DNA of 64,000 bases from Clostridia bacterium (GTDB lineage: Bacteria > Bacillota > Clostridia > UMGS1883 > UMGS1540), in NCBI GenBank assembly GCA_045533905.1, contig JAZSIR010000021.1:1-64000 (forward strand), given 5' to 3'. Under the pieces are notes generated by a model. It was not told the DNA's origin, ran no database searches, and worked only from the letters and a program-made list of their open reading frames with translations. Every line of letters starts with the position of its first letter. Within the stretch, counting starts at the first letter, position 1. A program made the translations under genes and the position numbers. Positions 1 through 64,000 of the stretch are shown piece by piece.

Positions 1-1
1 C

Positions 2-2845
2 GGAAACGAGCGGTACGGAAACCGTCTTTTCCTGATTCTTGCGGTTTAAGATAATGAGGTTTACAGCGCCGTCTTTTACGTAGCTGCTCCAGGAAACATC
101 TTCGCTTCTGAAGTTATTGAAGACGGGGTACTTCTCGCTTAGGAAGTAATCAAGAGATTCCTGAACTTCTTCTTTTGCAAATTCCTGCAGATCCGGCCAG
201 AGGTCAGAATCTGCAAGCGTCTTCTGGGACTGGGTTTCGTCCAGTGCGCCGTAGAAGCAGTAGTGGCCTACCGCGTTTGCACCATTCATAAGTGCCTGAT
301 ACCACATATTGCGGACTTCTTTGATGTTCGGGAAGAAGCCGCCGTAGCTGAAGGTCTGGTTCAGCGTCCATGCCGAGCGGCCGTAATCGACAGCCTCTGC
401 CACCTGCAGCGTTGCATCGCCCGGGAAGGAGAGACGGTCAGCCGACTTCGGATACGGGTCGCAGGCCAGAATGTCAACATACTTACCGACCTTTTCGTAG
501 TTTGCAGGCGTATCCTGTACGATGTAAATCAGATGATCCGGGTCATTGTCACGAATCAGCTTGTAGGAATCGTAGAAGAGGTGCCAGGAGTTCGGGAAGT
601 AGAGCGTCGGTTCGTCCATTACCATATAGCCGAGAAGAGCGGGATGATCCTTGAGGTTATTGACAACCTTTACAGTGTTCTCCGCATTGTCCGGATGGCC
701 GGCCGGCTTCATATTCGGGTACATACGAACGAGAACCTTGATGCCGTACTGGTGCGCAATGTTTAAGTAGTCACGGTCTTGCCCTGTACTCTGTACAACG
801 TTTACGCCCATCTTTGCGGCATCGGCAAGCTCTGTTTTACGGACATGGTACAAAAAGACGGGATTTAAGGGCTCGCCATCGACTACGATGGTGCCGTCCT
901 CTTCCATAAGCGCGGGGCGCTTATACTTCATAATCTTCGTCGTTTCCTTGCCCATTTCCGCACCTGCCGCATCCACGGCCGTTACGGTGATGGTATATTC
1001 CACCTTTTCCTGCATAGCATACACGGGGTATTCAACAGAAAGGTTTGTATTCCCTGCGGGATAGAGTGTCTGGGTAAGGAGGGTGGAGCCGTCCTCACCG
1101 GTGATGGCAACGTTTACCGTGCTGTTTTCAATGCCCAGAACGTCCACAGTATTTAAGGCAATGTCGAGTCTGCCGCGTTCTGTGCCGGTGTAGTAGAAAA
1201 TCTTATCGGTTTCCAGATACATCGGGAAAACCGGCTCTCTTACTACCTTGTATACCGAAACATCGTCAAAGTAGAAGTTACCGGGGCTGTATGCACGCGG
1301 ATAGAACTTGATATAGTCACACTCGCACGGCATAGTGAAGCGGCCAACTGCCAAAACCCAGCCGTTTTCGTCGGGCTCGCCAACGAAGTAAGAGGTAGCT
1401 ACGCTGCCGCCGAGGTTGGTATTTACCGCATCGTCATTTGCATACCATTCAATCTTCCAGGTTACACCACTTACCATCTGATTGTCGGTATTAATCCATG
1501 CGCTGAGCTGGTATTCGGCGCCCATATCGAAATACTTGCCGTCCAGGATCTGGTTTGCCCAGGGAGAATTATTTTCAAAGTTGTTAATGTGGAGGGACTT
1601 TGTGCCCGTGTGTGCTTTCTCTTCGGAAATAGAAATGTACTTATTCTCGCCGAAGGGGGTATTCCCATACGGATTCCAGAGGCTGCCACCGTCTTCAAAG
1701 CCGTTGTTATGCACAGTTTCAGTTGCAAAGTCCGGCATCGGTACATAATCGTACTTCACAACCTCTTCCGTTGTCTGCTCTGTCATACCGGAAAGGACCT
1801 TATCATCGTGGTTATAGCCGCCCTTACCGAGAATGGATAAGTTATCAATCACAGTTTCGCCTTCCGTAGCGTAGCAGCGGAGGAGGAAGGATGCAGAAGC
1901 CGCATTGTCCGGCACCTTAAAGGAGAAGGAAGATTCCTCCCATTCGGATTTTACGGAGAAGGCTTTGATGAGGCGGCCTGCAGAGGCGCCGTCCTTATCA
2001 TAATAGTCGAGCGTGATACCGACGGAAGCGTTACCCATCGTCCATGCGGAAGCCAGGTATGTTTCGCCCGCCACGAGTGTGTTGAGGCTTGCGGAAATAT
2101 AGAACGCCTGACCTGTGGCCTTGAATTTCAGTGCGGACTTACCGGAGGGGACTTCACCCTCCTTCACAGCTGTTACGTTCGTGCCGAACGTGCCGTATTT
2201 GATGCCCGGCCAGCCGGCAGGCTGCGAAGCCGTTGCCCAGTATTCAAAGTCGCCATTGATAACGTGCTGTTTGTTATTTTCTTCTGTAAGCACATAGCGT
2301 TCCTTTGCGGTTACGCGCTTACCTTCGAACTTGATATCGTCATAACAAACCTCGGTACCGGGGTTTGTGTTACGGATGAGCATGCTCAGACTGGTCGTGC
2401 CCTTCGGCACCAAAATGGTGAGGGAAACCTCTTCCCACTTCTTGCCGCCGCCGATGCCCTGCATGATGCGCTTGCCGGTTACAGCACCGCCTTCGCCGGT
2501 GAAGTCAATCGTCAGAACGCCGCCGCCCTTAACCCAGGCGGAGAAGGTGTATTCCGTGCCGTCGGCGAGCTCGCCGACGCCCATGGAAAGATATACGGGT
2601 GCTTCTTTTGCAACGAGCTTGATAGCGCCGTTTCCGTTTTTAGCATCCTCGCCTTCAAGGCGGATAAAGTTTTCGCCAACTGTGCCGCCCTTCATACCCC
2701 AACCGCTCGGGGAACCATCGGCACCCCAGGCTTCAAAGTCGCCGTTATTCAGGAAGGAATAGGGCTTCTCTTCGGCCGCAAGTGCGGGAACTGTCATTAC
2801 AAGCAGCAGAATGGAAAGGAAAAGTGCAATACTCTTTTTTATCAT
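2..2845 (-). CDS. Large secreted modular glycoside hydrolase-like protein (three CBM4/9-like domains, Ig-like linker, clan GH-A-like barrel); 3' end runs off the window
   Basis: Not in the ORF track because it is truncated. Manual translation from ATG 2845 (GAGG RBS): signal peptide MIKKSIALFLSILLLVMTVPALA, three N(G/N)DFE/NNGFE...SAW...DD-type repeats, then LKDHPALLGYMVMDEP and VDILACDPYP. Frame stays open to the window edge. Confidence 0.75.
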   Translation of the reverse strand, partial: MIKKSIALFLSILLLVMTVPALAAEEKPYSFLNNGDFEAWGADGSPSGWGMKGGTVGENFIRLEGEDAKNGNGAIKLVAKEAPVYLSMGVGELADGTEYTFSAWVKGGGVLTIDFTGEGGAVTGKRIMQGIGGGKKWEEVSLTILVPKGTTSLSMLIRNTNPGTEVCYDDIKFEGKRVTAKERYVLTEENNKQHVINGDFEYWATASQPAGWPGIKYGTFGTNVTAVKEGEVPSGKSALKFKATGQAFYISASLNTLVAGETYLASAWTMGNASVGITLDYYDKDGASAGRLIKAFSVKSEWEESSFSFKVPDNAASASFLLRCYATEGETVIDNLSILGKGGYNHDDKVLSGMTEQTTEEVVKYDYVPMPDFATETVHNNGFEDGGSLWNPYGNTPFGENKYISISEEKAHTGTKSLHINNFENNSPWANQILDGKYFDMGAEYQLSAWINTDNQMVSGVTWKIEWYANDDAVNTNLGGSVATSYFVGEPDENGWVLAVGRFTMPCECDYIKFYPRAYSPGNFYFDDVSVYKVVREPVFPMYLETDKIFYYTGTERGRLDIALNTVDVLGIENSTVNVAITGEDGSTLLTQTLYPAGNTNLSVEYPVYAMQEKVEYTITVTAVDAAGAEMGKETTKIMKYKRPALMEEDGTIVVDGEPLNPVFLYHVRKTELADAAKMGVNVVQSTGQDRDYLNIAHQYGIKVLVRMYPNMKPAGHPDNAENTVKVVNNLKDHPALLGYMVMDEPTLYFPNSWHLFYDSYKLIRDNDPDHLIYIVQDTPANYEKVGKYVDILACDPYPKSADRLSFPGDATLQVAEAVDYGRSAWTLNQTFSYGGFFPNIKEVRNMWYQALMNGANAVGHYCFYGALDETQSQKTLADSDLWPDLQEFAKEEVQESLDYFLSEKYPVFNNFRSEDVSWSSYVKDGAVNLIILNRKNQEKTVSVPLVS

Positions 2846-2894
2846 GGCTTGTTTCCTCTTATTTATAGATTTTGTCTCTCTTAACTGTCAGAAT

Positions 2895-4274
2895 TTACAG
2901 CGCTGCAATCTGCTCCATAGACATTACGCCGTTTGCAGTTTCATATCTGAATACGCGGATGGCATAGTTGCCGCCATCATTCGGAACATCAAAGGTTGCC
3001 GTGAGTGCGATCGGCTTTTCGTACTGGCCTTCGCGAGCGGCATATACTGTGAACGGATTGCCATCCAGTACGCTTACACCCTTCAGAATGAGAACGCCGT
3101 TTACATCTTCGTAAAGAGCGACAATTCTTGTCTTAGCAACGGGTGCAGCGGGATTGCACTGTTCTGTGATAGAAACCGTTACATCGCCGGAAACGCCGGA
3201 AAAGTCTGTGATTTCTTCTCCGTTATTATAGAATGCAACGCTATCCACTATCTTTGTAAGGGAAACATCGTCAATGAAATAGGCTGCATCTTCGCCGTGA
3301 GCATCTGTGAGACCCGTGGGCATTGTGAATGTCAGATATGCGCTGTAGCCCTGGTAGCCTCTGAAATCATACACGATAGTGTTCCAGTCGTTATTCGAAA
3401 CAGCCGGAATGTATTCAGTAGACAAAGTACCCTTCGGGCCGCCAACTCTGGTAAGATACCAACCGGTAGGCGCAGCACCCAAACTCATAAATGTCGTCGT
3501 GGTGTTATAGGTAAACGAGAACTGGGGTGCTACTGCAGTTGTTGCCGTAGTCTTAAAGCGGAAGGAAAGGCGGTAAGCAGCCTTATGTTCCGGGAAAGTG
3601 AAATCGCTAGTTCTTGCAATGGAAGTATCCGTTGCATCTGCCGGGCAGGTTGCCTGCAGCGCGGCGTCTACAAGTGCTGCGTTTTCGCCAAGCGTCCAAC
3701 CGGCTGTATGGCCGGAAAAACTGCCGTTTGCACCAATAATATTTGTCTTTTCAACAAGCTTCATATCCGCCATTTTGAACGCTGATAAGTTGCTAGAATC
3801 GGGACGAGTCGTCAAGGTCAGCGTTACCTTGGCATCTTGTGCCGCACCTGCCGGTCTTGCCGGCATAGTGATGGTGGTCTCAGCGTAGCCCCACGCCTCT
3901 TGTACGCCAGGGTTCAGACCTGCCCATCTGCTGAGGCCAAGCGCGCTATAATTGGCCACTTCAAAAGTCAGGCTTGTATTACCGGTTAAATAGAGCCAGC
4001 CGCTTAATACGTATGTTTTGCCATAGTCAAGCTGCATCATCGGAAGGGCGAACTTGGTGGCATTGCTGAGAACTTTGCCGTCATACCCCGCGTACGGTGC
4101 CTCTTCCGCTGTGGGAACAGATACGGTGTACTTTGGCCAACCGTCTGCCTGTACAAAAGTCTTGCCGCTCTTGATGTAGTTTACCTCTTCTGCGGCAGAT
4201 ACCGGCAGAGCGATAAGCATCGTTGCCATCATAGCCAGTACCAATACGGTACTAAGAATTTTTCTGCATTTCAT
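2895..4274 (-). CDS. Secreted protein with carbohydrate-binding-like beta-sandwich domains
   Basis: Start re-called at ATG 4274 (AAGGAG RBS). Signal peptide MKCRKILSTVLVLAMMATMLIALPVSA; NIIGANGSF...YFIDDVSL resembles CBM4/9. Confidence 0.65.
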   Translation of the reverse strand: MKCRKILSTVLVLAMMATMLIALPVSAAEEVNYIKSGKTFVQADGWPKYTVSVPTAEEAPYAGYDGKVLSNATKFALPMMQLDYGKTYVLSGWLYLTGNTSLTFEVANYSALGLSRWAGLNPGVQEAWGYAETTITMPARPAGAAQDAKVTLTLTTRPDSSNLSAFKMADMKLVEKTNIIGANGSFSGHTAGWTLGENAALVDAALQATCPADATDTSIARTSDFTFPEHKAAYRLSFRFKTTATTAVAPQFSFTYNTTTTFMSLGAAPTGWYLTRVGGPKGTLSTEYIPAVSNNDWNTIVYDFRGYQGYSAYLTFTMPTGLTDAHGEDAAYFIDDVSLTKIVDSVAFYNNGEEITDFSGVSGDVTVSITEQCNPAAPVAKTRIVALYEDVNGVLILKGVSVLDGNPFTVYAAREGQYEKPIALTATFDVPNDGGNYAIRVFRYETANGVMSMEQIAAL

Positions 4275-4518
4275 TGATATGCATCTCCTTTTCAGATATT
4301 TCACCCAATACTGGTTTACTTTCATTATAGCAAGAGTTCACCTCTTTCGCAATAGCACATTTTTAGAAGTTATTTACTATTAATTTATAAAAATTGCCAC
4401 TTGAAAATTGTATGCAATTATGTTAAAATACCAATGAAGAAATACAGCTTCTATTGGCACTTAATTTTTCAATAAATGCAATATTGCCAATATAAAATTC
4501 CCGAGGAGGCTTTTTTCT

Positions 4519-5436
4519 ATGACAAGGAAAATTTTTGAACTGAATCCGAGCGACTATTTTATGAACGATGAGAATGTATATGTACATTCTGTTTTCGTCA
4601 CGCCTGAGCAGCTCCGGCACAATACTTCGCGCTTTGACGGCAAGTTCCATCGCGATCGGTATATTTCCTTTTTATATGTAGCGTCGGGGCAGGCTACGGA
4701 AATCGTCGGTGATGAGGCGATTGAAATCAAGAAGGGGGATCTTCTCTTCCTAAATCACGATGTGCCGCACGCCACCTTCTTTAATAAAACAGACAAAACG
4801 CCCTTCCTTTATTATCAGATTATTTTCGTGCCGGAATTTTTAGGCGTTGCGCCCGAGCACGGGCGCGCCTATGAGGCGCTTTGCCATTCGTGGCTACTGG
4901 ACGAGCATTTAGGGCTTCGCGATTTCGGCAATCCCTCGTTTGTGCTTCTGCACCCGAAGTCGGATATGCTTTCGCTCTTCAAAAAGATGAATAATGAATA
5001 CATTCTCCGCAAAAGCGGCTTCCTTTCGATTATCCGTTCGGAGCTGACGGAGCTTATAACGAAATTCCACCGCGAGCTCTTGCCGAATTCGCAGATTAAC
5101 TACCATCAGCAAAAGGCGGTGGACAATCTCATCTTATACCTTGAAACGAATTATGCCGACGCAAGTCTTGATATTGACGCGTATCTTGCGAACCTCTACA
5201 TCAGCAAGAACTACTTCAAGCAGATTTTCAAGAAGGCCACCGGCAAGTCCATCACGGCGTACCTTGTACATATCCGCCTCATCCGCGCCTGCGAAATGCT
5301 CCGCAATTTCGACCTTTCGATTACGGAGACGGCCGCGCGCTGCGGCTTCGGCGATATGAAGAGCTTCTACCGCTCGTTTAAGAACACCGTCGGGATGTTG
5401 CCGAGCGAATTCAGAAATAAAGAAAAAATAAACTAA
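4519..5436 (+). CDS. AraC-family transcriptional regulator
   Basis: Cupin N-terminus (FHRD..FLYVASGQA) and C-terminal double HTH (LSITETAARCGFGDMKSFYRSFK); GAGGAGG RBS. Confidence 0.93.
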   Translation: MTRKIFELNPSDYFMNDENVYVHSVFVTPEQLRHNTSRFDGKFHRDRYISFLYVASGQATEIVGDEAIEIKKGDLLFLNHDVPHATFFNKTDKTPFLYYQIIFVPEFLGVAPEHGRAYEALCHSWLLDEHLGLRDFGNPSFVLLHPKSDMLSLFKKMNNEYILRKSGFLSIIRSELTELITKFHRELLPNSQINYHQQKAVDNLILYLETNYADASLDIDAYLANLYISKNYFKQIFKKATGKSITAYLVHIRLIRACEMLRNFDLSITETAARCGFGDMKSFYRSFKNTVGMLPSEFRNKEKIN

Positions 5437-5476
5437 AGCACGCGAAGCATCGCATGCGTAAAAGCGAGTATATCAC

Positions 5477-5520
5477 AAAAAGGGACTGTAAAAAACAAAA
5501 GTTTTTTACAGTCCCTTTTA
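5477..5520. terminator. Bidirectional intrinsic terminator
   Basis: AAAAGGGACTGTAAAAAAC...GTTTTTTACAGTCCCTTTT inverted repeat between convergent genes. Confidence 0.85.
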
Positions 5521-7362
5521 TTATGCTTTTATCCAGATTTCGTAGGCCGAATCGGCGTTCCAGGTGAGGCCTGCGCTTGCAAAGTCGATAAGCGTTACCG
5601 TCTCGCCCCCCGAAAGGGTGATGCGCAGTTTCAGCTGTGCCGTATCGTCCGGCAGGATTTCTGCCTTCTCGACAACGTCAATCTCCGTCGGCATTTTGGT
5701 ATCGGGTACCGACAGGGAAAGCGGTTTTCCTGCATTTTCATCAAAGCGGATATCGCGCGCTAAAACTGCGGCGCCGCGTTTGAAGGCTACATAGCCGCGA
5801 AGGGCATATGCCTTAACTTCCAAGGGGAACAGAATTTCCACCACATCGCCACTTTTCCATTCGCGGCGTACTGTGATATACCCACCGCCTGCGGCTTCCA
5901 TTTCTTCGCCGCATACGCGCACCGTGGCCTTTTCGCACCACGCGGGGATGCGGAAAGCAACAGCGAAGGTGCCTTTCGCCTCCCTGAAGCGAATTTTGAC
6001 TGCGCCATCATACGGATACGCCGTATCTACTTCTATTTCAGCCTTCTTCCCTTCTTTTTCAAAGGAAAGCGTGCCTTTCTGATACGTCTGGAATGCAAGG
6101 CCCTCTTCATTTTCCATTACGGTGAACAAAGCACCGATGCCAAGCCCCGCCGAGCCGATGGAGCCGCAGCAGCCATAGAACTTGCCGTGGTCCAGCGTGC
6201 GGATGCCGCCGATGCCGCGGGCACGAGTGCCGAATGTAAGTGCGGTGTAGCTGTCAAACGGCATACCGCCGTTTTCGGGAGCGTTTTCAAAATTGACTGC
6301 GCCGAGCATCGCATTATAAAGGCTCTTTTCCACTTCCTCAAAAAGTGATGCATCACCCGTGAGCACCGCTACGCGGTAGGCAAGCTTCATCCACGTTACC
6401 GTAACGCAGGTTTCCTGCATAATCGGGTGCGTGCTCGTGCTTTGCTTTTTGGTGCAGCCGTCAAAAATTTCTTCTTCACTGCCGCAGTTGCCGATGATGG
6501 AAAGCTCCATCTCGCAGATACGGCGCACGAAATTGCATACGACCTTTTCCCATCTCTTTTCGCCCGTTACGAGGGAATATTCCAGAAGCCCTTCGAAGCA
6601 CGACATATCCTCATACGCTTTTTTGATGGGATACTCGTGCGGGTACAGTTCATCCTTTTCAGCAAGGAGGAACATATTTTCCCCGCCGCCGTTTGTATTT
6701 TCCACAATATAGGTTGCAAAATCGAGATACTTTTTCTCGTTTGTATGCTTATACAACCAGACTACCGGCTCTAAAACGCTGCAGGAATTGTTGCCGCCCC
6801 AGACGTTACTCGTATCGCAAATGGCCATTTTGCCGGGGCCGATTTTTTCCATAAGACCATCCGCCTCACGGCGCACGGCATCCAGAATTTCTGCTTTGAG
6901 TGCTTCATCGCGGCAGATATCATAAAAATACGCAAAGCCGAGCATTACGTACTTTCTGCACCAAACGTCCCACCGGAAAAGTTCGTTATCCATTGCATAG
7001 GTGGAATAGATGCCATCCTCACGCGTGACAGGGAGAAGCAGGCGCGCGGCCCCTTCGAGTGCAGAATATAAAGCCTCATCGCGGGTGTATGTATAAATGA
7101 TAACACCGCCACGAATCATTTTGCCCCAATATTCACCGCGCCAGCCGCCATCAAAGGTATCCGACAACGTCCGAAACGGGTTTATAAATGAGTTCCAAAT
7201 GTCCCTCCGCATATGCTGACGGCGAACTACAAGCTCAATGCTCTTCTGCAGACGCCCTTCGAGCGTGCTCTTGCCGGAAAGCGGAGAAAGCTTTCCTGCT
7301 GCCTTATTATATGCCCATATGTTCTCTGTCACAAGCACACATCCTATTCCATATGTATTCAT
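5521..7362 (-). CDS. GH127 beta-L-arabinofuranosidase-like glycoside hydrolase
   Basis: Motifs WRGEYWGK, KAYE, ETCVTVTWM, YNAMLGA, GCCGSIG, TAYPYDG, FRIPAW, RxWKSGD. Confidence 0.85.
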   Translation of the reverse strand: MNTYGIGCVLVTENIWAYNKAAGKLSPLSGKSTLEGRLQKSIELVVRRQHMRRDIWNSFINPFRTLSDTFDGGWRGEYWGKMIRGGVIIYTYTRDEALYSALEGAARLLLPVTREDGIYSTYAMDNELFRWDVWCRKYVMLGFAYFYDICRDEALKAEILDAVRREADGLMEKIGPGKMAICDTSNVWGGNNSCSVLEPVVWLYKHTNEKKYLDFATYIVENTNGGGENMFLLAEKDELYPHEYPIKKAYEDMSCFEGLLEYSLVTGEKRWEKVVCNFVRRICEMELSIIGNCGSEEEIFDGCTKKQSTSTHPIMQETCVTVTWMKLAYRVAVLTGDASLFEEVEKSLYNAMLGAVNFENAPENGGMPFDSYTALTFGTRARGIGGIRTLDHGKFYGCCGSIGSAGLGIGALFTVMENEEGLAFQTYQKGTLSFEKEGKKAEIEVDTAYPYDGAVKIRFREAKGTFAVAFRIPAWCEKATVRVCGEEMEAAGGGYITVRREWKSGDVVEILFPLEVKAYALRGYVAFKRGAAVLARDIRFDENAGKPLSLSVPDTKMPTEIDVVEKAEILPDDTAQLKLRITLSGGETVTLIDFASAGLTWNADSAYEIWIKA

Positions 7363-7512
7363 CTCATTTTAACATAAGGCCCTTCCGGTTACAAGGTCAA
7401 AAAAACAGATGTTTTTAGTTCGTTTTATTTAAAAAAGCCATTTCCCGCGCCTTTTCGAGGTTTTGCGCTACATATAAAAAGCGGCCGCATCGCGGCCTCT
7501 TTCTTTGTTTTG

Positions 7513-9174
7513 TTATTCTGCTTTTTCGAGAGCGAGGGTGCGGGTTGTAAGGTCGCAAACCTCGGCAGGGCCGTAATACTGAATGGCGCCCGGATATACA
7601 TACGAGGTTTCGATTGCCCAAGTGTCTCTCTTCGATTCGAAGAACTTGAAGGGCTTGCCGTCAAGCTCGACAAGTGCTTTACGGATAACCGGCTTATCTT
7701 CGCCGTGTCTTCTTTCGATGTTCATCATCTTCGTGATCGGCATACCGCCTGCTACCCATTCAGTTGCGGGCTTCGAGAGATTCGAAATCTTGGAAAGGTA
7801 GCCGTTGTAGCCGTACTGAATCAGCATAAATGCATTGTAGCCGAGGGAGTAGCAGTAGTCTGCATCAAAGTTCGACGGGAATGCACAGCGGCCTTCATAG
7901 CCAAGGAAGTGATGGAGCGGCGAGAATTTGCCGCTGTATTCGCCTGCCTTTTTGCGAGCGGCGAGCTTGTCTGCAACGAGAGCGGAGAACAGCTTTTCGG
8001 ATTCGATGAGCGAAACCTGTACGTTTCCGTGCGGGTCACGTTCGAGGAAGAGCTGCTGCTGAATGCCCTGCGGCAAAATGGCGAATACTTCCATAGAAGC
8101 CGGGGTAAGGCCCTTTTCAATGAAAGCATACTTATCTGCCCAGGTGGGAAGTGCATTAAATTCGTCAGCGCGGCTGCCGGCGAGAAGCTCATTGATTTCG
8201 GCAATGAGTACGGCAAATTCGGGAACGAATTCTACAACGCCTTCGGGGATAATGGCAACACCGAAGTTCATACCGCGTGCGGCGCGACCGGCTACGGAGT
8301 CAGCAATATAATCGGCAATCTGGGAGAGGGACATTTTCTTTTCTGCTACTTCTTCGGAAATGAGGCAGATGTTCGGCTGTGTTTCGAGTGCACATTCAAG
8401 TGCTACGTGAGAAGCCGAACGGCCCATAACCTTTACAAAGTGCCAGTATTTCTTTGCGGAGTTTGCGTCTCTTTCGATGTTACCGATGAGCTCGCTGTAT
8501 GTTTTGGTTGCGGTGTCGAAACCGAAAGAACATTCGATATCTTCATTCTTAAGGTCACCGTCAATCGTCTTCGGGCAACCGATTACCTGTACGCCCGTGT
8601 TGTTTGCGGCAAAGTATTCGGCGAGAACGGCGGCGTTGGTGTTCGAGTCGTCACCACCGATGATAACAACAGCGGTAATGCCGTGCTTTTTGCAAACTTC
8701 GGCAACAACGGCGAACTGTTCGGGGGTTTCGAGCTTCGTTCTGCCGGAGCCGATAATATCAAAACCGCCGGTGTTTCTGTATGCATCAATATAGGCATCA
8801 TCAAAGATGATGTAGCTATCTTCGAGCAGACCGCTCGGACCGCCCTTAAAGCCGTACAGTACGTTTTCGGGGTTTGTGGACTTTAATGCGTCATAAAGAC
8901 CGCAGATAACGTTGTGACCGCCGGGAGCCTGTCCGCCCGAAAGGATAACGCCTACTACCTGCTTTTTCGCTTCCGAAGTGTTTTCACCCTTCTTGAAAAC
9001 GATTTCCTTTTTACCGTAGGTGTTCGGGAACAGTGCCTGGATCTTTTCGCAATCTGCTACGCTCTTTGTCTCTGCACCTTCCGAAACGCTGATTTCAGCA
9101 ATACCGCCGCGGAGCATCTGCGGCAGCTTCGGTGCATATTCGTATCTTGCTTTTTGTAACGATGATAATTCCAT
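7513..9174 (-). CDS. pfp: Pyrophosphate-dependent phosphofructokinase
   Basis: [34 protein letters not shown] motifs of long-clade PPi-PFK. Confidence 0.96.
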
Positions 9175-9253
9175 GTTCTCGTCTCCTTATCCATTTTTTG
9201 TATATGGTGTTATTATATCACAGCCCAGAGGAAAAGTAAAGAGCCATATAAAA

Positions 9254-9484
9254 TTATTTGTACTGCTTCTCCCCTGCCAAAATCATCATTTTTTCAGGAT
9301 GTGCCAAAACTTCGGGCTTTTCTACGGTTTCTTCCCATTTTTCAGGGGCGATGGCTTCAATGGAAACGGAAACTGCCTCCTTCGGGCATCCCCATTCTTC
9401 CAAAAAGACATCGAGGATTCTCTCGGCTACTCTTTTTTTCGTTTCTTCGTCCTTCGGGTAGCCTTTTACAGCGATATACGGCAT
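9254..9484 (-). CDS. 4-oxalocrotonate tautomerase family protein
   Basis: Start re-called at ATG 9484 behind AGGAGGAG; N-terminal MPYIAVKGYP gives the catalytic Pro1. Confidence 0.85.
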   Translation of the reverse strand: MPYIAVKGYPKDEETKKRVAERILDVFLEEWGCPKEAVSVSIEAIAPEKWEETVEKPEVLAHPEKMMILAGEKQYK

Positions 9485-9546
9485 ACTAACTCCTCCTATG
9501 TTTACAAAAAGGGCACAGCCGGAGGCCATGCCCTTCTTTCTTTTTC

Positions 9547-10737
9547 TTAGCCAAATACAGCAAGCAGGAAGCCTGCAGCAACGGCAGAACCGATAACACC
9601 GGCAACGTTCGGGCCCATAGCGTGCATGAGCAAGAAGTTTGCGGGGTTTGCTTTCTGGCCAACCGTCTGCGCAACGCGTGCGGCCATCGGAACGGCGGAA
9701 ACGCCTGCAGAGCCGATAAGCGGATTGATTTTACCGCGCGAAACTTTGTACATAATCTGGCCGATCAAAAGACCGCCGAATGTAGCAAAGCAGAAGGCCA
9801 TAAGACCGAGAACAACAATCTTTAAGGTTTCCAGCTGCAGGAATGTGTCATATCTTGCAGTGGCACCTACGGAGATGCTGAGGAAAATCGTTACGATGTT
9901 CATAAGGTTATTCTGCGCCGTGTCGGAAAGACGGTCGGTAACGCCACATTCTTTAAGAAGGTTACCAAGCATAAGGCAACCGAGAAGCGGAGCTACAGAA
10001 GGCAGAATGAGACACGTTACGATAGTAACCATAATCGGGAACACGATTTTTTCCGTCTTGGAAACGGGACGAAGCTGTTCCATTTTAATCTGGCGCTGTT
10101 TTTCCGTGGTCATCAGCTTCATGATCGGCGGCTGAATGAGCGGAATGAGCGCCATGTAGGAATAGGCTGCGATTGCAATCGGTGCAAGAAGTTCCGGCTT
10201 CAACGTTTTGGTAAGCCAGATTGCGGTCGGGCCGTCAGCACCGCCGATGATACCGATGGAAGCGGCTGCCTGCGGGTCAAACCCGAGAAGGATTGCAACC
10301 ACGAGTGCGAAGTAAATACCAAACTGTGCGCCTGCGCCCATGAGCATGGACTTCGGGTTTGCAATCATGGGGCCAAAGTCGGTCATCGCACCTACACCAA
10401 GGAAAATGAGCGACGGGTAAAGACCGGTTTTAACGCCAATGTACAGAAGGTCTAAAAGACCGCCGTGACGGAGAACTTCTGCATAATCAATGTCACCTGC
10501 AGTCTGCCAGTAAGACGGCGTATATACGCCGGAAAGCGGCAGGTTTGTAAGAAGCATACCGAACGCAATACCTACAAGGAGAAGCGGCTCGAACTTCTTC
10601 ACAATACCGAGATACAGGAGTACGCAGGAGAGGAGAATCATGATGAGCTGCAAAATGCCGCCCTCAAAAAACCCGTTTACAATCTGCGCAATACCGGAAG
10701 TTTCCCAGATTTTTGCGAGTGTACCTAAAATATCCAT
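9547..10737 (-). CDS. oadB: Na+-translocating decarboxylase beta subunit
   Basis: GAMTDFGP, IGIIGGADGPT, AAYSYMAL, NPLIGSAGVSAVPMAAR, HAMGPNVAG. Confidence 0.95.
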   Translation of the reverse strand: MDILGTLAKIWETSGIAQIVNGFFEGGILQLIMILLSCVLLYLGIVKKFEPLLLVGIAFGMLLTNLPLSGVYTPSYWQTAGDIDYAEVLRHGGLLDLLYIGVKTGLYPSLIFLGVGAMTDFGPMIANPKSMLMGAGAQFGIYFALVVAILLGFDPQAAASIGIIGGADGPTAIWLTKTLKPELLAPIAIAAYSYMALIPLIQPPIMKLMTTEKQRQIKMEQLRPVSKTEKIVFPIMVTIVTCLILPSVAPLLGCLMLGNLLKECGVTDRLSDTAQNNLMNIVTIFLSISVGATARYDTFLQLETLKIVVLGLMAFCFATFGGLLIGQIMYKVSRGKINPLIGSAGVSAVPMAARVAQTVGQKANPANFLLMHAMGPNVAGVIGSAVAAGFLLAVFG

Positions 10738-10750
10738 TGTATGCGCCTCC

Positions 10751-11143
10751 TTATGCGATTACAAGAAGCGGCGCGCCACTGTCAACGGTTGCACCCTTGG
10801 AAGCGACAACCTGAGAAACGGTGCCGTCCTTCGGGGCAAGGATTTCGTTTTCCATCTTCATAGCTTCGATAATAGCTACGAGCTGACCTGCCTTTACGGC
10901 GGCGCCCTGTGTAACCTTAATATCTACAACTGTGCCCGGAAGCGGAGAAGTAACTACTTCGCCACTGCCTGTTACGGCTGCGGGAGCCGGTGCGGCTGCC
11001 GGAGCGGGTGCTGCGGCCGGTGCCGGTGCGGCTGCAGGTGCAGCAGCGGGTGCTGCTGCATCATATTCAGCGGCTACGATAGCTTCGCCCTTTTCTACTT
11101 CGATTTCATATGTTTTACCGTTTAAAGTTACTTTGTATTTCAT
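10751..11143 (-). CDS. Biotin carboxyl carrier protein of the decarboxylase
   Basis: EAMKM biotinylation motif after an Ala/Pro linker. Confidence 0.95.
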   Translation of the reverse strand: MKYKVTLNGKTYEIEVEKGEAIVAAEYDAAAPAAAPAAAPAPAAAPAPAAAPAPAAVTGSGEVVTSPLPGTVVDIKVTQGAAVKAGQLVAIIEAMKMENEILAPKDGTVSQVVASKGATVDSGAPLLVIA

Positions 11144-11159
11144 TTTCTTCTCTTCCTTT

Positions 11160-11477
11160 CTATTTCACTTCCTGAATGGAAATAAAGCGTAATGTGTTGA
11201 GCGGTTCGCCGAGCTTGTCTGCCGTAATTGCCATCAGCATTGCGGCGGTTTTATCCGGCACATCGAAAAGCTTTACTTCGCCACAGCTACCCTTGGCAAG
11301 TGCCGTGGGTGCGGAAGCGGAAGGAGCCGGTGCTGCGGCCGCAGCCGGAGCCTTTTCTTCGCCCGATTTCTTCATAAATGCGGACATGATGGAAATGCAA
11401 CCCATGAGAATAATCAGTACCGCGAAAACGACTACCATTCCGAGGATGGAATTTCCAAGCGTTTGCATTAAAAGCAT
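11160..11477 (-). CDS. oadG: Decarboxylase gamma/delta subunit (OadG family)
   Basis: Single TM helix GMVVVFAVLIIL, Ala/Pro linker, operon context. Confidence 0.85.
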   Translation of the reverse strand: MLLMQTLGNSILGMVVVFAVLIILMGCISIMSAFMKKSGEEKAPAAAAAPAPSASAPTALAKGSCGEVKLFDVPDKTAAMLMAITADKLGEPLNTLRFISIQEVK

Positions 11478-11504
11478 ACTAACATCCCTTTCTGTTTTTA
11501 ACGA

Positions 11505-12881
11505 TTACATCGTTTCGATTGTGTATTTTGCGCGATTTTCAAGCTTCGCTTCGCGTTCTGCAAAGAACTTCTCTGCAACCTGCGGGAAAGCAATGTAGGA
11601 GAGAACATCTTCGTCACACTTTGCCTTGTCGCCGAGTTCTGCCTTTGTAGCTTCAAAAGCATCTTCGAGGGTATCTGCAAAGCGGCAGGTTACCGGTGCT
11701 TCGTCACCCAGAGCCTTCTTTGTGAGCTCTGCATCTACTTCGCCCGGAGCCTGGCCGTATTCGCCACGGAGATATGCCTTAACTTCCTTGCCGATGTTCT
11801 TGTAGCGTTCGCCAATCAGAACGTTTGTAGCTGCCTGTACACCTACCATCTGGCTCATCGGTGTTACGAGCGGCGGATAACCGAGGTCCTTACGTACCTT
11901 CGGGGTTTCGAGAAGAACTTCATCGAGACGATCAAGAGCGTTCTGTGCCTTCAGCTGCGAAATGAGGTTCGAAAGCATACCGCCCGGAATCTGGTAGTTG
12001 AGAGCGTTTGTATCGGTTGCCAAAACGGTCGGGTTAAGCGTACCGTTTTCGATGAATTCGTTGCGGATGGGCTTGAAGAAATCGTTGATTTCCTTCAGAA
12101 TCTTATCGTCTACGTCAATTTCGTAGCCCTGCTGACGGAGTGCATATACGAGCGTTTCCGTTGCCGGCTGGGAAGTACCGCCGGAGAAGCAGGAGATTGC
12201 GGTGTCGATAACATCTGCACCGGCTTCGATTGCCTTCATATAGGTCATAAAGGCAAGGCCTGTGGTGCTGTGTGTATGCACAACTACCGGGATTTTTACA
12301 GTTTCTTTGATGGCCTTTACAAGGTCATAGGCTTCCTGCGGGCTCATAACGCCGGCCATATCCTTGATACAGATGGAGCCAACGCCCATGTTTTCCATTT
12401 CCTTGGCAAGCTTTGCATAGTTTTCGAGAGTATGCACGGGGCTTGTGGTGTAGGAAATCGCACCGGAAGCGTGTGCGCCGCACTTTACAGTTTCGTCAAC
12501 TGCAACCTTGATGTTTCTAAGGTCATTGAGTGCGTCGAAAATACGGATGATGTCAATACCGTTCGATACAGAGTGCTGTACGAACTTCTTTACAACATCA
12601 TCGGGATAGTGCTTGTAGCCGAGAAGGTTCTGGCCACGCAGAAGCATCTGGAGCTTCGTTGTGGGCATCTTCTCTTTGATTTTGCGCAGTCTCTCCCACG
12701 GATCTTCGCCAAGATAGCGAAGACAGGAATCAAACGTTGCGCCGCCCCAGCATTCTACCGAGTAAAAGCCGGCCTTTTCCATTGTTTCGAGAATGGGGGC
12801 AAACTTTTCAAACGGAAGTCTTGTGGCGATGAGAGACTGGTTCGCATCGCGCAGCACGGTTTCAGTAAATTGTACCTTCAT
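11505..12881 (-). CDS. oadA: Oxaloacetate decarboxylase alpha / pyruvate carboxyltransferase subunit (no fused biotin domain)
   Basis: LRDANQSL, WGGATFD, LLRGQN, IKDMAG, HTH, PGGMLSN, YPPLVTP; start re-called at ATG 12881 behind AGGAGG. Confidence 0.9.
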   Translation of the reverse strand: MKVQFTETVLRDANQSLIATRLPFEKFAPILETMEKAGFYSVECWGGATFDSCLRYLGEDPWERLRKIKEKMPTTKLQMLLRGQNLLGYKHYPDDVVKKFVQHSVSNGIDIIRIFDALNDLRNIKVAVDETVKCGAHASGAISYTTSPVHTLENYAKLAKEMENMGVGSICIKDMAGVMSPQEAYDLVKAIKETVKIPVVVHTHSTTGLAFMTYMKAIEAGADVIDTAISCFSGGTSQPATETLVYALRQQGYEIDVDDKILKEINDFFKPIRNEFIENGTLNPTVLATDTNALNYQIPGGMLSNLISQLKAQNALDRLDEVLLETPKVRKDLGYPPLVTPMSQMVGVQAATNVLIGERYKNIGKEVKAYLRGEYGQAPGEVDAELTKKALGDEAPVTCRFADTLEDAFEATKAELGDKAKCDEDVLSYIAFPQVAEKFFAEREAKLENRAKYTIETM

Positions 12882-12952
12882 AATATACCTCCTGTGTAAA
12901 TTTTTCTCGCGCGGCGAAGGGGCCTCGCGGAAAAACATTGCATTTGATATCG

Positions 12953-12981
12953 ATTATACAACAAAGCCCTCGAAAAGTCAA
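12953..12981 (-). promoter_or_regulatory. Sigma-A promoter of the oad operon
   Basis: TTGACT-17 bp-TATAAT on the minus strand. Confidence 0.8.
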
Positions 12982-13023
12982 TGCTTTCCAAGGAAATTTT
13001 TGATTTTTGCTTTTATATAAATG

Positions 13024-13050
13024 AAAAGGCGGCAGGAATATCCTGCCGCC
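13024..13050 (-). terminator. Intrinsic terminator after upp
   Basis: GGCGGCAGGA-tat-TCCTGCCGCC followed by TTTT on the minus strand. Confidence 0.8.
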
Positions 13051-13062
13051 CATATATTCGTT

Positions 13063-13692
13063 TTATTTGGTACCAAACAAACGGTCGCCTGCATCGCCAA
13101 GCCCCGGCAAAATGTATGCATCGGAATTGAGGCAGGTATCCATCGCCGCCGTGTAGATATCTACATCGGGGTGCTTTTCCTGCACGTAGGCAATGCCCTC
13201 CGGTGCCGATACGAGGCACATAAGGCGGATGTTCTTGCAGCCTCTCTCCTTCAGCATCGAAATGGCATCGGAAGCCGAGCCGCCCGTTGCGAGCATCGGG
13301 TCTGTTACGATTACAAGACGCTCGTTGATATCTGTGGGGAGTTTGCAGTAGTATACAATCGGCTTATGGGTGTCATGGTCGCGGTAAAGACCGATGTGGC
13401 CGACCTTCGCAACCGGCAGAAGGCGCAGAAGCCCATCCACCATACCGAGGCCTGCACGGAGAATCGGCACAATCGCCACTTTTTTGCCGGCAATCTGCTT
13501 TGCTATCATTTTCTCCATCGGTGTGTCGATTTCCACATCCTCAAGCGGGAAATCCCGTGAAATTTCGTAGCCCATAAGCATTGCGATTTCATCTAAAAGC
13601 TCACGAAAATCCTTCGTTCCCGTTTCGGTTTTCCTCATAATCGTCAGCTTATGCTGCACGAGCGGGTGATCCAGTACAACTACTTTCGACAT
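13063..13692 (-). CDS. upp: Uracil phosphoribosyltransferase
   Basis: [36 protein letters not shown]. Confidence 0.98.
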
Positions 13693-13693
13693 A

Positions 13694-14344
13694 TCATTCG
13701 TCTCCTTCTATAATATATTGCAGCACTTCTTTAGCCTTCTCGTGCTGAATGGGTACCAGTGCATCGTGCCGTTCCGTATCCATAATACGTTTTACGGCAA
13801 TGTACATTTCTTCCCTGTCAAAATCCATCGTTTTTGCAAGCCGTGCGCCCGCCAGCGGAACAGCGCAAACCTCACCCTCTGCATTTTTATAGCCGCGCGC
13901 AAGTTGTTCTTCGGAAAGAAGCGAATCGAGCGGTTCAAAATAGACTTCCTTGGCTTCGAGGAAGCTCTTTTCGATAAAGTACAGACGTACATTCTTATCG
14001 AGGAAAGAATAATTAAAGCCCTGTTCCTTATTGACGTAATCGTATGCCGCGCCGACCGTGCCGGGCCGGACGACGAGAATGCGGTAATTGATTTTTTCCT
14101 TTCCGTCGCCGTTAAGATCTCCCACAAGCGGCAGAAGCACCTCTTCCCCGCGTGCGAACTGCGATTCATCCCCATATGCTTCGCCTACATAGGTAAAGAC
14201 CATATCGGGCTCTTTTTTCGTGATATAATCCACAGCAAGATACGTCCCGCTCAATGCAAAGAAAAAGACAATGAGCACTACAATCTTATAATGATACCAG
14301 AAGTTCTCCAGCTTTTGGGAGAATCCCTGCGACTTTTCGTTCAT
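13694..14344 (-). CDS. Membrane-anchored hypothetical protein
   Basis: Start re-called at ATG 14344 behind GAAGGA; ENFWYHYK plus one TM helix; abuts upp. Confidence 0.7.
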
Positions 14345-14480
14345 CTCGATTCCTTCCTTCAAAATCCTTTTTACCAGTATACCATATTCAAAACCGCCTT
14401 GCAAGGACTTTTTCGTCTTTCTTGACAGAAGGCGCGTTTTTTGCTATACTTTTTTTATACTTTTCGGAAAGGAAACGCGT

Positions 14481-15005
14481 ATGGATACTCTCCTCTCTTT
14501 CGATATGGGCATTCTGAATTTTATAGCGGCACACCTGCGCACCCCCTTCCTCGACCGTGTGATGCCTTTCATCTCCGCCCTTGGTAATATGGGTTTTATA
14601 TGGCTTTTCGCCACAGTTGTGCTTCTTTTTATGCCGCGGCACAGAAAAAAAGGGTTTTTTATTCTTCTTGGCCTTTTTATAGGCTTTCTGATTGTGAATC
14701 TGCTTCTAAAGCCGCTTTGTGCGCGCCCACGCCCCTCCTGGCTTTTCGAGGTCGCACTCCTCATCCCGAATCCCGAGGATTTTTCTTTCCCCTCAGGGCA
14801 CACGGCCGCCGCCTTCATTTTTGCATTTTTGATTGCGAAATTTTCCAAAAAGGCGGGATATATTGCGATTCCCGCGGCCACGCTTATGGCCTATTCAAGG
14901 CTTTACCTCTATGTGCACTACCCGAGCGACGTGCTTTTCTCCATCCTGCTCGCGTTCTGCATTTCCTGCGTTGTCTCGCGCATTGCAAAAAAACACATGC
15001 AATAA
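14481..15005 (+). CDS. PAP2-family membrane phosphatase
   Basis: KPLCARPRP, SFPSGH, SRLYLYVHYPSDV. Confidence 0.93.
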   Translation: MDTLLSFDMGILNFIAAHLRTPFLDRVMPFISALGNMGFIWLFATVVLLFMPRHRKKGFFILLGLFIGFLIVNLLLKPLCARPRPSWLFEVALLIPNPEDFSFPSGHTAAAFIFAFLIAKFSKKAGYIAIPAATLMAYSRLYLYVHYPSDVLFSILLAFCISCVVSRIAKKHMQ

Positions 15006-15032
15006 AAAGGGCCTGCTTTTGCAGGCTCTTTT
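15004..15032. terminator. Bidirectional terminator
   Basis: AAAAGGGCCTGC-tttt-GCAGGCTCTTTT between convergent genes. Confidence 0.75.
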
Positions 15033-15590
15033 CTATTCTTCTATTTTTGTTGTCGTTTCCGTTAAAATCTTACAGATATTTGCCGCCGCGGCCATCTGCA
15101 TCAGTAGGTCATTTCGTCTGTCAGGGCCGTTTTCTTCAAGTGCCAAAATGGGGTCTGCCACCGCACGTACCTTCTCGGTTACGTACTGGTGCGCGCGCCG
15201 CTGATTCAGCACAAAGGAATTATAAATACAAATGACTTCCTCTTCCGAAATGCCCGTGGGCATAATTTTTTGAATCGTGGCCATATCGAGCGTAGGTTTG
15301 AGCGTACAAATCACAAGTAAATACGCCATATGAATTTTGGAATATTTCTTTTTTACAGGCGCCGGCATAATGCCGAGCTTTACGTAGTTATTGATCATAG
15401 ACGCGGTGATGCTCTTTTCGTCCCCTATCGTCTCGTGATAAATCGCCATATATTTTTTGAGGAGTGAGATAACCTGATCCATATAAAGCTCTAAATCCGG
15501 AAGCGCTTCCCATAAGGGCAGGGAATATGCCTTCAGTTTTTCTTCCGTTTCGCCCAGTACGGCAATCATTTTCTCGCGGCTTATATGCAT
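15033..15590 (-). CDS. DUF1836-family protein
   Basis: LPLWEALPDLELYMDQV and TASMINNYVK...PVKKKY motifs; start re-called at ATG 15590. Confidence 0.85.
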   Translation of the reverse strand: MHISREKMIAVLGETEEKLKAYSLPLWEALPDLELYMDQVISLLKKYMAIYHETIGDEKSITASMINNYVKLGIMPAPVKKKYSKIHMAYLLVICTLKPTLDMATIQKIMPTGISEEEVICIYNSFVLNQRRAHQYVTEKVRAVADPILALEENGPDRRNDLLMQMAAAANICKILTETTTKIEE

Positions 15591-15611
15591 CGCTTTCTCC
15601 TCCAAAATGCG

Positions 15612-15989
15612 TTACTTTTCCTGTATATGGGTTTCATAAAATTCCTTTATTTTCGCAAAGCTTTCCGGGCTTAAATCATGCTCTATCTTGCAGCTGTCCG
15701 CATACGCAGTTTCCTCGCTGACACCGATAGAAATAAGGAGCTTTGCGATGAGCTGATGCCGTTCATACATGCGCACGGCAATGTCCTTCCCCTTTTCCGT
15801 CAGGCGAATGGCGCCATCGGATTCGACAAGAATGTAGCCATCTTCCCGAAGTTTCTTCATTGCAATCGAGATGCTCGCTTTTGTAAAATTCATTTCGCTC
15901 GCAATATCCACACTGCGAACGGCGCCGCCTCTTCTCGATACTATTAAAATGGTTTCCAAATAATTTTCTGCGGATTCTTTAATTTGCAT
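15612..15989 (-). CDS. DtxR/MntR-family metal-dependent transcriptional regulator
   Basis: ESAENYLETI, VRSVDIA, YERH, DSCKIEH; divergent from feoAB. Confidence 0.92.
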   Translation of the reverse strand: MQIKESAENYLETILIVSRRGGAVRSVDIASEMNFTKASISIAMKKLREDGYILVESDGAIRLTEKGKDIAVRMYERHQLIAKLLISIGVSEETAYADSCKIEHDLSPESFAKIKEFYETHIQEK

Positions 15990-16091
15990 ACCATCTTACC
16001 TCATACTTTGCGAGAATTCCCCGCATCTTTTACTCATTTTATCATAAAAGTACAGGTTTGTCAAAATAAAAGAAAAAATCTGAAAAAAGTG

Positions 16092-16120
16092 TTGACAAAT
16101 TGAGTTAGTTGTGTTAAACT
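16092..16120 (+). promoter_or_regulatory. Sigma-A promoter of feoAB
   Basis: TTGACA-17 bp-TAAACT with extended TG. Confidence 0.75.
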
Positions 16121-16129
16121 CTTACTTGC

Positions 16130-16147
16130 GGTTAGTCACAGCTAACC
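16130..16147. promoter_or_regulatory. Palindromic operator GGTTAG-N6-CTAACC (probable DtxR-family box)
   Basis: GGTTAGTCACAGCTAACC; related copies at 16103-16120 and 16425-16442. Confidence 0.7.
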
Positions 16148-16174
16148 TTACTCTTGCAGAAAGCAAAGGTGTTT

Positions 16175-16390
16175 ATGATGAATTTGCGTATGGCAAATGA
16201 AGGCCAAGAATACATCATCAAGAATATTGCAACAGAGGACGAGGAACTAAACGCTTTTTTGTTTTCTCTCGGCTGCTACTCGGGCGAGGCGATTACGGTA
16301 ATTGCTTTTAGGAAGGGCGGCTGCACAGTTTCGATTAAAGATGGAAGATATAATATTGACAATCAGCTGGCGGAAGCGATTATCGTTTGA
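16175..16390 (+). CDS. feoA: Ferrous iron transport protein A
   Basis: FLFSLGCYSGEAITVI, SH3-like size, upstream of feoB; ATG 16175 behind AAAGGTG. Confidence 0.9.
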   Translation: MMNLRMANEGQEYIIKNIATEDEELNAFLFSLGCYSGEAITVIAFRKGGCTVSIKDGRYNIDNQLAEAIIV

Positions 16391-16424
16391 TAGCGCTTCC
16401 CGACCTCTTATTTTTTTGATTGAT

Positions 16425-16442
16425 AGTTAGCCACAACTAACT
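16425..16442. promoter_or_regulatory. Palindromic operator AGTTAG-N6-CTAACT between feoA and feoB
   Basis: AGTTAGCCACAACTAACT. Confidence 0.7.
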
Positions 16443-16478
16443 TCAGTATACAAAGAATGACACAAGGAGGAATATCGC

Positions 16479-18488
16479 ATGAGAATTGCTTTAGCAGGCA
16501 ATCCGAACTCTGGTAAAACCACAATGTATAATGCCCTCACCGGGCGAAATGAAAAGGTCGGTAACTGGGCAGGTGTTACCGTGGAGAAGAAAGAACACCC
16601 CATCAAAAAGGCGTATGCAAAAGGCACTGAAGACCTTATTGCCGTGGACCTTCCCGGTGCGTATTCGATGTCACCATTTACATCGGAAGAGGGCATCACA
16701 AGCGCGTATGTGAAGAAAGAAAACCCCGATGTGATTATCAATATCGTGGATGCTACAAATCTCAGCCGTTCTCTTTTCTTCACAACGCAGCTTTTAGAGC
16801 TTGGCGTACCCGTAGTTGTTGCGCTTAACAAGCGTGATATCAACGAAAAGAAAGGCACAAAAATCGATGTTGCAAAGCTTTCCGAAAAGCTTGCGTGTCC
16901 TGTAATCGAAACGATTTCCATTTCTGCAAACGGTTTGCAGGCAGTTGTGGAAGCGGCTATCGAGCGGGCAGGTGCAGCGCAAAAGACCGTGTATTCACAA
17001 GGAAACATTGACCTTACAAGCAAAGATGCAGTTGAAAAAGCCGACCGCGCGCGTTTTGAATTCGTGAATAAAATTGTAAAAGCGGTGGAAACCCGTAAGG
17101 TTCTCACAAAAGATAAGAACTTTGGGGATAAAATCGATGCCGTACTTACAAACAAATGGCTCGGCATTCCGCTTTTTGCAGTCATCATGTATCTCGTATT
17201 CCAGATTTCTCAGGTTTGGGTAGGTACGCCTATTGCTGACTTACTTGTAGGCTTACTCGAAGGCTTCCAGGGATGGGTTGGCGACCTTCTTGGTGACGCA
17301 AATCCTCTGCTTTCAGCAATCCTTGTTGACGGTGTAATCGGTGGTGCCAGCGCCGTTGTTGGTTTCTTGCCGCTTGTTATGGTCATGTACTTTTTGATTG
17401 CCCTTTTGGAAGATTGTGGGTATATGGCAAGAGTGGCAGTAGTTCTTGACCCCATCTTTAAAAAGGTTGGTCTTTCAGGCAAATCCGTGATTCCGTTTGT
17501 TATCACAATCGGCTGTGCTGTTCCCGGCATTATGGCAAGCCGTACCATTCGAAATGAGCGTGAAAGAAGAGCTACCGCAATGCTTGCACCGTTTATGCCC
17601 TGCGGTGCTAAAATCCCTGTAATCGCACTTTTTGCAGGCGCTTTCTTTGAGGATGCAGGCTGGGTCAGCACCCTTATGTACCTTTCCGGCATTGCACTCA
17701 TATTCCTCGGCGCTTTACTTGTAAACAAAATCGCAGGCTATAAAGCGAGAAAATCTTTCTTTATCATTGAACTGCCCGAGTACAAAGCACCTTCTCTTTG
17801 GGGCGCTTTCAAATCTATGTGCAGCCGTGGTTGGGCGTACATAGTAAAAGCGGCCACCATTATCCTCCTTTGCAACATGGCCGTACAGATTATGCAGACC
17901 TTTACATGGAGCTTCCAGGTCGCGGAAACGGCTGATGCTTCCATCCTCGCCTCTATCGCAGGACCTTTTGCTTACATTCTTTTCCCGATTGTGGGTGTAC
18001 TTTCATGGCAGCTTGCAGCCGCCGCCGTTACAGGCTTCATTGCAAAAGAAAATGTTGTGGGCACACTTGCAGTTTGCTTTGTAGGCCTCGAAAATCTTAT
18101 TGATACAGAAGAGCTTGCGCTTATGGAAGGCGCAGGAGCGGAGGTTGCCTCTGTATTTGCAATCACAAAGGTTGCGGCGCTTGCATACCTTATGTTTAAC
18201 CTCTATACGCCGCCCTGCTTTGCTGCTATCGGTGCGATGAACGCCGAAATGAAGAGTGCGAAATGGCTTTGGGGCGGCATCGGGCTGCAGCTCGGCGTAG
18301 GGTACACCGTTTCCTACCTCGTGTACACTGTCGGTACCCTTATCTGGGCACCTTCCACCCTCAATGCGCGCGGCGCTGTCGCAGGGTTTGTAATTGTAGC
18401 CGCAATCACAGCTACCGTGATAGGTCTTATTCACAAAACGCAGCAGAAGCTCAAAGTGGAATATGCTTTAGGCTCTGCCGGAACCTGA
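16479..18488 (+). CDS. feoB: Ferrous iron transport protein B
   Basis: GNPNSGKT, GNWAGVTVE, DLPG, LNKRD GTPase motifs plus LEDCGYMAR and GCAVP membrane domain. Confidence 0.97.
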   Translation: MRIALAGNPNSGKTTMYNALTGRNEKVGNWAGVTVEKKEHPIKKAYAKGTEDLIAVDLPGAYSMSPFTSEEGITSAYVKKENPDVIINIVDATNLSRSLFFTTQLLELGVPVVVALNKRDINEKKGTKIDVAKLSEKLACPVIETISISANGLQAVVEAAIERAGAAQKTVYSQGNIDLTSKDAVEKADRARFEFVNKIVKAVETRKVLTKDKNFGDKIDAVLTNKWLGIPLFAVIMYLVFQISQVWVGTPIADLLVGLLEGFQGWVGDLLGDANPLLSAILVDGVIGGASAVVGFLPLVMVMYFLIALLEDCGYMARVAVVLDPIFKKVGLSGKSVIPFVITIGCAVPGIMASRTIRNERERRATAMLAPFMPCGAKIPVIALFAGAFFEDAGWVSTLMYLSGIALIFLGALLVNKIAGYKARKSFFIIELPEYKAPSLWGAFKSMCSRGWAYIVKAATIILLCNMAVQIMQTFTWSFQVAETADASILASIAGPFAYILFPIVGVLSWQLAAAAVTGFIAKENVVGTLAVCFVGLENLIDTEELALMEGAGAEVASVFAITKVAALAYLMFNLYTPPCFAAIGAMNAEMKSAKWLWGGIGLQLGVGYTVSYLVYTVGTLIWAPSTLNARGAVAGFVIVAAITATVIGLIHKTQQKLKVEYALGSAGT

Positions 18489-18504
18489 AGAAAAGAGGAA
18501 CGCC

Positions 18505-18651
18505 ATGGTAAATAGTATTGTAATAGGAATACTCCTTCTTATAACAGGAAGTGCAAGTCTGTATTTGTATAAGGCGAAAAGGCGCGGCGAGCACTGCATC
18601 GGTTGTCCGTATGCGAAAGAGTGTAGAAAAAAGGTATGCGGCAAAATGTAA
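18505..18651 (+). CDS. FeoB-associated Cys-rich small membrane protein (48 aa)
   Basis: Below the ORF-track cutoff: MVNSIVIGILLLITGSASLYLYKAKRRGEHCIGCPYAKECRKKVCGKM; AGAGGA RBS. Confidence 0.85.
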   Translation: MVNSIVIGILLLITGSASLYLYKAKRRGEHCIGCPYAKECRKKVCGKM

Positions 18652-18903
18652 GCCGTAAGAGATAGATGCGTTTTGCCTTCTCAGTGGTGTGGCAAAGGAA
18701 AAGCACCTTTGAGGGTGCTTGGGGGAAAAGATGAATATGACGTTCTTTGTAAGAGATACTCTGCGCCGCCGATTTTTCGACCGCAAAGCGGTAACCCGAA
18801 AAATCCTGCCGTGCTCGAGACTCCGCAGTCCGCGAGCCGCGCTCGCGGCTGCTTCGACGAACGTTTCGCCTTTGGCGAAATGTTCGTCTCTCAAATCGAC
18901 ACT

Positions 18904-18943
18904 ATGAAAAAAGACACCCAATAAATTGGGTGTCTTTTTTCAT
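18904..18943 (-). terminator. Terminator after the tRNA
   Basis: ATGAAAAAAGACACCCAAT/ATTGGGTGTCTTTTTTCAT inverted repeat directly at the tRNA 3' end. Confidence 0.85.
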
Positions 18944-19019
18944 GGCGCGCCGTAAGAGATTCGAACTCCTGACCTTATGGTCCGTAGCCATACGCTCTAT
19001 CCAGCTGAGCTAACGGCGC
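18943..19019 (-). tRNA. tRNA-Arg(ACG)
   Basis: GCGCCGTTAGCTCAGCTGGATAGAGCGTATGGCTACGGACCATAAGGTCAGGAGTTCGAATCTCTTACGGCGCGCCA: 77-nt cloverleaf, anticodon ACG, encoded CCA. Confidence 0.97.
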
Positions 19020-19042
19020 GCGTCTTCCGAACTGACTATGAT

Positions 19043-19071
19043 AGTATACCACGCTTTTTTTCAAAATGCAA
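19043..19071 (-). promoter_or_regulatory. tRNA promoter
   Basis: TTGCAT-17 bp-TATACT with extended TG. Confidence 0.75.
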
Positions 19072-19105
19072 GCTTTTTTTGAAAATATTTCTGATTTTTT
19101 CTTTC

Positions 19106-19585
19106 TCAGTTTTCTGTCGCCCGAATATCGCGAAGACGCATAGGAAGTGTGGCATCGCCGATACAAAGCGAAAGCGTGTCGCCCACAAAGTATCGTTCGC
19201 CGCCGATGTATACCCCGCCCGCCTCCACCTCGCCAAGCGCTTTTACGGAAACGGAAAGCGCAGAAAACCCCGGGCGGCTCGTTTTTACATATCGTCCATT
19301 TTCGGCAAGCACCCATTCTTCTGCCTTCCCCGTTGCAACGCCGGAAACTGCGCCGAGTGTGCGCCCCGTCTCTTTCACGGATACCGGTTCCCCTTCTTCG
19401 ATCCTTTCGAGTATCCAGATTTCCGCCGCACCGGAAGCAAATTGCAATGTAGCTTCCGACTCTCCCGTTTTCGGCACGATAAACCGCGTGACGATAAAAC
19501 CGGCCGCCGCCACAAGAAGGACAAGTGCCAGAAAATCTATGATGTTGATTTTCCCAAAGAGTCGGCCTTCCCCATCTAAAATCAT
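19106..19585 (-). CDS. DUF4330-like membrane-anchored protein
   Basis: N-terminus MILDGEGRLFGKINIIDFL followed by a TM helix. Confidence 0.75.
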   Translation of the reverse strand: MILDGEGRLFGKINIIDFLALVLLVAAAGFIVTRFIVPKTGESEATLQFASGAAEIWILERIEEGEPVSVKETGRTLGAVSGVATGKAEEWVLAENGRYVKTSRPGFSALSVSVKALGEVEAGGVYIGGERYFVGDTLSLCIGDATLPMRLRDIRATEN

Positions 19586-19631
19586 AGCCTCTCCCCCTTT
19601 TTGCGTAGTTTTCCCTTTTTTTCCGAAATTA

Positions 19632-19663
19632 TAAAAGAGCGTTCCTTTTTAGGAACGCTCTTT
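19632..19663. terminator. Intrinsic terminator
   Basis: AAAAGAGCGTTCCT-tttt-AGGAACGCTCTTTT. Confidence 0.85.
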
Positions 19664-19672
19664 GGGTGCAAA

Positions 19673-21349
19673 CTATTTCTGCAGCTTTGCCATTTCGGCG
19701 TGGCGTCTGATTTTCTTGGTGGTTGTTTTTTCGAAGTCTTCCTCGTGCAAAACGACGCGGCTGACGCGCTTATAATTCTGCAGGCTGTTATTGACGCCTT
19801 CCACCGCCTCTTCAAGCGCCTTCTGCAGCGCTTCCTTCGTGTAGTTTTCACCGAGGAGGTTCTTCGCTTCCTCTGCGTCCGGCTGAATCATAACGGCTAC
19901 GAGCGTATCGCCGCCTGCCTGTTCGATGCCGTATACCATAGATTCCGCTACAATCGGGGCGCGGTTTAAGTACGTTTCAATTTCTTCGGGGAAGATATTC
20001 TTGCCGTTCTTTGTTACGATTACGTTTTTCTTTCTGCCGGTAATGTATACAAAGCCGTCTTTATCAATATAGCCGTAGTCGCCGGAGTAGAACCAGCCGT
20101 CGCGCATGACCTCTGCGGTTGCTGTCGGATTATTATAGTATCCCATCATGACGTTCTTACCGCGAATAACGATTTCGCCGATGCCGTTTTCATCTGCATC
20201 TTCAATCTTAACATCGACACCCGGAAGCGGGAGACCGGCTGCGGCATCACGATAATTGCAGTCACGGTTTAACGCCGCAATCGGAGCACATTCCGTAAGG
20301 CCATACCCTTGGATCGCTTCGATGCCGAAATCGCGAAGCCCTTCTGCCACCTTCGGGTCAATCGCCGCGGCGCCTGCAATGAGCATGCGGAGATGCCCGC
20401 CGAGTGTGTTATGAATTTCCTTGAAAATTTCGCGGCGTTTATCAATGCCGACTTTGAGGAGTGCACGGCTCAGTTTAATGCCGAGGCGAAGCTTCTTATC
20501 TCTGCCGCTCTTTTCTGCCTGCTTCCATACGCGGTTATACATTGTTTCGAGAAGTAGCGGCACGCCAAGCATCATCGTAGCTTTTGATTCTGCGAGGTTT
20601 TTCGTGATGTAGCGGAGGCCTTCGCTGTAAGCGATGGTACAGCCGCGATACAAAAGGCACAAAAAGCCGCAGGTACATTCGTATGTATGGTGCAAGGGGA
20701 GTACCGAAAGGAACACATCGTCTTTCCCGATAAACACCATTGAGCACATGCCCATGAGGTTTTCGGCAATATTTCTGTGGCAAAGCATAACGGCCTTTGC
20801 CGCAGAGGTGGTGCCGGAGGTAAAGAGAAGGATACGCATTTCCTCGGGGTCAATCGTAATATCCATATAATCGCGATTGCCTTCGGCGAGAAGCTTTCTT
20901 CCTTCTTCGATAAGTGCAGGTAAGTCTGTTTCCATATTGAATTTATTCGCAATCGGTGCATTTTCCATGACCTTTGCGTTCTTCGGCGAATAGAATACGG
21001 CGTCTACGCCTGCTGTTTCCACAAGCTGCAGAATTTCCGTTTCGGGAAGTTCTTTATCCATCGGCACGATGACACCTACGCCGCATACAACGGCCATATA
21101 GGAAACGGCCCATTCATAACGGTTTTCACCGATAACAGCAATCTTCTTGCCGAGGAAACCGCGATTTACGAGCGCGGTGCCGAGGGCGTACACATCGTCC
21201 CCGTATTCTTTGTAGGTAATCGGTGCGTAGGCACCGTCCTTCTTCACCAAAAATGCGGGCTTATCGGCGAATTTTTCGATGCTTTGGGTAAGCATATCTT
21301 TTATATCGCGAATTTGTGCAACTTCATAAAGTGGTCTTTTTGCATCCAT
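19673..21349 (-). CDS. Long-chain fatty acid--CoA ligase (AMP-binding)
   Basis: FTSGTT, QGYGLTE, GWFYSGD, GRKKNVIV; start re-called at ATG 21349. Confidence 0.9.
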   Translation of the reverse strand: MDAKRPLYEVAQIRDIKDMLTQSIEKFADKPAFLVKKDGAYAPITYKEYGDDVYALGTALVNRGFLGKKIAVIGENRYEWAVSYMAVVCGVGVIVPMDKELPETEILQLVETAGVDAVFYSPKNAKVMENAPIANKFNMETDLPALIEEGRKLLAEGNRDYMDITIDPEEMRILLFTSGTTSAAKAVMLCHRNIAENLMGMCSMVFIGKDDVFLSVLPLHHTYECTCGFLCLLYRGCTIAYSEGLRYITKNLAESKATMMLGVPLLLETMYNRVWKQAEKSGRDKKLRLGIKLSRALLKVGIDKRREIFKEIHNTLGGHLRMLIAGAAAIDPKVAEGLRDFGIEAIQGYGLTECAPIAALNRDCNYRDAAAGLPLPGVDVKIEDADENGIGEIVIRGKNVMMGYYNNPTATAEVMRDGWFYSGDYGYIDKDGFVYITGRKKNVIVTKNGKNIFPEEIETYLNRAPIVAESMVYGIEQAGGDTLVAVMIQPDAEEAKNLLGENYTKEALQKALEEAVEGVNNSLQNYKRVSRVVLHEEDFEKTTTKKIRRHAEMAKLQK

Positions 21350-21438
21350 AGTACAAGTCCCCCTTATCTGGTATTTTATACTAGTATAACACAAACTTCC
21401 AAAAAAAGCAACTTTTTTTGGAAGTTTGTTCTTATTTT

Positions 21439-23130
21439 TTATTTGTTTTTCATGTAATCTACATGGAGAAGCTCGTGTGCACGCTCCTTCGTCCATTTTT
21501 CATAGAAGGAAGTAATCACGGGATTGTATTCGGCGCGGCGGATGCTGAGAAGCTTATCGGTCTTATATAAGCCTTGGCTTCTGGCTTCCTTATCGCTTTC
21601 CGAGGCGAACGGCTGCCCGCCGCCGTTTACACAGCCGCCGGGGCAGGCCATGATTTCAATGAAGTCGATTTTTTCGCCGTTTCTAACGCGCATGAGAACA
21701 TCCTTGGCATTTCTAAGGCCGCTTACAACTACGATGTGCAGTTCACGGTCGCCATACGGCACCTTGAATTCCTTCACGCCTTCCGTGCCACGCTGGCCGC
21801 AGTTTTCAATCGTAATGAGTTCTGCACGCGTTTTACCGGAGGCTACGCGGCGCAAAACGGCTTCCGTAACGCCGCCGCTTGTACCGAAGATGATGCCGCC
21901 GCCCGAAACCATGCCGAGGGGCATATCAATCGCTTCCGGCTCGATGGATTCGAACATGATGCCGGCTTCTTTAATCATCGTGATAAGTTCCTGCGTGGTG
22001 ATAACGGCATCGACGTTCGGGGCGCCATTCTTCTTAAATTCTTCACGCACCGCTTCGAACTTTTTGCCGGTACACGGCATAACCGCAACATGGAACATCT
22101 TTTCGCCGTTCTTTTCGGCATCGTCCTTAAGTACAGATGCCATCATCTGCATCGGCGAACGGCAGGTGGAAACGTTCGGCAAAAATTCGGGGTACTTCTT
22201 CTCGCAGAACTGTACCCAGCCGGGGCAGCAGGATGTGATAAGCGGCAGGTTTTCGCCCTTTTCGATTTTTTCTAAAAACTCTGCGCTCTCTTCGATAACC
22301 GTAAGGTCCGCGCCGAGAGCCGTATCGTAAATTTCATCAAAACCGATGCGGCGAAGAGAAGCTACAATCTTGCCCATCACATCTTCGCCATCATGTGTGC
22401 CGAGTTCTTTCCCGAGTGCCACGCGGACAGCCGGTGCAATCTGCACGGTGGTTTTCACCTCGGAGTCGCTGATGGCACGCCATACGGGAGCAATGTTGTT
22501 TTTAACGACGATAGCACCCGTCGGGCACACGGCAACACACTGGCCGCAGCCTACGCAGGTAGTTTCCGCGAGGGGCTTGCCGAAGGCGGTGCTGATTACC
22601 ATATTAGAGCCGCGGTACGCAAAGTCGATCGCGCCAACGCTCTGGATTTCGTTACATACGCGCACGCAGTCGCCGCAAAGAATACACTTGCCGGCATCGC
22701 GTGCGATACATACTGAGGAGGTATCCTCGTCCTTTGTGGATTTCGCCGTATTCGGGAATCTGACGCCTTCAATGTTAAAGCGCATCGCAAGGTCCTGCAG
22801 TTTGCACTTGCTGTTGTTTTCACAGGTTGTACAGTCGCGGCAGTGGTTTGCAAGAAGAAGCTCCAGAATATTCTTTCTGTAGCGGCGAAGTCTTTCGGTG
22901 TTTGTTTTAATGTGCATACCGGCGCGCGGCGGTGTGGAGCATGCAGCCTCAAGGCCGCCCCATTCGTTTTCTACCATACACATACGGCAGGCACCATATA
23001 CGGAAAGTTCCGAGTGGTAGCAGAAGGTAGGCATTTTTACGCCTGTTTTGTTAATGAGCTCCAAAAGGTTCTTTTCGCCGTCAATTCTAACCGGGATTCC
23101 GTCTATTGTTACATACTGTTTTTCCTTCAT
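21439..23130 (-). CDS. hydA: [FeFe]-hydrogenase catalytic subunit (group A3 type)
   Basis: H-cluster motifs TSCCPGW, MPCTGKKFE, EIMACPGGCVNGGGQP, with N-terminal 2Fe-2S, His-ligated and 2x4Fe-4S motifs. Confidence 0.95.
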   Translation of the reverse strand: MKEKQYVTIDGIPVRIDGEKNLLELINKTGVKMPTFCYHSELSVYGACRMCMVENEWGGLEAACSTPPRAGMHIKTNTERLRRYRKNILELLLANHCRDCTTCENNSKCKLQDLAMRFNIEGVRFPNTAKSTKDEDTSSVCIARDAGKCILCGDCVRVCNEIQSVGAIDFAYRGSNMVISTAFGKPLAETTCVGCGQCVAVCPTGAIVVKNNIAPVWRAISDSEVKTTVQIAPAVRVALGKELGTHDGEDVMGKIVASLRRIGFDEIYDTALGADLTVIEESAEFLEKIEKGENLPLITSCCPGWVQFCEKKYPEFLPNVSTCRSPMQMMASVLKDDAEKNGEKMFHVAVMPCTGKKFEAVREEFKKNGAPNVDAVITTQELITMIKEAGIMFESIEPEAIDMPLGMVSGGGIIFGTSGGVTEAVLRRVASGKTRAELITIENCGQRGTEGVKEFKVPYGDRELHIVVVSGLRNAKDVLMRVRNGEKIDFIEIMACPGGCVNGGGQPFASESDKEARSQGLYKTDKLLSIRRAEYNPVITSFYEKWTKERAHELLHVDYMKNK

Positions 23131-23133
23131 TTT

Positions 23134-25014
23134 TTAACCCTCCGTAATTGCATGGAATGCACAAGCTTCAATACAGCTGCCGCAGCGAATACACTTGCCA
23201 AGGTCGATCGTGTGTGCTTCCTTCACCTTGCCGCTGATAGCACCTACAGGGCAAAGCCGCGCACATTTTGTACAGCCTTTGCAAAGGGCGGGGTCGATGG
23301 AGATGCGCTTAAGCTTCTGGCAGGCACCTGCAGGGCAGCGTTTTTCATGAATGTGTGCCTCGTACTCATCGCGGAAGTTCTGAATTGTGCTGACAACCGG
23401 AGAAGGTGCGCTCTTACCAAGACCGCAAAGGGCGGTTGCCGAAATCGTGTCGGCAAGCTCGAGAAGTAGCTCGATATCGCCGTCTTCCCCTTCGCCCGCT
23501 ACGATGCGTTCCAAAATGCCGAGCATACGCTTTGTACCTTCGCGGCAGGGTACGCACTTACCGCAGGATTCGTTCTGGGTGAAGTTCATGAAGAAGCGTG
23601 CAACCTCTACCATACACGTATTGGAATCCATAACTACCATCCCGCCGGAGCCGATCATGGCGCCCACTTTTTTGAGCGTGTCAAAATCGAGCGGAAGGTC
23701 GAGATGTTCTTTTGTAAGACAGGCACCGGAAGGGCCGCCGATCTGTACGGCTTTAAATTCGCCGTCGCCGCGCATGCCGCCGCCGATATCAAAAATGATT
23801 TCGCGAAGGGTTGTGCCCATCGGAACTTCGATAAGACCTGTATTCTTAATGTTACCGGTAAGTGCAAATGCTTTGGTGCCGGGGCTCTTCTCTGTGCCGA
23901 GGCCAAGGTACCAATCTGCGCCGCGCGTAATAATCTCGGCCACGTTTGCGTAGGTTTCTACGTTATTTAAAACGGTCGGCTTATCAAAAAGGCCGTGTTC
24001 CGTTGTGCGCGGCGGTTTTACGCGCGGGAAGCCGCGCTTACCTTCGATAGAAGCCGTAAGCGCACTGCCTTCGCCGCAAACAAATGCGCCGGCGCCGCGG
24101 CTGATGTGCATATGGAAGGAAAAATCGGTGCCGAGAATGTTATCGCCCAAAAGACCGATTTCCTCGGCTTCTTGTATAGCCCTGCGAAGTCTCTGTACAG
24201 CGAGCGGATACTCGGCGCGTACATAAATGTAGCCTTCCGAAGCGCCGCAGGCACAGCCTGCAATCATCATGCCTTCAATCATTCTGTGCGGGTCGCCTTC
24301 CATGATACTTCTGTCCATAAAGGCACCCGGGTCACCTTCGTCACCGTTACAAACAACATATTTCGGCGTGGCCGTCTGTCTCTTTACCTGTTCCCACTTT
24401 CTGCCTGCGGGGAAGCCGCCGCCGCCGCGTCCACGAAGGTTTGCTTTACTGATTTCGGAAACCACATCGTCCGGCGTCATATCAAAAAGTGCCTTTTCAA
24501 GTGCCGCATAGCCGCCGATGGCGATATATTCGCGGATGGAATCGGCATCCACTCTGCCGCAATGCTCTAAAACCACACGCGTCTGCTGTTTATAGAAAGG
24601 AATTTCACCCTGCTTTATGTACGGAACGCCATCTTTCTTGTAGGCGAGGCGTTCGATGTATTCGCCGCCTACGATTGTCTTTTCTACAATTTCTTCGCAG
24701 TCAGAAAGATTTACCTTTGTGTACAGCCAACCCTCGGGGTCAATACGAAGAAGCGGCCCCATTTCGCAAAAGCCGTGACAGCCGCTCTTCTTAAGACCGA
24801 TTTCTTCGCCGTGCGGATCCTTTTCAAGGGAAACGGAAACGGCAAGGCCTTTTTCCGCTATTCTCTTTTTAAGGTCTTCGTAAATTTCCAAAGACCCACC
24901 GGCAACACAGCCGGTACCGGCGCAAACGATAATCTTCTTCGTTTGCATCTCGTATGCTTTTTCTACGCCCTTGCGAAAGGCAATAAGATCTTCTCTCGAT
25001 TTAAGCATTTGCAA
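23134..25014 (-). CDS. hydB: NuoF-like diaphorase subunit of a bifurcating hydrogenase
   Basis: LRGRGGGGFP, NGDEGDPGAFMDR, ESCGKCVPCREG, C-terminal 2x4Fe-4S. Confidence 0.95.
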   Translation of the reverse strand: MQMLKSREDLIAFRKGVEKAYEMQTKKIIVCAGTGCVAGGSLEIYEDLKKRIAEKGLAVSVSLEKDPHGEEIGLKKSGCHGFCEMGPLLRIDPEGWLYTKVNLSDCEEIVEKTIVGGEYIERLAYKKDGVPYIKQGEIPFYKQQTRVVLEHCGRVDADSIREYIAIGGYAALEKALFDMTPDDVVSEISKANLRGRGGGGFPAGRKWEQVKRQTATPKYVVCNGDEGDPGAFMDRSIMEGDPHRMIEGMMIAGCACGASEGYIYVRAEYPLAVQRLRRAIQEAEEIGLLGDNILGTDFSFHMHISRGAGAFVCGEGSALTASIEGKRGFPRVKPPRTTEHGLFDKPTVLNNVETYANVAEIITRGADWYLGLGTEKSPGTKAFALTGNIKNTGLIEVPMGTTLREIIFDIGGGMRGDGEFKAVQIGGPSGACLTKEHLDLPLDFDTLKKVGAMIGSGGMVVMDSNTCMVEVARFFMNFTQNESCGKCVPCREGTKRMLGILERIVAGEGEDGDIELLLELADTISATALCGLGKSAPSPVVSTIQNFRDEYEAHIHEKRCPAGACQKLKRISIDPALCKGCTKCARLCPVGAISGKVKEAHTIDLGKCIRCGSCIEACAFHAITEG

Positions 25015-25486
25015 TCTCCTCCTTCAGCGTTTTTAAAAGTTCGGAGGCCTTGTCGGGTGTCATGGCCGAGTATACAACATCATTTACCGTAAGTACCGGT
25101 GCAAGACCGCAGGCACCGAGGCACGAAACGGTTTCGACCGTAAAGTTTAAGTCGTCCGTCGTCTTCTTCTTTTCGTCAAGACCGAGCTCTGCGCGAAGAC
25201 GCTCGAGAATCGGAATCGACTTACGTACGTGGCAGGCGGTGCCGTCACAAATCTTAATGATATATTTTCCCTTCGGCTCAAGGGAGAAGTTTTCATAGAA
25301 AGTCGCTACGCTGAAAATGCGGGCTTCACTCATGCCGAGCTCGCGCGCAAGGTAGGGGAAGATGTCGCGCGGCAGATAGTGATATTCTTCCTGAATATCC
25401 TGCAAAATGGCAATGATGGCCTGCGGATTCTTTTCGTAGCCGCAAATGATTTTTTCTACTGTTGTGAAATCAAATTGTTCGTTCAT
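25001..25486 (-). CDS. hydC: NuoE-like thioredoxin-fold 2Fe-2S subunit
   Basis: CDGTACH and CLGACGLAP. Confidence 0.93.
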   Translation of the reverse strand: MNEQFDFTTVEKIICGYEKNPQAIIAILQDIQEEYHYLPRDIFPYLARELGMSEARIFSVATFYENFSLEPKGKYIIKICDGTACHVRKSIPILERLRAELGLDEKKKTTDDLNFTVETVSCLGACGLAPVLTVNDVVYSAMTPDKASELLKTLKEEIANA

Positions 25487-26907
25487 TTTTCTCCTCCTTT
25501 TGTAGTTTGCAAGTACTTGTCGATTGCATCGGCCGCAGTTTTGCCTGCGCCCATGGCGGATATAACCGTAGCCGCGCCGGTTACGGCGTCACCGCCTGCA
25601 TATATACCCTCGCGCGAAGTAAGGCCATCTTCCCTTACCACAATGCCGCCGCGCGAATTTACCGAAAGTCCTTCGGTTGTGGATTTTATGAGGGGGTTCG
25701 GAGAAGTACCGATGGCGATGACCACCGTATCCACATCTATGGTGTATTCCGAGCCTTCTACCGGATGCGGCCGTCTTCTGCCCGCCTCGTCCGGCTCGCC
25801 AAGTTCCATTTTAATACAGCGGATGCCGCATACAAAGCCGTTCTTTTCATCGCGCGGGTCATCGGGATTCTGATAGCCCAGAATTTCCACGGGATTCTGG
25901 AGAAGACGGAACTCGATTCCCTCTTCCTCGGCATGTTCTACTTCTTCGCGTCTCGCTGGAAGCTCTTCCATGGAGCGGCGGTACACAATATATACTTTTT
26001 CCGCCCCGAGGCGAAGCGCCGTTCTTGCCGCGTCCATCGCAACGTTGCCGCCGCCGACAACTGCCACACGCCCGCCCTTCATAATCGGCGTTGTAGAGTC
26101 CTCTCTGTACGCCTTCATGAGATTGCTGCGTGTTAAGAATTCGTTCGCGGAATACACGCCCTTTAAGGATTCACCGGGAATACCCATAAAGTTCGGAAGC
26201 CCTGCGCCCGAGCCGATAAACACAGCTTCAAAGCCAAGGTCGAAAAGCTCATCTATCGTTAAAGTTTTGCCGATAACCACGTTCGTCTCTACCGAAACGC
26301 CAAGAGCCTCTAGCGTTTCCACTTCTTTTTGTACAATGGACTTCGGCAGTCGGAATTCCGGAATGCCGTACACCAGAACGCCGCCGGCGGTGTGGAGTGC
26401 TTCATATACCGTTACGGCATAGCCGCGCTTCGCGAGATCGCCTGCGCAGGTAAGACCTGCAGGGCCTGCGCCCACGACGGCCACCTTGTGTCCGTTCGAC
26501 GCGGGCTTTTCCGGCTTTTCTTTTGCGTTTTCATTGTGCCAGTCGGCTACAAAGCGCTCGAGACGCCCGATACCTACCGGCTCGAACTTTACGCCGAGCG
26601 TACACTTTGCTTCGCACTGCGTTTCCTGGGGGCATACGCGCCCGCAAACGGCAGGCAGGGAAGACGATTTTGTGATTTCCTGATATGCACCTTCAAAATC
26701 ACCGTTTTTGATATGGGCAATAAACTCGGGAATGTGAATGTTTACGGGGCAACCGGAAACACACGGCTGGTTTTTACAGTTGATGCAACGCTCTGCCTCC
26801 CCGATTGCCATTTCGGCTGTGTACCCGAGCGCTACTTCGTCAAAATTATGTGCGCGCACCTCGGGCGCCTGGGTGGGCATTTCGTGCTTTTTAGGAATGA
26901 TGGCCAT
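25483..26907 (-). CDS. nfnB: NADH-dependent reduced ferredoxin:NADP+ oxidoreductase large subunit (GltD-like)
   Basis: RCINCKNQPCVSGCP, CGRVCPQETQCE, GAGPAG, GGGNVAMD, YRRS; start re-called at ATG 26907 (TAATG overlap). Confidence 0.9.
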   Translation of the reverse strand: MAIIPKKHEMPTQAPEVRAHNFDEVALGYTAEMAIGEAERCINCKNQPCVSGCPVNIHIPEFIAHIKNGDFEGAYQEITKSSSLPAVCGRVCPQETQCEAKCTLGVKFEPVGIGRLERFVADWHNENAKEKPEKPASNGHKVAVVGAGPAGLTCAGDLAKRGYAVTVYEALHTAGGVLVYGIPEFRLPKSIVQKEVETLEALGVSVETNVVIGKTLTIDELFDLGFEAVFIGSGAGLPNFMGIPGESLKGVYSANEFLTRSNLMKAYREDSTTPIMKGGRVAVVGGGNVAMDAARTALRLGAEKVYIVYRRSMEELPARREEVEHAEEEGIEFRLLQNPVEILGYQNPDDPRDEKNGFVCGIRCIKMELGEPDEAGRRRPHPVEGSEYTIDVDTVVIAIGTSPNPLIKSTTEGLSVNSRGGIVVREDGLTSREGIYAGGDAVTGAATVISAMGAGKTAADAIDKYLQTTKGGEK

Positions 26908-27770
26908 TAGTTTCCGCCTCCTTCCTGTGCTTTGAACAGGTTGCAAGTTTTTTCATAGGCGTGCCGCTCAAATGCGCCGTACATGCGCGAGCGGGACATG
27001 GCCTCGTCAAAGTCAATTTCGTACGCGTTAAATTCAGGCCCGTCTACACAGGCGAATTTTGTAACGGTTTTTCCGTCCTCCAGGAGCGTAAGGCGACAAC
27101 CGCCGCACATGCCTGTACCATCAATCATAATCGGGTTCATGGAAGCCGTCATGGGTACGCCGTACGGTTTTGCCGTAAGCGTTACGAATTTCATCATAAT
27201 AAGCGGCCCGATGGTGATAATCATATCAAACTTTTCGCCGCCTTCGAGCATTTCGGAAAGCGGAGCCGTAACGTTGCCGGCGCGGCCATAGGAGCCGTCA
27301 TCCGTCATCATCACAAAATTGTCGGAGCACGTGCGAAACTCGTCTTCCAAAATTACAAGATCACGACTACGGAAGCCTACAATGCTTGTAACGTGTGCAC
27401 CGAGGCGGTGAAATTCTTCCGCCACGGGAAGCGCAATGGCGCAGCCCACGCCGCCGCCGACGATGCAGACCTTTGATATGCCTTCAGTATGTGTAGCACG
27501 GCCTAAGGGGCCTACGAAATCGGAAATCGATTCGCCTTCCTTCTTTTCGCCGAGCGCACGCGTGGTGCCGCCCACAATCTGGAAAATAATTTTAACTGTA
27601 CCTTCTTCGGGGTTTGTGCCTGCGACAGTAAGCGGAATACGCTCACCCTCGCCATCTACGCGCAAAATGATAAACTGCCCCGGCTTTGCCTTTGCGGCTA
27701 CAAGCGGCGCTAAAATTTCCATCTGCACGACGGTAGGGTTCAAACTCTTTTTGTGAACAATCTTATACAT
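26907..27770 (-). CDS. nfnA: Nfn small subunit
   Basis: PGQF, GERIPLT, GGGVG, DGTGMCGGCR...ACVDGPEF; start re-called at ATG 27770 behind GGGAGG. Confidence 0.9.
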   Translation of the reverse strand: MYKIVHKKSLNPTVVQMEILAPLVAAKAKPGQFIILRVDGEGERIPLTVAGTNPEEGTVKIIFQIVGGTTRALGEKKEGESISDFVGPLGRATHTEGISKVCIVGGGVGCAIALPVAEEFHRLGAHVTSIVGFRSRDLVILEDEFRTCSDNFVMMTDDGSYGRAGNVTAPLSEMLEGGEKFDMIITIGPLIMMKFVTLTAKPYGVPMTASMNPIMIDGTGMCGGCRLTLLEDGKTVTKFACVDGPEFNAYEIDFDEAMSRSRMYGAFERHAYEKTCNLFKAQEGGGN

Positions 27771-27853
27771 GTCTTTCCCTCCCTGCATTTATTCCGCATA
27801 TAGTATAGCGTAAAACCTCTACTTTGTCCAGAGAAAAAGCAGTTTTTTGGTTT

Positions 27854-30691
27854 TTACTTTTTCCATTCCCCGTATAAAACACGGGATAAAAACTGCCCTG
27901 TATAAGACTTCGGATTTTGTGCCACTTCCTCGGGCGTACCCGAGGCGATAAGCTCACCGCCGCCGTCGCCGCCTTCGGGCCCCATATCGAGAATATAGTC
28001 TGCCGTTTTGATAACGTCGAGATTATGTTCGATAACAATTACGGTGTTGCCGCCCTCTACAAGCCGCCCGAGTAAATCTACCAAGCGATGGACGTCTGCC
28101 ATATGAAGGCCTGTTGTCGGCTCGTCCAGAATATACACCGTTTTGCCGGTGCTTCTTTTGGAAAGCTCTGTGGCAAGCTTCACGCGTTGCGCCTCGCCGC
28201 CCGAAAGTAGCGTGGACGGCTGCCCGAGCTTAATATAGCCGAGCCCTACATCGTAAAGCGTTTGGAGTTTTCGGCGGATGCGCGGATGGTTTTCGAAAAA
28301 TTCGAGTGCCTCCTCCACCGTCATATCGAGGACTTCGAAAATGTTTTTGCCTTTATAGGTAACCTCCAGCGTTTCGCGGTTATAGCGTTTGCCGTGGCAC
28401 ACCTCGCACGGAACGTATACGTCCGGCAAAAAGTGCATTTCGATTTTGATGATCCCGTCCCCCGCGCAGGCCTCGCACCTTCCGCCTTTTACGTTAAAGC
28501 TGAAGCGCCCTGCGCCGTAACCGCGCGCCTTGGCTTCGTTTGCACCTGCAAAAATAGACCGAATATCCGTAAAAAGACCTGTGTATGTGGCAGGATTTGA
28601 ACGCGGCGTTTTGCCGATGGGTGACTGGTCAATTGCAATAACCTTGTCAAGATGCTCCATGCCGAGAATTTCGTCATGCGCGCCTGGGATGAGGTGTGCG
28701 CGATTGAGTTCTTTCGCGAGTGATTTATACAAAATTTCATTTACAAACGAGCTTTTGCCCGAGCCGGACACACCCGTCACACACACAAGCATACCGAGCG
28801 GCACGGAGATATCCACATTTTTGAGGTTGTTCTGCCGCGCGCCGCGCACCGTAAGATACCGTCCGTCCGGCTTTCTTCTTTCTGCGGGTACAGGGATTTT
28901 CTTTTTGCCCGAGAGATAAAGTCCCGTCTCGGAAGCAGGATTTGCCTTGATTTCCTCGACAGTCCCCTCCGCCACAATGCGACCGCCGTGCACGCCTGCA
29001 CCGGGGCCGATATCCACAATATGGTCGGCTTCGTACATCGTTTCCTCATCGTGTTCTACCACGATTAAGGTGTTGCCCATGTCGCGCAGATTTTTAAGGG
29101 CCGTTAAAAGCTTTTGGTTGTCTCTCTGATGGAGACCGATGCTCGGCTCGTCCAGAATATACAAAACGCCCATAAGACCGGAGCCGATTTGCGTGGCAAG
29201 GCGAATGCGCTGTGCTTCGCCGCCCGAAAGCGTGCCTGCCGCGCGCGAGAGCGTAAGGTACGAAAGCCCCACATTCTGCAAAAAGCCAAGACGGGCGCGG
29301 ATTTCCTTTAAAATCTGCACCGCAATGGCGCTATCCTTTTCGGAAAGCTGGAGGCTATCAAAAAATTGCAGCGTTTTTTCTACGGAAAGGTCGGTAAGCT
29401 CTTTGATGTTGAGTCCGCCCACCGTAACGGCGAGAATTTCAGGACGAAGGCGTGCACCGTGGCAGGCGTCGCAATGCGTCTCCTGCATGTACCCTTCAAG
29501 TTCGCTCTTTACCCAGTCGGAATTCGTTTCGCGGTAGCGTCTTTCAAGGTTCGGGATAATGCCCTCGTACGTAGTAACAAACTTGCCGCTGCCGTAGGAG
29601 CGTTCATAGTTAAATTCAATTTTTTCCTCGCCCGTGCCGTAGAGAAGGATGTTCAAAATCTCCGGTGGGAGTTCACAAACGGGCGTATCGAGGCTGAAGC
29701 CGTAGTGCTTCGCAAGACCGCGAAAATGCATCATCGCCATACTGCCGTTATCGAGCGTTGCCCACCCGCTTGCCGAAAAAGCGCCTTCATTTATAGACTT
29801 TTCGGGGTTACACAGTACAAGGTCCTTATCGATTTTCTTTAAGAAGCCGAGACCGAGACACGCGGGACACGCCCCGAAGGGACTGTTAAATGAAAACGAG
29901 CGCGGCTGGAGCTCCTCGATGTTAATGCCGCAGTCGTGGCATGCATAGTTTTGGCTGAACGTTATCGCTTCCCCGTCCACCACCTGCACGGTGCAAAGCC
30001 CGTCGGCAAGAGACAGCGCCGTCTCGAGCGAATCGGCAAGGCGCGTATGGATATCGGGGCGAATCACAAGGCGGTCCACCACGATTTCAATAGTGTGCTT
30101 TTTCTTTTTGTCGAGCGCGAATTCTTCGTCGAGTTCGTGCATTTCGCCATCCACGCGCACGCGAACATAGCCATTTTTACGTGCCGATTGGAATACTTTT
30201 TGATGCTCGCCCTTTTTGCCGCGAATAACGGGGGCAAGGAGAAGCACCTTCGTGCCCTCTTCCATCGAAAGCACGGCGTCTACCATCTGGTCAATCGTCT
30301 GTTTTTTAATTTCCTTGCCGCATTTGGGGCAATGCGGCACGCCAATTCTGGCATACAAAAGGCGGAGATAGTCATAAATCTCCGTCACCGTACCCACGGT
30401 GGATCGTGGGTTTTTGCTCGTTGTTTTCTGGTCGATAGAAATTGCGGGCGAAAGCCCTTCGATGTATTCTACATCCGGCTTTTCCATCTGCCCCAAAAAC
30501 TGACGGGCATACGAGGAAAGGCTTTCCACATATCTTCTTTGCCCTTCGGCGTAAATCGTATCGAAAGCGAGCGACGTTTTGCCGCTCCCCGAAAGACCCG
30601 TAAAGACAATAAGCTTATCTCTCGGAATTGTAATATCTATATTTTTAAGATTGTTCGCGCGTGCACCGCGAATGATAATTTTATCCTGCAT
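27854..30691 (-). CDS. uvrA: Excinuclease ABC subunit A
   Basis: Two ABC ATPase modules ([24 protein letters not shown] twice) and zinc fingers. Confidence 0.98.
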
Positions 30692-30732
30692 ACTTTTCTC
30701 CTTTGCAGTTTGTTTCCCCGTTTTTTGCCGCT

Positions 30733-31995
30733 TTATTCGCCTTTTATGGAATCGAGGTACGCCTCGGAGGCTTTTTCAAACTTATTTTCCCCGGGCGTGT
30801 AGTATGTTTTGCCGCGAAGGGCCTCGGGCAAATATTCTTGCTTTACATAATGATTCGGAAAATCGTGCGGGTACTGATACGTAAGCCCTCTGCCCATCTT
30901 CCCTGCGCCCGCGTAATGCGCGTCCTTTAAATGCAAGGGGATATCGCCGCCGCGCCCGTTTTCCACATCCGCCATCGCCGCATCAATCGCACAAATGGCG
31001 CTGTTACTTTTCGGCGCCGTGGCAAGGAGAAGCGCCGCCTCCGCAAGCGGAATCCGCGCTTCGGGAAGGCCGAGCTGGAGAGCGCTATCCACACACGCTT
31101 TCGTGATGCTCATCGCCTGCGGAAACGCAAGGCCGATATCCTCGGCCGAGATGACGAGTAAGCGGCGGCAAACGGAGAGAAGGTCGCCCCCCACGAGTAG
31201 CCGCGCGAGGTAATGCACCGCGGCATCGGGGTCGCTCCCGCGAATGGATTTTTGCAGAGCACTTACGATATCGTAATGGCTGTCGCCATCTCTGTCAAAC
31301 CGCATACCGCGGCCGCCCAGACACTCTCTCGCCACTTCTTCTGTTATCGTTATCTTTTTATCTGCACCCATTGGTGTTGCGCGCGAGGCCACTTCAAGCG
31401 CCGTAATCGCCTTTCGAACGTCGCCGCCGGCACATTCGGCCATATAGGCGCGCACCTCGTCCGAGACCGATACGGGCATGCCCTCTTCTTTCAAAATGCC
31501 TTCGGCACGCGAAAGTGCTTTTTCCACCTCTTCGGGCTCTACGGGGCGAAACTCGAGCACCGTAGAACGCGACAGTATGGCGTTATACACATAAAAGTAG
31601 GGGTTTTCCGTAGTAGACGCGATAAGCGTGATGCGCCCGTCCTCAATAAATTCAAGGAGGGACTGCTGCTGTTTTTTATTAAAGTTTTGAATTTCGTCGA
31701 GATATAAAAGTACGCCGCCAAGTCCCGAAAACCCATCGAGTTCCGAAACGATAGCCTTAATATCCGCGACGGAGGCGTTTGTGGCATTTAAGCGGTAAAG
31801 CCTTTTGCCGGCGCGCTCTGCCGCCATCCCTGCGAGCGTGGTTTTCCCCGTGCCGGCAGGCCCGTAGAAAATCATATTCGGAATCTCGCCTGTTTTCAGT
31901 ATGTTCGATAAGAGCTTTCCTTCGCCGATTAAGTGGCGTTGCCCCACGACCTCTTCGGGCGTTTTCGGGCGGATTCTGTCTGCAAGCGGCTGCAT
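30733..31995 (-). CDS. rarA: Replication-associated recombination protein A
   Basis: [41 protein letters not shown]; start re-called at ATG 31995. Confidence 0.95.
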
Positions 31996-32171
31996 AGTTT
32001 TCTTCCTTTCGTGTAGGGTTTTGGCGCGCAAAGTCATTTGGATATAGTATACCATATATTCCGCGGAATTTCAAGCTTTTTTAAAAGAAACCGGACAAAG
32101 AAAAACCCCGCAAAGAAGCCTATAAAGACCACCATGCAGGGTTTTTCTTTTCTCTTTTTCTCTCTTGTATA

Positions 32172-32843
32172 TTACATTGGTAAATGCGTGAAGAATCCGT
32201 CGCCCGTTTCGGTATTATGAATGCCGTAGCAGGAGAGCGTTTCGTACGTTTTATCCATATCGTACCGCCCGGGCCACCAGCTTAAAAATTCCTCCGAAAG
32301 GGCGGAAAGCGGCGTCGAGGGCGTGTACAGAATGAAGTTTTTGCCGTCTGCAAGACCGTAGGGGTCACTGGCAATACGGAGAACGCCGTCCTCTATCCAT
32401 TCGGTGCCCACCTCTTTTTCAAGCGTGATTTCGCCCATCTGCATGGCGTATGCATAATCGTCCACCTTTTCGATATTTGTGAAGTGGCCCGAAAAATCGC
32501 AGAAATAGTATCTGCCGCCCGGGTACCCTTCACCAACTTCGCCCATATTGGAATCGTGGAAATGCCCTTCGAAGGAGCCGTCCTTCTCCACCTTCATCCA
32601 TGTGCCCCATGCGCCTGCGCCGCTTGTGAAGGTAAACTCCATCGGGAAGTCTTCAGGAAGCACGCTTTCGGGCGTGGGAGCGGGTGTGGCAGTAGCCGGT
32701 GCCGTCTCTCTAGGGTTCGGCGTTTCTTTTCCAATTCCATTTTCCGGTACCTTTCTTGGCACCATAGCCGTAAACAAGGTGCAACCGGACAAAAGGGATA
32801 CGGTCAAAAGACAAATAAGCGCAGAGAGCCAAAACTTTTTCAT
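32172..32843 (-). CDS. Lipoprotein of unknown function
   Basis: Lipobox LLSGC, Pro/Thr linker, FTSGAGAWGT domain. Confidence 0.75.
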   Translation of the reverse strand: MKKFWLSALICLLTVSLLSGCTLFTAMVPRKVPENGIGKETPNPRETAPATATPAPTPESVLPEDFPMEFTFTSGAGAWGTWMKVEKDGSFEGHFHDSNMGEVGEGYPGGRYYFCDFSGHFTNIEKVDDYAYAMQMGEITLEKEVGTEWIEDGVLRIASDPYGLADGKNFILYTPSTPLSALSEEFLSWWPGRYDMDKTYETLSCYGIHNTETGDGFFTHLPM

Positions 32844-32854
32844 ATTTTTCTCCT

Positions 32855-33679
32855 TTATTTTTCGTAAATGTATCTTTCGCCGGGCATAAAGATGTGGTAC
32901 TTCTGCGCGGGGTTTATCTTCCCTTGCATATCCACAAAATGCGCGGGGTTTACACAGTTTACATCGTAAAGGTCAAAATGCGTGGGGATTAAAAGGTCTG
33001 CCCCTACTTCTTTTGCCATCGTGAGTGCCTCGCCGCTGTCAAAACAGCCGATAATGTCGAGCACATTCGTTCTGTAGTAGTCGCGTCCGTTTATCGGCAA
33101 AATTAAAATATCGGCACCGGAAAGCTTTTCAGAAAGCCCATCATACGGGCAACCGTCCCCGCCGTGGAAGAGGGAAATGTCGCCGAACGCGAAACGATAG
33201 CCCATTTCTTCATACTCCCCGTCCGCGTTTTGGTGGAACACTTCGTGCGCGGCGCGGTGCGCTGTGGCCGAAATATCTTCGCAAAGCGCTGCGGTTTCGC
33301 CGTCAGAAAGACCGAAAATTCTTTCTTTTTCAATGCCGTAGGATGCGACAGGAGCGCAGATGGCGCGCGGCGCGAAAAATTTTGCCTTTTTATTGACGCG
33401 CGCGAGAGGCGCGAGCGTATCGGGGTCGGCATGGTCGTAGTGCGCGTGGGTGCAGAAGACAAAGTCAATAAAATCAAGTTCTTCCGGTTTTATCGGCGGT
33501 GCGTAGCGGCGCACCCATTTTACGGCTTCGCTGCAGCAGTTTCTGTCCACATAATCGGAAAGATAGCCGTCCACAAGCACATATTTTTCTCTGTATTTGA
33601 GGATATACCCTACCTGCCCGAGGTAGAAAATGCCGAGCTGATTCGGCAGAAGTTTTGTGTCTAAAATATAGTCTCGCAT
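32855..33679 (-). CDS. MBL-fold metallo-hydrolase (UlaG-like)
   Basis: YLGQ, THAHYDHAD, FHGGDG, LPING, IPTHFD. Confidence 0.88.
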   Translation of the reverse strand: MRDYILDTKLLPNQLGIFYLGQVGYILKYREKYVLVDGYLSDYVDRNCCSEAVKWVRRYAPPIKPEELDFIDFVFCTHAHYDHADPDTLAPLARVNKKAKFFAPRAICAPVASYGIEKERIFGLSDGETAALCEDISATAHRAAHEVFHQNADGEYEEMGYRFAFGDISLFHGGDGCPYDGLSEKLSGADILILPINGRDYYRTNVLDIIGCFDSGEALTMAKEVGADLLIPTHFDLYDVNCVNPAHFVDMQGKINPAQKYHIFMPGERYIYEK

Positions 33680-33710
33680 CTATAACCCCTCCACAATTTT
33701 GTATTTTCTA

Positions 33711-33745
33711 TTGACAATTATATCACGCGGTGATATAATTGTCAA
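33711..33745. promoter_or_regulatory. Palindromic bidirectional sigma-A promoter
   Basis: TTGACAATTATATCAC-GCG-GTGATATAATTGTCAA gives TTGACA-17-TATAAT on both strands. Confidence 0.85.
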
Positions 33746-33762
33746 GAATGGAGATGTATATT

Positions 33763-34881
33763 TTGAAAAAATATATCAACCAAGCCGATATGCGAAATGC
33801 AAATGCGGCAGATGTATTTGCTTTAATACGAAAAGAAGGCGGTATGACCCGAAAAGAGCTTGCAGAAAAAACGGGGCTTAGCTGGGGTGCCGTTTCTACG
33901 ATTTCCACAGAGCTTCTTGAAAACCACTTTATTCGGGAGTTTAAATGTGAGAAAACGGCGGGCGCAGGGCGCACCCCTTCCCGCCTTGAGGTGAACAGTG
34001 ACGGGTATTTTGTGCTCGGTCTTGATATTAACGCCTCCGGTTTTCGGGCCGTACTTCTCAACCTTAAAAACGAAGTTACTTTGTCCCTCGCCGCCTCCCC
34101 CGTCTATACGGATCGCGCTTCTCTTCTCTCGGAAATTATTTCTTTTATAAAGAAGGCGCTTTGCGCGGCGGAGGATAAAACGGTGCTTGGCATCGGCATC
34201 GCCATGCAGGGACCTGTGGATGCCAAAAGCGGCGTTTCCGTAAGCCTCACCCACGTGCGCGACTGGGCGAATGTGCCTCTTGCCAAAATCCTCCGCGCAG
34301 AGTTTTCTCTGCCCGTTTTTGTAGCGCATGACCCTGACTGTATTTTGTACGCCGTTTCGGCGGAAAAAGTCTATAAAGATGCCATCCTTCTCCGTGTGGA
34401 CGAAGGTATCGGTATGTCGGTCCTTCTCGGTGGCAAAATTTTCGACCGCCCCGGGATGTTCGAAATCGGGCATACGGTAGCGGTGCCGGATGGCGCAGTC
34501 TGTGCCTGCGGCAAGCGCGGGTGCCTTGAGGGGTACGCCTCGCGGCGCGGGCTCTCTACGCGAAGCGGCAAGCCTTTTTCGGACCTTGTAGCCGCCACCG
34601 AAAGAGGCGATGCAAAAAGCCTTTCGCTTTTTACCGAGATGGCTTCGCTTCTCGCTATTTCCGTTTCGAACTTTGCCTTTATGTTGCAAATTCAAAACGT
34701 GGTCCTTTGCGGCGACATGTGGAACTATCGAGAATTCTTTTGGGATACGTTTTCAAAAAGCGCGCCACCCTCGCTTTCGTTTTCCTTCAGCAGCGTAGAA
34801 AACGCGGCTACGGGCGCAGCGCTTATTGCGATAGAAAGACTTATAAGTGAACTTGATTTCAGAAAGGAAGATACAGAATGA
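33763..34881 (+). CDS. ROK-family transcriptional regulator
   Basis: N-terminal HTH, GRTP, GIG, EIGH, CACGKRGCLE; likely TTG start behind GGAG (in-frame ATG 33748 is the alternative). Confidence 0.92.
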   Translation: MKKYINQADMRNANAADVFALIRKEGGMTRKELAEKTGLSWGAVSTISTELLENHFIREFKCEKTAGAGRTPSRLEVNSDGYFVLGLDINASGFRAVLLNLKNEVTLSLAASPVYTDRASLLSEIISFIKKALCAAEDKTVLGIGIAMQGPVDAKSGVSVSLTHVRDWANVPLAKILRAEFSLPVFVAHDPDCILYAVSAEKVYKDAILLRVDEGIGMSVLLGGKIFDRPGMFEIGHTVAVPDGAVCACGKRGCLEGYASRRGLSTRSGKPFSDLVAATERGDAKSLSLFTEMASLLAISVSNFAFMLQIQNVVLCGDMWNYREFFWDTFSKSAPPSLSFSFSSVENAATGAALIAIERLISELDFRKEDTE

Positions 34882-35894
34882 AAGCAGTAGTAGTAAAGAA
34901 GCCGCACGAGCTTTCCCTTATGGATTTGCCCGTGCCCGAGCCGCCCGCGGGATTTGCGCGCATCCGCGTAAAAGCCGCCGCCATTTGTGCGACGGACCTC
35001 GAAATTATTGAGGGCAACATTGCCGCAAATTATCCCATCACGCCGGGGCATGAATGGAGCGGCGTTGTAGACGCTGTGGGAAGCGAAGAAGATAGCGCTT
35101 GGGTCGGCAAAAACGTAATCGGCAGTAGTGACGTTGTTTGTCTTTCCTGCGAGGCTTGCAGAAGCGGCAACTGGCGCTACTGCGAAAGCTTTGAGGAAAT
35201 CGGCTTCAAGCGTAACGGTGCGTATGCCGAATACATGCTCGCCCCCGTATACGGTCTCATTGAAAAGCCGGATTCCGTGCCTTTTGCGGAAGCTACGCTT
35301 TGCGAACCCTTAGGCGTTGCACTTGGCACCCTCAAAAAGATGCACGCGAAAGCAGGGCAAACGGCACTTATCTACGGCGCAGGCTCGATTGGCCTTTGCA
35401 TGCTTGCCGCGGCGAAAACGTTAGGTCTTCGTAAAATTGTGGTAGCGGCACGCTCTTCTAAAGGTCTCGCGATTGCCGAACAACTTGGTGCCTACAAAAC
35501 AGTAGCCACAAGCGAAGTAAATCTCGAAGAAGAAATAAAGCGCCTTCACCCCGAAGGCACCGACCTTGTCATTGACACCACGGGGGCTGAGGGCTGCATG
35601 CAGGAAGCCTTGCGCATTTTAAAGCGCGGCGGAAAGCTCGGCCTTGCAGGCTACGGAAAAGGCAAGGTTATGTCCATCCGTATGGACGATATTCATATTA
35701 AAAACCTCAAAGTCGTGGGTGCGGGCAACAACTGGGATATGCACAGACGCGCACTCGCTTTAATGGAAGAAGGCGCTGTGGACCTTTCCTCGTGTGTGAC
35801 CGAAAAAATCCGTCTTGAAGACTATGCCCTCGGTCTCGAACACGCCAAAACGCGCCCCCAAGGCTTTGTGAAGGCGGTATTTATAAATGAGTAA
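34878..35894 (+). CDS. Zn-dependent polyol/alcohol dehydrogenase (MDR family)
   Basis: ICATD, PGHE, CLSCEACRSGNWRYC, EPL, GAGSIG. Confidence 0.9.
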   Translation: MKAVVVKKPHELSLMDLPVPEPPAGFARIRVKAAAICATDLEIIEGNIAANYPITPGHEWSGVVDAVGSEEDSAWVGKNVIGSSDVVCLSCEACRSGNWRYCESFEEIGFKRNGAYAEYMLAPVYGLIEKPDSVPFAEATLCEPLGVALGTLKKMHAKAGQTALIYGAGSIGLCMLAAAKTLGLRKIVVAARSSKGLAIAEQLGAYKTVATSEVNLEEEIKRLHPEGTDLVIDTTGAEGCMQEALRILKRGGKLGLAGYGKGKVMSIRMDDIHIKNLKVVGAGNNWDMHRRALALMEEGAVDLSSCVTEKIRLEDYALGLEHAKTRPQGFVKAVFINE

Positions 35895-37272
35895 GCACGC
35901 ACTCGGGATTGACCTTGGTACCTCGGCCGTAAAGCTTCTTTTATGGAAGGGCGAAGGCAATGTGGAAAAAGCGCGTGCCGCCTACTCTGAAATTTCCCCG
36001 AAAGGGTGGCTCGCGGCAATCGGCGAAGCCGCCGCTATGCTTGACCTTTCGTGCGTTTCCGCCATTGGTCTATCCTCGCAGGTAGGCACCTATGTGGTAA
36101 ACGGGCAAGAGGTTATCAGCTGGAACGAGGGTGCAGGGGCGGAAGAACTCGCGTTTTTAAAGGAGAAGTACTCGAAAGAAACCTTTATCCGCGAAATCGC
36201 CATGCCGCATCCCGACATTGTTTCCTATCCCCTCCCGCGGCTTTTGTACATTAAAAAGAATTTTCCCGCAATCGAAAGCGTATGCCAGCCGAAGGACCTT
36301 CTTTGCAAGGCGCTTTGCGGAAGACTCGTGAGCGAAAAGTACTCGTGGCGCGGCCTTGCCCATACGAAAGACGGCGGGTACAGTGCGTATTTCCTCCGCG
36401 AAATCGGGATAGACGAAAATATTTTGCCGCCGCTTATTCCCTTTGATGCCGAAGCTGGGAAAACGACGGCAGAATGCGAAGCGAAGCTCCATATTCCAAA
36501 GGGCATTCCCGTATATACGGGCCTTAACGACTTTTTCGCTTCTCTTCTCGGCATGGGAATAGAGAAAAGCGGCGATATGTTTGACATTACGGGCACAAGC
36601 GAGCATCTGGGGCTTTTATCGGACACCCTCGCGCCCGATACGAAAATGGTTTCCGGTGTGTACTTCGATACATACATTCACTACGGCGTAACGGGTTCAA
36701 GCGGCGCTTCTTCCGATTTTGCCATTCGGGAGTTTGGGCGTGACAGCCTCGAAATTCTATCGCGTATAGAGCACAATCCCCCGATTTTCACGCCGTATGT
36801 AAAAGGTGAGCGTGCGCCTATCTTTGATAGCGCGGCGCGCGGCGTGTTCTTTGGGGTGAACGCGGAAACGACGCGCGAGGATATGCTCTACGCCGTGATG
36901 GAAGGCATCGCGTTTAGCCTCTATCATATCTATGAGAGCATGGGCACGCCCCCCGCTACGGCGATCCGCATCTCAGGCGGCGCGGCAAAAAGCGCGGCGT
37001 TAAATCTTCTTAAAGCCGAGCTTTTCGGGAAAGAGGTTTGCACCCTTTCCGAAAACGATACCTCCGCACTCGGTGCGGCCGCGGTGGCGGCACGGGGAGC
37101 GGGGATTGCCCCCGAGGGGACGGTGTTCAACCGCATCCGCGAAACGGTTTCCCCGAAAGGCGATATGCATGATATGCTTTTGGCGCGGTACGCCATTTAT
37201 AAAGAGCTGTATCCTTCTCTTTCGGAGCAGTTTACGGCATTTACAAAATTAGAAAGGAACGAAGAAAAATGA
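35887..37272 (+). CDS. FGGY-family sugar kinase (xylulokinase-like)
   Basis: GIDLGTS, GTS, PYVKGERAP, AVMEGIA, SGGAAKS, SALGAA. Confidence 0.9.
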   Translation: MSKHALGIDLGTSAVKLLLWKGEGNVEKARAAYSEISPKGWLAAIGEAAAMLDLSCVSAIGLSSQVGTYVVNGQEVISWNEGAGAEELAFLKEKYSKETFIREIAMPHPDIVSYPLPRLLYIKKNFPAIESVCQPKDLLCKALCGRLVSEKYSWRGLAHTKDGGYSAYFLREIGIDENILPPLIPFDAEAGKTTAECEAKLHIPKGIPVYTGLNDFFASLLGMGIEKSGDMFDITGTSEHLGLLSDTLAPDTKMVSGVYFDTYIHYGVTGSSGASSDFAIREFGRDSLEILSRIEHNPPIFTPYVKGERAPIFDSAARGVFFGVNAETTREDMLYAVMEGIAFSLYHIYESMGTPPATAIRISGGAAKSAALNLLKAELFGKEVCTLSENDTSALGAAAVAARGAGIAPEGTVFNRIRETVSPKGDMHDMLLARYAIYKELYPSLSEQFTAFTKLERNEEK

Positions 37273-38441
37273 GTTGTGTAATCTTTGGTGCAGGTAAAAT
37301 TGCAAGAGGGTTTATCGGCCATCTCCTCTATCTCAGCGACATTGATTTTACGTTCGTAGAGAAGTTTGACGGGCTTGTAGACCTTATCAACGAAAGAAAA
37401 GAGTATACGGTAAACATTCTCGGCAATCCCGAGAAAAACTGTGTTGTGAAAAACGCAAAGGCGCTCGGCTTTGGCGATAAAGAAGCTATCGCAGAAGCCA
37501 TTGCAAATGCCGATGCCGTTTTCAACGCCGTTGGCGGCAAAAACCTCGGCGAAATTGTGCCGTTTTTAGCCGCAGGTATTGAAAAGAAGGCCGGGCGCGG
37601 CGGTCACCTCAATTTCGTAACATGCGAAAACTGGAAGCAGCCGGCAAACATCCTTCGCGAAGGCATTGAAGCGATTCTCGCACCCGAGGCAAGAGAATAC
37701 TTCGATAACAACGTAGGCATTACAGAAGCCGTTATTATGCGAAGCGCGATTGAATCGGACGCGGAGCTTCTGAAAAAAGACCCGCTTATCGTAAACGTAC
37801 AGGATTTCTGGGAACTTCCCGTAGACGCTTCCCGTATTTCCGGAAGCCTTCCGAATATTTTAGGGCTGAAGCTTGTTCCTGAATTTACAGGCTTCCTCGA
37901 AAGAAAGTTCTACACCTACAACGCCGCAAACGGCACCACCTCCTACCTCGGCGCCCTCTTCGGCTACGAGAAAATTGCAGATGCCGCACATGACGAGCGC
38001 ATCTTAAAAATCCTTGACGGTGTATATCAGGAAACGGCACAGGCACTTTCCAAAAAGCACAATTTCCCGCTTGAGGAACAGCTCGCCTTCACCCTTACCT
38101 CAAAGAGAAAACTGCAAGACTACACGATTGTGGACTTTATTGAAAGAAACGCCCGCGATCCCCTCCGTAAGCTTGGTCCTGATGACCGTCTTGTAGGCTC
38201 TGCCCGTCTTGTAGACTCTTTCGGCATCCGTCCCGAAAACCTCTGCACCGCCATCGCCGCGGCGATCTTCTATACGAGCGAGGGTGACCCGTTTGCAGAA
38301 GAGCTCCGCGCTATGCGCGAAGAAAAGGGCGTAGACTACGTTCTCGAAAACGTATGTAAGCTCGATGTAAATGGTACAATTGCCACAATTGTAAAAGAAA
38401 AGATTGAACTTTTAAAGAAAGAAGGCTATATAAATGCGTAA
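37269..38441 (+). CDS. Mannitol-1-phosphate 5-dehydrogenase-family protein
   Basis: FGAGKIARGFIG, TCEN, ERKFYTYN, ARDPLRKLGPDDRLV. Confidence 0.85.
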   Translation: MSCVIFGAGKIARGFIGHLLYLSDIDFTFVEKFDGLVDLINERKEYTVNILGNPEKNCVVKNAKALGFGDKEAIAEAIANADAVFNAVGGKNLGEIVPFLAAGIEKKAGRGGHLNFVTCENWKQPANILREGIEAILAPEAREYFDNNVGITEAVIMRSAIESDAELLKKDPLIVNVQDFWELPVDASRISGSLPNILGLKLVPEFTGFLERKFYTYNAANGTTSYLGALFGYEKIADAAHDERILKILDGVYQETAQALSKKHNFPLEEQLAFTLTSKRKLQDYTIVDFIERNARDPLRKLGPDDRLVGSARLVDSFGIRPENLCTAIAAAIFYTSEGDPFAEELRAMREEKGVDYVLENVCKLDVNGTIATIVKEKIELLKKEGYINA

Positions 38442-39507
38442 AATTACGATTATCGGCGCCGGCAAAACGGGCCGCGGCTTTATCGGCCGCCTCGCCGCAG
38501 AACAGGATGCCGTCATCACATTTGTAGATAAGGATGCCGCACTTGTGGAAACCTTAAATGCACAAAAAAGCTTTACCGTAAGCTTTTTCGGCGGCGTTCG
38601 CGAAGATATGCAGGTGGCAAACTACACCGCACACACTTGGGATACGGCAGATTTTTCCGATGCCGAGCTCATTTTGGTCGCCGTTGGCGGCTCGAACCTT
38701 CGCGATGTGGGCGAAGCACTCCGTACACGCCTTTCCGCTGACAAGAAGTACTACATCATCACAGCAGAAAACAGCTCCCGCCCCTCTAAAGTTTTAGGCG
38801 AAGCGATTGGGCTTTCGGGCATCGCCGTCAGCGAAGCGACAGTATTTTGCACCACCATCGAAAAGACGGGGATTGATATTTCTTCCGAAAACTACCCCTA
38901 CCTCCAGTGTGATGCAGACCTTCTCGAAGGCTACGTGCCGGAAATTACGGGCATCAAGCCTGTGCCGGAGTTTGGGAACTTCCTCACAAGAAAGCTTTTC
39001 ACCTATAACGCCGCAAGCTGCGTAATTGCATACCTCGGCTATCTCAAAGGCTACACAAATTACGCCGATGCCGCAAATGACCCCGAGGTTCTCGAGCTTC
39101 TCGACTATAACTACGCCGTTACAAACCGCGTTCTTTGCAAGGAATTCGGCTATGACGAAGCCGATCAGGCAGAATTTGCGATGCTTTCCCGAAACAAATT
39201 CTTAAGCCGCACCATTGCCGACACGGTGCAGAGAAATGCACGCGAGCCGCAGAGAAAGCTTGCAAAAGTTGAGCGCATCATTGGCCCCATGCTTTTAATC
39301 CGTAAGTACGGCGAAGACGCTTCCGTTTTAGAAAAAACAGCCGCCGCCATGCTTTTGTATGACGGTGAGGGCGAAGCCGAATGGGATGCCATCAAGGCTA
39401 AAAAGACACCCGCTGAAATTCTCATGTCCATCTGCGGACTTGAAGAAAGCATGCCGTCCTTTGAAGCTATTTTAGGCTACTATGCGGAATTTAAGAAGGA
39501 CAGATAA
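38434..39507 (+). CDS. Second, divergent mannitol-1-phosphate dehydrogenase-family protein
   Basis: IGAGKTGRGFIG, TAEN, RKLFTYNA, AREPQRKL...ERIIGP. Confidence 0.82.
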   Translation: MRKITIIGAGKTGRGFIGRLAAEQDAVITFVDKDAALVETLNAQKSFTVSFFGGVREDMQVANYTAHTWDTADFSDAELILVAVGGSNLRDVGEALRTRLSADKKYYIITAENSSRPSKVLGEAIGLSGIAVSEATVFCTTIEKTGIDISSENYPYLQCDADLLEGYVPEITGIKPVPEFGNFLTRKLFTYNAASCVIAYLGYLKGYTNYADAANDPEVLELLDYNYAVTNRVLCKEFGYDEADQAEFAMLSRNKFLSRTIADTVQRNAREPQRKLAKVERIIGPMLLIRKYGEDASVLEKTAAAMLLYDGEGEAEWDAIKAKKTPAEILMSICGLEESMPSFEAILGYYAEFKKDR

Positions 39508-39518
39508 AACCAAATGGG

Positions 39519-39549
39519 AAAAAGGCAAGCACTTTGTGCTTGCCTTTTG
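39519..39549. terminator. Bidirectional terminator
   Basis: AAAAGGCAAGCAC-ttt-GTGCTTGCCTTTT. Confidence 0.85.
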
Positions 39550-40983
39550 TTATGCCCTTTTATAAAGCGCATTAAAATGTTTGAACTTTTCTTTATCAAT
39601 GCTTTGCAGCTGCTCGCGTGTAATGCGGAACTGCCAATTCCCGTCTGGCTTTCCGGGGATATTGATGCGCGTGTCGGACCCGTAGCCGAGTAAATCCTGA
39701 ATCGGCAAAATCACGATGCCTGCACAGGAAGAGAATACCGAGCGCACAATGCTGTCAAACCCCTGCTCCCAGTTTTCGGCGTGGTAATTGCAATAGTCGA
39801 GCATCCTTCTTTTGTTGCCCTCGTCCAGCTCCCAGAGGTAGCCGAGAAGCGTATTATTATCGTGCGTGCCCGTGTATGCCACCACATTATTTGTATAATT
39901 ATGCGGCATGTGGGGGTTATCATAGTCGCCAAGGAAGCCGAACTGGAAAACGCGGATGCCGGGGAAGCCGCTCTCACGAACAAGCGCTTCCACCGCAGGC
40001 GTAATTTCGCCAAGGTCCTCCGCAATCATAAGCTTTCCGTCTGCGGCTTTTTGTATAACTTCGACAAGCTCCATACCGGGGCCTTTTATCCATTTGCCGC
40101 CTCTGGCGGTCTTATCGCCGTACGGCACTGCCCAGAAAGATTCGATGGCGCGGAAATGGTCAATCCGCACGCCGTCAAACATACGCGTCATATGCCGGAT
40201 GCGGTCAGACCACCACCTGTATCCGTTTTTCCGCATCGCATCCCAGTTATATAAGGGGTTGCCCCATAATTGCCCGTCCGCACAGAAATAATCCGGCGGC
40301 ACGCCCGCCACGGCGGTGGGCAGGTTTTCCGCATCCAGCATAAACTCTTCGCGGTTTGCCCATACATCGGCACTTTCAAGCGACACGTAAATCGGCATAT
40401 CGCCGATAATTTTGATGCCGCGCTCGTTTGCATACTTTTTAATCTCCGCCCACTGGGTGAAGAAGGCATATTCTGTAAACTGCCACGCAAAGAGCGTTTC
40501 GCTGTCATACGTGTCCACCGTCCACGCGCGCCACGGGCGGTTCTCATTCGCCTCTTTCAGCGCCATAAAGCGGCAAAACTCTTCGATGTACGGATTTTCG
40601 CGGATGAAGTTTTCTACTGCATCGCGATTTTCCACTCTCTTCGACACCTCTTTCAAAAACGCAAGGCGCGTATGGAAAAGGCGCACGTATTCGGCACTAT
40701 ACGGCTGCTCCTGTTTTTGCGACCGGAGCTCTTCCGCCGTTATAAGCCCCTCTTCGAAAAAAGCTTCCAAATCTACAAAATACGGATTGCCCGCGAAGGT
40801 GGAATAGGACTGGTACGGGGAATTGCAATCATCCGCCATACAAAACGGCAAAACCTGCCAATAGGAAAACCTGCACTCTGCCAGAAAATCTATGAATTCT
40901 TTGGCCGCACGGCCAAAACTGCCGATGGAATACTCCCCGAAAAGGGAGGAAATGTGCATCAGCACGCCACTTTTTCGTTCCAT
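39550..40983 (-). CDS. malQ: 4-alpha-glucanotransferase (GH77)
   Basis: WQVLP, SPY, GQLWGNPLY, RIDHFR, AEDLG, YTGTHDN. Confidence 0.96.
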   Translation of the reverse strand: MERKSGVLMHISSLFGEYSIGSFGRAAKEFIDFLAECRFSYWQVLPFCMADDCNSPYQSYSTFAGNPYFVDLEAFFEEGLITAEELRSQKQEQPYSAEYVRLFHTRLAFLKEVSKRVENRDAVENFIRENPYIEEFCRFMALKEANENRPWRAWTVDTYDSETLFAWQFTEYAFFTQWAEIKKYANERGIKIIGDMPIYVSLESADVWANREEFMLDAENLPTAVAGVPPDYFCADGQLWGNPLYNWDAMRKNGYRWWSDRIRHMTRMFDGVRIDHFRAIESFWAVPYGDKTARGGKWIKGPGMELVEVIQKAADGKLMIAEDLGEITPAVEALVRESGFPGIRVFQFGFLGDYDNPHMPHNYTNNVVAYTGTHDNNTLLGYLWELDEGNKRRMLDYCNYHAENWEQGFDSIVRSVFSSCAGIVILPIQDLLGYGSDTRINIPGKPDGNWQFRITREQLQSIDKEKFKHFNALYKRA

Positions 40984-40993
40984 AGCTCCCTCT

Positions 40994-43402
40994 CTATTTT
41001 ACCGGCTTTGTGTGCCAGATATTTTCGGCATATTCCGTGACGCTTCTGTCCGCCGCAAAAAGACCTGCACCGGCGATATTGCGAAGCGACATTTTCGTGA
41101 ACGCATCGCGGTCGGCATATACCGCGTCAATTTTATCGTGAATATCGCAGTAAGAAGCAAAATCGGCAAGGCACATGAAGGGGTCGCGACTTATGAGGCT
41201 ATCATAAATTGTATCAAAATTCTTGCCGCCAACGCCGCCGTGTTTGATAAATTCCAGAACGTCGCGGATGGCGCCGTTTTCATCATAATACTTTCTCGGG
41301 CTGTAGCCGCTTTGATATAAGGCATTTACCTCGGGCGTGGAAAGACCGAAAATGAAGATATTCTCTGCCCCTACGGATTCGAAAATTTCGACGTTTGCGC
41401 CGTCCATCGTGCCGCATGTTACGGCACCGTTTATCATAAGCTTCATATTGCCCGTGCCCGAAGCTTCTTTACCTGCCTGCGAAATCTGTTCGCTGATATC
41501 GGCGGCCGGAATGATAATTTCGGCAAGGGAAACGCGGTAGTCGGCAATGAACACAACCTTAATATATTCGCGCACCTCGGGGTCTCTTTCAATCATATCG
41601 GAAAGGGCCGAGATAAGGCGGATGATTTCCTTTGCCATATAGTAGCCCTTTGAGGCTTTTGCGGCAAAGATAAAGGTTTTCGGCTCGGGACGAAGGCCTT
41701 CAAACTTAATTTTTCTGTACATATACAGAATGTGCAGAACATTTAAAAGCTGCCGCTTATATTCATGAAGACGCTTTACCTGCACATCAAAAATGGAGTT
41801 CGGGTCAAGCGTGATGCCGTTGACTCTTGCCACATAGCCTGCAAGGCGCTTTTTATTGTCAAGCTTGATTTCGCGAAGGCGCGAGAGCACCTCGGCATCG
41901 TCCGCATACTCTCTAAAACGTGCAATATCCCAAAGGTTCTTTTCGAAGCCTCTGCCGATTTTTTCCGTCAGAAGTTCCGCGAGCCCCGGGTTTGCCTGGC
42001 AAAGCCATCTTCTGTGGGCAATGCCGTTTGTAACATTCGTAAGTTTTTCGGGGAACACGGCGTGAAATGCACGGAACGTATCTTCTTTGAGAATTTCCGA
42101 GTGGAGCTTCGATACACCGTTTACGCTGTAGCACGAAGCCATACAGAGGTTTGCCATTTTCACCATACCATCGGAGAGAATGGACATTTCGTTAAGGCTT
42201 CCCGAAAATGCAGTATGCTTTTCGAAAATCTCCGCGCAAAAACGGCGGTTAATTTCTTCAATAATCGTATAAATACGCGGCAGGATGGGACGGAAAAGGT
42301 CCACGGGCCACTTTTCAAGCGCTTCGCTCATAACGGTGTGGTTTGTGTAGGCGAGCGTTTTCGTGGTGATTTCCCAAGCTCTGTCCCACAGATAGCCGTA
42401 ATCGTCCATCAAAATGCGCATAAGCTCCGGCACACAAAGGGACGGATGCGTATCATTGATGTGAATGACAACCTTATCCGCGAGATTATCAAATGTGTTA
42501 TATTTTGTAAAATGCTTCCGCGTAATTTCCTGCAGCGATGCCGATACAAAGAAATACTGCTGGCGGATGCGGAGGGATTTGCCGTTATAATTATCGTCGG
42601 CAGGATACAAAACCTTCGAAATGGAGCTTGCAATCGCTTCTTTTTCGGAGGCCTTGCCGTGTTCGCCCTGCGCAAACAGATCCATATCAAAGCCGTGGCG
42701 CGTTTTGGCGCCCCAGAGGCGAAGGGTGTTGACAGCTTCGGTGTCATACCCAGAAATTAAAAGGTCGTGCGGTACGGCCGTAATCGGCACATAGTTTGTG
42801 TGCTCGGTGGTAAGGCCCTTTTCCGTCCAGTTTTCGTGCACATCGCCGTAAAAGCGGACTTCAACCGCTTCATCATTTCGCGGCACAAGCCACTGGCCGC
42901 CCATTTCGAGCCAGTCATCGGGGAACTCCGTCTGCCAGCCATCCACGATAACCTGCTTGAAAATACCGAAATCGTATTTGATGGAGTAGCCGGTGGCGGG
43001 ATAGGAAAGACTTGTCAGGGCATCCATATAGCAGGAAGCAAGACGACCGAGGCCGCCGTTACCGAGCCCTGCGTCAGGTTCCATTTCGTAAAGCTCTTCG
43101 ATATCGACGCCTGCCTCGGAAAGCATTGCGGCGACATCCTCTTCGATGCCGAGGTTCCACAGGTTATTACGAAGCGAGGTGCCCACCAGAAATTCCATAG
43201 ACATATAGTACACTTTTTTGGCCTCCGCCTCGCGCACCTTTTTGGAAAAGGCGTATTTCTTTTCGGCCAACACTTCGTTTGTAGCATGCAGCACCGCTTC
43301 ATACATCTGGCGGCGACTTGCCGTTTCCATATCGCTGCCGAAATGAATTTTCAAATATTCCGAAACTTTATCTTTAAATGTTTCCGAAGAAATGTTTGTC
43401 AT
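40994..43402 (-). CDS. glgP: Glycogen phosphorylase
   Basis: LGNGGLGRLASC, INDTHP, KRLHEYKRQ, EASGTGNMK. Confidence 0.97.
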   Translation of the reverse strand: MTNISSETFKDKVSEYLKIHFGSDMETASRRQMYEAVLHATNEVLAEKKYAFSKKVREAEAKKVYYMSMEFLVGTSLRNNLWNLGIEEDVAAMLSEAGVDIEELYEMEPDAGLGNGGLGRLASCYMDALTSLSYPATGYSIKYDFGIFKQVIVDGWQTEFPDDWLEMGGQWLVPRNDEAVEVRFYGDVHENWTEKGLTTEHTNYVPITAVPHDLLISGYDTEAVNTLRLWGAKTRHGFDMDLFAQGEHGKASEKEAIASSISKVLYPADDNYNGKSLRIRQQYFFVSASLQEITRKHFTKYNTFDNLADKVVIHINDTHPSLCVPELMRILMDDYGYLWDRAWEITTKTLAYTNHTVMSEALEKWPVDLFRPILPRIYTIIEEINRRFCAEIFEKHTAFSGSLNEMSILSDGMVKMANLCMASCYSVNGVSKLHSEILKEDTFRAFHAVFPEKLTNVTNGIAHRRWLCQANPGLAELLTEKIGRGFEKNLWDIARFREYADDAEVLSRLREIKLDNKKRLAGYVARVNGITLDPNSIFDVQVKRLHEYKRQLLNVLHILYMYRKIKFEGLRPEPKTFIFAAKASKGYYMAKEIIRLISALSDMIERDPEVREYIKVVFIADYRVSLAEIIIPAADISEQISQAGKEASGTGNMKLMINGAVTCGTMDGANVEIFESVGAENIFIFGLSTPEVNALYQSGYSPRKYYDENGAIRDVLEFIKHGGVGGKNFDTIYDSLISRDPFMCLADFASYCDIHDKIDAVYADRDAFTKMSLRNIAGAGLFAADRSVTEYAENIWHTKPVK

Positions 43403-43419
43403 ATTTTTCTTCCTCCCCC

Positions 43420-44841
43420 TTACAGTAATTCCCTATACATCGAAATATATGCATCGGCAGCGCCTCGCCAGCTCACATCCCGCGCCATGGCATTTTTGCG
43501 AAGCTTTGTAAAGTGCGGTTTGTTATGGTAAAGCGAAATGGCGCGGCGAACCGCATCCAGCATATCATACGCGTTGTAGCTCTGGAAGGTGATACCGTTC
43601 CCTTCTCCCGTCTCGGGGTTATACGCTTCTACCGTATCGCGAAGGCCGCCCACGGTGTGCACAATCGGCACGGTGCCGTAGCGCATCGCAATCATCTGCG
43701 AAAGGCCACACGGCTCGGATTTTGAAGGCATCAGGAAAAGATCTGCACCTGCATAAATCTTGGAGGCGAGTGCTTTGGAGAATTTCACAACGCCGCGCAC
43801 CTTGTCGTGGCATCTTCCTTCCCACTCGCGCATCATCGTCTCATATTCCCAGCTTCCGGTGCCGAGCACGATAAGCTGCATCGGAAGGGCGGAAAATTCG
43901 TCCATAATCTCATAGAAAAGGTCGAGCCCCTTCTGCTTTGTAAGGCGGGTGACCATACCGATAAGCGGCACATTTTCTTCCGTGGAAAGCGCCATCTCTT
44001 TCTGGAGCGCGATTTTATTATGCCGCTTATTCTGAAGGGTTGCGGCAGAATAGCGCGTTTTGATTTCGGGGTCTGTACCGGGGTCAAACACTTCTGTATC
44101 GAGCCCGTTTACAATGCCGCGGAGTTTATGGCGGCGCGCCCCTAAAATATGATGCAGACCGAAGGAATGCTCGGGCGCAAGGATTTCCTCCGCATAGCTT
44201 TGGCTTACGGTGGAAACGAGGTCCGCCGATTCAATGCCGCCCTTTAAGACATTGACGTCCCCATCATAAAGCATAACGGATTTCTGCGCTTCCGAAAGGC
44301 CGAAAAGCTCGCCTAAAATATACGGGTCAAACTTGCCCTGAAACTCGATATTATGAATAGAAAGCACCGTTTTGATATTCTGATACTCTTCGCGGTGGCG
44401 GTAAAAAGCATTGAGATACACGGGGACCATCGCCGTATGCCAGTCATTGGCATGGATAATGTCGGGCATAAAGTCAATTATGGGAAGCACTTCCAAAACG
44501 GTTCTTGAGAAGAAGGCGAAAATCTCGCCGTCATCATACGCGCCGTACACACTGTCCCGCTTAAAGTATTGCTCATTATCGATAAAATAATAGGTTACGC
44601 CGCCCTCTATGGCGCGGAAAATGCCGCAATAGCTTTTGCGCCAGCTGTTTTCGACGGTGATATTCGTTATATATTCCATCTTCTCGCGCATTTCGGGAGA
44701 GATGGCAGAATAGAGCGGCAAAATCACGCGGGCATCCACGCCCATACGGACAAGTTCTTTCGGAAGGCCGCCCATAACATCTCCAAGCCCGCCGACTTTA
44801 ATAAACGGAGAAGCCTCTGCGGCTGCAAATAAAATCTTCAT
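43420..44841 (-). CDS. glgA: Glycogen synthase
   Basis: KVGGLGDV, HANDWH, EPCGLSQ. Confidence 0.96.
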   Translation of the reverse strand: MKILFAAAEASPFIKVGGLGDVMGGLPKELVRMGVDARVILPLYSAISPEMREKMEYITNITVENSWRKSYCGIFRAIEGGVTYYFIDNEQYFKRDSVYGAYDDGEIFAFFSRTVLEVLPIIDFMPDIIHANDWHTAMVPVYLNAFYRHREEYQNIKTVLSIHNIEFQGKFDPYILGELFGLSEAQKSVMLYDGDVNVLKGGIESADLVSTVSQSYAEEILAPEHSFGLHHILGARRHKLRGIVNGLDTEVFDPGTDPEIKTRYSAATLQNKRHNKIALQKEMALSTEENVPLIGMVTRLTKQKGLDLFYEIMDEFSALPMQLIVLGTGSWEYETMMREWEGRCHDKVRGVVKFSKALASKIYAGADLFLMPSKSEPCGLSQMIAMRYGTVPIVHTVGGLRDTVEAYNPETGEGNGITFQSYNAYDMLDAVRRAISLYHNKPHFTKLRKNAMARDVSWRGAADAYISMYRELL

Positions 44842-44892
44842 TTCTGACCCCTCATTTACGAAATAGCCATTGGATATTCCAATGGCTATTTC

Positions 44893-44921
44893 AGTATATC
44901 ACATATTTTGCTTTTTGCCAA
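44893..44921 (-). promoter_or_regulatory. Internal promoter for glgA-glgP-malQ
   Basis: TTGGCA-17 bp-TATACT with extended TG, followed by a perfect 15-bp inverted repeat. Confidence 0.6.
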
Positions 44922-44929
44922 GACCTAGT

Positions 44930-46039
44930 TTACACCGTTTTCCCCTTTTTTATAATAAACGGGCAACTTTCCGTACCGAAAAGACGGCGACCGGCACCGA
45001 CGACAACATCCTTGTCCGTAATCACGCTCTCAAGCTCGGTCCCTTCTTCAATCACAGTACCCTGCATAATGATGGAATTTCGGATACGCGCGCCCTTTTT
45101 AATGACCACATCGCGGAAGATGATGCAGTTTTCCACCGTGCCGTCGATAACGGAGCCGTCCGCAACGAGTGAATCGCAGATTTTGGCTTCCTCGCCGTAC
45201 ATCGTGGGCACAGAGTCCTTAATCCGTGTTAAAATCTGGTTCTTGCCGTGGAAAAGCTCGAGGCGCACATCTTTTTTGAGAAGCTCCATATTCGTTTTGT
45301 AGAAGGTTTCCACGCTGTCAATCACCGAGATGTAGCCGTCTACACGGTAGCCGTAAATGCGATATTCCGAAAAGCCGTGCGCGATGACATCCTTCTTGAA
45401 GGAATACCACCCGTAGGTGATACCCTTTTCGATAAGCGAAATGAGAAGCTCCTTCTTCAGAATCATAAGCTCCAGCTGGGTGTTCTTCTCCTCCTCGTGC
45501 GGATACTGGTGAAACATCGTATCCACCACGCGGCCGTCTCCGTCCAGCATAATCTCAAGATTTCGCGTTTTGGTGTTCCGGCACGCATACGCCACGGTAA
45601 TATCGGCATTTTTCTCTTTATGATATTCCATAAACTTTTTAAGGTCTATGTTCATAACGATGTTAGAGTCGCACAGAATGCAATATTCAGGCAGTGCGCT
45701 TTTAATAAAATCCATCACGCTGTTTAAGGCTTCGATTTTATTGCCGAAAAAGGCCGTGTCCGCATCGTGGAGGAACGGCGTCAGGAATTTGATGCCGCCG
45801 TTTTTGCGGTTTAAGTCCCAGTCCTTGCCCCAGCCGACGTGGTCCATAAGAGAGCCGTACTTATTTCGCGTGACAAGCCCTATCGTATGCACATTGGCCC
45901 CTACGAGTGAGGAAAGCGCAAAGTCCACAATTCTGTACCGTGCACCAAACGGAATGGAAGCGAGCGTGCGGCCATCCGCAAGCTCTGAAAGGTCCAGCTT
46001 TTCATAGCTGTCTGCAAAAAGTATACAAAATGCGTTCAT
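44930..46039 (-). CDS. glgD: ADP-glucose pyrophosphorylase subunit GlgD
   Basis: ASIPFGARYRIVDF, SLMDHVGWGKDWDLNRK; follows glgC. Confidence 0.93.
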   Translation of the reverse strand: MNAFCILFADSYEKLDLSELADGRTLASIPFGARYRIVDFALSSLVGANVHTIGLVTRNKYGSLMDHVGWGKDWDLNRKNGGIKFLTPFLHDADTAFFGNKIEALNSVMDFIKSALPEYCILCDSNIVMNIDLKKFMEYHKEKNADITVAYACRNTKTRNLEIMLDGDGRVVDTMFHQYPHEEEKNTQLELMILKKELLISLIEKGITYGWYSFKKDVIAHGFSEYRIYGYRVDGYISVIDSVETFYKTNMELLKKDVRLELFHGKNQILTRIKDSVPTMYGEEAKICDSLVADGSVIDGTVENCIIFRDVVIKKGARIRNSIIMQGTVIEEGTELESVITDKDVVVGAGRRLFGTESCPFIIKKGKTV

Positions 46040-46050
46040 TTCGCTCCCCC

Positions 46051-47262
46051 CTATTCTCTTCCATAGCCGGGCTCAATCATTTCTCCCGCGCGCACAATCT
46101 GTCCCTTTTTTACCACGGCGCCCTGCCCCACAACGGCAATGCCCCATTTTTCCCCTTCCGAAAGGCTTTCGGGCGCGGCACCGACCACGGCGCCTTCTTC
46201 AATCACGGCATCGTCCGCTACAATAGCGTAGCGCACCTTCGCGCCTTCCGCGATGCGCGTATTGCGCATCGCAACGGAGTATTCCACCTCAGCACCCGCC
46301 TCCACCGAAACATTCGAAAACAAAATAGAGTAATTCAGTTTCCCGTTTACGAAGCAATCCTCCGTAACCATAGAATTGATAATTTCCGCATTACTGCTTA
46401 TGTAATGCGGCGTGGTTACATCGTGGCGGCAGTAAATGCGCCACAGGGGATCCCAGATATTAATGGCGATGCTCGGATTCAGAAGGTCCATATTGGCTTC
46501 CCAGAGATTTTCGATGGTTCCTACGTCCTTCCAGTACCCGTCAAAGGGATAGGCAAACATCCGCTCGCCCGCTTCGAGCATGGCGGGGATGACGTTTTTG
46601 CCGAAGTCATTGGCACTCGCCTCGCCCTTCTCTTCATCTTCAATCAGATACTGGCGAAGCTTTTTCCAGTTAAATATGTAAATCCCCATCGAAGCCTTTG
46701 TGGATTTCGGTTCTTTCGGCTTTTCCTCAAATTCGAAGATAGAAAGGTCCTCGCGCGTGTTCATAATGCCGTAGCTCGAGGCCTCGTCAATCGGCACATC
46801 CATAACGGCAATCGTCGCATCCGCATTTTTCTCCTTGTGGAAGCGGAGCATCCTGGCATAGTCCATTTTATAGACGTGGTCGCCGGATAGCACGAGAACA
46901 TACTCGGGATCATACTGCTCAATGAAGTTCATATTCTGGTACACAGCGTTTGCCGTGCCCTTATACCACGAGGCAGAGGAGCCCGTGTAGGGCGGCAGAA
47001 TATATACACCGCCGTGCATTCTGTCTAAATCCCACGGCTGTCCGTTTCCGATATAGGAATTGAGCTCCAGAGGTCTGTACTGCGTTAAAACACCGACGGT
47101 GTCAATCCCCGAATTGGTGCAGTTCGACAGCGTAAAATCAATAATTCTGTACTTGCCGCCAAACGGGACCGCAGGCTTTGCGCGCTGATTCGTAAGTACA
47201 TATAAGCGATTTCCCTGCCCGCCCGCAAGGAGCATGGCAATCATTTCTTTTTTCTTCGCCAC
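46051..47262 (-). CDS. glgC: Glucose-1-phosphate adenylyltransferase
   Basis: [37 protein letters not shown]; GTG start. Confidence 0.96.
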
Positions 47263-47285
47263 CTTGGGTTTCCCTCCAAACTATT

Positions 47286-49178
47286 TTACTTTTCGCCCTT
47301 CTTTGCTGCTTTTTTATAAAAATACATCGTGGAAAATGCGGGAAGCGAGAGCGCCACTGTATACGGCCGCCCGTGCATTTCTCCCTTTTCCGCGCGCACC
47401 TTTCCGTTTATAAGGCCGCTGCCGCCGTATTCTGCGGCATCTGTGGAAAACACTTCCTCATATACGCCGCGGCGTGGCACACCGATTTTATAGTTCTCCT
47501 GCACTTTGCCGGAGAAGTTGCTGACCGCGAGCAGGAGATTGCCCTTCTTATCCTTCCGGAAGAACGAAATGATGTTATTCGAATCATCGTCAAGCGCCGC
47601 CCAGTCGAATCCCTCCCACGAGGTGTCCTCCTCCCATAACGGCGCATACTTCTGATAGGTGCGGTTCATAGCCGCCACAAATTTCTTATGCTTTTCGTGC
47701 GCTTCGAACGAAAGAAGGTTCCAGTCGAGCTCCCGTTCCTCGTTCCACTCGATAAACTGCCCGATCTCCGTGCCCATAAAGAGAAGCTTTTTGCCGGGAT
47801 GCGCAAACATATAGCCGAGATAGGCGCGCACATTTGCGAATTTATCCTCGTATCCGCCCGGCATTTTCGATAAAATCGAAGCTTTGCCGTGCACCACCTC
47901 ATCGTGTGAGAGGGGCAGAATAAAGTTTTCGGAAAAGGCATATGTTAAAGAAAATGTCAGGTTATTATGGACGCCGCGCCGAAAAAACGGGTCGCTTTGC
48001 ATATAGCGGAGGGAATCGTTCATCCATCCCATATTCCACTTGTAGTTAAAGCCAAGCCCGCCCTCACTTACGGGGTGAGTGATAAGAGGCCACGCCGTCG
48101 ATTCCTCCGCAATCATCATAATGCCGGGGAACTCTGCGAACACGCGGGTATTGAGCGCCTGCAAAAAGCTTTTGGCTTCGAGATTGCCGTTGCCGCCGTA
48201 TTCGTTCGGGCGCCACTCGCCATCCTTCTTGCCGTAATCGAGGTAAAGCATCGAGGCGACCGCGTCCACACGGAGGCCGTCCACGTGGTATTTGTCAAAC
48301 CAGAAGGCGGCATTCGAAATTAAAAAGCAGCGGACCTCGTTTCTGCCATAATCAAAAATGCGCGTGCCCCAGTCGGGATGTTCTCTTTTCAAGGGGTCCG
48401 CATATTCATAAAGGCAGGTGCCGTCAAATTCATAAAGGCCGTGCGCATCCTTCGGGAAGTGGGCGGGCACCCAGTCGAGAATAACGCCGATGCCGTTTTG
48501 GTGGCACAAATCCACAAAATGCATAAAATCCTTCGGGGTGCCGTATCGTGCGGTGGGGGCGTAGTACCCCGTCACCTGATAGCCCCAGGATTTATCGTAG
48601 GGATATTCGGAAACGGGCATCACCTCGATATGTGTAAAGCCCATTTCTTTTACATACGGAATCAGCTCCTCTGCAAGCTTTTCATAACTGAAGGCGTTGC
48701 CGTCGGCATACTTTCGCCACGAGCCGAGGTGCATTTCATATATACTGACAGGCGCGTGGTACGGCGCCTTCCGCGCTTCCATCCACTTCTTGTCCTGCCA
48801 TCTGTAGCCGGCAAGCGTATAGACCTTAGAGGCCGTGCCCGGCTTTTCCTCCGCGTGGAAGGCATAGGGGTCGGCCTTCAGAAATTCGCGGCCGTCGGCT
48901 AAAACAATTCTGTATTTATAACTGTCAAATTCCTTTACGCCTTCGACAACACACTCGAAAACGCCGCCGCCTGTGATGCGCCACGCGCGGTTTCTGTAAG
49001 AATCCCAATCATTAAAAGAGCCGACAACATACACCTCTGCCGCGTTTGGACACCAGACGCGGAAGGTACACGTGTCGCCCTCCATATGCGCACCGAGATA
49101 CGAATAGGCGGTATAATTCGTTCCTTCATGGAATAAATATTCCGCTAAAGCCGTCTCTTCTCTCCCTTTGCTCTCCAT
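47286..49178 (-). CDS. glgB: 1,4-alpha-glucan branching enzyme
   Basis: SWGYQ, DWVPAHF, DGLRVDAV, AEES, LSHDEVVHGK. Confidence 0.97.
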   Translation of the reverse strand: MESKGREETALAEYLFHEGTNYTAYSYLGAHMEGDTCTFRVWCPNAAEVYVVGSFNDWDSYRNRAWRITGGGVFECVVEGVKEFDSYKYRIVLADGREFLKADPYAFHAEEKPGTASKVYTLAGYRWQDKKWMEARKAPYHAPVSIYEMHLGSWRKYADGNAFSYEKLAEELIPYVKEMGFTHIEVMPVSEYPYDKSWGYQVTGYYAPTARYGTPKDFMHFVDLCHQNGIGVILDWVPAHFPKDAHGLYEFDGTCLYEYADPLKREHPDWGTRIFDYGRNEVRCFLISNAAFWFDKYHVDGLRVDAVASMLYLDYGKKDGEWRPNEYGGNGNLEAKSFLQALNTRVFAEFPGIMMIAEESTAWPLITHPVSEGGLGFNYKWNMGWMNDSLRYMQSDPFFRRGVHNNLTFSLTYAFSENFILPLSHDEVVHGKASILSKMPGGYEDKFANVRAYLGYMFAHPGKKLLFMGTEIGQFIEWNEERELDWNLLSFEAHEKHKKFVAAMNRTYQKYAPLWEEDTSWEGFDWAALDDDSNNIISFFRKDKKGNLLLAVSNFSGKVQENYKIGVPRRGVYEEVFSTDAAEYGGSGLINGKVRAEKGEMHGRPYTVALSLPAFSTMYFYKKAAKKGEK

Positions 49179-49322
49179 TTTGTCACCTGCCTATATATGT
49201 CTTTGTATATATTGTATCATATCCGCTTATGTTTGTACAGAACTTTTATAAAAAGTTACCATTTTTGTGCAAATTTTATAGACTTCCCGCGTGTTTTTCG
49301 TGCTTTTTATGCCCCGGATGTA

Positions 49323-49351
49323 TTGACAAACCGACGTGGGGAGAGTATTCT
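49323..49351 (+). promoter_or_regulatory. Sigma-A promoter of the GH13 gene
   Basis: TTGACA-17 bp-TATTCT. Confidence 0.7.
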
Positions 49352-49386
49352 AAATACAAGCCTTACTGTCGGAGGGCACATTTTAT

Positions 49387-51228
49387 ATGCTGCAAGTTTT
49401 TTATGATTCGAAAAACGAAATATGCAAAAAACCGTTCGGCGCCGTGAAAACGGACGAAGCTGTCCGGTTTTCTTTGTATGTCTCGGGGGACGATTTGCCA
49501 AAAGGCGCTGCCTTCATCTATCGGGCGGACGCGTCACCGGATTCCATATATATCCCCATGACGCGCACGGAAGAACGGGAAGGTGGCGCCGTTTTTACGG
49601 CCGAGGTCTCTTTTCCCTGTGCGGATTTATATTTTTACCGCTTTGAACTGCAACGGCGCGAGGATGTTTTCTTTGTGGGCCTTTCGGGCGGCGTGGCCGC
49701 CATCGGCGACTGGCTCGGCGAGTGGCAGCTCACGGTGTACGATGCCGGTTTCCGGACGCCGCATTGGGCACGCGGCGGCATTCTATATCAAATTTTCCCC
49801 GACCGGTTCCGGAAAAGCGACGATTTTTCGCCGCTCCCTTCCAAAAACGAGCGAAAAATGCACGACGACTGGTATGATATACCCGAATTTATCTATGACA
49901 CGCCCGACTATCGCGCGAACGATTATTTCGGCGGCAACATTTTGGGTATTATAGGAAAAATTCCGTATCTGCAGACGCTGGGCGTGACGGCCATATACCT
50001 AAACCCCGTTTTTGAAAGCCCGGAATATCACCGCTACAGTACGGGTGATTACAAAAATATTGACCCCTATTTCGGCACAAACGAACAGTTTGAGGCGCTT
50101 TGCACCGCGTGCCGCAAGGCAGGAATCCGCGTAGTACTCGACGGCGTTTTCAGCCACACGGGCGCAGACAGCGTATATTTTAATAAGTATGGGCATTACG
50201 AGAGCGTAGGTGCGGCAAATTCCAAAGACTCTCCTTATTATAACTGGTACTCCTTTATAAAATACCCCGAAACGTACGAAAGCTGGTGGGGTTTTGAAAA
50301 TTTACCGAATGTCCGCGAAACACGCCCTGATTATATGGAATTTATTACAGGAGAAGGCGGCGTTCTCTCCTTCTGGCAGGAGAAAGGCGCCGGTGGCTGG
50401 CGGCTTGATGTGGCGGATGAGCTTCCCGATGCTTTCCTCGACAGTCTCTATGCCCGCGTGAAAAAAGAGGACCCCGAAGCGCTCGTTATCGGCGAAGTGT
50501 GGGAGGATGCGACGAATAAATTCGCCTATGGTATCCGCCGCCGCTATCTACTCGGCCGGCAGATGGACAGCGTGATGAACTATCCGTGGCGCACCGCCAT
50601 TTTGGAGTTTGTAAAGGACGGCGATGCCGCGCTTTTCGAAAGCCGTCTCCTTTCTATCCTCGAAAACTATCCCGAGCCTGCACTGCACACGCTTATGAAC
50701 TCCCTTTCGACGCATGACACCGTGCGCGCCATAACGTTTTTTGGCGTGGAGCACGACGTGCCCGACGAAGAGAAGGGCAACTATAAAATGACAGAGGAAG
50801 AATATCAAAACGGACGCGAAAAGCTCATGCGCGCCGCGTTTTTACAGTTTACGCTTCCCGGTATTCCTTGCATCTATTACGGGGATGAGGTTGGGCTTTC
50901 CGGCTTCCGCGATCCGTATTGCCGCATGGCGTACCCGTGGGGGCGCGAGGACGCGGCACTCTTTACGTTCTTCAAAAGCCTTGCCGCAGTACGCTCGGCG
51001 CACAGGGAGGACTTTTCTTCTCCTTTTAAGCCATATGCAAGAGAAGACGGACTCTACGCCTTTCTTCGCGGCGGTCTCCTCTGCGCGATAAACGAAGGAA
51101 AAGAGGCGGCGCCGCTTCTTTTCCAAGACCGCGAGTGCATATTCTCCCACGGAAAAGTGGAATTTCAAGATGATGGCGCACGCCTTTCGCCGGGTGCTTT
51201 TGTGCTACTTAAAAAGACTGCAAACTGA
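49387..51228 (+). CDS. GH13 neopullulanase/amylopullulanase-like enzyme (probable glycogen debranching)
   Basis: YQIFPDRF, DGVFSH, GWRLDVADE, GEVW, STHD, YYGDE. Confidence 0.92.
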   Translation: MLQVFYDSKNEICKKPFGAVKTDEAVRFSLYVSGDDLPKGAAFIYRADASPDSIYIPMTRTEEREGGAVFTAEVSFPCADLYFYRFELQRREDVFFVGLSGGVAAIGDWLGEWQLTVYDAGFRTPHWARGGILYQIFPDRFRKSDDFSPLPSKNERKMHDDWYDIPEFIYDTPDYRANDYFGGNILGIIGKIPYLQTLGVTAIYLNPVFESPEYHRYSTGDYKNIDPYFGTNEQFEALCTACRKAGIRVVLDGVFSHTGADSVYFNKYGHYESVGAANSKDSPYYNWYSFIKYPETYESWWGFENLPNVRETRPDYMEFITGEGGVLSFWQEKGAGGWRLDVADELPDAFLDSLYARVKKEDPEALVIGEVWEDATNKFAYGIRRRYLLGRQMDSVMNYPWRTAILEFVKDGDAALFESRLLSILENYPEPALHTLMNSLSTHDTVRAITFFGVEHDVPDEEKGNYKMTEEEYQNGREKLMRAAFLQFTLPGIPCIYYGDEVGLSGFRDPYCRMAYPWGREDAALFTFFKSLAAVRSAHREDFSSPFKPYAREDGLYAFLRGGLLCAINEGKEAAPLLFQDRECIFSHGKVEFQDDGARLSPGAFVLLKKTAN

Positions 51229-51244
51229 TGTTTGCAGTCTTTTG
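51211..51244. terminator. Bidirectional terminator
   Basis: AAAAAGACTGCAAAC-tgat-GTTTGCAGTCTTTTT. Confidence 0.85.
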
Positions 51245-51245
51245 T

Positions 51246-52181
51246 TTATATATGGTTTTCGTATCGTTCGGCCGTGATTTTCCCGTCTTCTATTATCAAA
51301 CGGCAAATTCGGGCGGTTCGTTTCTCTTCGTATTCTTGGCCGTATTTAGCGCCGCCCGCAAGGTCACGCGGCTCTCTGCCGTGATAAAATGCATACCACT
51401 CGCCATTATGGAAAAGTACGCTATGGTGCCCCGTGCCTTCCTCAAATTCGTTTTTAATGATAACGGGGGCAAACTCCCCGTTTTCCGTATGCTTTGTAAA
51501 TTCCACTTTCGTAAGGTCTGCCTCCGTAGTCTTGGCCGTGGCGTAGCCGATGTGGTACGTATCGTCCTGATAGCAGCCGCCGCTGTACATAAGGTACTGC
51601 CACTCCCCTTTTTGAAACCAGAATGCACCCTCAATCGTGTGCCACGGATTTTTCACGGGGTCATAGTCGGGCGTGAAAATTTCTTCGTCGAAATCTGCCG
51701 CAAGCTTTTCCACGGGCTTATGCTCGGGGGTGTAGGGGTCAAGAAGGCGGTCTACGAAAATACGCGTGCCGATTCTTTCGCCGTCCCATCTGTTTTCCGA
51801 GTGCCACAGGAAAAGACCGGCTTCGGTTTCTACTGCGTGCGAATCAATGGAAAACTCGGTATACAGCTGCTTTTCGTCCCTAAAAGGTCCAAGCGGTGCG
51901 TCGGATTTTGCCACGTGCATATATTCCTGAAATGTGCCTTCGTCATTGCAGGAAACGTAGATATAATACATGCCCTCATATCGGATAACGGACGGCGCCC
52001 AGTAATCGGTTTTTCCTTCGAATTTTGCCACAATGCCGCAGTATTCCCACTTGCCGAAAATATCGGCGGCTTCATACGCTTCGACGCCCTCCTCCCCCGT
52101 TACATAGAGATAAAAGACATCGCCATCTTTAAAAATAAACGGGTCCGGCTGTGTTCTTTCGTTTGTTATGCGAAGCTTCAT
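51246..52181 (-). CDS. GH43 glycoside hydrolase
   Basis: PDPF, YWAPSV, SIDSH, IEGA, GTGHHS; start re-called at ATG 52181 behind AGGAGGAG. Confidence 0.92.
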   Translation of the reverse strand: MKLRITNERTQPDPFIFKDGDVFYLYVTGEEGVEAYEAADIFGKWEYCGIVAKFEGKTDYWAPSVIRYEGMYYIYVSCNDEGTFQEYMHVAKSDAPLGPFRDEKQLYTEFSIDSHAVETEAGLFLWHSENRWDGERIGTRIFVDRLLDPYTPEHKPVEKLAADFDEEIFTPDYDPVKNPWHTIEGAFWFQKGEWQYLMYSGGCYQDDTYHIGYATAKTTEADLTKVEFTKHTENGEFAPVIIKNEFEEGTGHHSVLFHNGEWYAFYHGREPRDLAGGAKYGQEYEEKRTARICRLIIEDGKITAERYENHI

Positions 52182-52324
52182 CTCTTCTCCTCCTTGGTAT
52201 GTACTACCGAAAGTATAGCACACCCGAGAGCCTCTTGGCAAGAGATTTATTTGTCTATTTTAACATTTTTGTAGCACAATATCGCTAAAATGAATATATC
52301 CTATATTTATTTTGGAGTGATTGT

Positions 52325-52426
52325 ATGTCTTTGAAAAGTGTATCCATACGCATCGAAAAAGAAATGCTCGAAAGGCGAGCACTTTTTATTCTGTTTTCTC
52401 CGCTTCCGAGAATATATTCTCAATAA
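52325..52426 (+). pseudogene. Truncated ribbon-helix-helix (Arc-like) DNA-binding gene
   Basis: GGAGTGA RBS, then MSLKSVSIRIEKEMLER, after which the frame runs into a terminator-like hairpin and the antisense of the next gene. Confidence 0.5.
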
Positions 52427-53705
52427 TTCCCAAATCCCAACAAAGTCTTGATAAAACATATTTATCTCTTATATCCTTTGTGGCTTTAAAGGTTATTGGC
52501 AAAAGTTCTTCATCGAGTCCTATTTCCGCCATTGTTTTCGGAAGACTGGCCTTGTCAAAAAGATTTTCGAGTTCCGAAAACGCAGGCAGCTCCTCCTCGA
52601 TAATTTGCAAAATTGCATCCCACTTGGAAAGCAGTGTCCCAAGTCTTTTTCTGTGACTTTCCAAATTATATTTCTGTTCTTTCTCTTCGAGCGCAATCAT
52701 CGCTTCTGCACCTTTGCCGAGAAATTTTCTCAATGTTTCACTCCACGCCGCAAAATCAAACGCTTCCGCATACGCCAAAGCTTTTTGCCTTTCAGGCGTA
52801 CAGTTTTTTATTTTCTCATAAAGTTTAACGGCTATCAAAGTACCAACCGCACATTGAATGCCGTGAAATTCTACCGCCTCTCCGAATTCTACGCCACGCA
52901 TATCCCAAATATGAGAAAAATAATGCTCAACGCCGGAAGCAGGACGGGACATTCCCGCAAATTTCATAGCAGCTCCGCATATAACCAATCCCTCAAATAC
53001 TGCCTTGACCGCATTTTCATCCCGCTGCAAAAGCCCCTCGGCATTATCAACACACTTCTTTAAAGAACTTCTTACAAGCTCTGCTACCTTCTCGCAATAA
53101 TATTCGCCGTTTATAAGATGCGAGATGCGCCATTCACAAATGGAAACATACTTTGCAAGCATATCACCAAGTCCCGAAAGCATCATTTTTATGGGGGCAT
53201 TACACAAAATGTCCGTATCGCCAAAAATCACATCGGCACATTTACTGTCGAGAGAGGTTTTGAGGCCATCCATTGTCATAGAGGATGTTGCAGAGGCATA
53301 CCCGTCCATAGAGGGCGCTGTTGCCACTATGATATAGAGCCTTCCGGTAACGTTTGCAACAATTTTGCCAATATCGTTGATTACACCCGAGCCGACTGCC
53401 AAAATTAAATCACAATCTTTTTTGTAGTGCATAATGGCACTGCCGGTACTTGTTTCGTCCGGATGTAAAATTTCATCCCTGTAAATGTGGGAAAGTATCT
53501 TCGTTCCGGAAGAGGCAAGAATTTTACAAACCGCATCGCCTGCCGCGGTGAATGTGTTTTCATCCGCAATCAAAAACACTTTTTCCGCATGCAGTTTTTG
53601 TAACACCTGCGGCAATTGATGGATTACCCCTTTGCCGACTATCACTTCCGATTCGAATGTGTGTGCTTTTCCGCATGTACACTGTTTTGTATGTATCAAA
53701 TTCAT
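52386..53705 (-). CDS. sn-glycerol-1-phosphate dehydrogenase (AraM/EgsA family)
   Basis: AVGSGVINDIGK, ATAPSMDGYAS, GLGDMLAK, SRPASGVEHYFSH, HGIQ. Confidence 0.9.
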   Translation of the reverse strand: MNLIHTKQCTCGKAHTFESEVIVGKGVIHQLPQVLQKLHAEKVFLIADENTFTAAGDAVCKILASSGTKILSHIYRDEILHPDETSTGSAIMHYKKDCDLILAVGSGVINDIGKIVANVTGRLYIIVATAPSMDGYASATSSMTMDGLKTSLDSKCADVIFGDTDILCNAPIKMMLSGLGDMLAKYVSICEWRISHLINGEYYCEKVAELVRSSLKKCVDNAEGLLQRDENAVKAVFEGLVICGAAMKFAGMSRPASGVEHYFSHIWDMRGVEFGEAVEFHGIQCAVGTLIAVKLYEKIKNCTPERQKALAYAEAFDFAAWSETLRKFLGKGAEAMIALEEKEQKYNLESHRKRLGTLLSKWDAILQIIEEELPAFSELENLFDKASLPKTMAEIGLDEELLPITFKATKDIRDKYVLSRLCWDLGIIENIFSEAEKTE

Positions 53706-53816
53706 ATCATCACCAATTTAATTTTACCAAATATAGAGAGAATAATCAATACTTGAATATTATCTTGACAAAACAATCATCAATTGATTATAATAGTGAT
53801 TAAATAATAGAAACGG

Positions 53817-54524
53817 GTGATTATTTTGTCGATACATACTAGAGAAGAACTGTATATCAAACTCTTGGCGGAAAGAGAGCATACAGTTCGGGACCTGGCA
53901 AATAAACTTTTTGTGAGCGAACCTACGGTGCGGCGTGATATACTTGTTTTGGAAAAGAAGGATATTATCACACGCAAAAGAGGTAGGGTAAATCTCAAAA
54001 TAAATTCTGCTGATAAACGCATTCCGTTATTTATTCGCGATATGGAAAACAACCCATCTAAAAGGCAAATAGCGCTTAAGGCTTTATCTTACATTAAAGA
54101 TGGCGATACGATTATACTGGATGCCTCCACCACGGCCTACTGCCTGTTGCCGCATCTTGTAAATTTCAAAGAACTTTTCGTAATAACGAACGGCGCAAAA
54201 ACAGCTATTGACCTAGCGGCAATGGGGATCAAAACCATATGCACGGGCGGGGAGCTTACCGAAGAATCCTTTTCGTATGTCGGAACGGATGCCGAGAGCG
54301 TTTTAAGTCGCTATAATGCGGATGTAGCTTTTTTCTCCTGCAGAGGGATAACAGAGGATGGTTTTGTTACAGATAACTCTATTTTAGAAAATTCTATGCG
54401 AAAAATTATGATAAGGAATGCAAGAAAGAGTTACCTTCTTTGTGATAAAAGTAAGCTTGGAAAAACCTATCTGAATACACTTTGCCACAAAAATGAACTG
54501 GATGGCGTTATAACGGATACGTAA
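53817..54524 (+). CDS. DeoR-family transcriptional regulator
   Basis: VSEPTVRRD HTH, ILDASTT, ITNG, DKSK. Confidence 0.92.
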   Translation: MIILSIHTREELYIKLLAEREHTVRDLANKLFVSEPTVRRDILVLEKKDIITRKRGRVNLKINSADKRIPLFIRDMENNPSKRQIALKALSYIKDGDTIILDASTTAYCLLPHLVNFKELFVITNGAKTAIDLAAMGIKTICTGGELTEESFSYVGTDAESVLSRYNADVAFFSCRGITEDGFVTDNSILENSMRKIMIRNARKSYLLCDKSKLGKTYLNTLCHKNELDGVITDT

Positions 54525-54529
54525 TATAT

Positions 54530-54564
54530 AGGGCGTGCCTCACTATATTGAGGCACGCCCTTTT
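54530..54564. terminator. Terminator between the DeoR gene and spoIVB tail 1
   Basis: AGGGCGTGCCTCA-ctatat-TGAGGCACGCCCT followed by TTT. Confidence 0.85.
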
Positions 54565-54697
54565 ACTTATTTGTTTTTCCCACTTCCGAGAGCATATTTT
54601 CAATAAAAATCCCATACCCGCGCGTGGGGTCATTGACGAAAACGTGTGTTACAGCTCCAATGAGTTTGCCATTCTGAACGATTGGGGAGCCGCTCAT
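54563..54697 (-). pseudogene. spoIVB: spoIVB 3' fragment, copy 1 (44 aa)
   Basis: [44 protein letters not shown], the C-terminus of SpoIVB peptidase S55. Confidence 0.92.
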
Positions 54698-54700
54698 GAC

Positions 54701-54721
54701 TGTTGTCAATGGGGGACAACA
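54701..54721. repeat. Putative recombination site 1
   Basis: TGTTGTC-AATGGGG-GACAACA. Confidence 0.8.
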
Positions 54722-54767
54722 AATTTTGAGGAATTTTCAAATCCAAGTTATGTTATATGTACTTTTA

Positions 54768-55976
54768 TCAATCAACTACACAACCATTGGCATCCACCCA
54801 TTTTTTACTGTCTACGTCAACACAAATCAACAACTTATTTAAATCAGTATCGAAAATCTGCTGTCCAAAAGACGGATAATAGCTGAGTCTTTCTGCAGTG
54901 CTGCAAACAGTTTTGTGGGTCATATTGATTGTGCGAAAGCCTTTACCTGAGCCATTTTCAAAAAGTTTAAAATTGGTTTCGTTTGTATGATTCCAGTCAG
55001 GCTGAAGTGTATATTCAATTCTTCCGCAAAAAGCTCCCGGGTGAATTTCACGCATAACATCCCCGAGTTTTCCTCCGGGGGTTTGGGTAGCCAAACGTTC
55101 GATGTTAAAGCTTATCATAGAAACTTCCTGACCGCCGATTAGAATATTACCATCACGGCCATGGTCACCACATTGATTAAACAATGGTAAGTTCACATTT
55201 CTTTCGTCGCAACAGTTAATCATGGTGATAGGATGATTGTATCCACAATTAAAATCGTAGTTACCAAAAGTATAGCCATAAACATTATGTGCTGCCGCAC
55301 AATTTAACATAACAACATGTTCTCCGCCCACCTGAATTCCTTCATAGAAACCACCTGATGTAACATTGTCATAGCGAACAATAAAGTTATTGCTACCATC
55401 GGTCATTGTAAGTCCGATGCAGCCTTCTTTTGCCATATCTGTTACACCCAAATATGTATTATCACGCTTTCCGCGAAGTCTGACATTTTTCATCTGAACG
55501 CGGTCGCAACGACGCAAATCTATGCAGCGAACAGCTTTCTGATTATGCGCCAATGTCATAGTAATATTTTCGAGATTCAGAACCGCTCCGCTATATAAAC
55601 CTCTGTTTTTCCATTCGGTACGAAAAACAGAATATTCACCTTCTTCTATTTTAGAAAGTGCTTCCTCAGAAACATCAATCTGTACGCCCTCACGATTTTG
55701 TTCGAAGCTGAACGATTGTCCGATAATTGCAATTTCCTTATATAAAGCAGGTATCCTAATAGCTGCCATGGGTCCGCCATCTTCAAAATCATAAAAATCA
55801 TCTACACAGTAAACACCGTTCAAAAGATAAACATTCTTTCCTTCTTCTGCGGCAGTCTTAATAGCTTTGTTTATCACAAGTTCATCATTTTTCCCTGAAC
55901 AAACAAAATCAATGCCATCCTTTTCATTAAATTTTGAATTCGATGCAGCAACAGTTATAAAAGGTGAAAAACTCAT
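54768..55976 (-). CDS. Hypothetical beta-helix (pectin-lyase/tailspike-like) protein
   Basis: DELVINKAI...GKNVYLLNGVY N-cap, Gly/Asn-rich rungs, C-terminal GQQIFDTDLNK...WVDANG. Confidence 0.55.
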   Translation of the reverse strand: MSFSPFITVAASNSKFNEKDGIDFVCSGKNDELVINKAIKTAAEEGKNVYLLNGVYCVDDFYDFEDGGPMAAIRIPALYKEIAIIGQSFSFEQNREGVQIDVSEEALSKIEEGEYSVFRTEWKNRGLYSGAVLNLENITMTLAHNQKAVRCIDLRRCDRVQMKNVRLRGKRDNTYLGVTDMAKEGCIGLTMTDGSNNFIVRYDNVTSGGFYEGIQVGGEHVVMLNCAAAHNVYGYTFGNYDFNCGYNHPITMINCCDERNVNLPLFNQCGDHGRDGNILIGGQEVSMISFNIERLATQTPGGKLGDVMREIHPGAFCGRIEYTLQPDWNHTNETNFKLFENGSGKGFRTINMTHKTVCSTAERLSYYPSFGQQIFDTDLNKLLICVDVDSKKWVDANGCVVD

Positions 55977-56015
55977 AAAATCTACTCCTTTTTAATTTTT
56001 ATTCGGGTTAATACC

Positions 56016-56864
56016 TTAAATATTTAAAAATACTATGGATGCAAGTCCTGTTAAGAAACCTGCAAACTGTATTTTTGTCAGTTTTTCTTTATAAAATACT
56101 TTTGAAACAACATATGTAACAATAATTCCCCCTGCCGAAATCAGCGGAAACATAACGGATACAGCCATTGTTCCCGATAACACCATAACAAGCAAATTAA
56201 CAATACCATTCATAGCACCGGAAGCAACAGTAATAAACCGAGCATGATAAAAATTGCTTTTGAAATTATCTTTATTTGTTACCAAAGTGGCTACTGCAAA
56301 AATCAAAAACACAATTGCGAGAGAAATTATCATAAATTCATTTTTGTATTCACCGTCGAATTTAATTTGTTGCATTTTCTGAACGGTTGTACAAAGACCA
56401 TTGCCGGCAAACGAAAGAAAAACAAATAAAAGCCATTTTGGTGTAATAGGACACTTGTCATTATTCTTGTTCACAAGGAAAAGCGAAATCGCAAGCAATC
56501 CAAGACCAATTATAAAATATATGCTTATTGGTTCCCTGAGAAAAGCAATTCCGTAAAAGGTTGGAATCATAAGTGAATATGAAATCATAAGTGACGAAAG
56601 TGACAAAGAACCATTTGCAATAGCAAGCATACCAGATAGTGAAGCGGTTGAAAATGATAAGGCAAAGGCTATCGAATATGGAACAATCCCGGGATTCCAG
56701 CTAATATTCTTTGAAGTAACAAGAAAGAACATCATTGAAAAAAGCGCTGTAAGGGATAAAAAAAGATATGTACCATTTGTACCTGTCTTTTCTGTATAGA
56801 ATTTTTTAGCAATGCTCTGACCGGAAACGCCGGCTATTATAATTATCAAATATATAATGTTCAT
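56016..56864 (-). CDS. EamA/DMT-family membrane transporter
   Basis: About 10 hydrophobic helices in two repeats, ending FLREPI and FYKEKL. Confidence 0.8.
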   Translation of the reverse strand: MNIIYLIIIIAGVSGQSIAKKFYTEKTGTNGTYLFLSLTALFSMMFFLVTSKNISWNPGIVPYSIAFALSFSTASLSGMLAIANGSLSLSSLMISYSLMIPTFYGIAFLREPISIYFIIGLGLLAISLFLVNKNNDKCPITPKWLLFVFLSFAGNGLCTTVQKMQQIKFDGEYKNEFMIISLAIVFLIFAVATLVTNKDNFKSNFYHARFITVASGAMNGIVNLLVMVLSGTMAVSVMFPLISAGGIIVTYVVSKVFYKEKLTKIQFAGFLTGLASIVFLNI

Positions 56865-57021
56865 ACGTTATGGCTCTATTTTCATCTGATACTACAAACA
56901 ATCCCCATCAACTATATAAATTGTACCACTACATATTAATTTTTGTAAATAAATTATATTCTTTAAATATTGCAATATCTTCCCAACTATTATATAATAT
57001 TGTTTAGAGGAGGCGTTAAAA

Positions 57022-57828
57022 ATGATTATAAAATACAATACAGAAAAGTTGCGACGTATTATAACCGATATAACCACCTTGACTGGAATAAGCGTAGCCG
57101 TATTAGATACAGACTATAGCACCATAATAAGAGGACCACAGAGTAAAGAGTATTGCTCATTGCTGCAAACAATAGAAATTAAAAAAAAGCATTGCAAACA
57201 GTGTGATACAAGAATCTTAAACCGATGCCGTTCCTCTAAAAATTTGGAAAGTCACATATGCAGTGCGGGTCTTTATGATTCTGCAATGCCCATTATAAAA
57301 GACGATAACATCGTCGGATATGTCATAATGGGGCAGGTACGTTCTATGGACTCTCCTGCTCTGCCTAAATATTTACCTGATACAGATCCTCAAACACTTA
57401 AAAAGTTAAATAAAATCTATGAACAAACTCCATTTATTTCAAAAAATCAATTGGAAGCACTGTATGATCTTCTGCCTCATATTCTATTTGATAGTGCGAT
57501 TGAGTTTGTGTACGATCCTGTTGCAATTGATATACTTAAGTTTATTGATGCAAATTTGCAAGCGGATTTAAGTATAAAACAGCTATGTGAAAGATTTTAT
57601 ATATCAAAAAACCGATTATATGAAGTTTTTCGGAACAATCTAGGATGCACCGTTACAGGATATATTAACGAACAACGCATCAAGCAAGCAAAAGAATTAC
57701 TTAAACAATCAGACGATTCTATCTGTAATATTGCCGAAAAGGTAGGTATTTACAATTATACATATTTCTGTAAACTATTTAAAAAGCTCAGTGGAGTCAC
57801 ACCCACTGAATACAGAAAAAAGCCATAA
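57022..57828 (+). CDS. PocR-sensor AraC-family regulator
   Basis: YC...CKQCD...CSAGL...MGQ PocR domain plus AraC HTH. Confidence 0.9.
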   Translation: MIIKYNTEKLRRIITDITTLTGISVAVLDTDYSTIIRGPQSKEYCSLLQTIEIKKKHCKQCDTRILNRCRSSKNLESHICSAGLYDSAMPIIKDDNIVGYVIMGQVRSMDSPALPKYLPDTDPQTLKKLNKIYEQTPFISKNQLEALYDLLPHILFDSAIEFVYDPVAIDILKFIDANLQADLSIKQLCERFYISKNRLYEVFRNNLGCTVTGYINEQRIKQAKELLKQSDDSICNIAEKVGIYNYTYFCKLFKKLSGVTPTEYRKKP

Positions 57829-57842
57829 AAGGTTTACGTAAA

Positions 57843-57873
57843 AATGCTCACTTATGAAATATAAGTGAGCATT
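57843..57873. terminator. Terminator between the AraC gene and spoIVB tail 2
   Basis: AATGCTCACTTAT-gaaat-ATAAGTGAGCATT. Confidence 0.8.
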
Positions 57874-57877
57874 AATG

Positions 57878-58009
57878 TTATTTAATTTTCTCCGCTTCAG
57901 CCAGCATATTCTCTATAAATATCCCATATCCACGTGTCGGGTCATTTACAAAAACGTGTGTCACAGCTCCAATGAGTTTGCCATTCTGAACGATTGGGGA
58001 GCCGCTCAA
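57878..58009 (-). pseudogene. spoIVB: spoIVB 3' fragment, copy 2 (43 aa)
   Basis: (TTG)[42 protein letters not shown]. Confidence 0.92.
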
Positions 58010-58012
58010 GAC

Positions 58013-58033
58013 TGTTGTCAATAGGGGACAACA
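58013..58033. repeat. Putative recombination site 2
   Basis: TGTTGTC-AATAGGG-GACAACA. Confidence 0.8.
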
Positions 58034-58035
58034 AA

Positions 58036-60231
58036 TCAGATAAGTTTTTCTAACTCTGCCAGAATTCTATCGGCAATATTCTTCATCCCAATATCTCCGG
58101 GATGGTTTGCAACACCCTCGTGGCTAAATAATCCTATTGCTTTCATTTCATTAAGTTCACCCAGGTCTCCAAGTTCAATACAGGTCAAATTATTTTCTTT
58201 TGCATATTCTAAAATGATTTTATCACCGGGATGTTTCCAAAATCCTGTTGTTAATATAACTTTGGCCTTTAATGATTTGTTTAAATAGTCAAGCAGTTCT
58301 CCCAGTTCACGTTTGAATATTTCACAGTCAAATTCATTTTGCGGACAATTTTCAATAAAACGCATCACGATAATATCAGCATCAAAGCTGCGGGCTTCTT
58401 CAAAGAGATAATGTTTGGTTGAGCCATTTTTATATTCCATTTCCCATTCCGCAACCTGACAGATGCAAAACGCCGCATCGGCTGATTTTTCCGAAACCGC
58501 AGACATCACACGATGAACATAGTCGTTTTCGGGACAGGAAGCCGCCATTCCGCATTCGTTGTACCAGCCTATCTGCGGGCGGAAGCCGTGGAGTGTCATC
58601 GAATTTCCCACAAACATCACTCGTTTACCTTTGCCATTCAAATTAAAAAATCGAATATGCCCACTATTATTGAGTTGATGACCGGCACAAACCGTATTTT
58701 TCTGAAGTTGTTGGTATTCAGATGTTTTATAACAGATATTCTGCGTAAACTCTCCTGTAACGAATTGGTTCTCGTCAAAGTTTTTAAGAAGTTCTTGGTT
58801 CCAATACAAATTCTCAATCAATATATCTTTGGTTTGGTGGGTATCATCATAACCTTTGAAATATAGCGTTGGCTTTTGGCGACCAAAGAGGTGAATGTTA
58901 CTGAACAACATATTTCGATTGATGCCTCTGCGTGTGCCACCAGCAGAATACTCATGATGGAAACTGCTGACAATATGTATAAGATCAGGTGCATAATCTA
59001 AATTGGTGTTTTGATATGTTTCTGAATCTTTATTTTGAATAACACCTATTGGAATCACATCATCGTACTCTATATTTATATTTTTATACACCACATCATG
59101 CACATCGGCATAATCCACGTTGGAGCAGTCAAGTACATGACCGGTAACGTGTATGATGTTGCAGTTCTTAAAAACAATATTGCTTATTTCTTCCGCCCTT
59201 GTTTCTGCCCCGATTTCAAGACTTTTTCCCCAGTCGTTCCATATGGTGCAATTTTTTATAACTGTGTTCTTAAAAACATCGTAAGCTTTTCCTTTACGAT
59301 ACATTGCCTCTTTTACCGCTTTTTCAACATCATCTTCATGATAGCAATCAAAGCCTTTTACACAGATTGAATCATCAAAGGTTCGTAAAAAGCAATTATC
59401 TATAACAACATCTTCGCAATTGTGCATATCAATACCGTCTGAATTGTAACGCCAGCAACCAATAATTTTAACATTTGAAATATGCATATTTTTGCAACCG
59501 ATTGGTCTTATATTATAAACCAATGAATCGCGGATGGTGATGCCTTCAATTTTAATATTGTTACAATATTCAAGTTGAACTGTGTGCTCTCGTTTTGCAT
59601 TATTGACTGCCGAAATATTATTTTCTGCATTATACTCAAAAAGTATTTTCTCAGTGTTTTTACTGTTGTCAAGAATACCTCTGCCCAAAATTTTTATGTT
59701 TTCGGAATCTATTGATTTTACACAGGCATAAACCACCGCACCTTCGTCAATAAACAATGTCTGATTGCTTTTTAATACAATTTCTCCGGCATAGTGTTCA
59801 CCTTTGCCGAAATATATAACATTAGTATTGTTATAATCAATGTCATAGCAAGGTGTGGGATCAGAAAAAATATGAAGTGCATTATTTCTGCCATACGGCT
59901 CAACGGTAAAATAAGCAGGCTTTTCAAGAGTAAATGTGATTTTTCCGTCTTTGATTTCCGGTGTTATACCCAATGACAACGGGCGTATAATAACTTCCTC
60001 AAAGGGATTTTGAGGAATTATTTCAAAAGACACCGATTCATCTGAAGAAAGTGAAAGGAAATTAACAAGTTCGGTTTGAGCTTTACTACGCTGATGCCCC
60101 GGCCAGCGACGGTTAAAAGGGAATGCAGACACACGGGCAGTATCAAGTGTTACCGGTTGTCCGTTCACTTTAACCTTATAATTTTCTATGTGGTCTTTGG
60201 TTTGTGTTACAGGATAAATATTTATCGACAT
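58036..60231 (-). CDS. Beta-helix glycoside hydrolase (GH28-like) fused to a C-terminal SGNH hydrolase
   Basis: [29 protein letters not shown]; C-terminal FVGNSMT...NHPGDIGM. Confidence 0.78.
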
Positions 60232-60383
60232 ATCTTTGACTCCTTGTATTTTAGAATTACTATGACAATTATAATATTAAAGCAAGTAGAAAAATAGGTA
60301 ATTTTTTAATATTAAAGGTATATATTTATTGACATTTTTGAGGATGCAATATATAATAGTCGTTATAAAAACCCCAAAGGAGT

Positions 60384-61286
60384 TTGATATGTGTGTATGT
60401 TTATAAAATCAAAATAAATTGTTTGCCAAAACTAATATGGGCTTGCGAAGTTACTGTTGAAAACTATGAATGGAGAAATCGCAATAGCAAAGATGTGTTG
60501 GAAATTTCGTATTCAAAATTTGACACAAAATCTGTTACCCTTAATAACAATAACTTTCTACTGAAAAACAACACTCTATCCTGCATAGTGGCTGATGAAA
60601 ACCGTACAGCCTCCTGCAAATCGGGAAAGCCAATAACAATTGTATCAGTTGCTGTTAGTTTAAGTGATTTTAAATACCAACCATGCGAACTTGTTGAAGC
60701 TGACTTGAGTGATGAAACAGTTCTTATATTGCCTTTTTATTTGGAAGAGTTGCCAATTAATTATGAACTTGAAATAATAAAGAAACTTCATGAAATCATT
60801 AAACTATCTTCCGCTGATTCGGAAAACAGAAAGATTGCTTTAGCATCTGCATTCTTTAACCTGATATGTGAGATTGATAAAATAACACGAAATAATATCT
60901 GCAGCCAAAACAACAGCGTCAATTATTATGTAAAAAAAATTGATTACATTATCGAATCCAGATATAATGAGAAAATCACTCTCCAGTCAGTTGCATCAGA
61001 GTTGAATATATCACCGGTTTACCTGTCAACCATTTATAAAAGCATAACCGGTATAAATTTTTCGGAGCAACTTCTTATTGTGCGGATGAAACACGCAGAA
61101 AATTTATTGTTTGATCAAAATATTTCCACAACAAAGGTTGCAGAACTTTGCGGATTTTGCGATGAAAATTATTTCAGGAAAAGATTCAAACGTTTTTTTG
61201 GTATGAATGTAAGCGAGTGCAGAAAAATCAAAAACGGATTAACGCTCTACCACGAAAAACCTCAAAGAAAAAATGACAGCTGCTAA
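60384..61286 (+). CDS. AraC-family transcriptional regulator
   Basis: C-terminal ISPVYLS...VAELCGFCDENYF. Confidence 0.9.
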   Translation: MICVYVYKIKINCLPKLIWACEVTVENYEWRNRNSKDVLEISYSKFDTKSVTLNNNNFLLKNNTLSCIVADENRTASCKSGKPITIVSVAVSLSDFKYQPCELVEADLSDETVLILPFYLEELPINYELEIIKKLHEIIKLSSADSENRKIALASAFFNLICEIDKITRNNICSQNNSVNYYVKKIDYIIESRYNEKITLQSVASELNISPVYLSTIYKSITGINFSEQLLIVRMKHAENLLFDQNISTTKVAELCGFCDENYFRKRFKRFFGMNVSECRKIKNGLTLYHEKPQRKNDSC

Positions 61287-61305
61287 ATTTAGCGGCTGTC
61301 ATTTT
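61268..61305. terminator. Terminator between the AraC gene and spoIVB tail 3
   Basis: AAAATGACAGCTGCTAA...TTAGCGGCTGTCATTTT. Confidence 0.8.
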
Positions 61306-61308
61306 AAA

Positions 61309-61461
61309 TTAAAAATTTTCTGAATTCTTTTCTTCAATGCTTCGTGCAGCCGCTAACATATTTTCAATAAATATCCCATAACCTCTTGTTGGATCATTTA
61401 CAAATACGTGTGTCACAGCTCCCACAATTCGGCCATTTTGCAGGATGGGTGAACCAGACAC
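61309..61461 (-). pseudogene. spoIVB: spoIVB 3' fragment, copy 3 (50 aa)
   Basis: (GTG)[49 protein letters not shown]. Confidence 0.92.
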
Positions 61462-61464
61462 GAG

Positions 61465-61485
61465 TGTTGTCAATATGGGACAACA
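61465..61485. repeat. Putative recombination site 3
   Basis: TGTTGTC-AATATGG-GACAACA. Confidence 0.8.
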
Positions 61486-61499
61486 ATTTTTTATATTTT

Positions 61500-62309
61500 T
61501 TATAATTTACGCATTTTTCCGGGTGTTATTTTATAAACATTTTTAAAAGTGTTCGACATATGAGACTGTGAATAGAATCCGCATAGGTGTGAGATTTCGG
61601 AAATTGAAATATCCGTTGTGAGTAACATTTCTCGTACTCTTATCAATCTTTGTTTTGTAATATATTTATGTAGCGTTATCCCTTCGTTTTTTACAAAAAC
61701 TTCATTAAGATAATATGGATGATAGTGCAATTTATCTGAGATTTCCTTTATATTTACAGATATGTTATTTTCAACGATTTCTTTAATTTTTTCACATAGA
61801 GGTACTTTGTGTTGATTGTTTTCTTTGTTTCTCGACAACTTTAACAAAATTATATTCAAATACAAATTTTCTATATCTTGTTTTTTTGTGCTTTTTTTAC
61901 TTTCATTGTAAATGCTTTCTATATCGTTCCCTATTTCTTTTGCATTATTTACATATATTACATCAGAAAAAATATCTGGAATTTCAGCATTATACCGAAA
62001 TATAGTGTCATAATTAAACTCACCCGCTTTTTCCGGTACCATTACTCCTATATGCGAAAACTCTTGCGTAAAATCAAAGTTAACTGTATAAAATATTATG
62101 GTTTCATTTGAATGAATATGATAGGGAAACCCTGAAGGATAATAAATTAGAGTATTTTTACAAAGAGGGTATGTTTTATTGTTACATTCAAAAACACCAT
62201 TACCACTCAAAATATAAATCATACGGCAATCCCTCGCAATTACCATGTTATCTATAAAATATTTTGTTTTTGCAATATATCTTACAAAAGGCTCATAATA
62301 CAAAGGCAT
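61500..62309 (-). CDS. AraC-family transcriptional regulator
   Basis: Cupin IYILSGNG and [18 protein letters not shown]. Confidence 0.9.
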
Positions 62310-62418
62310 ACAACCAACTCATTTCTTTGTTTTTTGATAAAATAACTTCGTTATATGCATTGATTATAACATAATTAAATATTATAATCAAGAAAAATAA
62401 TAAAAGAAGGTGCTTTTT

Positions 62419-63999
62419 GTGAAAAATCCATTAATTACAATGTCAGCCGTTACAGGAAGGCCATCATTGAGTTTTGTCCAAAATTATATGAAATCTCTTA
62501 AGGAAAATGGTATTGAACAAGTTATGATTTACCCGAGGTCAGGATGTGAGCTTGAATATTTAAGCAACGACTGGTTTAAGACGGTAGAATACTTTTTAAA
62601 GTGTGCAAAGCGGTTGGATATGAACATATGGTTATATGATGATTTTAATTGGCCGTCAGGGGATGCGGGCGGAATGGTTTCAAAAAAATATATGTTGAAA
62701 TCAATTACAACAGTAGGGAAAAATATAGGTGAAATCAGTACATATTCAGAGCATAATGGTAAGATTTTCGGAATAAAATCTTTTCCCGATTTGCTGTCTT
62801 TTGATGCTGTTGATTACTTTATAAACATCACTCACGAGCAATATTATAGACATTTTAAAGAATATTTTGGAAACACAATAAAAGGTATTTTCACCGACGA
62901 GCCAAGCATTGGATATTGCTGCAACAATTCATCTGTGCCATATTATGAACAGCTCCCCGATGATTATAAAAGCTTGTGCGGAGATGACTTTTATGATGAT
63001 ATGGAGCTTGGCAGAGACAAGTTTTACGAAACCGTTATGCTTGCAGTGGCAAACAGGTTTAAAGCATGCTATGTTGATAAAATACGCAATTGGTGCGAGG
63101 AACACTCAATAGATATGTGTGGTCATATGATATATGATCACGAGCCTTGCGCTGCAACCCGAAATAACGGCAATTTATTGACAATGCTTTCGTCATTCTC
63201 TATTGCGGGAGTAGATGAAATTAACACCAATCTAAATGATTCCACTCTCCTTTCTCTTTTCGGTGCTGCCCAATATGCAAGAAAGGGTAATTATGCTATG
63301 GCAGAATTATTTGCATTAGGACCGTGTGATATGTCATATACATTAAGAAAAAGTATGATTTTTTATTCTGCCTGCTTCAAAATAAACCTTTACTTTCTGG
63401 CAGTTTCTCATATGGATATGAGAGGAAATACCGCAATACTTGATTATTTTAATGATTTCTCAATTTCTCAGCCGGATTTTTCAGGAATGAAGCTTTTGGC
63501 ACAAGAGGCACAGTTAGCGGCTGAATATGCAGATAAGGATTTTACACCCGATGTATATATTGAATATCCTTCAGAATTATGTGCCGGTAACTTGATGAAT
63601 AAAAATTTTAATACCAATATTTTTATAGCTCTTTTAAAACGACTTACCTACTATCAGATACAGTGGAAATTTATCGATAAAGGTGATGATACAAACAATA
63701 TTGAAGTAATCAGACTTACAAAGGATAATACCTTAAAATACGCACATATCACAACAACCGATATAGATGAAATATGCAAAGCCCTTGCACAAAAACCGCT
63801 TGTTATCAATATTAACGGTGAACTGTGTGAAAATATTTTTGTGCGAAAATTTGATGATGGCAGCTTTGTTGTAATTAATCTTGATGCCGCACCGTCAAAA
63901 TATATTATAAACCGCATTGATAAAGAGATTGACGGTTTTGGTGTAGTAACTGACAAGGATGTAATTCCTACCGAGTATAAAAAAGTAAAAGCTGAAATT
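62419..63999 (+). CDS. GH106-like (alpha-L-rhamnosidase-like) glycoside hydrolase, 3'-truncated by the window
   Basis: Not in the ORF track. GTG start behind GAAGGTG; YPRSG, YLSNDW, WLYDDFNWPSG, THEQY, GIFTDEP, WCEEH. Confidence 0.7.
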   Translation, partial: MKNPLITMSAVTGRPSLSFVQNYMKSLKENGIEQVMIYPRSGCELEYLSNDWFKTVEYFLKCAKRLDMNIWLYDDFNWPSGDAGGMVSKKYMLKSITTVGKNIGEISTYSEHNGKIFGIKSFPDLLSFDAVDYFINITHEQYYRHFKEYFGNTIKGIFTDEPSIGYCCNNSSVPYYEQLPDDYKSLCGDDFYDDMELGRDKFYETVMLAVANRFKACYVDKIRNWCEEHSIDMCGHMIYDHEPCAATRNNGNLLTMLSSFSIAGVDEINTNLNDSTLLSLFGAAQYARKGNYAMAELFALGPCDMSYTLRKSMIFYSACFKINLYFLAVSHMDMRGNTAILDYFNDFSISQPDFSGMKLLAQEAQLAAEYADKDFTPDVYIEYPSELCAGNLMNKNFNTNIFIALLKRLTYYQIQWKFIDKGDDTNNIEVIRLTKDNTLKYAHITTTDIDEICKALAQKPLVININGELCENIFVRKFDDGSFVVINLDAAPSKYIINRIDKEIDGFGVVTDKDVIPTEYKKVKAEI

Positions 64000-64000
64000 C

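Follow-up and report, generated by a model that had tools for sequence, protein, structure and literature searches.

Several described systems stack mobile elements at the end of a conserved gene. In the accessible text of PMC13739063, the SCC/SCCmec arrays sit at the 3' end of rlmH and are served by the large serine recombinases (LSRs) CcrAB and CcrC; crossover takes place at a central dinucleotide between degenerate inverted half-sites, integration near the 3' end leaves the conserved gene intact, composites form in tandem with the outermost element taken as the oldest, and some elements have att pairs without recombinase genes. Likewise, the CIMEs and the ICESt1 and ICESt3 elements, as presented in the available part of PMC5704250, include recombinase-less, att-bounded elements whose tandem accretion takes place at a target gene's end and which can be mobilised with a functional conjugative element by the choice of outer att sites.

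Sporulation genes are themselves split by intervening elements (skin in sigK, SPbeta in spsM, and vfbin, vrin, gin and yin; accessible parts of PMC4191935 and PMC10747680), whose known targets are mother-cell-expressed genes according to the first of these sources. The name spoIVB has no occurrence in the accessible text of either, and we found no description of it as an integration target in the literature searched. The tycheposons of Prochlorococcus, in the available part of 10.1101/2020.12.28.424599, push older elements inward by successive integrations at the same site, leave partial copies of the target and carry niche-adaptive cargo. In integrons, ordered and co-oriented cassettes without a recombinase each close with a conserved recombination site, and growth takes place next to a fixed site.

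Here we analyse an array that begins in a 64-kb stretch of DNA (the window). With a probability of roughly 0.55, we read it as a stack of five recombinase-less cassettes at an LSR-family attachment site inside spoIVB, likely carried there as hitch-hikers on a conjugative element that targets this site too. It works like an SCC array, with tandem elements, each bounded by att sites and some of them recombinase-less, in the 3' part of an intact conserved gene, but is not filed as an SCC member, as its target is spoIVB and not rlmH. This sporulation protease gene is cut ~130 bp from its stop, just before the SGSP motif, so that every cassette must bring a replacement end of 43-50 codons including the motif, whereas SCC requires just a few codons, within the att site. 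The full-size partner also differs, being a conjugative element with three recombinases that disrupts the gene without supplying a replacement end, and the hosts are gut and rumen Clostridia with cargo that is mostly regulator-plus-enzyme and defence-like.

Co-mobilisation of the CIME kind is, by analogy, the mechanism that we infer for the spoIVB cassettes. CIMEs, however, keep attL and attR without integration or transfer genes, while the cassettes have attR-type sites only, their left border being a functional gene end (attB-type) with no attL. The CIME and ICESt systems also use tyrosine recombinases, the incoming element entering the attR that holds the gene's end; the spoIVB array belongs with the serine family. 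Tycheposons, according to the accessible text of 10.1101/2020.12.28.424599, insert at tRNA genes and encode an integrase themselves, mostly of the tyrosine type.

Layout of the array and the live gene

The first-pass annotation had described three co-oriented junctions, 3312 and 3452 bp apart, each with an inverted repeat, 3 nt, an NTG codon, an intact SpoIVB C-terminus and a terminator, and all of this holds. On the minus strand the tail ORFs at 54563-54709, 57878-58021 and 61309-61473 are open SpoIVB C-termini of 43-50 codons that match positions 175-210 of the Pfam S55 profile at 66-71 bits; terminator-like hairpins lie 3' of T1, T2 and the live-gene tail, and one after T3 is visible in the alignment. 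Each cassette runs from a replacement SpoIVB tail at the crossover TG through a terminator and cargo to a P arm, the element-side half-site. The features are as follows (families from Pfam where so marked; contig positions lie past the window).

52362-52384 (862-884 in locus L163): terminator-like hairpin after T0, from a structure scan
52386..52419, (-): T0, what is left of an older displaced tail, joined in frame to the Fe-ADH 3' end
52386..54697, (-): cassette 1 (Pfam), most distal, own P arm deleted
52386-53705: Fe-ADH_2 dehydrogenase of cassette 1 (Pfam)
53817-54524, +: DeoR regulator of cassette 1 (Pfam)
54563-54697, (-): tail T1 of cassette 1
54698..54727, (-): P arm, right end of cassette 2; repeat 54701-54721, crossover TG 54695-54696
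54698..58009, (-): cassette 2, tail T2, three cargo genes and P arm
54768-55976: 402-aa protein of cassette 2, without Pfam family
56016-56864: EamA transporter of cassette 2 (Pfam)
57022-57828, +: PocR-AraC regulator of cassette 2 (Pfam)
57878-58009, (-): tail T2 of cassette 2
58010..58039, (-): P arm, right end of cassette 3; repeat 58013-58033
58010..61461, (-): cassette 3, tail T3, two cargo genes and P arm
58036-60231: 731-aa GH28-like protein of cassette 3 (Pfam)
60384-61286, +: AraC regulator of cassette 3 (Pfam)
61309-61461, (-): tail T3 of cassette 3
61462..61491, (-): P arm, right end of cassette 4; repeat 61465-61485
61462..64000, (-): cassette 4, part inside the window
61500-62309: AraC regulator of cassette 4 (Pfam)
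62410 to contig 64713, +: 767-aa protein of cassette 4, without Pfam family
contig 64701-65216: YgjV of cassette 4
contig 65657-65788: tail T4
contig 65792-65812: P arm repeat, fourth copy
contig 65797-66678: glycyl-radical-enzyme activase of cassette 5
contig 66678-68876: glycyl radical enzyme of cassette 5
contig 69011-69781: AraC regulator of cassette 5
contig 69805-69936: live tail T5
contig 69937-71004: spoIVB body

The array had been given the extent 52386..64000. Its left border at 52386 proved to be the Fe-ADH stop, the last ~11 codons of that gene being a further tail remnant (T0), and on the right the array passes the edge of the window, to contig position 71004. Aligned in register with the ends of T5, T4 and T2, the last 34 nt of T0 agree at 24-26 of 34 positions, and at locus L081 a P arm and a whole tail come after the homologous Fe-ADH gene. 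Cassette 1 (GC 0.41) has ~72% nucleotide identity to the second cassette of L081 (L081_c2) and to the terminal segment of L098. As had been noted, the cargo is AT-rich, with GC of 0.33-0.41 vs 0.50 in the flanks.

Extension of the contig to the right also yielded what the first-pass annotation had proposed to look for there, an intact, co-oriented spoIVB at the head of the array, so that the contig holds this gene, four displaced SpoIVB tails and the remnant of a fifth. The gene encodes 399 aa with a full S55 match (258 bits). Its tail has a GC3 of 0.341 vs 0.708 in the body; the live gene is thus chimeric, its GC-rich body from the host and its AT-rich tail, with the SGSP motif, from a cassette, which bears out the proposal that each cassette carries its own spoIVB tail. 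The coding sequence is uninterrupted here, in contrast to that of genes occupied by skin-like elements, which need excision. Expression of spoIVB takes place in the forespore, the compartment that passes its genome on.

A recombinase near the array had been expected too, and here the extended contig disappointed: neither a tyrosine nor a serine recombinase gene lies on it, and the five matches to PF00589 in the genome are all on other contigs. The original statement that the window holds no integrase, transposase or relaxase can therefore be widened to tyrosine and serine recombinases for the whole contig, and for DDE transposases and relaxases it stands among the array's own ORFs.

The attachment site

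The repeat TGTTGTC-N7-GACAACA, for whose three copies in the window the expectation is 0.00 (100 shuffles), has no exact copy in the 1.57-Mb genome beyond the four of the array. It had been taken for a self-standing recombination core, a view that we have had to give up: the repeat appears to lie inside the P arm of an LSR attachment site, with the crossover predicted at the TG of the codon preceding the catalytic-serine (SGSP) motif. Homology between tails and live gene begins at the NTG codon, and the repeat is absent from the live gene; the earlier placement of the crossovers at this codon thus stands. The codon is ATG in 37/37 full genes, and at 81 P-arm sites it is GTG (62), CTG (9), ATG (6), TTG (2), CTA (1) or GTA (1), from which it follows that the first base travels with the left arm and that TG is the exchanged dinucleotide, at 79 of the 81 sites. 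All 52 complete cassettes have both borders at the TG codon. Judged by sequence, each junction, with a P arm and then an older tail downstream, has the shape of an attR, and the live gene that of an unoccupied attB.

An attP rebuilt from attL and attR in four genomes is an imperfect palindrome around the TG (16-18 of 30 positions symmetric), so that a palindromic site with a shared dinucleotide, as in LSR systems, is at hand; recombinase domains beside the att site occur in relatives only. In sequence, element-type and cassette-type loci share a single family of P arms.

A function for the repeat itself, either as a single-stranded hairpin (attC-like as in integrons, or IS200/IS605-like with a Y1 HUH enzyme) or as a tyrosine-recombinase core with crossover in the spacer, would have the attraction of accounting for a perfect 7-bp inverted repeat with a 7-nt spacer before all four tails of the genome, and one cassette in G037 does encode an IS200-type Y1 protein. 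This reading is already largely refuted, and we consider it very improbable. At 39 of 81 sites the right arm is GACATCA with the left arm unchanged, which breaks one pair without compensation (the search pattern had fixed the left arm). After a spacer crossover the live gene would keep one of the repeat's halves, and it has none; the spacer sequence is conserved, and the whole repeat is mirrored across the TG in the rebuilt attP. The Y1 gene occurs in 1/52 cassettes, and the genome of the array has a 24-bit fragment of it with a stop codon; the genome's tyrosine recombinase genes, as noted, all lie on other contigs. IS200/IS605 elements combine a Y1 transposase with subterminal hairpins at both ends, while the left cassette end here is coding sequence.

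Nor does the enzymology fit the integron label that the array had been given. IntI, attI and attC are lacking, there is no compensated attC structure at the 39/81 variant sites (left arm fixed by the search), and the site is a double-strand serine-recombinase half-site; the spoIVB cassettes, at 1.3-7.9 kb, also bring their own regulators and terminators.

Elements, cassettes and possible routes of capture

The suggested search of other Clostridia for the site was productive, with at least 121 stretches in one-genome-per-species contigs matching the pattern (40 of the 41 short ones bona fide). Within the order the site is present in 14/87 genomes, and a reversed-pattern control gave 0. Of the 80 loci with flanks, 12 have serine-recombinase genes, two or three each, that lie in the same orientation and stop 30-200 bp short of the P arm; these encode Resolvase, Recombinase and zinc-ribbon domains (Pfam; relatives only). 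Conjugative elements of other Clostridia with three LSR genes occupy the same TG. They split spoIVB at S55 profile position 175/176 in G032 and in 4/5 further element-type genomes searched, and interruption of the gene is confined to the large elements of G032 and G041-G044; like the intervening elements of sporulation genes, they leave gene pieces that would be rejoined by precise TG excision. The one element measured, in G042, spans 72 kb and encodes a T4SS coupling protein, a TraG-type ATPase, RepA_N, sortases with pilin, ParAB and SSB, with no match to capsid or terminase families in Pfam. The cognate three-recombinase element was not found in the genome of the array (95.5% complete), where the best match to the G032 trio has 29-32% identity, on contig C8.

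Recombinase, transposase and relaxase families are absent from all 145 ORFs of 42 cassettes and, bar the one IS200-type gene in G037, from the remaining ten. Cassette content and order vary among relatives, as had been anticipated, and the same cassette occurs at different array positions in different species at 93-99% identity: cassette 1 of G013 matches cassette 1 of L094 (93% over 1-3388 of 3391 bp) and the third-position segment of L069 (99.0%), cassette 2 of L044 matches cassette 1 of L066 (97.4%), and L082 matches L092 (99.2%). Displaced tails, rather than being scattered singly, all have the repeat and all lie downstream of spoIVB. The four degenerate P arms are each the most distal of their array, which fits the earlier idea of insertion adjoining the gene with older cassettes pushed away.

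We favour, and infer from these patterns, hitch-hiking with the conjugative element through a more distal attR over direct insertion of circles in trans. The element would integrate into the attB-like live gene and would sometimes excise via a more distal attR, carrying the proximal cassette or cassettes with it, while an older tail restores spoIVB. After integrating anew in the next host, it could later excise by its own proximal attR and so deposit the cassette, whose tail would restore spoIVB as the host's old tail is pushed downstream. Such a route would require only the canonical attP x attB and attL x attR reactions, and if true it would be a widespread, undescribed way by which gut bacteria collect metabolic and defence genes. 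Canonical reactions give no account of the origin of a first cassette that starts with a tail rather than a P' arm. On this route, some elements should have a cassette behind them and then, inside 8 kb, another P arm with a tail. This intermediate was seen in 0/12 element-type loci, which is weak evidence, because only about 1.7 of 12 would be expected from the ~14% of cassette-bearing genomes in the order (12/85). No excised circle, circle joint or empty site turned up, although reads and contigs could say little on this point, and the genus-mates have diverged too far for synteny to be compared.

That zero sits more comfortably with capture in trans, a possible but doubtful alternative in which a small cassette circle, with its P arm|TG|tail joint, is inserted into the live gene's B|TG|tail by a recombinase encoded elsewhere, through an attR-type x attB-type exchange that is its own reverse. 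The unit that recurs in different arrays is exactly tail, cargo and P arm, the cassettes lack a recombinase, and arrays occur in genomes without an element in spoIVB. The required attR-type x attB-type reaction, however, is one that to our knowledge serine integrases do not normally catalyse, and no serine recombinase follows the arrays in its distribution, the C8 gene having homologues in 43/87 genomes of the order, with or without sites. A wider version is more tentative still: gut Clostridia might possess an integron-like serine-recombinase capture system, in which small circles bearing a spare SpoIVB catalytic end are inserted in trans by this non-canonical, self-reversing exchange, and modules are shuffled at one safe harbour with sporulation kept. 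Were capture in trans true, regulator-plus-enzyme and defence modules could be gained, lost and shuffled without loss of sporulation.

It is unlikely that the cassettes are inert relics of full-size elements that integrated repeatedly and decayed in situ, spreading now vertically or by homologous recombination. Some decay is visible (the T0 remnant on the Fe-ADH gene, truncated tails, degenerate distal P arms), and some cassette right ends retain non-coding sequence resembling the right end of the element (L063 vs L058). Decay of an element, though, should leave spoIVB broken and an attL (B|P') behind, whereas the gene is intact and no P' arm is found in the array or in the spoIVB region of this genome. 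The 52 cassettes delimited by TG on both sides hold no recombinase remnant, near-identical ones (97-99%) occur in different species at other positions with other neighbours, and the break in composition falls at the crossover codon, not within the gene body as homologous exchange predicts.

In these gut and rumen Clostridia, defence-like genes and regulator-plus-enzyme modules make up most of what the cassettes carry.

Architecture of the spoIVB array

The window makes up positions 1-64,000 of a 109-kb contig in a Clostridia genome of 1.57 Mb and 23 contigs, and the repeat TGTTGTC-N7-GACAACA occurs in it three times (0.00 expected), at junctions where a first-pass annotation had placed it. That annotation had read the junctions as an integron-like array of circular cassettes and had predicted a full-length minus-strand spoIVB at the head; extension of the contig to the right brought both that gene and a fourth repeat with its tail (repeat at contig 65792-65812). 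No further exact copy beyond these four was found in the whole 1.57-Mb genome. Behind each repeat, on the minus strand, come 3 nt and an NTG codon and then an open reading frame for the SpoIVB C-terminus; the displaced tails match positions 175-210 of Pfam S55.

Features of the array
Contig 69805-71004, minus strand: intact spoIVB, co-oriented with the tails; 399 aa, PDZ, full S55 match of 258 bits
52386-53705: Fe-ADH gene at the left end of the array; its last ~11 codons derive from the end of another tail

In alignment with the four displaced tails, homology of the live spoIVB begins at the NTG codon, with none before it, and the repeat is absent from the live gene. The body of that gene has a GC of 0.596 (GC3 0.708) and its last 132 nt a GC of 0.379 (GC3 0.341), and the live tail resembles the cassettes, which have a GC of 0.33-0.41 against 0.50 in the host flanks; the live spoIVB is thus a chimera of a body and a cassette-like tail. 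At the other end, the last 34 nt of the Fe-ADH gene can be set in register against the final stretch of three other tails, with agreement at 24-26 of 34 positions, and in another genome a homologous cassette has the Fe-ADH gene followed by an attachment half-site (the P arm, see below) and a whole tail, which implies that the oldest P arm was deleted along with the greater part of the oldest tail. Five cassettes, each a replacement tail, cargo and a P arm, thus make up the array together with this remnant (contig ~52386-69936).

Hairpin- or terminator-like structures lie 3' of the tails. Cargo ORFs reach into the P arm: a glycyl-radical activase has its stop codon inside the repeat (contig 65797-65812, L006:1797-1812), and the stop of a GH28-like gene falls within the A-rich outer portion of a P arm (window 58036-58039). 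An assembly artefact was rejected, both because the tails differ from one another at many synonymous positions and because the same architecture is present in dozens of independent assemblies. Against six genus-mates, alignment is confined to spoIVB and the gene upstream of it (64-77% identity) and does not extend downstream, so that no empty site was seen.

The repeat within one arm of a recombinase attachment site

The genome G032 belongs to the window's order. Its spoIVB breaks off after this NTG codon and runs into foreign DNA starting with ParA, and a second contig carries three large-serine-recombinase (LSR) genes that stop just short of the repeat, the TG and a spoIVB tail. Among five more genomes with the same arrangement, S55 is split at profile position 175/176 and lies in two places in four, and no second intact spoIVB turned up in those four or in G032; G042, one of the four, has body and tail on a single contig, separated by 72.4 kb. 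When the element's right end (from attR) is joined to its left end (from attL), the attP rebuilt in four genomes is an imperfect palindrome centred exactly on TG (16-18 of 30 symmetric positions), a layout that matches a serine-integrase attP. The TGTTGTC-N7-GACAACA repeat falls wholly within one attP arm, the P arm, and the P arms of element-type loci (those with adjoining LSR genes) and cassette-type loci form one sequence family. The earlier interpretation stands in outline, with its trans-circle step hypothetical, while the repeat itself has to be reread as part of the P arm of an LSR attP.

The crossover codon is ATG in 37 of 37 full genes (80 sources), and in 81 P-arm sites it is GTG (62), CTG (9), ATG (6), TTG (2), CTA (1) or GTA (1), so that its first base belongs to the left arm; TG reads as the exchanged dinucleotide in 79 of the 81. 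Two other views of the repeat were rejected: a hairpin, since one repeat pair is broken without compensation in 39 of 81 sites (the left arm being fixed by the search pattern), and a tyrosine-recombinase 7-7-7 core, since neither half of the repeat is in the live gene.

A 22-nt motif of the other half-site, P', sought with up to 4 mismatches in all loci and the genome, is present at attL of the element-bearing genomes and again, as additional copies, close to where some elements end on the right; the window's array showed none. In these terms the live gene reads as attB-type (B-TG-B') and each displaced tail as attR-type (P-TG-B'), and attL (B-P') is absent from the array. The extra P'-type copies (TATAATAGGGACAACA-like) are inverted; they stand 100-200 bp upstream of a P arm that closes the right end of an element or, in L063, of a cassette, and could represent accessory binding sites or what is left of an element end. 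At L140:~80-140, a nearly perfect P'-type-arm palindrome, attP-like, lies ~180 bp upstream of a P arm and tail site.

Element, recombinase and P'-type loci
L019:6059-7240 and L020:745-5724 (G032): split spoIVB and three-LSR element
G042:C1:106723-179711 (L170-L173): split spoIVB and three-LSR element
C11:26734-30900, C8:36636-38357 and C7:2549-3295 (window's genome): four to five LSR genes, of which C11 has a cluster of two or three
L058:3109-3300, L050, L063:7809-8000, L115, L119 and L122: extra P'-type copies

The 72-kb element of G042 encodes a T4SS coupling protein, a TraG-type ATPase, RepA_N, sortases with pilin, ParAB, SSB and three recombinases, and its ORFs gave no Pfam match to a capsid or terminase family; by this gene content we take it to be an integrative conjugative element. 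The full-size element supplies no replacement gene end and splits spoIVB, in element-bearing genomes just before the SGSP motif, which we take to hold the catalytic serine of SpoIVB. The gene is expressed in the forespore, raising the question of how hosts of a gene-splitting element sporulate, if at all. None of the serine recombinases of the window's genome (C7, C8 and C11) exceeds 32% identity to the G032 trio, and no cognate three-recombinase element was found in this 95.5%-complete genome. The C8 recombinase was rejected as a dedicated enzyme: its homologues are unspecific, since 43 of the order's 87 genomes have one, among them 12 of the 14 with sites.

Movement of the cassettes

Comparison of cassette content and order, proposed in the first-pass annotation, places the same cassettes at other positions, with other neighbours and in other species. 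Cassette 1 of G013, in first position, is 93% identical to cassette 1 of L094 from the first base of the tail through the P arm and 99.0% identical to a third-position segment of L069; cassette 2 of L044 and cassette 1 of L066 agree at 97.4%, and the L082 and L092 cassettes at 99.2%. What moves is therefore the unit of tail, cargo and P arm, and if this is true the signature of P arm, TG and SGSP tail bounds recently exchanged cargo in MAGs to the base. Every one of the four P arms that have degenerated stands farthest from the gene in its own array, a placement that fits insertion beside the gene and ageing outward.

Canonical reactions would suffice for this movement if the conjugative element is the vehicle, and the route that we infer, as the most likely one, is as follows. 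The element would integrate into a live spoIVB and excise using a more distal attR, so carrying the proximal cassette or cassettes; both would integrate in a new host, where a later excision with the element's own attR would leave the cassette behind, its tail completing spoIVB and pushing the resident tail downstream. The same logic appears in accounts of CIME accretion and cis-mobilisation (PMC5704250) and of SCC composites (PMC13739063). Counting slightly against hitch-hiking, a cassette lies behind the element in none of 12 element-type loci, where ~1.7 would be expected (12/85 cassette-bearing genomes in the order); the lack of a cognate element in the window's genome also speaks against it, and the route does not account for the first tail-starting cassette. 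The main rival is the model of the first-pass annotation, in which free cassette circles with a P-tail joint are inserted in trans. That model also accounts for the anatomy, but at the cost of an exchange between attR-type and attB-type sites, which serine integrases are not known to carry out. Decay of full elements in place is unlikely, as it would leave attL and a broken gene.

Carriage by the conjugative element would make the spoIVB array work like SCC arrays at rlmH and CIME accretion, though it is a member of neither since target, enzymes and left border differ. Its special feature is a cut that falls ~130 bp within spoIVB, immediately ahead of the SGSP motif, so that every cassette must bring a 43-50 codon gene end including SGSP; if the reading is true, a gene-breaking integrase site is rendered harmless because the passenger carries what the gene has lost. 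Sporulation-gene targets of intervening elements include sigK, spsM, spoVFB, spoVR, gerE and yabG, and spoIVB is not named as a target in the sources (cf. PMC4191935, PMC10747680). In the full texts searched (main text, few subscription journals), no paper tied spoIVB to a recombinase, to attB or to any inserted element. The spoIVB array is a real, widespread variant of site-specific cassette accretion, and one apparently undescribed. If this is true, spoIVB joins the sporulation genes targeted by serine-recombinase elements, and the recombinases with their well-defined attP/attB could become tools for hard-to-engineer Clostridia.

Distribution and cargo

The proposed search of Clostridia for the repeat followed by a SpoIVB fragment, run with the pattern of P arm, TG and SGSP codons on one-genome-per-species contigs, gave at least 121 matching stretches, all from gut, rumen or faecal Clostridia by record titles among the matches listed; 40 of 41 short loci checked were bona fide sites. 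Within the window's order the site is present in 14 of 87 genomes (0 for a reversed-pattern control), and the window's genome has the most, four. Recombinase genes adjoin the P arm in 12 of 80 loci with flanks, and a full spoIVB lies 1.3-7.9 kb upstream on the same strand in 34 of 80 re-oriented sources, with up to four displaced tails. If true, a sporulation gene offers many uncultured gut and rumen Clostridia a common safe harbour at one 50-bp site.

The 52 complete cassettes that could be delimited measure 1313-7858 bp (median 3838 bp). No recombinase, transposase or relaxase family was found among 145 ORFs of 42 cassettes, and the other ten have none except one IS200-type gene. This gene, the sole transposase-like one among the 52, encodes a 276-aa Y1 protein in G037 (L017:12370-13200, minus strand), directly behind spoIVB and inside a cassette. 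By tally, an AraC-type regulator is present in 27 of 52 cassettes, toxin-antitoxin or defence-like sets in 12, and a glycyl radical enzyme with its activase in 8. Modules exchanged through the site would then include AraC-type regulator with enzyme, glycyl-radical enzymes with activases, glycoside hydrolases, transporters, and toxin-antitoxin or defence-like sets.

In 20 public runs from 13 studies, 0.31-0.45 of sampled array words were present. Contigs of four runs, animal gut or faecal metagenomes from four studies, were aligned to the 20-kb locus; they are short, and at tail-tail joints the sides amount to only 21-29 letters at 90% likeness and are too unreliable to bear on excised circles or on forms lacking cassettes. 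Cassette 5, the glycyl-radical-enzyme cassette behind the live gene (L163:14300-18330), is matched by contigs ~96-99% identical in all four runs, which speaks to presence only.

Several first-position cassettes share their first 1.1-2.2 kb, a left module of tail, Phd-like and KilA-N protein at 93-97% identity (G006_c1, L059_c1, L101_c1, L085_c1 and L056_c1), and differ in the rest (Roc-COR, TPR, DUF2326, DUF6273), so that cassettes are mosaics with a conserved left end.
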